A stretch of DNA of 52,422 bases from Octopus bimaculoides (GCF_001194135.2 NC_068995.1:15560803-15613224); one strand, 5' to 3'. Shown: positions 1 to 52,422, counted from the stretch's first letter. A program made the numbers and translations. Notes: generated from the sequence alone by a model not told the origin.

Positions 1-503
1 CACACACACACACACACACACACACGAGAGTTAAGGAATGGAGTAGATAAGATCCTGGCTACATATGTTTCATAACGTGCGAAACCTCGGAAGTGGTAAG
101 TATCCAAGCCAGGTGTATACCGCAGGCTACTCTTCAGGCCAAGGGCATCTTGATTAAATGAAGTTTACATTGTCGCAAGGAGGTACACGAGTAGCATGCA
201 GTATACATCTCGCTTGGATATTTAGCACTTCTGAAGTTCCGCTCGCTATGAAACGTATAGCTCGGATCTTACCTACTCCATTCATTAACTCTTGGAATTT
301 TATTCGCATACTTGGCAACCCTGGTTGCCTACCGTGAAATATGAAATAATTTTTTGCAGTTTATCATAATCCGATACGAAAATGAACATAACTATGATAA
401 GCCCATTCTCGCCATGGCTATCCCGTCTTTTATTCATATATAATGTACTTAGAAATAGAATTATCTAACAAGATTTTTTTCATTTATTTTTCTCCAGAGA
501 GTA

Positions 504-673
504 GGCGCAGGTGTGTCTGTGTGTTTAAGAAGCTTGCTTCCCAAGCGTGTGGTCTTGGGGTCACTCCCACTGTGCGGCAGCTTTGACAAGTGTCTCATGC
601 AATAGCCCCGGCCAGGCCCGACCAATGCTTTGTGAGTGGATTTAGTAGATAGAAACTGCGTGGAAGCTCGTCG

Positions 674-738
<65 letters not shown>

Positions 739-982
739 GTCTGTCTGTCTGTGCGTGTGTGTTTGTGTGTAAATATCTTTGTGTTTCACCTCCCACTGCT
801 TGGCAACCGGTGCTGGTTTCTTTACATACCCGTAATTTAGCATTAAGTACCAGACTTAAACACAACCACTTAGGTTTATTTATTCGAATAATAATTAAAA
901 AAAAAAACACTTTTGGAGGCAGTGCACCAGCATGGCCACAGTTCAAAGACCGAAACAAGTATAAGGTTAAAGATAAAAGACA
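504..982 (+). mobile_element. tRNA-derived SINE family A (octopus-type, CORE-like), near full length
   Basis: Head with degenerate A/B boxes, GGCAAGTGTCTTCTACTATAGCC-like core, internal microsatellite and tail ...gcatggccacag...gaccgaaacaag. Many homologous copies in the window. Confidence 0.85.
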
Positions 983-1192
983 GATATTAGAAAGACGTAA
1001 TAGTTTTTTTTTTTGTATTCTTCTAGCAAGATCAGCAGTCACGTAGGCGTTTTCCCATTGGCTCACAATTCGATGTTGATAGTCGTTGAAATTAAAAAGA
1101 AGAGCAATTACTGTTTTTCAAATCTACAACAGTTTTCTCAATCCATATCGAATTAACAACAACCAAGAATAGGCACGTATTGTGATATCATT

Positions 1193-1209
1193 TGTATTAT
1201 TATTATTAC

Positions 1210-1288
<79 letters not shown>

Positions 1289-1289
1289 T
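1193..1289. repeat. (TAT)n microsatellite
   Basis: Direct reading. Confidence 0.95.
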
Positions 1290-1665
1290 ATGTGCTATCG
1301 CATTGTCGTATTTAACGCACGTTATTTTCTTGCTTATCATGTACATTATTAAATGTAATGCTATTACAACTGTGGCTTCAATGAAACTTTCTTTGTGAAA
1401 ATAAAATGATAGTAAATTGAATCGAATTCATTTTAATTTAATTTTATTTGAATATTTTATTCAAGTTGTTGTTAATTTGCTCATGTGGTTCGTCTTACGT
1501 TCGTTGTTTAGATTTTGTATCTGTTGCTTCCTTCCTGCATTTGTTATCTGCGTTAAGCTGGAAGATATAATTTGAACTGGTATCATTTACAGAGTTTGTT
1601 ATACACACAGGCATAAACATACATGCACACAAATATATGCATATATATATATATATATATATGTA

Positions 1666-1728
<63 letters not shown>

Positions 1729-1821
1729 GCACACACACACACATATATATATATATACATGTATGTGTATGTATATTATATTACAGAAATATATATACGC
1801 GCATCTGTATATATGTCCACA

Positions 1822-2782
1822 TACAGGATGTCCCAAAATTATGGTAACAAAGTTTTTTCAATTTTGCCAAAGCAAAATATTGTTATATTTCGGGCCCCGA
1901 GCAATGCAATGGTAAGGCAAACAAAATTATGACACTACCACATTTATTCGATATGACCATTTCTGTCTCGAATCACGGCCTTAAGTCTAAGTACGGATGC
2001 TTCGCGCGTGGCACGCAGCTGTTCGTGCGGAATCGAATTCAATTCCTGATGCAGTTTTGCTTTCACATCGTCGAGCGGAGTATGAGGAGTACTCGAGACA
2101 CTCGTCATCAAAATGGATCAAAGAGAAAAAATCCAACGGATTGAGGTCGGGGTTTCTTGAGGGCCATGCGTCCTTGCCTATGAACGACGGTAAGTTTTGT
2201 TTTTTCTGAATCCAGTGTTGTGTCTGTAGGATGGTGCCAAGTCTTGTTGGAGGCTCCAAGGCGCGTTTTGAAAGTGTTCAATCACCATAGAAACAGTTCA
2301 GCTTCCAGAATGTATCACTGGGTGTTAATTTTAACACCAGAGGGCACTAAAACGGTGGCAGAGTGGGGGAACTTTCCAATGGCTATCACAGCCGCCCAAA
2401 CCATAACTGACTGTGAATTTTGTTGCCGATATTCGAGTCTAACCTCGACGGAGCCAGATTTATACATTCTGGTGGTTTACTGTCTGTTCGATGTCAAATT
2501 TCTTTTCATTAGTGAACACCAGGTTAGGCAGCGTGCTTTCCGCAATCTGACGCAAGATAAGACGGCTTCTCTCCTTAAAAACTTGCGGATCATTCTTCAG
2601 TACTCGATACATTGATGTTCGGCTTATTTTTGCTGTGACAGCCAGTTTTCTGACGAAACGACGAGGATTTCGCCCTATCTTTTTTCCTGTACTTTTTGTA
2701 AGCGTAGCGGTCCGCACACTTATTTTTCGGGTATGTATAATTTTCATATCTTATCACATTTATTGATAGTTATTAAAGCCTA
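1822..2782 (-). mobile_element. Decayed mariner-like (DDxD, maT-like) transposon
   Basis: Frameshifted transposase motifs RNPRRFVRKLA..AKISRTSM, LVFTNEKKF, QQDLAPSY, WPSRNPDLNPLDF. TA+CAGGATGTCCCAAAATT terminus at 1822. The other end runs into a gap. Confidence 0.85.
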
Positions 2783-3499
2783 NNNNNNNNNNNNNNNNNN
2801 NNNNNNNNNNNNNNNNNNNNNNNNNNNNNNNNNNNNNNNNNNNNNNNNNNNNNNNNNNNNNNNNNNNNNNNNNNNNNNNNNNNNNNNNNNNNNNNNNNNN
2901 NNNNNNNNNNNNNNNNNNNNNNNNNNNNNNNNNNNNNNNNNNNNNNNNNNNNNNNNNNNNNNNNNNNNNNNNNNNNNNNNNNNNNNNNNNNNNNNNTATA
3001 TATACATGTGTGTGTATATGTACAGGAAGTTCGGCCTAAATTTGACGAGTTGTTGTGTCTCTTTTTATCAGGAACATCTTGATGTGTTGGTGAAGAGTTA
3101 ATGGCGTTGGAGAGCATAGAGATTAAAGTCCTAGGTGAGTAAATGTTAGCTGGTATGGAGGACTGGAAGCCATCCGAATATTAGAAAAGAGTTAACTGCA
3201 TCAGGATAGTTTGCACTGGATATGCAAAATGTCGGCATCATGACTGCTACTCAATGCTCTGTAAACTATAAGAGGCTGTAAGACATGACATGGGCAACTG
3301 TAATGGAGAATACGAAACCATGGCTAGCAGGAAGGGACACAAAAGCGTTCTGACTGCGTCTGCTTGCCTGAATTCACGCCTGTATTGTTGAATAGAGTCA
3401 TAGGCTCAATTCAGACGGCCATGTGAAGCTGCTGGAGATTGTGGTCAATTCCTTGCTGGAGAGGGTTCTGCTAGAAGGCCATATGGGTGGTAGCAGAAT

Positions 3500-4665
3500 T
3501 TTTCCATCGTTTCCAAAGATGGACGGAAGTGTACAATGACGATGGAAATAATGGCGGCAGTTGTGGTCATTGTGGTGGCAACTGCGGTACAGCAGCGACG
3601 TCGGTGAGGACCACAACGACTACGAGGACGAAAACGACGACGAAACATCAAGTGAAACATCAATCTCCATCGAACTTAATAGCTCAGGAAGTCTGAAAAA
3701 TCTGTGTGTATTACTTCTCTTAGCTTTTTTCTTTGATTAAATGATTTTAGAAAATGAATGTTTACTCTCTAGCTCAATATGACAACTAAATATCCCTCTT
3801 TAAACTCCGTATTGTCAATATAAGAGCTAAATATCTCTCATTAAAGTCTGTACCGTCTTTAGAATGGTGGGAACGTTTGTTTTATGTTCTAAATCTGAAA
3901 TTTGCTGCGTAAGAAAAAGATGTCATAATGTGGGTAAGAGCTATAGCTCCGGTGTTAATCGTATAGTTTTGTAGGAGGATGTATGTTTTAGCATCGTACT
4001 TCGAGAATATATATATATACTAAAGCTGTAACGAGGACAATAAAAATACTAAAATCGTAGCAAGAACAATAATACAAACCATAAGTAAAACACAAGAACC
4101 AAACAACAGCAACAACAATAAACATAACGAGAATGCCAGCTGCAGTTACAGCAACAATAGTTAACTGCAAATGCAATAACAATAACAATAACAATAATAA
4201 CAACAATTGCAAAAAGAAAAGAAACAGCAACCATGTTAGCAACAACAACGACTACGATAGCAACAATATCATCTGATATCAGAAATGGTTGTTGCAATAA
4301 AATCAACAACATTAACAACGTTAACAACAATTTTGGAAGTCACCGTGAAGGCAATGATGAGAACAGTTACAACAACAATCATAATGTAAATAGTGGCAAA
4401 AAAAAAAGCATCGACAATACCACCACCACCACCATTACTATCACTACCACCACCATCATCATCACCACCACCACCATCATCATCACCACTTGTAGCAATG
4501 ACGTCAACAATAGCAGCAACAACAATGACAGCAACCGTGAGGACAATGGCGACAAGAAAGACATCAACAATAACATCAGGAACTACCATCCTCACCGCTA
4601 CCACCATTCCCATCACCGGTACTAGCACCAGTACTAGCACCACCACCAACACCAGCACCACTACC

Positions 4666-4696
<31 letters not shown>

Positions 4697-5060
4697 CCAC
4701 CACTACCAGCACCACTACCACCAGCACCNNNNNNNNNNNNNNNNNNNNNNNNNNNNNNNNNNNNNNNNNNNNNNNNNNNNNNNNNNNNNNNNNNNNNNNN
4801 NNNNNNNNNNNNNNNNNNNNNNNNNNNNNNNNNNNNNNNNAGCACCACCACCAACACCAGCACCACTACCACCAGCACCACCACCACCAGCACCACCACC
4901 ACCAACAACAACAACAACAACGACAATAATAAAATCAGCAACCCTGATGACAATGACGAAAAGAACAACATCAGCACTACCATTATCATCATCATCATCG
5001 TCAACAACGGCAGCGTGACTGACAATAAGAACAACAAGACCAAAATAAAACAAGCAGAAT
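3500..5060. repeat. Compound trinucleotide low-complexity tract (CAA/AAT/CAT/CAC/CAG)
   Basis: Direct reading; contains gap 4729-4840 and generates spurious poly-T/H/V ORFs. Confidence 0.9.
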
Positions 5061-5654
5061 GACATGAGCCTAGAAGCAATTGTTAAAGAATTTCTTAGAA
5101 TGACATCTCTGGTTTGGAAATCATTGTTGCATATTTTCAAGATTTTCCAATTATTTCCTCATTGGTGGGGATCCGTGGTTAGAAAACTCAATTATCGTAT
5201 CCAAACTTGAGGCCCTTTATCCAAAATGTCCATCGTTTCATACAAATTTGCTCGTATCATATCTAACAAACAACCATCCCTTTATGTACTTCTCACACTA
5301 CGAAACCTTGCTGTTACAACGGTAGATAACGAATATAAACAATGATAGAGCTGCTTCTATAAATGTATATATTTTATACACATGGTGTTTATAAATCGTT
5401 TAAACATCATCTAATAAACATTTGTAATACGAAACTGACAAATTCTGTATAGGGAAGAAACGAATGGAGCACCGAGTAAAGTGTTTAAAAATTTTTTTTT
5501 TTTTAACTAAATAAAATTTGTTTTTGCTGCATTCAGTTACGGACTTCGGAGTTCGAATCCCACCTCAGCTGGCTTCGAGCAGATTTCTTTGTGGTATTTC
5601 TTTTGATTCTCTTCGTTCTAAGTTTAAATGCATCCGACGTCAGATATTGATTTT

Positions 5655-6057
5655 ATTATTTTGTTTCTTTTGCTTGCTTCAGTCATCAGACTGGGGTCAT
5701 GCTGGGGCACCGCCTTGGAGAAGTTTTGGTCGAATGAATCGATTCCAGTACTAAATTTTCTTTCTTAAGCTTGGTGATTATTCTATCGGCCTCTTTTGCC
5801 GAAACGTCAAGTTACGGGGACGTAAACACACCAACACTGGTTGTAAAGCAGTGGCGGGGGACAGGCTCAGAAACAAAAACTCACACATATATAACCCAGG
5901 GTTCTTTCAGTTTCCATATACCAAATCCATTTATCAGTCTGTGATCCACTCCAGGCTATAGTAGAAGACACTTGCCCAAGGTATCACACAGTAGTACTGA
6001 ACCAGGAACTATGTGGTTGGGAAGCAAGCTTGTTACCACACAGCAACATCTGTGATT
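5655..6057 (-). mobile_element. SINE family A
   Basis: Reverse complement of family A: tagtagaagacacttgcccaagg, ggaagcaagcttgttaccacacagc. Confidence 0.85.
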
Positions 6058-6067
6058 GATGATAATA

Positions 6068-6275
6068 GTAATCCTTTCTACTATAGGTACAAGGCCTGAA
6101 ATTTTGTGCAGAGTATGTTTGGCGATTGCGTCGACCCCAATGCACAACTGGTACTTATTTCAGCGACTCCAAAATGATGGATGAAGGGCAAAGTCGACCT
6201 CGGCGGAATTTGAACTCGGAACATAAAGACCGACGAAATGCCACTAAGCATTTTGTCCGGCATGCTAATGGTTCT
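6068..6275 (-). mobile_element. tRNA-derived SINE family B (Meta-domain-like)
   Basis: ctggtacttatt...gaagggcaaagtcgacctcggcggaatttgaactc; reverse complement of the family B head and body. Confidence 0.85.
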
Positions 6276-6287
6276 GCCCTGGCTCAG

Positions 6288-6651
6288 TTATAGCTGTGTG
6301 GTTTAGAAGATCGCGTTGCAATTATGTGGTTTGTGGTTCAGCCCTACAGCCTGGCACCTTGGACAAGTGCCCTCTACTATGGCCCCGCACCAAACAAAGG
6401 TTTGTGAGTGGATTTGGTAGAAGAATAATGTGTAGAAGCCCGTTGTATATATGTAAGTGTGTATGCCTTTATGTTTGTCCTGACCACCGATTGTTGGTTA
6501 GTTACGTCATCGTAAGCTAGCGGTTCGGCATAAAAGTCCGATGTAATAAATATTAGACTTTAAAGAAATAAATACTTGTTGGTTGTAGATGTGGCGATTT
6601 GTTTGACTACAAAATGGCTACAGTCCAGTGACTGAAACAATAAAAGATAAA
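6288..6651 (+). mobile_element. SINE family A
   Basis: gctgtgtggtttagaag...ggcaccttggacaagtg...gtgagtggatttggtag...gactgaaacaataaaaga. Confidence 0.85.
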
Positions 6652-7324
6652 CGAAACCAGAGGCGGTGAATTCGGGGAATTGTTAGCTTCGTGACATTTG
6701 TCTTGATTATCAGCGTTCTGAAGGCAAAGGTCACGATGGTACTGGTACCAAGTTGTATCAACCTTGCCTTCCACTGGACATAATCGATAGTGCGGAGGAC
6801 TGAGCCTTACGTGCAGGGACAAATGGTAGTCACAAAAAACAAACAAAAAGCCAACCAAAAATTTTTCAAAAATCATCAGGCCTTGTGCCTTAGAACGGAA
6901 CTCCTCAGGCACAGAAGCCACACGTTAGTCATGAATAAAGAGGGCCCAAAAGAGGGACTAAAGAAGCCCTTAGTTAGTCATGACCAAAGAGAGCCCCAAA
7001 ATACAGTGGGAATATGTATTAACTAGAAATAATTAAACGCAGAGGTAAAAATGAAAAAAACATAATCAAATGATATCAATTAATGACCATATTATTTCGT
7101 CATATAGAAGTGACGAAACCGGATGTATTTCGCTCTTCTTATAGACTCATCTGAGAAGCATAGATTTCAACGTAATGACAAAAGTTGTGGCGAGTGAAAC
7201 ACTGAGTGCAACGTTATATTTGTTGGTGAAGGGAAAAAAAACATTGTTTAGACATTAAATAACTCAATAATCGCAGACATAGCCATATGGTTAATGTTGA
7301 TTTGAAACTACTTCGTATGTACAC

Positions 7325-7424
7325 ATTAGTGTGTGTGAGTGTATATGTGTGTGTGTTTGCGTGTGTTTATGTGTAAGTGTATATTGTGTATTTGGGTGTA
7401 TGCATGTATGCTTGTGTGTGTATT

Positions 7425-7475
<51 letters not shown>

Positions 7476-7660
7476 TTGCACACACATACAATTGTATATA
7501 TCAGTTCGGTACATACCGTCGTATGTTTAGGTGTGTATATACTTGTGAATGTATATTTGTCCATTAATATATACATGTATATATGTTTTCGTATGACTGT
7601 ATATGTCTGTCTATCTGTTTTCTCTCTCTCTCTTTCTCTCTCTCACTCGTTTTCTTTCTT

Positions 7661-7709
<49 letters not shown>

Positions 7710-7744
7710 TCTTAGATATATTATATATTTTATTCTATTCTATA

Positions 7745-7789
<45 letters not shown>

Positions 7790-7815
7790 CATACATATAT
7801 ATACATATATGCACA
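7325..7815. repeat. Mixed (GT)/(TA)/(CT)/(CA) microsatellite block
   Basis: Direct reading. Confidence 0.9.
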
Positions 7816-8574
7816 TAGGTAATTTTAGCTAAAGTATCTTATATTTGTTTATATTGTAAGCACACTCACACAAACACATACAGACACCCACACGCAAAAA
7901 CACCATAATTTCGGGGTCATTACGAACTCCTGTCAAAAATAGATCAACCGCCATTACTATACTGTTTCTTTGCCAATACTAATCTTAAAATTTGTTTAGC
8001 TAACAACAAAATATAATTACGATGATGATGTACAGTAAACAAGATATTTAGCAATAGACAAAGATTAATACTGATGAAACAAGTGCTGTGCTCCGGCGAC
8101 AAATAACTAGTTCTTATTTAGGTATAAGGCCAGAAAATTTTGAATAGATAAGACTAGTCAATACCACCGATCGCAGAACTTAACCGGTGTTTTATCTCAC
8201 ACCACCCGAAAGGATTATTTGAATCTATATTTCGAACAATATTGAGCACAAAAAGTTCATACGGTGGAATAAGTTAGTTTTCTGTAAGAAAGATGAGAAG
8301 TCTAGCTCTTCAGGCAGAATCTTTCATGAAATGTTTATGAAACATTTCATTTCATCCCTGACGAAGAGCTCTGCCCAAAATGTTTGACTTTTCCTCTCCT
8401 CCACCACACCAAAATAACATGTCTACAACATAAAATAGTATTGTCTTCTTTTATTTGCTTGCTTCATGGTGTCGTCGGCTTCTTTCATTTCGTAACGTGA
8501 TACAACGACTACGCGATATAGTATGTCGTCTGTTCAGCATGGCGATTTTACGTCATCGTTTTTTCTTTCTCTCC

Positions 8575-8588
8575 TTTTTTCATTCTTT

Positions 8589-8654
<66 letters not shown>

Positions 8655-8655
8655 T
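8575..8655. repeat. (CTTT)n microsatellite
   Basis: Direct reading. Confidence 0.95.
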
Positions 8656-10748
8656 CTCCTTTAGCCTGTATTCCCCCATCCCTGCTTCATAGAATCTCTA
8701 TCTTTTTACTTCTATACGTTATATATATATATATGNNNNNNNNNNNNNNNNNNNNNNNNNNNNNNNNNNNNNNNNNNNNNNNNNNNNNNNNNNNNNNNNN
8801 NNNNNNNNNNNNNNNNNNNNNNNNNNNNNNNNNNNNNNNNNNNNNNNNNNNNNNNNNNNNNNNNNNNNNNNNNNNNNNNNNNNNNNNNNNNNNNNNNNNN
8901 NNNNNNNNNNNNNNNNNNNNNNNNNNNNNNNNNNNNNNNNNNNNNNNNNNNNNNNNNNNNNNNNNNNNNNNNNNNNNNNNNNNNNNNNNNNNNNNNNNNN
9001 NNNNNNNNNNNNNNNNNNNNNNNNNNNNNNNNNNNNNNNNNNNNNNNNNNNNNNNNNNNNNNNNNNNNNNNNNNNNNNNNNNNNNNNNNNNNNNNNNNNN
9101 NNNNNNNNNNNNNNNNNNNNNNNNNNNNNNNNNNNNNNNNNNNNNNNNNNNNNNNNNNNNNNNNNNNNNNNNNNNNNNNNNNNNNNNNNNNNNNNNNNNN
9201 NNNNNNNNNNNNNNATATATATATATATACATGGTGCAGCTTTATCCACTTGGCCTGATTCGGCGCCATGTAAGAAATATGACGCGTTCACTCGTTCATA
9301 AGGAATATCTTTCATCTTTGGCATAATTACGTTATTCTCGTTAAGGTTCTTGTAGCACCGTTACAGTTCACTGCTACTTTCAACGAAAATACTAACAAGA
9401 CAACGCAAGAGCCTCTATGCGGTCGTATGACCCACTGCAAAAACCAACCAAAATTCTCCCTCAAATCACATCGTACCCTCTTAAAAATAAAAGGCGCTTT
9501 GGTTAATACGATCGTAGTTATTCATTATACGGTGGAGAATTGGCACAGTTGTGAGAGTGACATTTATTCTGATTTGTTCCAAGTCTCGTATAAGCCAACT
9601 TTACCTTTTATTATTTCGGGGACCGAGGATTAAAAACTTTAATCGAGGTAGACTGATTGGCATGGCCAATGCTTTCTCCTGACGAAAGACAAAAGAAGAA
9701 AATACAAGAATATCTATGTTTAAAAAAGAGAAGGTGGCAGCGTCACATATGGAATGTTACTTGATCATAAGTCTGCATGATCAGACGTGACCTGCGGCTA
9801 AACAGCCACAACAATCGAAATGGAAGCATTATATAAGCCAACGACAGATCCACTTATTCTCTCGGCCTCCTAGAAACAGTTGCCAAATCACCACCAAAAT
9901 TGATACGAATTCTGTCCGCATGATTCAGTGTAACACACGTTATATTAGTAGTGTAGTTATTAATGACCAGAGATCATTAATAATTCGAGTATTTTGCTAT
10001 GCTTGTCGTAATTTTGTTTGCATATTCCCATAGGAAGTTGTAGGATTCTAAATTTCAGCAATTTGAGATGTGAGGTAAGCGATCCCTGACGAATCTCAAA
10101 AAATAGAAAACCAGTCATACAACTCTCGGTCTCAGTTACTGACGCTCCTATATTTTATCAACCCTTTCTTTTCATAGAGTGACCACGCATATATTAAAAC
10201 ACTGTATATAATATTCGAATATATATTATATAATAAAAATATACACACATTCGTAGATTGCTGTTTAATGACTACGCGAGCATTATCCGTTGGACTTTTC
10301 ATTTGCCTAGGTGACATTTATGAAAGGATTTCAGTATTTGATAGGAAAATAAAAATCCCCAAAGATTCGTTGAAACAAAGACACGAAAATCAAATAATGG
10401 AACGGTAGATATTGGTTTGACATCCTGGAATGAACAAATTAATCGCTATAAATAATAAAATTTTAAGCCTTCCATTAGTGAACTGCATTAACAAGGTGAA
10501 AGCAGACAGGTTTATACATGTTTCCATACCTCCTCTGCGTTTGTGTGTGTGTGTGTGTGTGTGTGTGCATGTGTGTGTGTTTATGTGTGTATATGTGTGT
10601 GTATGTGTGTGTGTGTATGCATGCATATATATTAATATATATATTTGAATATATGCATTTATATGTATATTATACATACGCATACAGGCACACACACATA
10701 TATATGTATGCATGTATGCATATGTATATACAAGTATAAGTATACAGG

Positions 10749-10828
<80 letters not shown>

Positions 10829-11497
10829 NNNNNNNNNNNNNNNNNNNNNNNNNNNNNNNNNNNNNNNNNNNNNNNNNNNNNNNNNNNNNNNNNNNNNNNN
10901 NNNNNNNNNNNNNNNNNNNNNNNNNNNNNNNNNNNNNNNNNNNNNNNNNNNNNNNNNNNNNNNNNNNNNNNNNNNNNNNNNNNNNNNNNNNNNNNNNNNN
11001 NNNNNNNNNNNNNNNNNNNNNNNNNNNNNNNNNNNNNNNNNNNNNNNNNNNNNNNNNNNNNNNNNNNNNNNNNNNNNNNNNNNNNNNNNNNNNNNNNNNN
11101 NNNNNNNNNNNNNNNNNNNNNNNNNNNNNNNNNNNNNNNTATATATATATATATATATATATCTATATATAATTTATAATGAATATTCAAAAGGAATATT
11201 TTATTGAACTCATATTAAGTGCTCTATTACTTTGAGCAAATATATATATATATATTTATATTATTAATAAAATTATCAGCAATATTCTCAGGAAATCAAT
11301 ATTCGAATTTTTGAAAGATGTATGGTTTATATGATGCAATAATTATTTTGAATTATAATTAAAATTAAAATATACAAAATATAAATGTATATAAAAAATA
11401 TATGCGTACATAAATGTATATAAAAATATATGCGTAAGTGAGTGTAAATGGTATACATAGGGAGTATGTATACAAATGGTATACATAGTGAGTGTAA

Positions 11498-11842
11498 ATG
11501 GTATACATAGGGAGTTCTATTAATTTTAAACAAAGATATCTAGTGCATATACATTCATTTAAACCAAATATAAATAGTAATACAACTTCATTAGCCACAT
11601 ACATACAGAAACTCAATAAAAATAAAATTAATTATAAATTGGACTGGCCAATAATAGATTCTGCAATACCATATACATATAAATCAAATAATTGCCGTTT
11701 ATGCACATTAGAATCACTGCATATATTACTATATAAATTTGACAATCCAATTAATACCAAGTCAGACGCGATATCATCACGTAAACATAGGTACTACAAA
11801 ACCTTTAAATATTATAATAGATCCCAAAACAAGGTAGAATAG
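11498..11842 (+). CDS. Penelope-type GIY-YIG endonuclease, N-terminally truncated ORF (114 aa)
   Basis: YIGSSINFKQRYLVHIHSF...TSLATYIQKL...YKLDWPII..AIPY...CRLCTLESLHIL...INTKSDAIS..KH follows the PLE endonuclease pattern YIG..FK.RY..H..SF / T.LS.YIW.LK / C.LC..EK..I / LN.RSE.IS.CRH. The first (GIY) motif is absent. Confidence 0.8.
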   Translation: MVYIGSSINFKQRYLVHIHSFKPNINSNTTSLATYIQKLNKNKINYKLDWPIIDSAIPYTYKSNNCRLCTLESLHILLYKFDNPINTKSDAISSRKHRYYKTFKYYNRSQNKVE

Positions 11843-12139
11843 AAAAAAAAAACACATGTGTGTATTTCTATAAGCATTTGTAGTGATATGTAAAAAAAAG
11901 TATGTATATATGTGTATATGTGATTGCATGTGTGTATATGTATAAATGTAGACACTTAATAATTGAACTCAAATACTAGTAATCTACAATACTTTCATAA
12001 TTATATTAAATTAAAATTGAAAATAAATATGTTAAATCTAAACACTTAAGGATTTGAACCTAGATTCTACTATATTACTTTTATAAGTAATAATAATATC
12101 CATATTAAATTAAACTTGAATTTGAAATAGAATCTTCTG

Positions 12140-12450
12140 ACAAATAATAAAAACTTCTATATATACTTATCTCAATTCTAACCAAATTTTTATAATGAAA
12201 AGTATGCAGTGGATGGAACATTTAAATATTGGGTGTGATTCATAGGATTTACCAATTATATATTTAATTATTGCGAAATAACGCAATAAATCTAACAACA
12301 AGATGGACTCTACTATAATAATGTGCTGTGATTCTCAAATATTCTGAAAAATATACCGACATCAAAAACTATATATCATATAAAATATCTACAAAGGAAA
12401 AATATAAATTCTCTAAATTATATGATGGATTGGATTTACAAATTCTCAAA
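12140..12450 (+). pseudogene. Decayed Mutator (MULE) transposase catalytic core
   Basis: YAVDGTFKYW with D at 12212, IYQLYI in a shifted frame, and YMMDW with D at 12428, in frame 72 codons later. Multiple stops. Confidence 0.6.
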
Positions 12451-13069
12451 GGACAGTATGTATTTTTAATATTTTTAATATTTTTAATATTCTTAATATT
12501 CTTTAATATTTTAATTAACATCATCCTATAGCATATTCTATTATGTATACCATTCGTTTTCACATATATGATAATAACTTTATACATCTCTAAAGAGCGG
12601 AATTATTGCCAATATGCTTGTCTATATTAGATTACATTATAAAGGCAATAATATCCGTGAAACGATCGTAAGATGCATTTTAGACTTTCATAATATTTTA
12701 ATTGAATTATATTTACACTCACTTACGCATATATTTTTATATAGATTTATGTACGCATATATTTTTTATATACAATTATATTTTGTATATTTCAATTATA
12801 ATTCAAAATGATTATTGTGTCATATAAAACATACATCTTTCAGAAATTCGAATATTGATTTCCTGAGAATATTGTTAATAATTTTATTAATATATATATA
12901 TATATATGAGTATATGTGAGTATATAAATACACAGACATATATATCAATGGGCTGTATGCATGCGCATATATAACTATACGCAAATGTATATTATATATA
13001 CATGTTAGTGTGCGTGTCTGTGTGTGACTGTGTATGTGCGGGCGTATCTGTGCGTGTTTGTGTATATGT

Positions 13070-13714
13070 CGGCTAAAACAGTCTCCAGTTCTTGTAGTGA
13101 TGATGTTGGAGGATATCGTCTCCTTACTTGTTTTTCTAAAATGCACCATAAATGTTCAATAATATTGAGATCCGGGGTCTGTGGTGGCCAGATAAGATGT
13201 TCAACGTCACTAGAATGTTCCTTGTGACATTCAGTAATAACTTAAGCTGTGTGAATTGGTGCATTATCATCCTGAAAGATTGCGTTTCCCTCTGGAAACA
13301 ATTCCGCAACCATAGAATGAATTTGATCAGATAAAATGCTCAAGTAGTCATGACTATTGATTCTGCCATGAAGGGAAACCATTGGGCCGGCGGATTTCCA
13401 AGATATAGCCTACGCACCATAGATCATCATAGATGCTCTTGCATGTTCAACAGTTGGGAAAGGCCGTCTGGGTGGTCGGAAATAAGGTAAAGGATGACTC
13501 GTCATAGAAAATAACATTCTTCCACTGTTCTAGGGACCAATTCTGTAGGTTTTCACTCCACTCTAAATGCTTTGCAACGTTTGTGTTTGAAAGTAGTGGT
13601 TTTCTGATTGTAGCCCTCCCATGAAATCCGGCTTTGTGCACCTCCGACGAACAGTTTTTGTGGGAACTGGGTTCTCGAGGTGGTTATTAAGCTCTGCAGT
13701 AATTTTGGGAGCTG
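13070..13714 (-). mobile_element. Decayed Tc1-like transposase, DD36E spacing
   Basis: KAGFHGRATIRKPLL, WKNVIFYDESSF, FQDDNAPIHTA*, WPPQTPDLNIIEHLW. There are 36 codons between the second D and the E. Internal deletion; 5' part lost in the gap. Confidence 0.88.
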
Positions 13715-15189
13715 NNNNNNNNNNNNNNNNNNNNNNNNNNNNNNNNNNNNNNNNNNNNNNNNNNNNNNNNNNNNNNNNNNNNNNNNNNNNNNNNNNNNNN
13801 NNNNNNNNNNNNNNTATGCATATATATATATATGCATATATATTTATATGTATATATTTATATGCATATATATATTTATATGCATATATATATGAATATA
13901 TATATGCATATATTTATATATGCATATATACATTTAGATCTTAACAATCTTCCGGTTCAGAGAACAAGGTGTCATCATTCCACTTTTCTCTTCCTTTTTA
14001 CGGCCACATGACCTAGTTTCGTGAACGCGCAGGACTCGTTAACCCCATCAGATGCTAGGAGCATCTAATAATATGAACGTCCATATTATATATATTGAAT
14101 ACGGCTAAAGGGCTACAAACGAGTCTGGGAATCCGATAGCGGACAGAACTAGACAGACTTACAGACCAATACGTACGTCTCCACGGTAACTGCAGTGAAT
14201 TCGCCTTTAAAAGCTGAAATATGTTACAAACATATTTTAATTACCTGAAGTGATAAAGAGAGAGAGGGAGAGAGAGAGTTACGTTTTTGCGGTATTTTAA
14301 GAAATTAATGAAAAAAATCCTCTAAGCTTTACAAGCATAAATTTTAAAAAGAAAACAAACAAAAGCATCTAACAGCAAATGCTGAAGTGAAAAATCAAAT
14401 AAAATACATGAGAAAATATGTACATAAATTTTATTAAAACAGACATAAGGTAATACGTCTTGGATGCGAATAATCCGAAACGGAGACGAGTTTTACCGCT
14501 TCCTTGTCGCATGCTCGAACAATTGTGAAGATCTCCTCTACGAAACCATTGGTTGCCTTGTTAACCCACAAATAAATTATGTGTATGTACAAATTTTGTT
14601 GTGTCTAGAGAGTTATGACAATATTATTAACACTGGCACTGATTCAGTTCAACTTCTTTATTATTAGTCAATTGGTTAAATACACACAACTAACAAATTA
14701 GCTGTTCGTTTCACTTGGTTAAGCAAAAGCTCTTTCGTTGCTATTTGCAACATTTTCAATGAGTTTTCACTTAGTCTCTTATGGAGACAGCGTTTGTCTG
14801 TTTGAGACGTTGTTGTGTGCTTGCGTATGTATGTATGTGTATGTGTATATATGTATGTATTCTCATACGTCTGTGTGTGTGTGTGCTTATGGTGTTTGTG
14901 TATGTGTGTAGGTGTCTGTGTATGTGATCATGTAGGTATGCAATATTTCATCCTGTAAAGAACAAATGTAACATTATAATCAGTTTTGTTACAGAAAATA
15001 ACACATTCTCCGAAATGTGAAACGATAATTTATTTAATTTGAAGCAAGTAAATAAAAACCAATACAATTTTATTAATTGTCAGAAATCGATACCATAATA
15101 TATGTAATCAAAATTTGTTGGTCGCTTTTCATTAAGAAGCAAAAGTATTAAATAGAGATCTTTTATTGTCTATATACAAAACTTAATAC

Positions 15190-15207
15190 TTATAAATAAG
15201 TGTACAA

Positions 15208-15299
<92 letters not shown>

Positions 15300-15315
15300 A
15301 TGTTGTATATATGTT

Positions 15316-15361
<46 letters not shown>

Positions 15362-15365
15362 CATG

Positions 15366-15413
<48 letters not shown>

Positions 15414-15811
15414 TGAGCGTACATATTTATTTATGCATGTATGTATGCAAATTTAAACACATATATATTGATACACATGCACTCACATATACACACATAT
15501 AAATACATTAATATCGATAAATATCTGAATATTAGCTGCTGTAGACATCGCCACATTTACTTAAAGAGATAACAATGGTGTTCAATATACACACATATAT
15601 CCTACCTACCCACTTACATACATATATGTATTATATTTATGCATGTATATACATGCATATATATTTGTTTTATTTATATCAATATATACATGTAAACATT
15701 CCTATATATATATATATGTATATATATATGTATATACACAGATACGTATATACATACATATATATATACATACATATGTAAATGTGTGTATGTATATATA
15801 TATAAACGTAT

Positions 15812-15856
<45 letters not shown>

Positions 15857-15957
15857 AAAGATTACATATGTATATGCTTATATATATTTATACATATATA
15901 TAAACGTATATGTACGTATATATATTTGTATGAAAATGTGTGTATATATATATGTAG

Positions 15958-15990
<33 letters not shown>

Positions 15991-16038
15991 CACACAGATA
16001 TGTATGTACACTCACATATATATGTATGTACATATATT

Positions 16039-16103
<65 letters not shown>

Positions 16104-16420
16104 CGATAAACAGTAATATTAGTCGCAGACGTACATTTCGCTGGATACAAGATAACCAGGAATTGTATATTCACACAAGCACATACATATATATATTATA
16201 CTATATATGTATGTGCTATATATATATAGTAACATCTCTTTAAAGTAAAGGCTATTTGCCAACATAATGTGGCTTTCCTGGAAGTACGAACTGTGTGTAT
16301 ATATACATATATACATATTTATCTATATATATATATATAACGTGTGCGTGTGTGTGAGTGCCTGTGTGTATATATGTATACATATAGACATACATATATA
16401 TGGAAATACATACACACATA
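15190..16420. repeat. Extended (TA)/(CA)/(GT) microsatellite-derived low-complexity region
   Basis: Direct reading. Confidence 0.9.
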
Positions 16421-16604
16421 CATAGCTTGCAGCGGATCTGTTTGAACACAGAAAATTTACATTAAATCAAATATCAAACTATTACCATTAACAACATAGT
16501 TCTATATCTGCCAATACGAAGTCCGCCATCTTGATAACACCTCGTGGATGTTATACTTCAGCGATGATATATATATATTACAAACCTTAATGAGAGCTAG
16601 TTCA

Positions 16605-16816
16605 TTAGGCCGTGCTTAGGTGGAAAGTGAGTTCCTTGCTATCCACCATCCAGCACGGAACTGTTGTATACATCCACCCTTGTCGATATTTCAAAGTAGC
16701 ATTTACTACTTTTGTTTCGTGTTGATCTGATAGGGTAAGCGTTAATGTAGCTTTAGTTCTGCCAATCGCGTTTCTATGCGTTTGTAATAGTTTTCCTTTC
16801 ATGCTCAAACAACGAC
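16605..16816 (-). CDS. ITIH: ITIH-like gene, terminal coding exon (212 nt incl. TAA)
   Basis: Strong acceptor ttcactttctctttcag|, phase 1 compatible with the previous exon. Encodes (G)RCLSMKGKLL...RTKATLTL...TTVPCWMVDSKELTFHLSTA*, matching ITIH KPDATL...VVCWFV. Confidence 0.88.
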
Positions 16817-17189
16817 CTGAAAGAGAAAGTGAAAGCAAAAAGAACACTTGAAATGATAGGAATATCAAGAAGAGAAAAGAAAAGTATAAGAAAACCAAAA
16901 TTTGCAGGAATAAAGAAAAAGATATAAAGAAAATAATATCGATAACAACAGTAATAAACAGATTAACAGAAAAGTTTGAAATAAGAGAAAACTATAACGA
17001 CGACAGTAACAAGATATAGAAATAATATTTAAGTAAGATAATTACGAGGAGTAAAATGAAAGCGAATGAATGAGTGGTTTCCAACATTAGAAGAAAAATA
17101 GTAATTTCATAGATAACCGGGTGAGATGTCTGGATCGATATCTTTATATTACTGCTTCGTATGTGTGTGTGTGTGTGTGTGTGTAATAC

Positions 17190-17354
17190 AGGCAATTCTG
17201 TGTGGTTAAGAAGTTCGCAGTTATGTGGTATCGGATTTAGTCTCACTGAGGGTATATCTTGTACAAACGTCTTCTACTATATAGTTATACAACCTCGGGC
17301 CGACCAGAGCCTTGTGAATGAGTTTGGTAGATGGAAACTGTGCGCAAGCTCGTC

Positions 17355-17398
<44 letters not shown>

Positions 17399-17400
17399 GC
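17190..17400 (+). mobile_element. SINE family A, 5' half
   Basis: ctgtgtggttaagaag...cctcgggccgaccagagccttgtgaatgagtttggtagatggaaactg. Confidence 0.8.
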
Positions 17401-17430
17401 GTGTGTGTATATACGTGTGTGTGTGTATAT

Positions 17431-18397
<967 letters not shown>

Positions 18398-20504
18398 CAC
18401 ACACACACACACACACACACCTAAATAAATAAGATAGTGGTACAATAACGCACCAATATTTACTGGAAATAGCAGTCGATAATATAAGACGCTATAGTAA
18501 AGTTTCACTGTATATATATACTGGCAAAATGTTAGCAGGCGGCGAACATAAATTCCATCTTACCTGTAGGAAGAACAATAAATAAATGTAGAACTCAGGT
18601 GTGGATAATCTAGGACCTAGGTTTTGAACTTTCCAAATTACGTGTGTTAACGTAAATTTGATTAGTTCTCACCGGCTCGATTCACCTAGACAAAATCTCA
18701 AATATCGCCACACACACACACACACGCACACGCACACGCACACGCACACGCACGCGCGCGCGCGCGCGACATGGTCGACACCAGTAGAAATTGACTTCAC
18801 GACGCAAAGACAAAGAAACAAAAACAAGACGTATCTGATGAAATTCTTTGAGGCAGTGAATTCTCACAACCGTCAAGTCAGAAATGTTTGNNNNNNNNNN
18901 NNNNNNNNNNNNNNNNNNNNNNNNNNNNNNNNNNNNNNNNNNNNNNNNNNNNNNNNNNNNNNNNNNNNNNNNNNNNNNNNNNNNNNNNNNNNNNNNNNNN
19001 NNNNNNNNNNNNNNNNNNNNNNNNNNNNNNNNNNNNNNNNNNNNNNNNNNNNNNNNNNNNNNNNNNNNNNNNNNNNNNNNNNNNNNNNNNNNNNNNNNNN
19101 NNNNNNNNNNNNNNNNNNNNNNNNNNNNNNNNNNNNNNNNNNNNNNNNNNNNNNNNNNNNNNNNNNNNNNNNNNNNNNNNNNNNNNNNNNNNNNNNNNNN
19201 NNNNNNNNNNNNNNNNNNNNNNNNNNNNNNNNNNNNNNNNNNNNNNNNNNNNNNNNNNNNNNNNNNNNNNNNNNNNNNNNNNNNNNNNNNNNNNNNNNNN
19301 NNNNNNNNNNNNNNNNNNNNNNNNNNNNNNNNNNNNNNNNNNNNNNNNNNNNNNNNNNNNNNNNNNNNNNNNNNNNNNNNNNNNNNNNNNNNNNNNNNNN
19401 NNNNNNNNNNNNNNNNNNNNNNNNNNNNNNNNNNNNNNNNNNNNNNNNNNNNNNNNNNNNNNNNNNNNNNNNNNNNNNNNNNNNNNNNNNNNNNNNNNNN
19501 NNNNNNNNNNNNNNNNNNNNNNNNNNNNNNNNNNNNNNNNNNNNNNNNNNNNNNNNNNNNNNNNNNNNNNNNNNNNNNNNNNNNNNNNNNNNNNNNNNNN
19601 NNNNNNNNNNNNNNNNNNNNNNNNNNNNNNNNNNNNNNNNNNNNNNNNNNNNNNNNNNNNNNNNNNNNNNNNATATATATATATATATATATATACATAT
19701 ATGTGTGTGTGTGTATATACGTATGTATATATCAATGTATATATGTATGATATATATATATACACACACGTATGTATGTATATGTGAATGATATATATAT
19801 ATATATACTAAATTAGAAGTACACCATGTAATATATACGTGTGTGTGTATACACACACACACACATATATATGCACACACATATATATCTGTGTGTGTGT
19901 GTAACTGTGTGTGTATATCGTCGTCATCTTAGGCTGTTTCTCGTATCCGAGCAATCCAATAGAGCGGTTTCTCCATTTTGATGTCAGTATCGACTAAGAA
20001 AGCCTAATCTCGTACAAATTCCACGGAAGCAGAGGTGATAGCAAAGAAATAGTAGAAAGTTTGTGATCGACTTTTGCGGTTTGTGTCTTTTGTCAACTTT
20101 GCATTTTTAGCTCGTTTTCTCTTACTATGTTTTATTTTTCTATTACTTCAAAAACATCAATGGTCGTAGTTGGCATCGGTTTATTATGTTTTTGTCTCAC
20201 TTTCAGCCATTTTGAAGACTGATTTTTGCTGGTCTTCGTGACCACATGGTCTTTTTCCTGACTGTTAAACAAGGAAATCTGTCTTGTTTCCTCCTAAGTA
20301 CGTCCTAAACATAGCAGTCGATGTGTCAACATCATCGATTATAATGTTGGTTTGTCCTCATTCACTGGTTGCTGTCGATGTGGTTGTTCTAATTGATGGG
20401 AGAACTACATAGCCAGCGGAGTTTTGCTTTAATTTATGGAAATACGCCAGCTTTTTGAGGTCCGACGGCAGTATCCTTCTTTCACAACAGTTTAATACTT
20501 CTTT

Positions 20505-20680
20505 TTGCTATTGGCATAAGGCCTGAAATTTTGGTGGCGGGGTTAAGTCAATTAAATCGACCTAAGTATTTTACTGGTACTTAATTTATCGACCCCGAAA
20601 TGCTGGAAAGCAAAGTCCACTCTGGCAGAACTTGAACTCCGCTTAGCATTTTGGCCGATGTGCTGACAATTCAGCCAGAA
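20505..20680 (-). mobile_element. SINE family B
   Basis: ctggtacttaatttatcgaccccgaaa...aaagtc...ttgaactc. Confidence 0.8.
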
Positions 20681-20756
20681 GAAGACTCCGGTTACACCAC
20701 CAGTTTCAGTTTTTTGTGAGGTTATATATTTGTTCTTGTCATATGTATGTATGTGT

Positions 20757-21115
20757 TATCTTTTATCTATTACTTGACTGTGGCCATGCTGGGGCATCGT
20801 CCAGAATAATGTTTAGTTGAATGAATCAACCCCAGTATTACTTATTCTTTTCCGGTTTCTGTTTTGCCGAAACGTTAAGTTATGGGGATGTAAACACACT
20901 AACACCGATTGTCAAGCAGTGGTGGGGGATAGACAGAGGCACAAACATACAAACACACAAAGGGCTTCAGTTTTCGTCTATCAAATCCACTCACAAGGCT
21001 TTGGTTGGCCCGAGGTTATAGTAGAAGACTCCTATTAAAGGTGCCACGCAGTGGGACTGAACTCGGGACCATGTGGTCCGGAAGCAAGTTCCTTACCACA
21101 CAGCCACGTCTGCGT
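20757..21115 (-). mobile_element. SINE family A
   Basis: gactgtggccatgctgggg...aaatccactcacaaggctttggttggcccgagg...ttaccacacagccac. Confidence 0.85.
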
Positions 21116-21284
21116 CTATCGACAGAGCCCAACCTGCACCTACATACATGATTTGTAACAATGAAATCAAATCAAACAAGAGCACACACACACACACACA
21201 CACACTAATATGTATACAGGGAGATTGTGTTAAAATACAACTACACTTACACACGCACACACACTAATATATATTGCACGCCTC

Positions 21285-21465
21285 ATCGTGAGCTTGCAGT
21301 TTCGATTCCTGTACCGGGTGATATGTTGTGTTCCTGAATAAAACATTTGCTTTCACATTGCTCCAGTGGACTCAGCTGACAAAAATTAGTAAACCCGCGA
21401 AGTACTAGCGTCTTGTTCAGGAGGTGGATATAAAACTCCATAGAATCCGAGAAACGGGCTGTATG
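21285..21465 (+). mobile_element. tRNA-derived SINE family E (decayed)
   Basis: gtttcgattcc B box, tgttgtgttcctgaataaaaca body, catagaatccgagaaacggg tail; homologous to 41404-41625. Confidence 0.6.
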
Positions 21466-21585
21466 AGCCAATTGCATGCACATATAAATGCATTAATATA
21501 CATACATATAAATATATATGTATATAAATAAATATATACAAGTATTGTAAATAAAAATATATATAAATAAATATATATAAGTATT

Positions 21586-21628
<43 letters not shown>

Positions 21629-21651
21629 NNNNNNNNNNNNNNNNNNNNNNN

Positions 21652-21893
21652 TCACTGTCGTAGGATTGTGGTTTCGATTCCCAGACCAGGTGTTGTGTGT
21701 TTTTATTGAGCGAAAACACCTAAAGCTCCACGAGGCTCCAGAGGTGTGAGGGTGGAGTGGCAAACCATGCAGTACTCTTTTTGTTAGTCTTTCTTCTTGT
21801 TTTTGTTGTGCCTGTAGTTTAAATGGCCACTTGCACATTAATTTCACGAGCAGGCTGTTTCGTTGACCGGATCAATTGCAACCGACGGAATGC

Positions 21894-21896
<3 letters not shown>
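21652..21896 (+). mobile_element. SINE family C, 5' end in gap, internally deleted
   Basis: ggtttcgattcccagacc...gagcgaaaacacctaaagctccacgagg...ttaatttcacgagcaggctg. Confidence 0.8.
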
Positions 21897-21935
<39 letters not shown>

Positions 21936-22299
21936 GCATATATATATTGCGTTCTTGTCCCATTCTGTATTATTTATATAGATATATATAAATGCATATA
22001 TATATACATACAAATATATATATATATATATATATAATGTATGTATGTATCTTTCTATATGTGTTTGTGTATGTGTTGGAATATATGCGTGAGAGAGGCA
22101 GAAAGAAATAGAGAGAAAGATAGTGAGAAATAGAGAGAAAGATAGTGAGAGAGAGAGAGAGAGAGCTTTCTAGCTATGGCTTTATAAACGTAATCGAACT
22201 GTAGCGGAATGATATGAAAGATAGATTATGCAGTAATTCCTTTCCATTGCTTATAATCATTAAAATCAAAGACCATGACACACCCCAAATTTCTTTTCG

Positions 22300-22682
22300 A
22301 ATATTTTGAAAACTAAAAGAATGTCGAAAGTTTATAGAAACTCATGATATATATAATTCAGGATCACAACATGCAAATACGCTGCAACAAAATTTCTTTT
22401 CCTCAACAGGCGCTGCCCTATTTAACATTGTCCCAAAACAGATCAAAGAGGAAAAGGATCCCATTACCTTTAAGCGGAACCTGGACAAATTTCTTCAAGG
22501 AATACCAGATAAGCCACTTATACCTGGATACAACTCACTCAACGAGAACTCCCTACTCGAATGGACCACGATACCACGGAACTTGACTTTAAAAGGAATT
22601 AGCTAATCGTATCAGGTGGTTCTATTAAGTTAGACATGGCCTGGACCAACTTTTGTTCGAAACATATCTAAGTTATCTAAGA
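22300..22682 (+). mobile_element. 5'-truncated LINE (CR1/L2-group) ORF2 C-terminus and 3' tail
   Basis: Translates to FSSTGAALFNIVPKQIKEEKDPITFKRNLDKFLQGIPDKPLIPGY...NSLLEW, typical of CR1/L2-group ORF2 ends (LFN.LP...FK..LDKFL..IPD.P..PGY). Ends in a tandem (tatctaag) tail. Confidence 0.8.
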
Positions 22683-23329
22683 TAAACTGAAGACACAGAC
22701 AAAGGAGTTAATATCTTTGAAAACTATATTCTTTGTTATGCACTTAACAATTCTGTCTCCGTGAGAACTGTAAACTATTTTCTTTATACGTCAAGAAGTG
22801 AATATACTTTGGAAAAAAGCGACGATAATTGTCCATCAGACTATAGTGGTTAATTTCGTTTGACTCTACATTGTGACTATGTTATTAAAAATGTCGAGAA
22901 TGTGTTGAAAGTATGATGTATATAAATACTTTAATCAAATCCGTAGCTATTGATGGAAACTGATTGTATATGTCCACAACAGGCACACTTAGCTACGTGG
23001 TTAAAAAGCTAGCATTCTAACCGCGCGGTTTCATGTTCGGTCCCACTACTCAGCACATTGACGCACACACACACAGATACACACACGTACGCACACGCAT
23101 GGACGCACATGTCTCTCTACACACACACACAACGCATACATGCGTGCACGCACATACAACGTACACATACCTCCACACACACAACATACACATACACACA
23201 CGTATATACACGCACACACATACATACACACGTAAATAGACGCATACATACACACACGTGAACGCACATATAGCTCCACATACACACACCGCACACATAT
23301 ACGCACACACGTGCACACACATACATACA

Positions 23330-23440
23330 CTTCTGCACTGACTCAGCCACTTGCACGTTAATTTCACGAGCAGGCTGTTCCGTTGATCGAATCAACTGGA
23401 ACCCACGTCGTCGTAAGCGACGGAGTGCTAACAACAATAC
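23330..23440 (+). mobile_element. SINE family C 3' tail fragment
   Basis: cagccacttgcacgttaatttcacgagcaggctgttccgttgatcg...gacggagtgctaacaacaa. Confidence 0.8.
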
Positions 23441-23507
23441 CACACTTATGTGACATGTTTATTTCCCATTGAAGTGTTTTAAGAATAACATTCTTTCTTT
23501 CTTTCCC

Positions 23508-23795
23508 TTTTAAAGCTCAGCCAGGCTCATGTGCCCGGTTTCCCGGTTTCTATGGCGTATGTGTTCCCTACCAGCTGGACGGGACGCCAGTCCATCGCAG
23601 CGTTACTCAAGAAACAGGAAGAATGAGTGAGAGAAAGTTGTGGCGAAAGAGTACAACATGGGTCACCCCACCTGCCGGAGCCTTGTGGAGCTTTAAGTGT
23701 TTTCATTCAATAAACACACACAACGCCCGGTCTGGGAATTGAAACTGCGATCCTCCGACCGCGAGTCCGCTGCCCTAACCACTGGGCCATTGTCC
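23508..23795 (-). mobile_element. SINE with family C head/body and family E-type tail
   Basis: Head and body match 45190-45365; the tail is ctgcgatggactggcgtcccgtccag...catagaaaccgggaaaccggg instead of the family C tail. Confidence 0.8.
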
Positions 23796-23834
23796 TTCCA
23801 GTTAAGAATAACGTAAACAATATAAAAATTGGTT

Positions 23835-24040
23835 TCGAATTTTGGCACAAGGCCAGCAATTTCGGGGGAAGGAGGCTTATCGATTACATTGATCCCCAGT
23901 GTTCAAGTGATACTTACTTTATCGATCCCGAAGCGATGAAAGGCAAAACCGACCCCGGTGACATTTTACTTCAAAACAAAGACGGACAAAATACCGCTAA
24001 GCATTTTGTCCCACGTGCTAACGGTTCTGTCACCTCACTT
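23835..24040 (-). mobile_element. SINE family B
   Basis: ggcacaaggccagcaatttcggg...atcgatcccgaagcgatgaaaggcaaa. Confidence 0.8.
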
Positions 24041-24959
24041 AAGCAATATAAATAGTGTTTATTCTCTTCCTGATTTGCGATCATTCCGGAGCACGCCTCC
24101 AAGGGTTTGTGTCAATTATATGAACTCCTTAGTATTTTACTCAGAATAAGGGACAAAGTTGACTTCAACGGAAATTGAACTCAGAAAGCGAGGATACGGA
24201 CAAAATAACGCAAAACATTTTATCCGACGTTCTAACGACTCTGCCAATTCGCCGCCTGATTATTAAGTTATAAACATATATTGCTGCGGAATACTCAACC
24301 ACTCTTTTTTCATTGATTTTGGTCTGTAGGAAAGCACTATACACATTGCCTTCGCAGTTGGTTTCCGTTGAATGAACAATTGGAGAAATCATCGTCGAAA
24401 CCGACGGAAGATCCATTTACTTTTAATCATTGTGGTACATGCTCATCACAGCCTTCCATGGAAATACAGGTCAAAAGCTCCCTATTATGACTCTTAAGAT
24501 GACATTGTTTCAGGTAAATTTAATTTCCAACTAATTTTAAGGAACGCTCTGATATCCAAACTATCAGGAAATTCTTAATTGACCGTAATTATATAATGCA
24601 TTATAAGGGCAGATTAATTAATAGATTCGGTACGAGTAATCACATGTAATTGACTCTTATGCACTATAATGCATTATATAATCATTGCTACGTATTTACT
24701 GACAAGCCTACGGCATTTGTTGTAACTACCGAATATCTCTAAATCGCGAGGGAGCCTCTACACAGTCACTTGATGTGCTAGAAATAGCAGCACGATGGCA
24801 GTCCAGTGACGATCAGCAATGGAAACTAAACCAAAATGATAACTGACATTTCATTCAAAACCAGTTTAACATTATGACCGTATATTAAAAGGATATGTCT
24901 TTAGAGCAAACACTTTTTTTTTAAAGACAGAACTTGAAAATTTGATCAATATCAAAGTT

Positions 24960-25150
24960 GTTTCAAGGCTGTGAGCTTAGCGGCGTTTCGTCTGTTTTTA
25001 TGTTCTGAGTTCAAATTCTGCCAAGGTTGACTTTGCTTTTCATCCTTTCGGGGTCGATAAAATAATACCAGTTGAGCATTGAGGTCGATGTAATAGACTA
25101 GCCCCCTCCTCCGACCTTGCTGGTCTTGTGCCAAAATTTGATTCTCTAAT
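24960..25150 (+). mobile_element. SINE family B
   Basis: gttctgagttcaaattctgccaaggttgactttgctttcatcctttcggggtcgataaaata. Confidence 0.85.
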
Positions 25151-26756
25151 CCCCTTTTGTTTTGAAGTTTCCCAGGACCATTTCCAAAAACAGGACCAAG
25201 GAGAGAGTCTAAAATAAACAAACATTAATGCGTATGGCGGTGTCCCGGCATGGCCACAGCCGCTGTCTGCAACCAATAATAAAATAATAGAATATATTTT
25301 ATTAAAATATTTTCCATATTCTTTATTTTTANNNNNNNNNNNNNNNNNNNNNNNNNNNNNNNNNNNNNNNNNNNNNNNNNNNNNNNNNNNNNNNNNNNNN
25401 NNNNNNNNNNNNNNNNNNNNNNNNNNNNNNNNNNNNNNNNNNNNNNNNNNNNNNNNNNNNNNNNNNNNNNNNNNNNNNNNNNNNNNNNNNNNNNNNNNNN
25501 NNNNNNNNNNNNNNNNNNNNNNNNNNNNNNNNNNNNNNNNNNNNNNNNNNNNNNNNNNNNNNNNNNNNNNNNNNNNNNNNNNNNNNNNNNNNNNNNNNNN
25601 NNNNNNNNNNNNNNNNNNNNNNNNNNNNNNNNNNNNNNNNNNNNNNNNNNNNNNNNNNNNNNNNNNNNNNNNNNNNNNNNNNNNNNNNNNNNNNNNNNNN
25701 NNNNNNNNNNNNNNNNTAATGTGACGATATTATTATTATTAAAGTTGTAGTATATTGTCAACTTAATGTGACGATATTATTATTATTATTCATGGAAAGT
25801 TTCATTCGGCTCCATCCGACTTAAAGTTTCGCAGTCTTCTTACAGAAACCTGCGTCGTTTAGGTTCAGATTACCGAAAGAGAACTACAGGGCGTCCAAGA
25901 TGGCTACTGGAAAATGAGCTACAATTGGTCAAAGCGAGATACATGGCGTTGATGGAAGTGAGATCAACATTGCAGCGGCGTCAGATACATTAGAAAGGAG
26001 ATTTTCATGGACTGCATGGCTAGACAGGAAGCTGATGGGGTCATGATGTCTGACGGGTCTTTGTAGTGACTTGGAATCTAACTGGAGTAAGGCCGGCGAG
26101 AGTGTCTGTGTGTGGTCATATGGTGACGTTAGATCTCCTACTATTGAGTGCCCTTTTCTTTCGCTTGCCCACTCACTCGTGTGTGCGCGCGCTTGTATAT
26201 AACGTAGTGCAACGTGGCATTGCAGTGCAGCAAGATGCTGTTTAATCTCTCAATCGTTCGGAACCCATTAAATAAATATAAATATCTTGGTAAGATATAT
26301 AGCATCCGTAAGAGTGAAAGATAAATTTTATGTTGAGTTTTATTTCCGGGTATAAAGTGAAACAGAAGACGTTTCCAGTTCCCTCTTCGCTCTTCTCAAT
26401 TACTTTAGCTTCCCGTTCGGCTTATTTATAGTTGAATATAAAATGTTGCTGACAGACGTTTACACAGGTACGTTGGTCAACCAAAGAAGTAACTACATCT
26501 TTAGAAAATATTATCTTTTACGCAGTAATTACAAGATTTTTATTTGCAGGTATATAGATGCTACAAAGTCATTACGAATACAGCAATCGATGCAATGGTT
26601 ATTTTGGTAACAGTTTCTTAGAATTTTTCAGTGGTACTCGGGGTAAAACACTAGCATGCATACGTATACTGGGCTAAAACAAAAACCCGCGTTCTTTTTC
26701 AATCGGTGGCGTTTAAACGCATGAGTTTGTTTTTCACGTGACAGAAGATGATGATT

Positions 26757-26794
<38 letters not shown>

Positions 26795-27469
26795 CCTGAC
26801 AGGTGACATTTTAATTTTAACTCCTGTTTTTATGCAATTACTGTGTGGATAAGTTATTTCTTCTGTTTCAATGTTAAAAGTAAAAATAGAGGAAAACGTG
26901 ATACATTTTTGTCATTTGATGCACTTTGTTTCCGAAAGAAACAAAGCACTATACAAGAAGCAAAAAAGATGTACAGTTTATAGTGCTACCTTACTATAAT
27001 CTATGTGGGTATAATACTATAACGTGCTATAATCAATATTGCCTTATTACTGTCTATAGTACCAAACTATTCTATATTTTTAGTGTAGTTCTGCCAATTT
27101 ACTATAACCAACAGTGCCACCTTACGGTAAATTAGTACAGTCTATGATTGCGTAATATTATAACACACTTAATCAATAATGCCATACCGCTATAATCTAG
27201 AGTTAGAGTATCGAAACTATTTTACCCTATAGTGTTAGAATTCACAATTATTAATAGTTTTATACAATAAATTTCACTGTCTGAAACAAGTTATGGAAAT
27301 TCTAAAGCATCAAAGTACTTTTTGTAATGAAAGTTTTATTTTAGTGGTTGAGGTTATTTCAGTACCAGGATGACCAAGAAAATCTGGAACCATAAAAGAT
27401 ATTCACGGAACTGAAAAAACATGTCAAAAATTTAACGCACTATTTATAGAAAGTGTAAAAAGGACGTAC

Positions 27470-27829
27470 CGATTATTCCTGACGCTTCTTTTGAAAATCC
27501 TTTGCCAGAAATCACGAAGAAATCCAAATAACCTTCATTTGGTGCCATCTTAGATTCCAAATTTCTTCTTATTAGCAGTTTTTGGCCTTTAGAAATTCCA
27601 AATTCCATATATTTGCCTCTGCCATTTATGCCCAACGTCGAGCTGGATGATGTCACACCTGTTTCGTTATCCCATGTAAATATATGGTTGTTAAAGGCTA
27701 TTTTGTGCGGCGTGACAATTACAGTCATGTGAGGAGACGTAATATATAGTTGGCCAATATATGTTCTGAGAGGTCTGTCTGGTTTAAAACGGCCTTTGCC
27801 TTCGACTATTTTGGCCGTAATGTTAATTC
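27470..27829 (-). CDS. ITIH: ITIH-like gene, internal exon (360 nt, phase 1-1), ITI-HC C-terminal domain
   Basis: Acceptor ttttgtag| and donor |GTACGT. Encodes INITAKIV...RTYIGQLYI...FTWDN...GYLDFFVISGKGFSKEASGII(G), matching ITIH TVNG..TYFG..F.W..LGFYV.....S...HGLLGQ. Confidence 0.9.
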
Positions 27830-28329
27830 CTACAAAACGCAAAAATAGAAATCTATTTGCAAATGATAACTAAGATTTTTTATTAAAAAATCAGATAAGC
27901 AACAGAAAAAAGACTTTTTCTCTGAAAAAATCTTAAACTGCGGCCGTGCTGGGGCATCACCTTTGTATGTACTGGATTTAAAATATAACACATATGAAAT
28001 AGTATTGAAATCAATAATAAATGAGAAACTTAGATGACAGAAACTGTTGTGACATCACACTTAAATTATTGTATTATTCTGGTATGATGAGAAAGAAAAA
28101 TAGTGTTTCAGTACAGTGATAAATAATAATAGTAAGCCAAACGAACCATCAAAAGAAAAAAATTACTCAGGATAACTCAATTTGGTAGAAAGAGAAGTCA
28201 AATAACCCTCAATTCACAGCCGGCTGTCTTAAAAAAGCTACAACTAAAGATCGATCATATAATGTAGTGTTAGATATGCAGTTTAGCTGCTTCTAATTTA
28301 GGTAAAATGTCAGCAGTTTTAAAGGTGAA

Positions 28330-28445
28330 GTTTAGCCGATTACATCGCTCCCAGGTTTTGACTGGTACTCTGTTAACGACCTTGGGAAGATGAAAGGCAA
28401 AGTTCGGCATGGGAGGCTCTAATGATTCTGCCAATCCACCGCCCT
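28330..28445 (-). mobile_element. SINE family B fragment
   Basis: gactggtactctgttaacgaccttgggaagatgaaaggcaaagttcggc. Confidence 0.7.
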
Positions 28446-28894
28446 TAAATAGTATATGAATTGAAAGATCAGATTTTTTATTGTATAGTATGGGACATAC
28501 CCTATCCGCGTCTATTTCTTTTCTCTCTCTCTTCCTCTCTCTTGATATATACTGTTTTATTAAGGTTGCAAAAACATCACAAAAACTACTAATCAGTTTC
28601 ACGTTCTCGCTCGTCGGGCAGTTGCGATCAGGAATAGAATAGAATTTTATCCCATTCTTGATCACAGCTGCCCGACGAGCGGGAACGTGAAACACTGAGT
28701 AGCATTCTTTAGTGATGGTTTTGAAGCTTTAATAAAAAAGCGTATCACTCTACCTTCGGTATTCGAGCACTTTCTTCCACTTAGTTTTGCATTTATGTGC
28801 TCACACGTGTGTGTGTGTGTGTAAATAATTAAGATTCAGTTGAAGCACAAGTCAGTCCGGTATTATCCGCACAGTTCAAAGTAAAGTAAATAAG

Positions 28895-29241
28895 ATCAAA
28901 ATAAGCAATAGGGTATCAAGTAGTAATGCAGTACGGCCGTTTCGAACGGCTCCATTTAACTGAACAATGCAATCATTTCCTCAATTTAAATACAGTGCTA
29001 TCTCCATCCGCACCAAAAAATTCTATTTATGTATATGGGATTTCAACAGGCAGGATATATTAATATAATTTGTCTTCAATATCTAACAGTAAGAAGGTGG
29101 AAGAAAATTCATGTTGTCGCTATTGTAGCTGAAGATAACACTGTATTTATATTGATGAAATGATTTCATTGCTCAGTTAAATGGAGCCGCTTAAAACGGT
29201 CGTATTGCATTACTACTTGATATCCTGTTGCTTATTTTGAT
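28895..29241. mobile_element. MITE with 109-bp terminal inverted repeats
   Basis: 28895-29003 is the reverse complement of 29133-29241 with scattered mismatches. No ORF inside. Right end abuts (TA)n and a gap. Confidence 0.75.
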
Positions 29242-29758
29242 TATATATATATNNNNNNNNNNNNNNNNNNNNNNNNNNNNNNNNNNNNNNNNNNNNNNNN
29301 NNNNNNNNNNNNNNNNNNNNNNNNNNNNNNNNNNNNNNNNNNNNNNNNNNNNNNNNNNNNNNNNNNNNNNNNNNNNNNNNNNNNNNNNNNNNNNNNNNNN
29401 NNNNNNNNNNNNNNNNNNNNNNNNNNNNNNNNNNNNNNNNNNNNNNNNNNNNNNNNNNNNNNNNNNNNNNNNNNNNNNNNNNNNNNNNNNNNNNNNNNNN
29501 NNNNNNNNNNNNNNNNNNNNNNNNNNNNNNNNNNNNNNNNNNNNNNNNNNNNNNNNNNNNNNNNNNNNNNNNNNNNNNNNNNNNNNNNNNNNNNNNNNNN
29601 NNNNNNNNNNNNNNNNNNNNNNNNNNNNNNNNNNNNNNNNNNNNNNNNNNNNNNNNNNNNNNNNNNNNNNNNNNNNNNNNNNNNGTATAAATAGGGCAAA
29701 AACTTCAAAAAAATCGTTTATATAGTTTTTAATGAAAAAAAAAGATAGTGAAACATAC

Positions 29759-29875
29759 GTCTAACTGGGTCATACAGCAAAATTTGAAGTTGTTTGTCCT
29801 TTCCTGGCAAGTCGAAGCAAATTGGAAGTCGGAGATCCTTTATACGGACAAGGAAATGGGGGTCGCCAAATGAAG
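29759..29875 (-). CDS. ITIH: ITIH-like gene, internal exon (117 nt, phase 1-1), start of ITI-HC C-terminal domain
   Basis: Acceptor ttttctcag| and donor |GTATGT. Encodes (A)SFGDPHFLVRIKDLRLPICFDLPGKDKQLQILLYDPVR, matching the ITIH pattern GDPHF...LCF...L.L..DP. Phase joins the next exon. Confidence 0.9.
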
Positions 29876-29970
29876 CTGAGAAAAGAAAATGTTTATACAT
29901 GTAAATGCATGTAAATATAGATGTGTATATATATTCGTCTATGTATTCGTATGTGCGTGTATGAATGTCA

Positions 29971-30008
<38 letters not shown>

Positions 30009-31704
30009 TATATAAAGTCTGGAGGTATGGTAGATGAATACACATTTTTATACATTTAACCAAGTGACTTCTATCATAGTTACATCAACAATTCATGATG
30101 TTCTGGTGATCTGATGAGATAGATTTCTTTATTTGCATTAATTTATGAATATTTATTTGTATTGATTAATGCTGAGCGTACATATAAATGCAAACGTGTA
30201 CACATAACATCTTCCACACTGAAATTAACACGACATAAAGAAGATTCCAAAACGATGGTCATCCTATGAAAGTTACATTGTTAAATAAATAAAATCAAAT
30301 TATCATCTCTTATAACACTAAACAATGTTTTTATAAAATCTTCATGAACCAGTTTTGTCGCTCGGATTTTCTGGATTTTCATTTACACAAATACTTGACC
30401 TTACATTATTTTATAATTGATTACTATGTGGGCTGTTAGCCGAGTTCGTAAGAGCAGCTTTATGTGACAGCCGCGCAATCCTCTGAATCCACACCTTAAA
30501 CTACGCTTTTATATATATATATATATATATCTTTTATCTTTTAAGTGTTTCGCCCATGAAACTTACTCGCCTAAGGTGCCACACATTGGGGCTCAACCCA
30601 GAGCAATGTGGTTTGGAAGTATACTTCTAACCANNNNNNNNNNNNNNNNNNNNNNNNNNNNNNNNNNNNNNNNNNNNNNNNNNNNNNNNNNNNNNNNNNN
30701 NNNNNNNNNNNNNNNNNNNNNNNNNNNNNNNNNNNNNNNNNNNNNNNNNNNNNNNNNNNNNNNNNNNNNNNNNNNNNNNNNNNNNNNNNNNNNNNNNNNN
30801 NNNNNNNNNNNNNNNNNNNNNNNNNNNNNNNNNNNNNNNNNNNNNNNNNNNNNNNNNNNNNNNNNNNNNNNNNNNNNNNNNNNNNNNNNNNNNNNNNNNN
30901 NNNNNNNNNNNNNNNNNNNNNNNNNNNNNNNNNNNNNNNNNNNNNNNNNNNNNNNNNNNNNNNNNNNNNNNNNNNNNNNNNNNNNNNNNNNNNNNNNNNN
31001 NNNNNNNNNNNNNNNNNNNNNNNNNNNNNNNNNNNNNNNNNNNNNNNNNNNNNNNNNNNNNNNNNNNNNNNNNNNNNNNNNNNNNNNNNNNNNNNNNNNN
31101 NNNNNNNNNNNNNNNNNNNNNNNNNNNNNNNNNNNNNNNNNNNNNNNNNNNNNNNNNNNNNNNNNNNNNNNNNNNNNNNNNNNNNNNNNNNNNNNNNNNN
31201 NNNNNNNNNNNNNNNNNNNNNNNNNNNNNNNNNNNNNNNNNNNNNNNNNNNNNNNNNNNNNNNNNNNNNNNNNNNNNNNNNNNNNNNNNNNNNNNNNNNN
31301 NNNNNNNNNNNNNNNNNNNNNNNNNNNNNNNNNNNNNNNNNNNNNNNNNNNNNNNNNNNNNNNNNNNNNNNNNNNNNNNNNNNNNNNNNNNNNNNNNNNN
31401 NNNNNNNNNNNNNNNNNNNNNNNNNNNNNNNNNNNNNNNNNNNNNNNNNNNNNNNNNNNNNNNNNNNNNNNNNNNNNNNNNNNNNNNNNNNNNNNNNNNN
31501 NNNNNNNNNNNNNNNNNNNNNNNNNNNNNNCTATCCTTACACACGCTTTTCTTGAAGCCATCAGCTTGTAACTAATCAAGAGGTACATTAACTGTGTCGA
31601 TATCACTGGTATGGGAGGTTCTGCTAAGGCAATAGGAACAGCTGCTGCATTTGGAGCCAACTCCAAATAGATTCTACAATATCTATTGACTACGAGCTTC
31701 AATA

Positions 31705-31912
31705 TTCTTTTCTACTCTAGGCACAAGGCCCGAAATTTTTGGGGAGGTACCAGTCGATTATATCGACCCCAGTGCATAACTGGTACTTATTTAATCGACC
31801 CCGAAAGGATGAAGGGCAAAGTCGACCTCGGCGAAACTTGAACTCAGAACGTAACGGCAGACGAAATACCGCTAAGCATTTTGACCGGGGTGCTAACGTT
31901 TCTGCCAGCTTC
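31705..31912 (-). mobile_element. SINE family B, near full length
   Basis: ggcacaaggcccgaaatt...ctggtacttatttaatcgaccccgaaaggatgaagggcaaagtcgacctcggcg...ttctgccagct. Confidence 0.88.
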
Positions 31913-31983
31913 AAATTAATTCCTTTTCCTTCTTGTTTTCGTTTCTGTGATATGCTCTTAACTGTAGTTTTTTTGCCTTTACA

Positions 31984-32016
<33 letters not shown>

Positions 32017-32789
32017 TATATATANNNNNNNNNNTAGGCAGACAGAAAGATAGATATACCAAGTCTGCAACGTATATAGAGTTCGTAAACTGCGTATCGT
32101 TTCATTTTCGTTTTCTCTTACATCACTCTTTGATTTTACTTCTCACTGGTAAAGGCTTTAACCCAAAACGTTGGATCCTCTTCTATTATTTTCATTAACA
32201 ATGTTATTTTCATTGTACGGATTCTTTTAATACTATTGTATTTCTGCGCTTTTCCCCACCTCTGCACCATAGTCGTACGTTTTACCTTTCTAAATGTATG
32301 TATTATTCATTTGTTTCTCCCCTTGTTACCTGACAATCTTCCTCGTCTTATTTACGTGCTATACATACCCCACCCCAAACACATACGTGTCTGTGTATAC
32401 ATTCACACACACGTATAGTCCTTGTTACTATTTTATATACTCGCATTCTAATATGAAATACCATATCTTTTTTCCAAAAATCACCCCCTTGATTAGAAGT
32501 AAACAATGAAAAACTTGCACACATCCTCACTCTGTAATGACACTATGTGAAAGTCAGCTATGTTTCTGCAATTTTACACGATATTTGATATGTTATGTAG
32601 CTGTAGCCCCGGAAAGTGATTAATCAATAGCCTTGCAAGCATGAATATTTAGATCTAAAAGTATGGGAAAATTGTATTAGCTTAACATGAAAAAATTAAC
32701 CCCGCTTTCAGTTAGCCATTTATTTTCATGCACTAAATCATCGCATTTATAATGGATTGCAATTCATTTAATGTATATGTTTACTATCT

Positions 32790-32932
32790 TTAATTTTTAA
32801 CTTGCTTTGGTCATTAGACTGCAGCCATGCTGTTGCACCACATTGAACAGATTCTAGTCAAATAAATACACCCTAGTACTAAAAACCCAATACCAGTTGT
32901 CAAGCAGTGGTGGGAAAAACACAGACACAAAG

Positions 32933-32945
<13 letters not shown>
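32790..32945 (-). mobile_element. SINE family A, 3' part
   Basis: gactgcagccatgctg...accagttgtcaagcagtggtggg. Confidence 0.7.
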
Positions 32946-32965
<20 letters not shown>

Positions 32966-32969
32966 AGTC

Positions 32970-33290
32970 AGTAAATAGAGGGGTTGTGTTAACCGCACGT
33001 GGAGAAATAATAGGAAAATGAAAAAAAGCCAGAATGCTGAACTGGAAGCACACTTCAACAAAGATTCCTTCCAACCGGCTTTCACTGCGAAGAAGCAAAC
33101 CATCAAGAAGGAGAACGAAAACGTTTTCCCACACATCCCACTGATGCAATGCTGAGACAAGTCACTGAAGCTGTCTGTTTACAGGAATACAAACCCTCTC
33201 TCAACCGTAAATGCGAGTAGGGTAACATCCAGATTCCACTCGGGAGTACACCTCTATAATCACCCTCCTCTCTCTTTTACATGTGGAATT
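32970..33290 (+). mobile_element. Penelope-like element remnant (GIY-YIG C-terminus)
   Basis: HPTDAMLRQVTEAVCLQEYKPSLNRKCE*GN (~33135-33225) resembles the PLE endonuclease end D.MLRQITEAV.I....P.LN.K.EWGN. Confidence 0.6.
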
Positions 33291-33293
33291 CCT

Positions 33294-33372
33294 TTCCCTA
33301 CATACATGTTGAGATGCATAATACATACATATAATACATACATATTATGCATCTCAACATGTATGTAGGGAA
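33294..33372. repeat. Perfect 30-bp inverted repeat, 19-nt spacer
   Basis: ttccctacatacatgttgagatgcataata at 33294-33323 and its exact reverse complement at 33343-33372. Confidence 0.95.
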
Positions 33373-33481
33373 TAGATATATATACATACATGTATATATA
33401 GATATATATACATACATGTATATATAGATATATATACATACATGTATATATAGATATATATACATACATGTATATATAGAT

Positions 33482-33635
33482 ATGATAGGCTTCTTTCAGT
33501 TTCCGTCTACGAAATCCACTCAAAAGGTTTTGGTCGGCCCTAGGGTTAGTAGAAGACACGCGCCCAAGGTGCGATGCAGTGGAACTGAACTCGAGACCAT
33601 GTGGCTGGGCAGCAAAAAGGCACTGCCTATCTCGT
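33482..33635 (-). mobile_element. SINE family A, 5' part
   Basis: ggcttctttcagtttccgtctacgaaatccactc...gaactgaactcgagaccatgtgg. Confidence 0.8.
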
Positions 33636-33744
33636 CTACCAAAGGGGATATACCTGAATATTATGTATACTTGAATAGGGATATTGACTCAGACATATTC
33701 ATGCAAATATATGTAAATACCCACGGGCTGGCTCAGTGAGGAAG

Positions 33745-33920
33745 ATACAATATCTGGCAGAAACATTAGCACGCCGGACGAAATGCATAGCAGTATTTCG
33801 TCTGCTGCTATGTTCTGAGTTCAAATTCCGCCGAGGTCAACATAAACGACTTAATCCGTTTGTCTGTCCTTGTCTGTCCCCTCTGTGTGTAGCCCCTTGT
33901 GGGCAGTAAAGAAATAAGAT
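33745..33920 (+). mobile_element. SINE family B, internally deleted, gggcagtaaagaaataag tail
   Basis: ggcagaaacattagcacgccggacgaaatg...gagttcaaattccgccgaggtc. Confidence 0.85.
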
Positions 33921-34086
33921 ACAATATATTCCCTGAGTAATGAAAGAGAATAGGTTGAAAACGTACGAAAAGCATTGTAGGAAATTATAAAACTGATAGA
34001 AGTAATGTTTAGTACACATATATACATAAAAGTACGATAGTATCACATTGCCTATATGACTCTGTTTAATATAGATACATATATTG

Positions 34087-34300
34087 AGGCGGTGAGCTAG
34101 CAGAACCCGAGCTGGCATGCCGGACAAAACGCTTAGTGGCATTTCGTCCGTCTTTACGTTCTGAGTCAAATTCCGCCGAGGTTGATTTTGCCTTTCATCC
34201 TTTCGGACTCGATAAAATTAGTAACAGTTGAACACTAGAGTCGATGTGATCAACGTACCCACTCCCCCGAAATTTCTGGCTTTGTGCCAAAATTTAAAAC
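34087..34300 (+). mobile_element. SINE family B
   Basis: ggcggtgagctagcagaa...ttccgccgaggttgattttgcctttcatcctttcgg. Confidence 0.85.
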
Positions 34301-35494
34301 CAATATACATATACAAATATATATGCGTGTATGTATGTATGTATCTATCTATCTGAATATGTATGTATGTGTCTGTTTGTGCGAATGTAAGTGTGTGAAT
34401 ATTTATCGATGTACTGAATATGCGACAAGTTACCACAGGAATTAAGGGTTCAATTTTCACTTACGTTAAACTCCCATTCTCATATTATGCAGATTCAAGT
34501 TACAACATAGTACCAAGAGCCGCATATAGTTAAAGTGAACGAAACTCTATATAACTACATACATAGATGTTTGTGCGTGTATTTTCATTCATATTCGACT
34601 AGTATGTTACTTAATTACGTAACGTCAACAGCTATACCAATCTTTCTAATATCATAAGATCTACACCTACACACTTAACTTTCTTAGAGGTGATAACGGC
34701 TTCTGCATCAAAGGATGACGAAAGTTATTAAATGATATCTTCAGTGAGGATCAGTGCACTTAATATACATAAAACTTGGGGTTCTTAACACGAAGTTTTT
34801 CGGGAAACTCTTAGTGAATGAGAAAATAAGAAATAAGCAAAGATTAATCATATACCGGTTGATAGGTTATTGGGGATTCGGCTCATTATTATTATGTTGA
34901 CATTTGCAGTATATACATTTAACTGTTTATGGCCTATATCCTCTAAATATTTTTGTCCTTTAGCTCTTACTCAAATTGAGTCGCTAGAGCGTATAAAATG
35001 ACATGCAGGAATTACTCTGGAGCTCCGAGATCAGATCTTGCAAAGATTAACCTTACATTTCACTCTTTCAGAAATAAGTTTCTAAATCAGACAGTAGATT
35101 ATCGGAATTATTAGGACATCAGTCATGATAATTTGTGGTGTCTTTTCCGGGTCTTTGTGTTCTGTCGGAAGTTACTACGATGACACTGGTATCGAGCAAT
35201 AAACAGCCACTATCATTTTCTTGTACACCAATGACCTAGGGAAGGCAGGTCTGCATGGAGAACAACTCCTGTTCGTTCATAAGAAAACTTTCTAAGGCTG
35301 AGCTTTGAAGGGGAAATTTCGAGATGTAGAAACACTGTGTTGAAGATCCATTGTTGCACGAAATATCAGGGGGAACTAACAACCCTGATCAAGTATTAAA
35401 AAATTCTTTGGAATCAGAACTTACCATCTTTGAAAAGCGAATATCTAGATGGGTTTCAGCAGTTATTCAAACCGAATTAGCATATTCATCTACA

Positions 35495-35632
<138 letters not shown>

Positions 35633-36299
35633 TATATATGAAGGGGCGTGTATGTGTGAGTATTTTGAGGATTTGGGTGCGTGCGCATGTACGTGTGTGC
35701 CATGTATATATTTGTATTTGGTGATAGAGTAAAGATGTAAACATAAGCAATCAATAAACAAAACAAAACAAAACAAACAAAAATCAATAAAGCGATGGAT
35801 TGGAACGAAGTCCTTTCTAATATTTATTTCAGCCGATGTGCACAGATAATCGTAAAATGCAGCGAACCAGTATGTAAACAACGGCGCTATTGTACACACA
35901 ATGTGATATAAAATAATTCATATGACAATGATATAAAAACCAAGTATTGAGACAGATTCAATCAGCAACATCCTTTATATTTCCTAAATGTTTAGTCGAA
36001 TGTCAATATTAGAATTGTTACACTGTTTGACGACAGATGGCGTAGTTATGGATGTGTGGTTAAGAAATTCGTCTCGTAACTGGTCGCTTTCGGATTGGAA
36101 ACCACACTGTGCATTCTTTAGGCAAATGGCTTCAGCCATGGCTTAGGGGAGAGAGAGAGAGAGCGAGCGATAGAGAGCTAATTACAAAGTTAATTAGAGA
36201 AAAGAGAAGGGGAAAGAACTTAGTAGATAGACAAGGGATACAGAAATAAATTGATAGACATAGATATACTTCACAATAAACCAGTCAACTCAGGTAGTA

Positions 36300-36450
36300 A
36301 GAATGAGTTGTGCCTGTTTATTCAAAAGGCCATCCTTGTCACACTGAAAACTATGTTAAGGGAACGCGTGTTTGTGGAGAGCTTAGCCACTTGCACGCTT
36401 TAATGGGATCAACTGGAACACTCGTCGTCGTAACGCCGCAGTGCCAGTTT
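36300..36450 (+). mobile_element. SINE family C 3' fragment
   Basis: ccttgtcacactg...agccacttgcacg...atcaactggaacactcgtcgtcgtaacg. Confidence 0.7.
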
Positions 36451-36454
36451 GATA

Positions 36455-36491
<37 letters not shown>

Positions 36492-36559
36492 CAAATGATA
36501 TATGAGCATATGCATGTATAAATACATATGTACATACCTACATTTACATGTATATATAG

Positions 36560-37180
36560 ATGCATATCCGGGTACAGGACGTCAAAAAAGGAACGGGAAC
36601 ATAAACAAAGCACAAAGAACGGACTTTTTTTTTACGGACAACAAAATGAACACATAGGAAAACAGACGAGCCACTTATGAAACTTTTCCTTCATCAGCTG
36701 CCTCTATTCTAAACTAGGCGTTTCGAAGATATATATATATATATTTAAATAATAAGGGTGATAGATTAGATATTAATTTAATTAACAGCGATTTAAAACC
36801 AGTGGCCTAGCATAAAGAAAATTCTGAAAATTCAGAAAAATTATATTACATACATGTGAGAAGGGATGACCACTAAGTGGACATGCATTATGTTAGAAAT
36901 CGACCATCAATGGTCAAACCACAAAAGAAAAAAATGTTCTCCAGGGAAATTCAGCGCACACCAGAACATAAACGGGCAAGACAAATGAAAATATACAAAA
37001 ATAAAGAATTAGTCGTAGACCAGGTTTCGCACACTAATGGATTAATGCAATTTTTACTTACATAACCCATCCGAGGCTCATCAGTTCCCTAGAGAACATT
37101 CTTTTCTTTTGTGGTTTGACCGTTGATGGTCGATTTCTAGCATAAAGGATGTCCACTTAGTGGTCATCCCTTCTCACACA
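36560..37180 (-). mobile_element. Penelope-like pseudo-LTR remnant with internal inverted duplication
   Basis: 94-bp inverted repeat (36855-36948 and 37085-37178), a hammerhead-like core at 37018-37084, and a second CTGATGA / CGAAAC motif pair at ~36690-36727. No coding remnant was found, so the assignment is inferred. Confidence 0.5.
37010..37090 (-). ncRNA. Hammerhead ribozyme-like motif (minimal type I)
   Basis: Minus strand reads CTGATGA-GC..(GATGG/CCATT stem)..GC-GAAAC-CTG-GTC. Core nucleotides and the GUC triplet are intact; stem I pairing is poor. Confidence 0.5.
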
Positions 37181-37181
37181 C

Positions 37182-37212
<31 letters not shown>

Positions 37213-37221
37213 GACATACAC

Positions 37222-37300
37222 ATCACTGGCATTCCGTCGGTTCCGACGATGAGCATTACAGTTGATCCGATCAACGGAACAACTTGCAAGTGCCTGAGCA
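37222..37300 (-). mobile_element. SINE family C tail fragment
   Basis: ggcattccgtcggtt...ccagttgatccgatcaacggaaca. Confidence 0.7.
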
Positions 37301-37494
37301 CTCCACACACACACTAATTTTCTGGCACTCCTGGTTTAAACTCGTGCCGGATTAACACCTTTGCTGGATTAATAGAGATGAATTCCTTGCAGACCACCAC
37401 TACGTTAGGAATAACTATTTAGCTACCTTCATGACAAACGCTTTGCATCCATTAGAAATATGTTATACAGGTAGAAGAAATAGGTAAATTCAAA

Positions 37495-37975
37495 TGTGTA
37501 CTTATTTTATCAGCCTCGAAAGGATAAAAGGCAAAATCGACCTCGGTGGGATTTGATCTCAGAATGTAAAGACGTACGAAATGCTGGGAAGCATTTTACC
37601 CGGTGAAGCATTTTACTCGCGTCCTTGATAATTATAATAATTATAATAATAGCTTGAAATTTTGCCACAAGGGCAGCAATTTTTGTGGAGAGGGGATGAG
37701 TCGATTACATGACCCCACTGTTTAACTGGTACTTATTTTTTTTATGAACGGCGAAAAAGTGAAACGCAAATCGACTTCGGCAGAATTAGAACTCAGGACG
37801 TAGCTATTTTGGGAGAAGGGACTAGTCGATTACATCGACACCAGTGTTTCACTGGTACTAAATTTATGAAATGCAAAGTCGACCTCGGCGGAATTTGAAC
37901 TCAGAACACGAAGACAGACAAAATACCGCTAAACATTTCACATTTCGACCAGCGTGCTAACGATTCTGCCAGCTT
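37495..37975 (-). mobile_element. Cluster of three SINE family B copies
   Basis: The aaaggcaaa(a/g)tcgacctcgg...tttga(a/t)ctcag motif occurs three times, at ~37525, ~37765 and ~37875. Confidence 0.8.
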
Positions 37976-38363
37976 ACTACTACTACTACTAATAATAATT
38001 CCTATGTTCTATCAGGGCATCGTTTCAAGGTGACTTGAGAATAAGGAACTCAAAGCGGTTGGTCTTAGACTTATATGCAGTATGTTTTATTAAAAATAAC
38101 GTGTCCGATAATGTATATTTTGTTTCCTCCGAAGCCACAGGCTGGACTCTGCGTCACTAAAGGGTTTTCGGATGAAGTAGAATTGACATTTTACAATATC
38201 TTTCCCCCCACTGCAAACATACCCACACTCACGCATGAGAGTTCGTGTGCATGTGTGTCCGTGTGTTCGGAATCTATGTAAAATTCCGTTTGAATTTCAG
38301 TGTCGATGGATCAATCTTTATGCTGCATTCTCTTCCATTATTCTGTGTATGTATATGTGTGTG

Positions 38364-38411
<48 letters not shown>

Positions 38412-39649
38412 GTACATACATGCTCACACAACCACACACCTACACAATGTATGTTTGTATGTACGTGTCTACGTATATATAGATATATATATATATATAC
38501 ATACGTCTATGTGTGTTTGTGTGTGAGTGTGCGCGCGTGGATGTGTGTGTATGCTTGTGTATGTGTACAGAGAGTTAGAGAGAGAAATATCTCGGGGCTG
38601 ATAAGCTGAAATCTGTTTCATATTTAAACCAATCTTTTAGTCAAATCATTTTATTGACAACAAAATTAAACCATAAAAAAATTCTAAAAATAACATTCTC
38701 TTGAATCGAATTTATCCAGAAACCGTGTAAAATCATCTGATTATTTCTTTGCAAATAATTGGAAATTCCTTATCTGTTTCTATTTATACCAATAGTTTTG
38801 CTTTCCTCGTATAATATTTCCAATTCCAGCTATTTTGTCTAAATTCTTGCGAAGTCGGTTTGTATTAAAATATGAATCGGGTGAAGACAAAGCTAACATG
38901 TAGAATGCAAGCTGAGCTGAAAATAAACAGCGTTTAACATAGCGATAAAGGAAACTAACGGAAGGGAATGCAGTAGAATCGTTGATGCCTTTGCACTGAA
39001 ATTCAAACATCATTGTATGTGAAAGATCTCTCTCTCTCTAACACACGCACACACACACACATTTCTGTGTTCTGCACGCTTGTTTGAGAAGCGGACCGGA
39101 TATATGCGCGAGGTTCTCAGAAGTATTCGGGATCTGTGTGAAAGTTGATAGGCACCTGCCATTTCTCTTTGGTTGGAAAGGAGGGAGCTGGGCATTTTAC
39201 AATGTACTAAAAGAATTCTGGTGCTGAAGGGTGACTTTTCTTTTGTAAATAACACGTACGTGGGTGGCACACTATGAACTACAATACACCAAACAGTTAC
39301 TGAGAAGGTCATACAAGGTAGCTTCTAACAAATCTACAGATCATAGTTGTAGAACCGTAAAGTCAGAAATATATTCTGAACGACGAATTGGCAGGACCTT
39401 CTGAGCGGCGGATAGAATGCCTAGCAGTATCTATTTCGACTTTATGCACCTTAAGTTCAAACCACCCCGAAGTCAAATTTCCTTTGTTCACTTCTTGGCC
39501 GATAAAATAGTATCGGTTCAGGGTGGTGGATTGTTGAAGCTTAAATATTATCCACCTGTTTTCCAATCCTCATTATGTATTCCATCACTCCTCCACATTG
39601 TTTTGGCAAGAGGTTGTCTAAGATGTTTCTCGATGTGCTAGAAATCAGT

Positions 39650-39992
39650 CTTCTTTTATTTGACGGAAGCCATGCTGGGTCACCATTTTGAAAATGAATC
39701 GTCAAATGAATCGACTCCAGTACCTTAATTTTTGTAAGCCTGGCACTAATTCTATCGGTTTCTGTTGCCGAACCGCTATGCTACTATGACACAAACACAC
39801 CAACACCAGTTGTTTACCTGTGGTGGCTGGGACAAACATATACATAAATACGACGAGCGTGTTTCAGTTCCCGACTACCAAATCCTCTCACGAGGTTTTG
39901 GTCGACCAAGGTTATAGTAGAAGACACTTGCCAAGGATGTTATGCATTATGAATGAACTCAGCAAGCTTCTTACCACACAGCTGCGACCGCT
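39650..39992 (-). mobile_element. SINE family A
   Basis: gccatgctggg...tagtagaagacacttgccaagg...gcttcttaccacacagc. Confidence 0.8.
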
Positions 39993-40857
39993 GAAACTAT
40001 ATTTTGTTGCCTTGAAAGAGGAGTGATATATATAGTTCAAAATGCACAAAAGGAAAGGTTGGTCATAGTTGGAATGCTTTTGACCATGAGACCCTTCGAT
40101 TCATCACTGCGCGGAATTAAGCAATTATAGAGACATTAAAGCTAATGAAGGGGTTGATAAAGAATCGAGCAGTTCTATGCGCTCTAATGTCTTATTAGCA
40201 GGTTGTTCTTCCCCACTACGACGTGAAGGCAGTACGATCATATCAAAATAAAAGTCACATTAGACAGCTTAGAACTGTGTATAGAAACAAAGTGAGTGAT
40301 GGTGAACAGAAGGCTTCTGATCATATGCTTGCTCGACCATAGCTGTCCTGGGGTTAAACAACAACAGCAGCAGCTTCTTTACCGAGCAAACTATTCACTC
40401 CTATCTACAATAATCATAAAAAAAGAACATATTCAAATGTCCTATAACTCAATAGAAATTACACCCGGAAAACGCTGTTCGAATTTTGTTAGACATCGTT
40501 CACTCGTTCTAGATCTTAACCACTTTAAAATTGATAGGAAACATCATTAATGGATAACTTGGATAGCTTCTGTTATTGAAATTTCATTATGTTCTTTTAT
40601 CATTCAGCAACAAAAGTCCTGAAAAGTCACATCTATTGGTGACAGCTATTTTTCTATGTCACGGAGAAGAAATAAAGAAATGAAATAAATATAAAAACTG
40701 TGACCAAAGAGATATCGTTATATTTGATATAATCTAAATCTTTGGCAGAAATTCATGTAACTTTATATGCCAAATTAAACGTTTCTTCCTAATGTTTTTG
40801 GATTTATTTTAAAATATCGTTCAAGATATCTTCAATATTTTACCTTTTCTTAACGTG

Positions 40858-41035
40858 ACGAGCTGGCAGAATGGTTAGCACGCCGGGTGAAATGCATAGC
40901 AGTATTCCGTCCATTTTTACATTCTGAATTTAAATTTCGCCGAGGACGAGTTTATCTTTCATCTTTTCGGATTCGATTAAATAAGACTTACTCCTTCCTC
41001 TGAAATTGCTGGCCTTGAGCCAAAATTTGAAATCA
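40858..41035 (+). mobile_element. SINE family B
   Basis: gagctggcagaatggttagcacgccgggtgaaatgc...ttcgccgagg. Confidence 0.8.
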
Positions 41036-41403
41036 ATGTTTTTACTTTTACTGACGATGATGTATCGGTAGAAACTTTTGAGCTTCAAACATAAACCCTT
41101 GAAATATCGGCTTCTTACCTTCTGAATTAAAACCCTCCAAAGTTAAATTTATGTTTTATCCTGTCGAGGTCGATAATATGAAATATGTTTCAAGTACTGG
41201 GAACAATATAATAGACTGTTCCTTTCTTCTAAATTTATTGTTTTGTGGCCGCTGTAAGAAATCAATATATTACCATTTCTTATACGCCATTCTCAAAGTT
41301 CTATAATTTCGTCAGCATTACCTTCATATAAAGGGGAAATTTGGAAGTAGGTATTTCGGAATATTGCGGCACCATTACTAATAATATTCGCTTTTATATT
41401 GAT

Positions 41404-41625
41404 GGCAAAGCTATGTGGCCTAGTGGTTAAGATGCTGCACTTTCGATCGTGGATTCGATCCTTAGATCGATTCGTGATGTGCTGTGTTCTTGAGCAAAAC
41501 ACTTCTTTTCATGTTGTTCCGCTCCACTCAGTTGTAAACAGACAACTCTGCGATGGACTTTCGTCCCCTTCAGGCGAAATGTTGTGATCTCGACCCCTGT
41601 ACGCCAGGTAACCGACTCTATGAAT
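41404..41625 (+). mobile_element. tRNA-derived SINE family E (Deu/Nin-domain-like body)
   Basis: A box tggcctagtgg, tgtgttcttgagcaaaacactt...ctccactcag...ctgcgatggact. Confidence 0.7.
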
Positions 41626-41663
41626 GCTAGGATTCGAAACAATATTTACTTACGCTGATGATA

Positions 41664-41766
41664 TATAGATGTTTTCGATCTAGTTTCGATTCTTTGCCAT
41701 CAAATTTGATTGCAAAGAATTCAAATTTGATGGCAAAGAATCCAAACTAGATCGAAAACATCTATA
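41664..41766. repeat. 46-bp inverted repeat (1 mismatch), 11-nt spacer
   Basis: 41664-41709 versus 41721-41766. Confidence 0.95.
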
Positions 41767-42629
41767 ATCACTGATGTTATTAGTTTCCTTTGCTTTAAAT
41801 GACTGCACTTTATATGTGTCGACATGACGATACTTCACCCCCCCATAAGGAAGGAAAATATTCACTGTCATTTCTGAGTATAATTTAATAATCTGGTGAC
41901 TGTCAATAAATACAAAATGGTAATCTTTTACTTCTGGTATCTCTCCAATATAATGAACAGCTCTCAGTTTATACATAACCTCAGTGATTTCTCCCCAAAG
42001 CTTTATTTTTTTTCAATATCAGTACAACCTTAGCCATTAACTTTCTTTTTAGAATGTAAAATATTCTTGACATCGTGCAGATGTTGATCTCTATAAATCA
42101 TCTGGATTAGTCCAAACCATATGCTTTGTTCAAGTGAGCTAATTAAGATCCATCTCGTTTTCTTTATAATCTGGTATGACAAGGATTTTTGCAGTCAAGG
42201 ACCAACTTTAAGCGAAGAAGGCCTCTGGAAGTGAATTAATGCAAGTAATTGCCACGGAATGTAATACAAGCAAATTACAAGACCTGGTTTCCAGAAATGC
42301 GTTTATTTTAATTATAAAGCAGTCATTTTTCAAATCTGCGAAGTCATATTAAATGATCATATCTAATAATCTCGGCCATTTCAGATGACTTTCAGATGGA
42401 AGCGTCGACCTAATCAAACCTTTAGTGTAATCTATTGCATTAAATTCCTTCTTTACCACCTTCTAATTATATAACGGCCATTGTTCTATTCTGAAATTCA
42501 TCTGTCTTCACATTATTAGAATTAATCTTTAAACTTCCTTCTATGCTTTTCGCCCCCACCTCTCGCTCACTTACTCTATCTCTCTTTCCTTAAAGCGTAA
42601 ACAAATATTATTATATGCAGGTCTTCGAG

Positions 42630-42835
42630 TCAATGGCAATTTGCTGGAAATAGCAGCTAAATCTACCGCAAACTAGTAAAAGAAAAAAAAGCGATAGGAA
42701 GAAAAGGAAAGGACACACCGGATTACGTAGTTTAAGATAGACCTAAATATAAAAGTTGGCATGGACACATCTGGCATGCTTCTGATTAGGGTAAACCTGG
42801 AACTAAACAACAACAACGATAGTGATGAAGGCGAC
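42630..42835 (+). mobile_element. Dispersed repeat family D remnant with (CAA)n tail
   Basis: ctggaaatagcagctaaatct...ggaactaaacaacaacaac. Related fragments occur at ~9410-9810, 24745-24792, 28195-28240, 40300-40365 and 44670-44960. Confidence 0.55.
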
Positions 42836-43544
42836 GACGGCAACTTACATAGTTTTATAGCGAATGTTTCTTGACCTTTTTTTTAAACTCTTCATTCCGA
42901 CATGATGTTGGACAGTTTAAGTGTCAGCTCAACCAAACAAACTTAACATATCGTAATCACTCAATTTTGTCACTGTTGGAGAGCCTCTCACAACGTAACG
43001 ATCTCATCCACAAATTATGGACAATGCCTTCTATATATATATATATATATACATATATATATAACGATACAAATTAGAAGATATTTTTCTCAGACATAGA
43101 ATTGCCGTTAAAGCGGCAGAAATACTGGGTAGATTACCCTTACAAAGCAGAAAAATTTGTAAACATCCAGTCGTAGATTCGAACCCACATCCCTCAAAGA
43201 CTCTAGCTGTGTGCTTTACCATTAGGTTAAACAGCCCGCTGACAAATTCACCTGCAATTTTAGACGCTACATAGCTAATGTACAAGGACGTATATTAATA
43301 TAAACCAGCTATGTGTATATAGGTGTCGAAGTAATCCTGATGTCTGTTTGACAGCTGATGATAAATATACACGCTTGATGTACTTATTGACTGTGAAATT
43401 TTATATCATGTTTTATGATAGTTCTAATTGTCCTTCACTGAAATTAAAGTTCTCAAGGAATTAAACTAGTTCCAAGTTTCTTGGTTTCTTCGTTTTTGGC
43501 GGTTTTGTTGAATATATGCATGGATGTGTGTATGTTGGTATGTG

Positions 43545-43940
43545 CATACATACGTGTCTCTGTATACATGGTAAGCAGCTTGGTTCTCAACCATATGTTT
43601 TCGGGTTCGGTCTCACTGCATGGAACATTGGGCAAGTATCTTCTACTACAGTCGCGGAGCAACCAAAGCCTTGTGAGTGGATTTGGTAGATGGAAATTGA
43701 AAGAAGCCCGTCGTATATATATATATACATGTAAATACCTGTTTGTGTCTGTTTGTCCCCGTTACCGCTAGACAACGGGTATTGGTGTTTACGTCCCCGT
43801 AAATTACCGGTTCGGGAAAAGAAGCTGATAGTATAAGAAACCAGACTTTAAAACTATGGGGGAGATTCAATCGACTACAAATTCTTCAAAGTGGTGCCCC
43901 AGTATGTCCGCTGTCTAATGACTGAAATAAATAAGACATA
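43545..43940 (+). mobile_element. SINE family A
   Basis: ggtaagcagcttgg...ttgggcaagtatcttctacta...gtgagtggatttggtag...gactgaaataaataaga. Confidence 0.85.
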
Positions 43941-44008
43941 TGTATGTATGTATGTGCGTGTGTGTATTTTCAGTTAAGGGAGCTGTCATATTTATAGAAA
44001 TAACTTAC

Positions 44009-44053
44009 CTGCCAATGGAATTATTTGCGATGCTCGAGTCTTAGGTGGTTTTG
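44009..44053 (-). CDS. ITIH: Probable 45-nt exon of the ITIH-like gene (linker region)
   Basis: Strong acceptor ttttttgttttgtcttgcag| and perfect donor G|GTAAGT. Open frame xKPPKTRASQIIPLA, phase 1-1, which joins in frame to ASFGDPHF. No homology motif confirms it. Confidence 0.65.
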
Positions 44054-45189
44054 CTGCAAGACAAAACAAAAAATAGAAGATACATTTCTGTTAATGATAC
44101 ATTTTCACAACTGTTATATAGTAGAAGAAAAGGAAAAAGACATTTAATCAAAAGAAAGAACAGCAATTCAACTTGTAGGCTTATGCTTTATTTATAATGT
44201 GTTAATATGTTCCTTGTATTTCATTGTCTTTATTTCATTGTATATAGTGAAAAAAAACGCGTGAGCGTCGAAACTAAAGGACTTATATTATTTTGTGAGT
44301 TTGGATAATTTTGTGTGCCTATGGGGAAAATATTGAAGTACCAGGAGTAGTCTTTCATTGTTCAATGTCATGACTAAAGAGACATTCCCGTTATGTTAAT
44401 TCGAGCCATACAAGTACAGTGACGTGACTACCTTTCAACCGCGAATCGAAACCACAAAGAAGACTTGTGTCACCAGGAACTTATCTTTTGATTTATTCGC
44501 GCCGCCAAACAGAAATAAACAATCTTATCTTAAATGAGTAAGTAAATACTTGCGAAGTAAGTTTCTCGAGTGCTGACATTGCAACGCAGCTTCAATTGCT
44601 TTTTCTATTTATGTGAACAATAAAATTCTTATTTTCCTCTACATAAAAGTAAAGACCCCCCACCAAAGAGATCGCTCGATCTACTAGAAATACTAGGCCA
44701 ATCTTCTACAAGCCATATCCTACCGTTAAACACTCACGCACACATTGTAGTTCTGTGCACACACGCACACTATGTCTGAAAAAAAAAATGGTTGCTTATG
44801 GTTGCAACGTCATTAATCGTAGAAATTCACTCTGAAACTAAGCAATAACAACAGCATGACCACGTAGTACGATGCCAGACAGGCGAGTCTACGTGATTAA
44901 TTGACTTTCTAGAAATAACTACCGAATCTTCCTCAAGCCATACCCTGCAGTCTTAACCTCTTAACATATTATCCTGTACATTTTCGTTCAGAGATGTCTA
45001 CTAAATATATACATGAACGAAAATATACGTTTACTATACTCTGAAGTATCTGCCACTTATTTCTAATCCGAAATATTTCGTTCATGATGTTATTCCCGTT
45101 TTTTATCATTTCTATCAGTGACTTCATAATAAATCATAACTGACCCAGAATAATTTGTGTACTTAGTCTTCTTTATATACAAATTCAAA

Positions 45190-45552
45190 GTGAGGGCGCA
45201 ATGGCCCAGTGGTTAGGGCAGCGGATTCGCGGTCATAAGATCGCGGTTTCGATTCCCAGACCGGGCGTTGTGAGTGTTTATTGAGCGAAAACACCTAAAG
45301 CTCCACGAGGCGAACCCTGCTGTACTCTTTCACCACAACTTTCTCTCACTCTTACTTCCTGTTTCTGTTGTACCTGTAATTTAAAGGGCCAGCCTTGTCA
45401 CACTGTGTCATGCTGAATATCCCCGAGAACTACGTTAAGGGTACACGTGTCTGTGGAGTGCTCAGCCACTTGCACGTTAATTTCACGAGCAGGCTGTTCC
45501 GTTGATTGGATCAACTGGAACCCTCGTCGTAACCGACGGAGTGCCAACCACC
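45190..45552 (+). mobile_element. SINE family C, full length with 13-bp TSD
   Basis: A box TGGCCCAGTGG, B box GGTTTCGATTCC. TSD atacaaattcaaa at 45177-45189 and 45553-45565. Confidence 0.92.
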
Positions 45553-45712
45553 ATACAAATTCAAAATAAATAACAAGAGAAAATATATTTTTTGTATGGA
45601 AGTTGAAAACAAAAAAAATGTATGTTAAGAGGTTAAAAAGGAGACGTTGGACACCGGGTTTCCGAGTACCCAGTTCGATGAAAGTTAATCTTGGGATAAG
45701 CAACAATATAAA

Positions 45713-45880
45713 CAGTGGCATAGTTTTAATGTGTGCTGCCCGGGGCAGCTTTTGAGTTTGTGTCCCCCATGCCTCGACCCCTGTGCAGGATTATACAGCA
45801 TGTCTAAAAGTACAATCTCCGTAAAAATGTTGCCCGGGGCAGACAGTTTTGTTCACCCCCACACCCAGCTACGCTACTCG
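45713..45880. mobile_element. Small MITE with CAGTGGC(G/A)TAG-type ends
   Basis: Starts CAGTGGCATAG and ends CTACGCTACTCG, with subterminal TGCCCGGGGCA motifs near each end. Confidence 0.5.
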
Positions 45881-46519
45881 ATAATACTACCAACAAGAAA
45901 AAGAGGAAGAACAATAGTAATCTCCGACTTTAAGCTTAATTAAACACAATCACGTGGTATAAGTCCTGACAACCCACACACATATATCATATCATGATAG
46001 CGTCATAGTTAAGCTGTGTCTGGAAACTGATATGTTTAAAACATAACGAAAAAACAAACAGTACATCAAAGCTGTACAGATAACAACTATCATGGTGGCT
46101 GCTTAGTATTCTACAGATGAAATCTAAAGCTTTCGTTTGATAATAATCTAATATTGGATGAATGAAACACCATTGACTTAATCAGTTATTGCTTGATTAA
46201 CATATCTTCGGTTTTATTTTCAATCAAACGTAAAAAAAATCCCATCGAAATGACAAAAACAACCAAAATATAAAAGAAACAACAGTTTAAAATTACAACT
46301 TATAAAGCAAACATTATTCTTGTTACATTCCGTCCCCACCACTTCTTCAATTGAATTCTGTAATAATTTATTGTAATAATATTTCCATAAGCCATTGTTT
46401 GGTGCAACTGTTAGGGCAATGGTTATCAACAATTTTTTTTTCCCTATGGATCGCCTTGATTAGTTCTTCTTTGCTCTGTGGATCCCCCCCCCCATTTCCA
46501 TTCGATGTTTAAAAACTAG

Positions 46520-47005
46520 TTTTTTTTCTTTTACTTGTTTCCCTCATTAAACTGCGGCCATGTTGGGGCTCCGCCTCGAGGAATTTTAGTCGAACTAATC
46601 GACTAATTTTGAAGCCTGGTACTTATCCAATAGGCCGCTTTTGCCGAAATGCTAAGTCTGGGGGACGTAAACGCACCATCACCAGTTGGTGGCGGGGGAC
46701 AAACAAAGACACACACACATACACATATATATATATTGATAGTCAATGGCCGGATAACTGAAGAGATGTTGGCATCCGAAACTCGGAGTTTTATCATGGC
46801 TACCGAATAAGTGTCACATATTTTTACAGATATATATATATATATATATACGACGGACTTTTTTCAGTTTGTCTACCAAATCCATTCACAAGAATTTGTT
46901 CGGCCATAGACGATAGAAAAAAAGGCACTTGCCCAAGGTGCTACGTAGTGAGATTGAACTCAGAACCCTGTGGTTGGGAAGTAAATTTCTTACAACATAT
47001 CCACG
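46520..47005 (-). mobile_element. SINE family A
   Basis: actgcggccatgttgggg...ggggacgtaaacgcacc...cacttgcccaaggtgc. Confidence 0.85.
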
Positions 47006-47536
47006 CCAGCACCTATTCTTTAGATGCTTCTTTCAAAATTCCTGTTTTGTTTAGCACCCATTCACTTGTGTAGGTTTCTAATAGAACCCTCTGAGGGAAC
47101 ATAAGAGAGACAGAAACCTAGCTGTCTCGTGCAATAAATAAATTTTAAGCATTTTTTTTTTTTCATGGACCCTTAAAATAGTACTCTGTTTTTCCAATTT
47201 ACTGTTTTGCTTGTGTGGAATCCTAAAACTCTTATTCGATTCCTCAGCATCGGCCTCGGTTGAGAATCACAGCGTTAGAGTACCGGACCACAAAATTTAT
47301 CTTGCAGTGATCGGTTACGGCTATTTTACGTTCCCAGTGTATATCTCACCGAGGATAGGCTATTATTTTTCCGGTGACGATAAAATCGAATATTGGGAGT
47401 CATTATAATTTATTACTACCATATCAAACAAATTTGTGGTTTCGTTTTCATGTTGAAAATTTTATAAACAATGAGTGGTAGAGGATAATGAATCGGCTGA
47501 TGGACAAAACTCTTCGCAGTATGAAAGGCAAAATTA

Positions 47537-47820
47537 GGCGGCGAGCTGGCAGAAACGTTAGCACGTTCTGAGTTCAAATTTCGCCGAGGTCGACTTTGCC
47601 TTTCATCTTTTCGGGGTCGATTAAATAAGTACCAGTTACTCACTGAGGTCCATGTAACCGACTTAATCTTCTTGTTAGTCCCCTGGGGGCAGTAAAGAAA
47701 TAAGAAATGTTAGCACACCGGGTGAAATGCTTAGCGGTATTTCGTCTGCCGCTACGTTCTGAATTCAAATTCCGCCGAGGTCGACTTTGCTTTCCATCCT
47801 TTCGGGGTCAATAAATCAAG
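47537..47820 (+). mobile_element. Two tandem SINE family B copies
   Basis: ggcggcgagctggcagaaacgttagcac...gaggtcgactttgcctttcatc occurs twice. Confidence 0.88.
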
Positions 47821-50159
47821 CACATTTGAAATAATACCGGGTATTAGAAAGAGATAATACTATTGTGACGTCACTGTACCCCAACCGATCTACCACTTCG
47901 CCTGTCGACGGATTCCTATGTTTAGGCAGTGATTTGAAGCTTTTCTGTACTATGCTTCCCATTGCATTTAAGAATAGATCGGCAATCGATTAAATTGTTC
48001 TCAACCAACATTTTATTGATCTTCGGAAGGATGTAAACGTGAGCTTCACGGAATTTGAACTCCATCCGTATAGAAACAATTCTGCTAATTCAGTTTTTCT
48101 TTCATTCACACGAAAGATTCTTTTCTTTTCGCATACAAACATCTTTGCAAGTGTTTTTCAATGAAACATTCATACTTTCCCACGGCTAGATGTTTTCTTA
48201 AAAACCACAATACGTAAAACTATTTTTATAGTTAGCTTAAATAAAAAATGCAAACAATTTCTTTTTCTTCTTGGTGCAGAAGGTTCGAGAAAGAAAAAAA
48301 AATGTTCAATTCAAAAATAGTCATTAGTTGGAAGATTGAATTGATTTGGGTTTTAGATGGGAAATTTCATACAAAGTATTTCTTTTATAGCAAGACGAGT
48401 TTGCGTTTAGTTGTGGTCACTGAGGTGAAACTAATATTTTGCCAGGATGTCACGATATAATTGTGATAATCAACAGATTCCTCTCGTCTTCTATTCTTTT
48501 TTTAATTCTAAATCGGGCTACAAAACTGTAAAGCTTTCAGATTTGGAGAACAAACAGAGACGAAGCAAAAATAGACTTCAATAATGTTTTCATTAATTGT
48601 GTACACTTTGCATACTGCTGTTAAATAAAAAAAACTTGGTTGATACTTCTAGCAGGCCGGGCAGCGGATAAAGGTTGACAGTCTTATGCTGGTTCGTACT
48701 ATAGATTTTGCCACTTCTGCTGTCTTTATTTCTTTGCTAATTTCAGCTCGAGAGGTGTAGTCACAGCCGTTGTATACAGTTCCAGTAATATATATATATA
48801 TATATATATAGATATACGTGTGGCCATAAATTAAAGTACGAGTTAAGTCCAGGGTTTGATGTAATCGTTTGGATAACTTTGACACCCAAACATTTTCAAG
48901 CATGAGGCTGCGGCAGAAAATCCCAAACGAATTATCTTAGTAGTGCTGTTTGCACTTGAAGGTGAACGAGAACGTAAAACACAACAATTGTATTCCTGTA
49001 AAAAGCGGAGACATCAGGTAGGATTCGAAAGACTTTGCGATTAAAAAAAATTCAACAACATATGATGTTGAAGATATATACAATTGAGTCAACGAAAGAG
49101 AATGTAACGGTGAGGAGTTTGAAGACAATGATGACTCAAGAAAGCGTAAATGATATGCGGTGTAATATCTGTAGTCGAGAATCGAAAGCGGTCACGGATT
49201 TGAATTACAGACGGTTTACTTCAAGAGCACTCACTCAAATCAGGGCTACTTTTTCACTAGTTCAAGGTTACCTATAACTTATAAAAAAAAACAAGTATTG
49301 TACGTAAAAACAGCGTAGATTTTCCTTTTAACTTCTATTGAATGTGGCTTTAAGTGCCACGTGATTATGTTATTAGTTTAAGGTCATCAGTTGGATTATC
49401 AGCCTAAGTACATGAACATATTTAGAAATTCAGGTTAGAATACAATGGTGTTATACAAGGCTTTTATTTTACAAATGCTAGTCCTCTTGAAAACATTAAC
49501 ACCAGGGAGTGTTGGTTTCGCCAAATTATAATTCCAAGGAGAGAATTTTGAGTTCTAGGAAAAAAGAAAACAAGCTAAAGCAATCAACGCCTGTGTCCTT
49601 AAATGTTATCTGTAGTATTAAGTGATTGAATGTATACACGCATCTTCATATTCTAACGTGGGTTTCTAAATATTTTCGTATGCATACGCTGTTAATCGTC
49701 CTGTTGACCTTAACAAAGTAAGTGCTTAGTGAAAAGGCACTTAAAAGCTGATGCCAAACGATGATTTAAGTTTTATGTTAAACATAGTCTAAATAGGATT
49801 TTAATTTTTCGATAGAAGTTAAAAGGAAAACCTACATTTTTCTATATACAATTTCCTTTTATACAAGGCGTAAGTGGCCTCCAACCTCTTCTTGGAGCGG
49901 ATCATGAGCGATGTTGTTGAATCTAAGATTTGCTGATGCCACTGATGGGGTTTCAGGAAGGGAAAGACGAGTAGGTGGAATTAGCCAGTCACCTTAATTG
50001 AGCTTCCACTAAGTTTAGAATAAGAATTAGTGCCGAAACCACCCACCAAAATTATGGCAAATGCCAGCGGTACCATTTTAACAGATACTTCTGTACCAGA
50101 GCAGAAACTAGAGATAGGGAGCCAAGGTTGCAGTTTAAATGCTTGGCGGATAAATATTA

Positions 50160-50360
50160 GTCCCTAATTTTGGCACAAGGCCAGTAATTTTGAGGTAGGG
50201 GATAAATCGTCTGCATCGACCCAAGTAATCAGCAAGTACTAATTTAATCGAGCCCGAAAGAATGAAAGATAAAGTCGACTAGGGCGGAATTTGAACTCAG
50301 AACGTAAAGACAGACGAAATACTGCTAGGCATTTGTCTGGCATGCCAACTCACCGCCTTT
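50160..50360 (-). mobile_element. SINE family B
   Basis: ggcacaaggccag...aaagtcgactagggcggaatttgaactcagaacgtaaagacagacgaaatac. Confidence 0.85.
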
Positions 50361-50522
50361 CTGGGAGCAAATATTAGTGACAAATGATCAAGAACTGAGA
50401 TCCTTCAAAGAACCGGACAGATAATAACAACACTAACCATATTGAATATGGAGAGATGAAGATATATCATCATAAAAAACAAAATCAGACCCTCGTGTGC
50501 GTTGTTACTTTCACTTTCCTGT

Positions 50523-50557
<35 letters not shown>

Positions 50558-50668
50558 TTCTCAATGCAGATATTCAGATAAATATAGAGGTACTGGAAGT
50601 GAGATGCTATTACAGCATCTTAAGCAACTCGTACTTGGATCACGTCACAAATAAGTGGNNNNNNNNNN

Positions 50669-50681
50669 GCTCTTCCGATCT
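50669..50681 (-). other. Illumina adapter remnant (assembly artefact)
   Basis: GCTCTTCCGATCT is the reverse complement of AGATCGGAAGAGC. It sits directly after a 10-N gap and is flanked by an exact 110-bp duplication. Confidence 0.95.
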
Positions 50682-51110
50682 ATATATGATTTCTCAATGC
50701 AGATATTCAGATAAATATAGAGGTACTGGAAGTGAGATGCTATTACAGCATCTTAAGCAACTCGTACTTGGATCACGTCACAAATAAGTGGATTTGTGAA
50801 AGCATAAACCATCACAGTATTGGTTGTCATTAAAGATTTTTTCAAACGGCGAAGAAAAGAAATCTGAGATGGTATAGGCATTCAGTACAGATGCATAGAC
50901 CATTTTTCAAGGGACCATAGAGGAGAAAGGAAGAATAGGCAGACAAAGAAAAAGGTGGGTGAACCACGTCAAGCAATGGATATATAAATCAATAGCAGAG
51001 ATCCAAATTATGGTACACAATCCCGAGACCTCGATGAAACAAGTGTATAGTATGTCACGACAAAGAAGGTCACACATTTTTGAAGAGGGACAAAAGACTA
51101 TCAGAAATAA
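50682..51110 (+). mobile_element. RTE-clade LINE ORF C-terminal remnant
   Basis: IEVLEVRCYYSILSNSYLDHVTNK..., AKKRNLRWYRH, FQGTIEEKGRIGRQRKRWVNHVKQW match RTE FEMRCYRRIL.ISY.DHVTN / RKLKWYGH / LQG..EG.R.RGRQRKRW. Confidence 0.85.
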
Positions 51111-51114
51111 GAAT

Positions 51115-51495
51115 GTTTTATCGTCTATCATTTGCTTGTTCCAGTCATTTGATTGCGGCCATGCTAGGGCACAGCCTTGAAGCATTTTAGTCGAAAAAAT
51201 GGATTCCAGTACTTATTTTTTTTCGCCTGGTATTTACTTTATCGGTCTCTTTTACCGAACCGCTAGTCATGGCAACGTAAACACACCAAAACCTGTAGCC
51301 AGGCGGTTAGTGGAGGGTGGGGACAAACACAGGCTCAAAGACACACACGGATATATACATATATACGACGGGCTTTCAGTTTCCGCCTACCAAATCCACT
51401 CACGAAGCTATAGTAGAAGACACTTGCCCAAGACGCGACGCAATGAGTTTGAACCGGGAATCATGTGATTGGTAAGTAAGCCTCTTAACCAACTC
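51115..51495 (-). mobile_element. SINE family A
   Basis: cagtcatttgattgcggccatgc...tatagtagaagacacttgcccaag. Confidence 0.85.
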
Positions 51496-51907
51496 CTAGA
51501 ACATTAAAAGCAAGTATGTCCTCGGTATGATGTGATCTGAATTCAAAACATAACGGATGTAACTAGATAAGGGAAGGTATTTTTGCCCCACGACACCCAA
51601 CGAATTATAGCTCGATGGCTGCTGACTGTATGCATTTATATGTGTGTGTGTGTGTGTGTCAGTTTGAGAGAGAGAGAGAAAGAGAGAGAGATTATTTTCG
51701 TAGCTGCCGATGCAGAACGGCACAGAAACGGGTATGTCCTACGATCTGATAACATCATTCACAACCCCAAAATGTGTATTCATACGTCTAGATGGAGAAT
51801 TTTCTCGAGGGACAGCCTTCGTAGCGATAGATCATATCACGTCTGAATACACGCGGAAGGGTTAAATATGAATTTACACGTGTATGCATGTGTGTGTACG
51901 TGTGTGT

Positions 51908-52242
51908 AGGCGCAGCCCTGGCTGTGTGGTAAGACGCTTGCTTTCAAGCCACATGATTCTGGGTTCAATTCCACTGCGTGGCACCTTCGGCAACTGCCTT
52001 TAACTATAGTCCCGGCCAGACCCAACCTAAGTCTTCTGAATAGATTTCGCAGACGGAAGCCCGACGTGTGAACATACATACACACGTATGTGTGTTTGTG
52101 TTTGTGTGTGCTTATATTTATGTTTGTACATATATACATTCGTGTGTGTGTTCTTATGTATTTGTTCTCCACAACTGCGTGACAACCGGTGTAGGTTTGT
52201 TTACGTCCCCGTAGCCTAGCTGTTCAGCTGAATAGACCATTA

Positions 52243-52245
<3 letters not shown>
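51908..52245 (+). mobile_element. SINE family A, 3'-truncated
   Basis: ggcgcagccctggctgtgtggtaagacgcttgc...gggttcaattccactgcgtggcacc. Confidence 0.85.
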
Positions 52246-52281
<36 letters not shown>

Positions 52282-52294
52282 ACAATATTTTATT

Positions 52295-52422
52295 CTTTTA
52301 GTCTTTTATTTGTTTCAGTCATTTGACTCCGGCCATGCCGGAGCACCGCCTTTAGTCGAACAAATAGACCACAGGACTTATTCTTTCTAAGTCTAGTACT
52401 TATTCAATCGTTCCCTTTTGCC
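52295..52422 (-). mobile_element. SINE family A 3' end, continues beyond the window
   Basis: gtttcagtcatttgactccggccatgccggagcaccgcctttagtcgaac. Confidence 0.85.

Follow-up and report, generated by a model that had tools for sequence, protein, structure and literature searches.

A 1631-nt unit bounded by two long inverted arms lies within the window, as we call the whole 52,422-nt stretch of Octopus bimaculoides DNA that was analysed (Table 1). The arms align by blastn at 91.5% identity, with 10 substitutions in 182 columns (K2P 0.057) plus one 6-nt indel, and an inverted-repeat search shows them as two collinear pairs, divided by a single indel. The same coordinates had been given in the initial annotation for inverted repeats of ~185 bp. 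Left and right arm share the outer terminus TATTAATAAAATTAT..., and a 39-nt arm probe matches the two arms only in the whole 52-kb window (chance expectation, 0). A blastn search for further copies in the window also returned just the two arms, the remaining matches being low-complexity TG/TA sequence. Both outer ends adjoin (TA)n tracts (11240–11255 on the left and 12890–12907 on the right), as initially described, and tracts with at least six TA units make up just 2.1% of the window. Extra (TA)n is present at 10802–10828 and 11140–11162, with an assembly gap between the two tracts. A target-site duplication of 8–11 bp is not readable at the ends of the unit, as the flanks on both sides consist of (TA)n. 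The interior had been described as richer in AT than its surroundings, and indeed the unit has a GC content of 22.5% (18% in the arms and 24% in the interior), whereas each flank, like the window as a whole, has 36%. Arms, open reading frame (ORF) and interior are alike in composition (18–27% GC).

Table 1. Features of the 1631-nt unit (window coordinates) and layout of the seven loci (L002–L008) that code for full-length relatives (coordinates of each locus).
Sequence	Feature	Coordinates	Strand	Description
Window	Left flank	11240–11261	.	(TA)n-like tract ATATATATATATATATTTATAT; presumed target microsatellite
Window	Left arm, 188 nt	11262–11449	-	Putative second copy, inverted and extremely 5'-truncated, limited to the final ~188 nt at the 3' end of the element
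Window	Head-to-head junction	11437–11515	+	Triplicated motif, 12-nt repeat and small palindrome
Window	ORF, 114 codons	11498–11842	+	C-terminal part of a predicted Hydra-type PLE GIY-YIG endonuclease, beginning at the YIG strand and ending at the natural stop
Window	AT-rich non-coding interior, 868 nt	11843–12710	+	Interpreted as the main copy's proximal 3' untranslated region
Window	Right arm, 182 nt	12711–12892	+	Putative 3' terminus of the main (+) copy
Window	Right flank	12890–12907	.	(TA)n; presumed second half of the target microsatellite
L002	Arms, 97.6% identity	2835–3000 / 5163–5330		Complete ORF between the arms; each side flanked by (TA)n
L003	Arms, 99.5% identity	2772–2987 / 4932–5146		Arms include the ORF end
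L004	Tandem copies			2.5 tandem copies inside (TA)n
L005	Arms, 897 nt, 99.2% identity	35602–36497 / 37406–38302		Solemya velum (bivalve)
L006	Single copy			
L007	Arms, 2147 nt, 99.95% identity			Two nearly complete copies, head-to-head
L008	Arms, 574 nt	2016–2589 / 4440–5013		(TA)n on both sides

The left arm and the ORF meet at a short junction built of repeats. A motif, AAATGGTATACATAG(G/T)GAGT, occurs there three times (starts at 11447, 11475 and 11497), and its repeats make up the 48 nt between the end of the left arm and the start of the endonuclease homology. The 12 nt that close the left arm, GTGAGTGTAAAT, reappear directly upstream of the ORF's ATG, and the junction also holds a small palindrome (TATGTATAC-AAATG-GTATACATA). 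Three in-frame stop codons fall within 12 nt upstream of the same ATG.

The ORF belongs to a large protein family. An exhaustive phmmer search retrieved homologues in 1199 cluster representatives at E<=1e-3 and in 33 at E<=1e-10 (best, 2.8e-15), and tblastn gave an E value of 3e-21. Most phmmer matches were short ORFs; the long ones were proteins of 672–806 aa, whose homologous part is the C-terminal ~110 residues. A full-length family profile built from 22 members has a single match site in the 52 kb, where profile positions 605–714 align with 11498–11824 (E 1.5e-24). This profile search found no reverse transcriptase (RT) or other part of the ~710-aa protein elsewhere in the 52-kb window. 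The lack of an RT anywhere in the window indicates that the copy is 5'-truncated. Only the exhaustive phmmer search recovered the family: a word-indexed protein search with the ORF returned no relatives, an exact-protein look-up had no recorded entry for it, and a Pfam scan gave no match at E<=10, PF01541 included. A structure model of the ORF (pLDDT 83.8) had no PDB match at E<=10 in a fold search, and profile searches of the PDB by sequence retrieved nothing meaningful.

The ORF starts at VYIG and ends at the natural C-terminus of the family. It lacks the GIY strand ((V/I)VY.A.V in the relatives), the CxCX5C linker and all of the RT; every full-length relative has both the strand and this Cys-rich linker ahead of the region. 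The missing GIY strand and the upstream stop codons identify the ORF as a partial GIY-YIG domain and, together with the missing linker and RT, as the 3' end of a Penelope-like element (PLE) ORF rather than a self-contained nuclease gene. The initial annotation described an uninterrupted GIY-YIG ORF of 114 codons; the open frame and its homology to a large family stand, but the domain is incomplete. Within the part that is present, the ORF keeps the conserved residues Y3, G5, K11, R13, H17, C66, C69, E72, N86 and H97, three of which (R13, E72 and N86) fall in alignment columns that vary little or not at all within the family. The pair C66-x-x-C69 precedes E72, N86 is present and CCHH is absent. 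A nearly invariant cysteine of the family, at position 95, is an arginine in the window ORF, so the CxH motif is reduced to H97 in this copy.

We also considered whether selection keeps the ORF open. In neutral simulations, the frame remains open in 49–69% of runs after 3–6% random substitution, so its open state needs no selection and we rejected this explanation as unnecessary.

The full-length relatives of the ORF are single ORFs of ~700 aa that fill contigs of 2.3–3 kb. The consensus of their RT part includes RWK, ADKT, LKDHK, RLINPAKS, FD..FYPSI, FDVTMGS.DGAE, GLYRDDGL, FLDVTLNL..G.Y.PYRKPND and SNHPP. The linker reads CNCR.K..CPL.G.C (CNCRx4CPLxGxC, of the CxCX5C type) and is followed by ....VVY.A.V. 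The endonuclease consensus runs K.YIGLTE..FK.RY..H..SF......NSTELSKYIW.LK.......W.I....Y.... in its first half and KRC.LC..EK..I......LNKRSEL.SKCRH in its second half (CxLCxxE, N..CRH), with CCHH absent. Among PDB structures, an AlphaFold model of one relative (P0189; pLDDT 90.7, pTM 0.86) matched the telomerase TERT 3du5 best (E 5.9e-8); RTs of DRTs, retrons, group II introns and LINE-1 came next. Such a result is expected for the RTs of PLEs. The C-terminal domain of the P0189 model has the order strand-strand-helix-helix-strand-helix, and the Foldseek listing is occupied by the RT domain. Of 38 close relatives, 10 match PF01541 at E<=0.1 (best, 3.3e-5); one of the family's proteins, P0010, matches it at E 0.012, below the curated cut-off, and the Solemya protein has a faint precomputed match to it. 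Among 8000 candidates scored, 960 are Hydra-type RT-endonuclease proteins at E<=1e-5.

These motifs are those of the Hydra clade of PLEs (Craig, Yushenova, Rodriguez and Arkhipova, 2021, Mol Biol Evol 38:5005; PMC8557442). Elements of this clade are shorter than 3 kb and have RWK in place of GxKF/Y, DKT in place of DKG and a CxCX5C linker, and their endonuclease lacks CCHH and carries CxxC before a conserved glutamate and CxH after a conserved asparagine (PMC8557442). Their hosts include Mollusca, and canonical hammerhead ribozymes have been reported for the clade (PMC8557442). The full-length relatives of the ORF show RWK, DKT, CxCX5C and a length below 3 kb. The endonuclease remnant in the window shares with the clade YIG..FK.RY..H..SF, the CxxC before the glutamate, the asparagine followed by x-H and the lack of CCHH. 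Judged by its sequence, the ORF is the remnant of a predicted Penelope-type GIY-YIG endonuclease. The attribution of this GIY-YIG variant to Penelope-type elements had been made initially, and we can refine it: FK.RY..H..SF and C.LC..E are the signature of the Hydra clade. The motifs, read with the published description, would place the window family in the Hydra clade (PMC8557442). The Hydra-clade PLE itself is already described and the window family is a new, diverged member. The window copy differs from the clade in having no RT, linker or GIY strand, in the arginine that replaces the CxH cysteine and in its lack of a detectable hammerhead. Furthermore, its 3' region is ~1 kb long versus 0.14–0.27 kb, and the nearest protein to the ORF (phmmer) is only 44% identical.

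Canonical Penelope, Poseidon and Neptune elements are similar in that the RT and GIY-YIG domains, the second of them C-terminal, form a single ORF, in target-primed reverse transcription, in direct or inverted pseudo-LTRs and in frequent 5' truncation. However, these canonical clades have CCHH inside the endonuclease core and DKG, whereas the family found here has no CCHH and has DKT.

To interpret the arms, we compared how the elements are laid out at seven independent genomic loci, each coding for a full-length relative (L002–L008; Table 1). Five of the seven (L002, L003, L005, L007 and L008) have a head-to-head inverted layout, and the "terminal inverted repeats" of the relatives are the element's own 3' end, with lengths of 168–2147 nt. 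For example, the Solemya locus holds a 5'-truncated copy head-to-head with a more truncated inverted copy, between (TA)n tracts at 35505–35538 and 38299–38336. Tracts of (TA)n occupy both outer ends in four of the five head-to-head loci and occur near the element in six of all seven. This is consistent with published descriptions of PLE insertions as highly 5'-truncated and often partially tandem, with a frequent adjacent inverted, 5'-truncated copy that gives rise to inverted repeats (PMC8557442). The window unit shares with the Hydra clade the insertion into (TA)n, the 5' truncation and the inverted truncated copy that yields inverted repeats. The ~5.5% divergence of its arms, compared to identities of 97.6–99.95% between the arms of the relatives, suggests that the window copy is comparatively old.

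We therefore estimate, at a probability of about 0.85, that the 1631-nt unit is a dead Hydra-clade PLE insertion in (TA)n, composed of two 5'-truncated copies placed head-to-head. The main (+) copy, ~1.4 kb long (roughly 11498–12892), would comprise the last 114 codons of the RT-endonuclease ORF and a long 3' untranslated region; the second, inverted copy (11262–11449) would carry the last 188 nt of the 3' region alone. With this arrangement, the two 3' termini face outward into (TA)n and therefore mimic terminal inverted repeats. The initial annotation had named, as one half of a result contrary to its own reading, inverted repeats that are part of a Penelope element; the layout of the relatives and the position of the junction indicate indirectly that they are.

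Published PLE behaviour suggests how such a unit might arise. The GIY-YIG endonuclease of an active Hydra-type element would nick a (TA)n tract, and target-primed reverse transcription would then start from the 3' end of the element RNA at nicks on both strands. Both cDNAs would stop early, one after ~1.4 kb and the other after 188 nt, and a short homology (GTGAGTGTAAAT / GGTATAC...) could then connect them, slippage leaving the triplicated motif of 22–28 nt. The ~5.5% divergence and the indel between the arms would have accumulated after insertion. Both the target-primed mechanism and the formation of the joint are proposed here by analogy. The twin priming of L1 elements is similar in its two priming events per target, its inverted-plus-direct structure and the microhomology at the internal joint. 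In L1, however, the piece that is inverted derives from within the RNA and a single 3' end is present, whereas both pieces of the window unit would carry the 3' terminus of the element and for this reason form inverted repeats at its ends. The window copy cannot move or act alone, since it lacks an RT and a hammerhead and its endonuclease is incomplete.

The 868-nt interior is less easily fitted to this reading. Searches for proteins, Rfam families, hammerheads and internal repeats gave no match in it, and the distance from the stop codon to the 3' end is 1050 nt in the window; among the relatives it is 136–267 nt in five and 711 nt in L006. The interior contains a TG/TA-rich stretch (11856–11955) and a 9-nt tandem repeat (12458–12520), which may have lengthened it. 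In the relatives, a hammerhead core lies 60–110 nt upstream of the 3' end, as in both arms of L002 (CTGACGAG-GCGCTTAGGCGC-GAAAC). Neither Rfam (E<=10) nor a regular-expression search for the core found a hammerhead in the window unit. Rfam also missed the real ribozymes of the relatives, so we count as a test only a custom covariance model (R1), built from the ribozymes of four relatives. R1 scores 45–65 bits in L002, L003, L004, L007 and L008, including L003 copies outside the training set, and finds no hammerhead across 11140–13000 with filters off. Nor does the arm show convincing homology to the 3' ends of the relatives beyond short strings such as CATCTTT and ATTCGA. Position, composition and the analogy with the relatives suggest that both the arms and the 868-nt interior represent the window family's own 3' region.

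The same results could also be explained by chance nesting, in which a PLE fragment landed inside an unrelated, unclassified, non-autonomous element of ~1.3 kb with terminal inverted repeats, itself AT-rich and located in (TA)n. Arms and interior without PLE homology or a hammerhead, and an interior far longer than the usual Hydra-type 3' region, would fit such a nest. Yet a fragment would land within ~50 nt of the inner edge of an arm only ~8% of the time by position alone, and Hydra-type elements target (TA)n, of which there is none at the fragment's own borders. Furthermore, the ORF reaches its natural stop and continues into DNA of equal composition, and the 12 nt at the end of the arm are repeated at the ORF start, as the joint of a single event would give. 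The identical architecture is also the norm among the relatives. We consider this explanation unlikely.

An equally improbable extension of the head-to-head PLE reading is that the unit belongs to a non-autonomous family that arose from a Hydra-type PLE and propagates through mobilisation in trans by autonomous relatives. Reported precedents from other PLE lineages are retrozymes and those nonautonomous Chlamys elements whose 3' ends are shared with autonomous families (PMC8557442; bioRxiv 10.64898/2026.07.22.740005). If such a family existed, each copy would combine an endonuclease-tail ORF, a non-coding body of ~1 kb and a shared 3' end, and copies would form regular head-to-head pairs that mimic transposons with terminal inverted repeats.

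The initial annotation had interpreted the unit as a Mutator-like DNA transposon (MULE) with long terminal inverted repeats and a decayed DDE core (DGTFKY...MMDW), which captured or stably carries the Penelope-type GIY-YIG endonuclease. Long inverted arms are present and one frame (+0) does contain the short strings DGTFKY and MMDW, but several stop codons separate them. When 12100–12700 was read through, hmmscan against Pfam-A found no family, PF10551 or other, at E<=10, and all six frames of 11201–12950, with stops converted to X, gave zero Pfam families at the same threshold. No MULE model matched the segment 12140–12450, which is the other half of the result that the annotation itself had named as contrary to its reading. 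By the identical read-through method, a decayed Tc1-like transposase remnant to the right of the unit (~13080–13714, minus strand) matches DDE_3 at E 2.4e-11, which demonstrates that the method is able to find decayed DDE frames in this window. With Pfam silent and this control detected, we take the "DDE core" (about 12200–12440) as a chance resemblance. The arms are not specific to MULEs because head-to-head PLE insertions look alike, and pure PLE copies elsewhere reproduce the layout of arms plus (TA)n. The likeness to MULEs and Pack-MULEs is therefore outward only (long inverted ends of ~185 nt and an AT-rich body): the unit has no DDE remnant in any frame and no readable 8–11-bp duplication, and its arms are explained by the retroelement itself. 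With no DDE signal and arms that match the usual PLE insertion product, we abandoned capture of a retroelement endonuclease by a MULE as very improbable. Just as hard to credit is a misassembly that created the inverted arms beside the gap at 10829–11139, even with this 311-N gap 120 nt to the left of the unit and inside (TA)n, and with PLE arrays known to disturb short-read assemblies (PMC8557442), since the 10 substitutions and 6-nt indel between the arms are unlike a duplicated read pile and both arms lie in uninterrupted sequence.

The head-to-head PLE reading mainly corrects the annotation of the locus. An AT-rich body between long inverted ends, with a nuclease ORF inside, is easily labelled a DNA transposon that has captured a gene; under this reading, the combination is what a PLE inserting into TA microsatellites normally leaves behind. 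Remnants of this type can mislead both annotators and transposon finders based on terminal inverted repeats. Hydra-type RT-endonuclease proteins are abundant across public assemblies, and the unit would add a small data point, namely that a Hydra-type PLE was formerly active in this genome. Beyond its correct annotation, the unit is of low interest, as an ordinary retroelement remnant. A second, tiny head-to-head remnant is located in the window at 28.5 kb.

In five of the seven genomic loci compared, Hydra-type relatives of the truncated Penelope-like retroelement (PLE) carry hammerhead-type ribozyme cores in their arms and 3′ regions. These cores are detected at 45–65 bits by a small custom covariance model (R1) built from four of them; at E ≤ 0.1, Rfam reported none of them in the three loci scanned (L002, L003 and L004). 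The same custom model matches both arms of a palindrome in the window, with scores of 18.6 bits (E 0.005) and 17.5 bits (E 0.011). Each arm carries a degenerate hammerhead-like core (CCGACGAG...GTGAAAC) and ends in the motif TTTAATAAAA(A/C)AG. Because this layout is similar to that of Hydra-type PLE 3′ ends, the palindrome appears to represent another head-to-head PLE remnant, a very short one. The paired copies in locus L007, which has no (TA)8 tract, are an extreme case of the inverted arrangement.

Features of the window and of the related loci
Feature	Location	Strand	Basis or description
Assembly gap, 311 N	window 10829–11139		120 nt from the left end of the PLE, within (TA)n tract
Decayed Tc1/mariner-type transposase	window ~13080–13714	minus	Pfam DDE_3 match of read-through
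151-codon ORF	window 17855–18310	plus	likeness judged by eye
132-codon ORF	window 27444–27842	minus	Pfam ITI_HC_C (inter-alpha-trypsin inhibitor heavy chain C-terminus), E 1.7e-12
Palindrome, ~200 nt, two arms	window 28547–28745		hammerhead-like core and shared end motif per arm
Long hairpin-forming inverted repeat, arms roughly 110 nt	window 28925–29211		weak miRNA-precursor matches
Hammerhead-type ribozyme cores	L002 2869–2918 and 5247–5296; also L003, L004, L007, L008		R1
Two nearly full-length Hydra-type copies, head-to-head	L007 699–5140		99.95% identity over 2147 nt
loxP-like ATAACTTCGTATAATGTATG	L001 2581–2607		at end of Logan contig encoding P0010, a full-length relative

Short-read assemblies are known to break at tandem and inverted PLE arrays, and the gap on the left flank may therefore hide part of the insertion. 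The right side of the PLE adjoins the Tc1/mariner-type remnant, which is cut by an N gap (13715–13814). The read-through translation matches DDE_3 with an E value of 2.4e-11. This is a genuine DDE remnant, yet it lies outside the arms of the PLE and is unrelated to them.

The ORF matching ITI_HC_C is probably a host-gene exon; a word-indexed protein search found no homologues of it. By eye, the 151-codon ORF is similar to the C-terminal portion of a mariner-like transposase; it had no Pfam match at E ≤ 0.01. The long inverted repeat, which was detected solely as weak hits against miRNA-precursor models from plants and animals, may be a MITE-like element. Among the sequences outside the window, the loxP-like stretch in L001 is probably a cloning-vector remnant in that public run.
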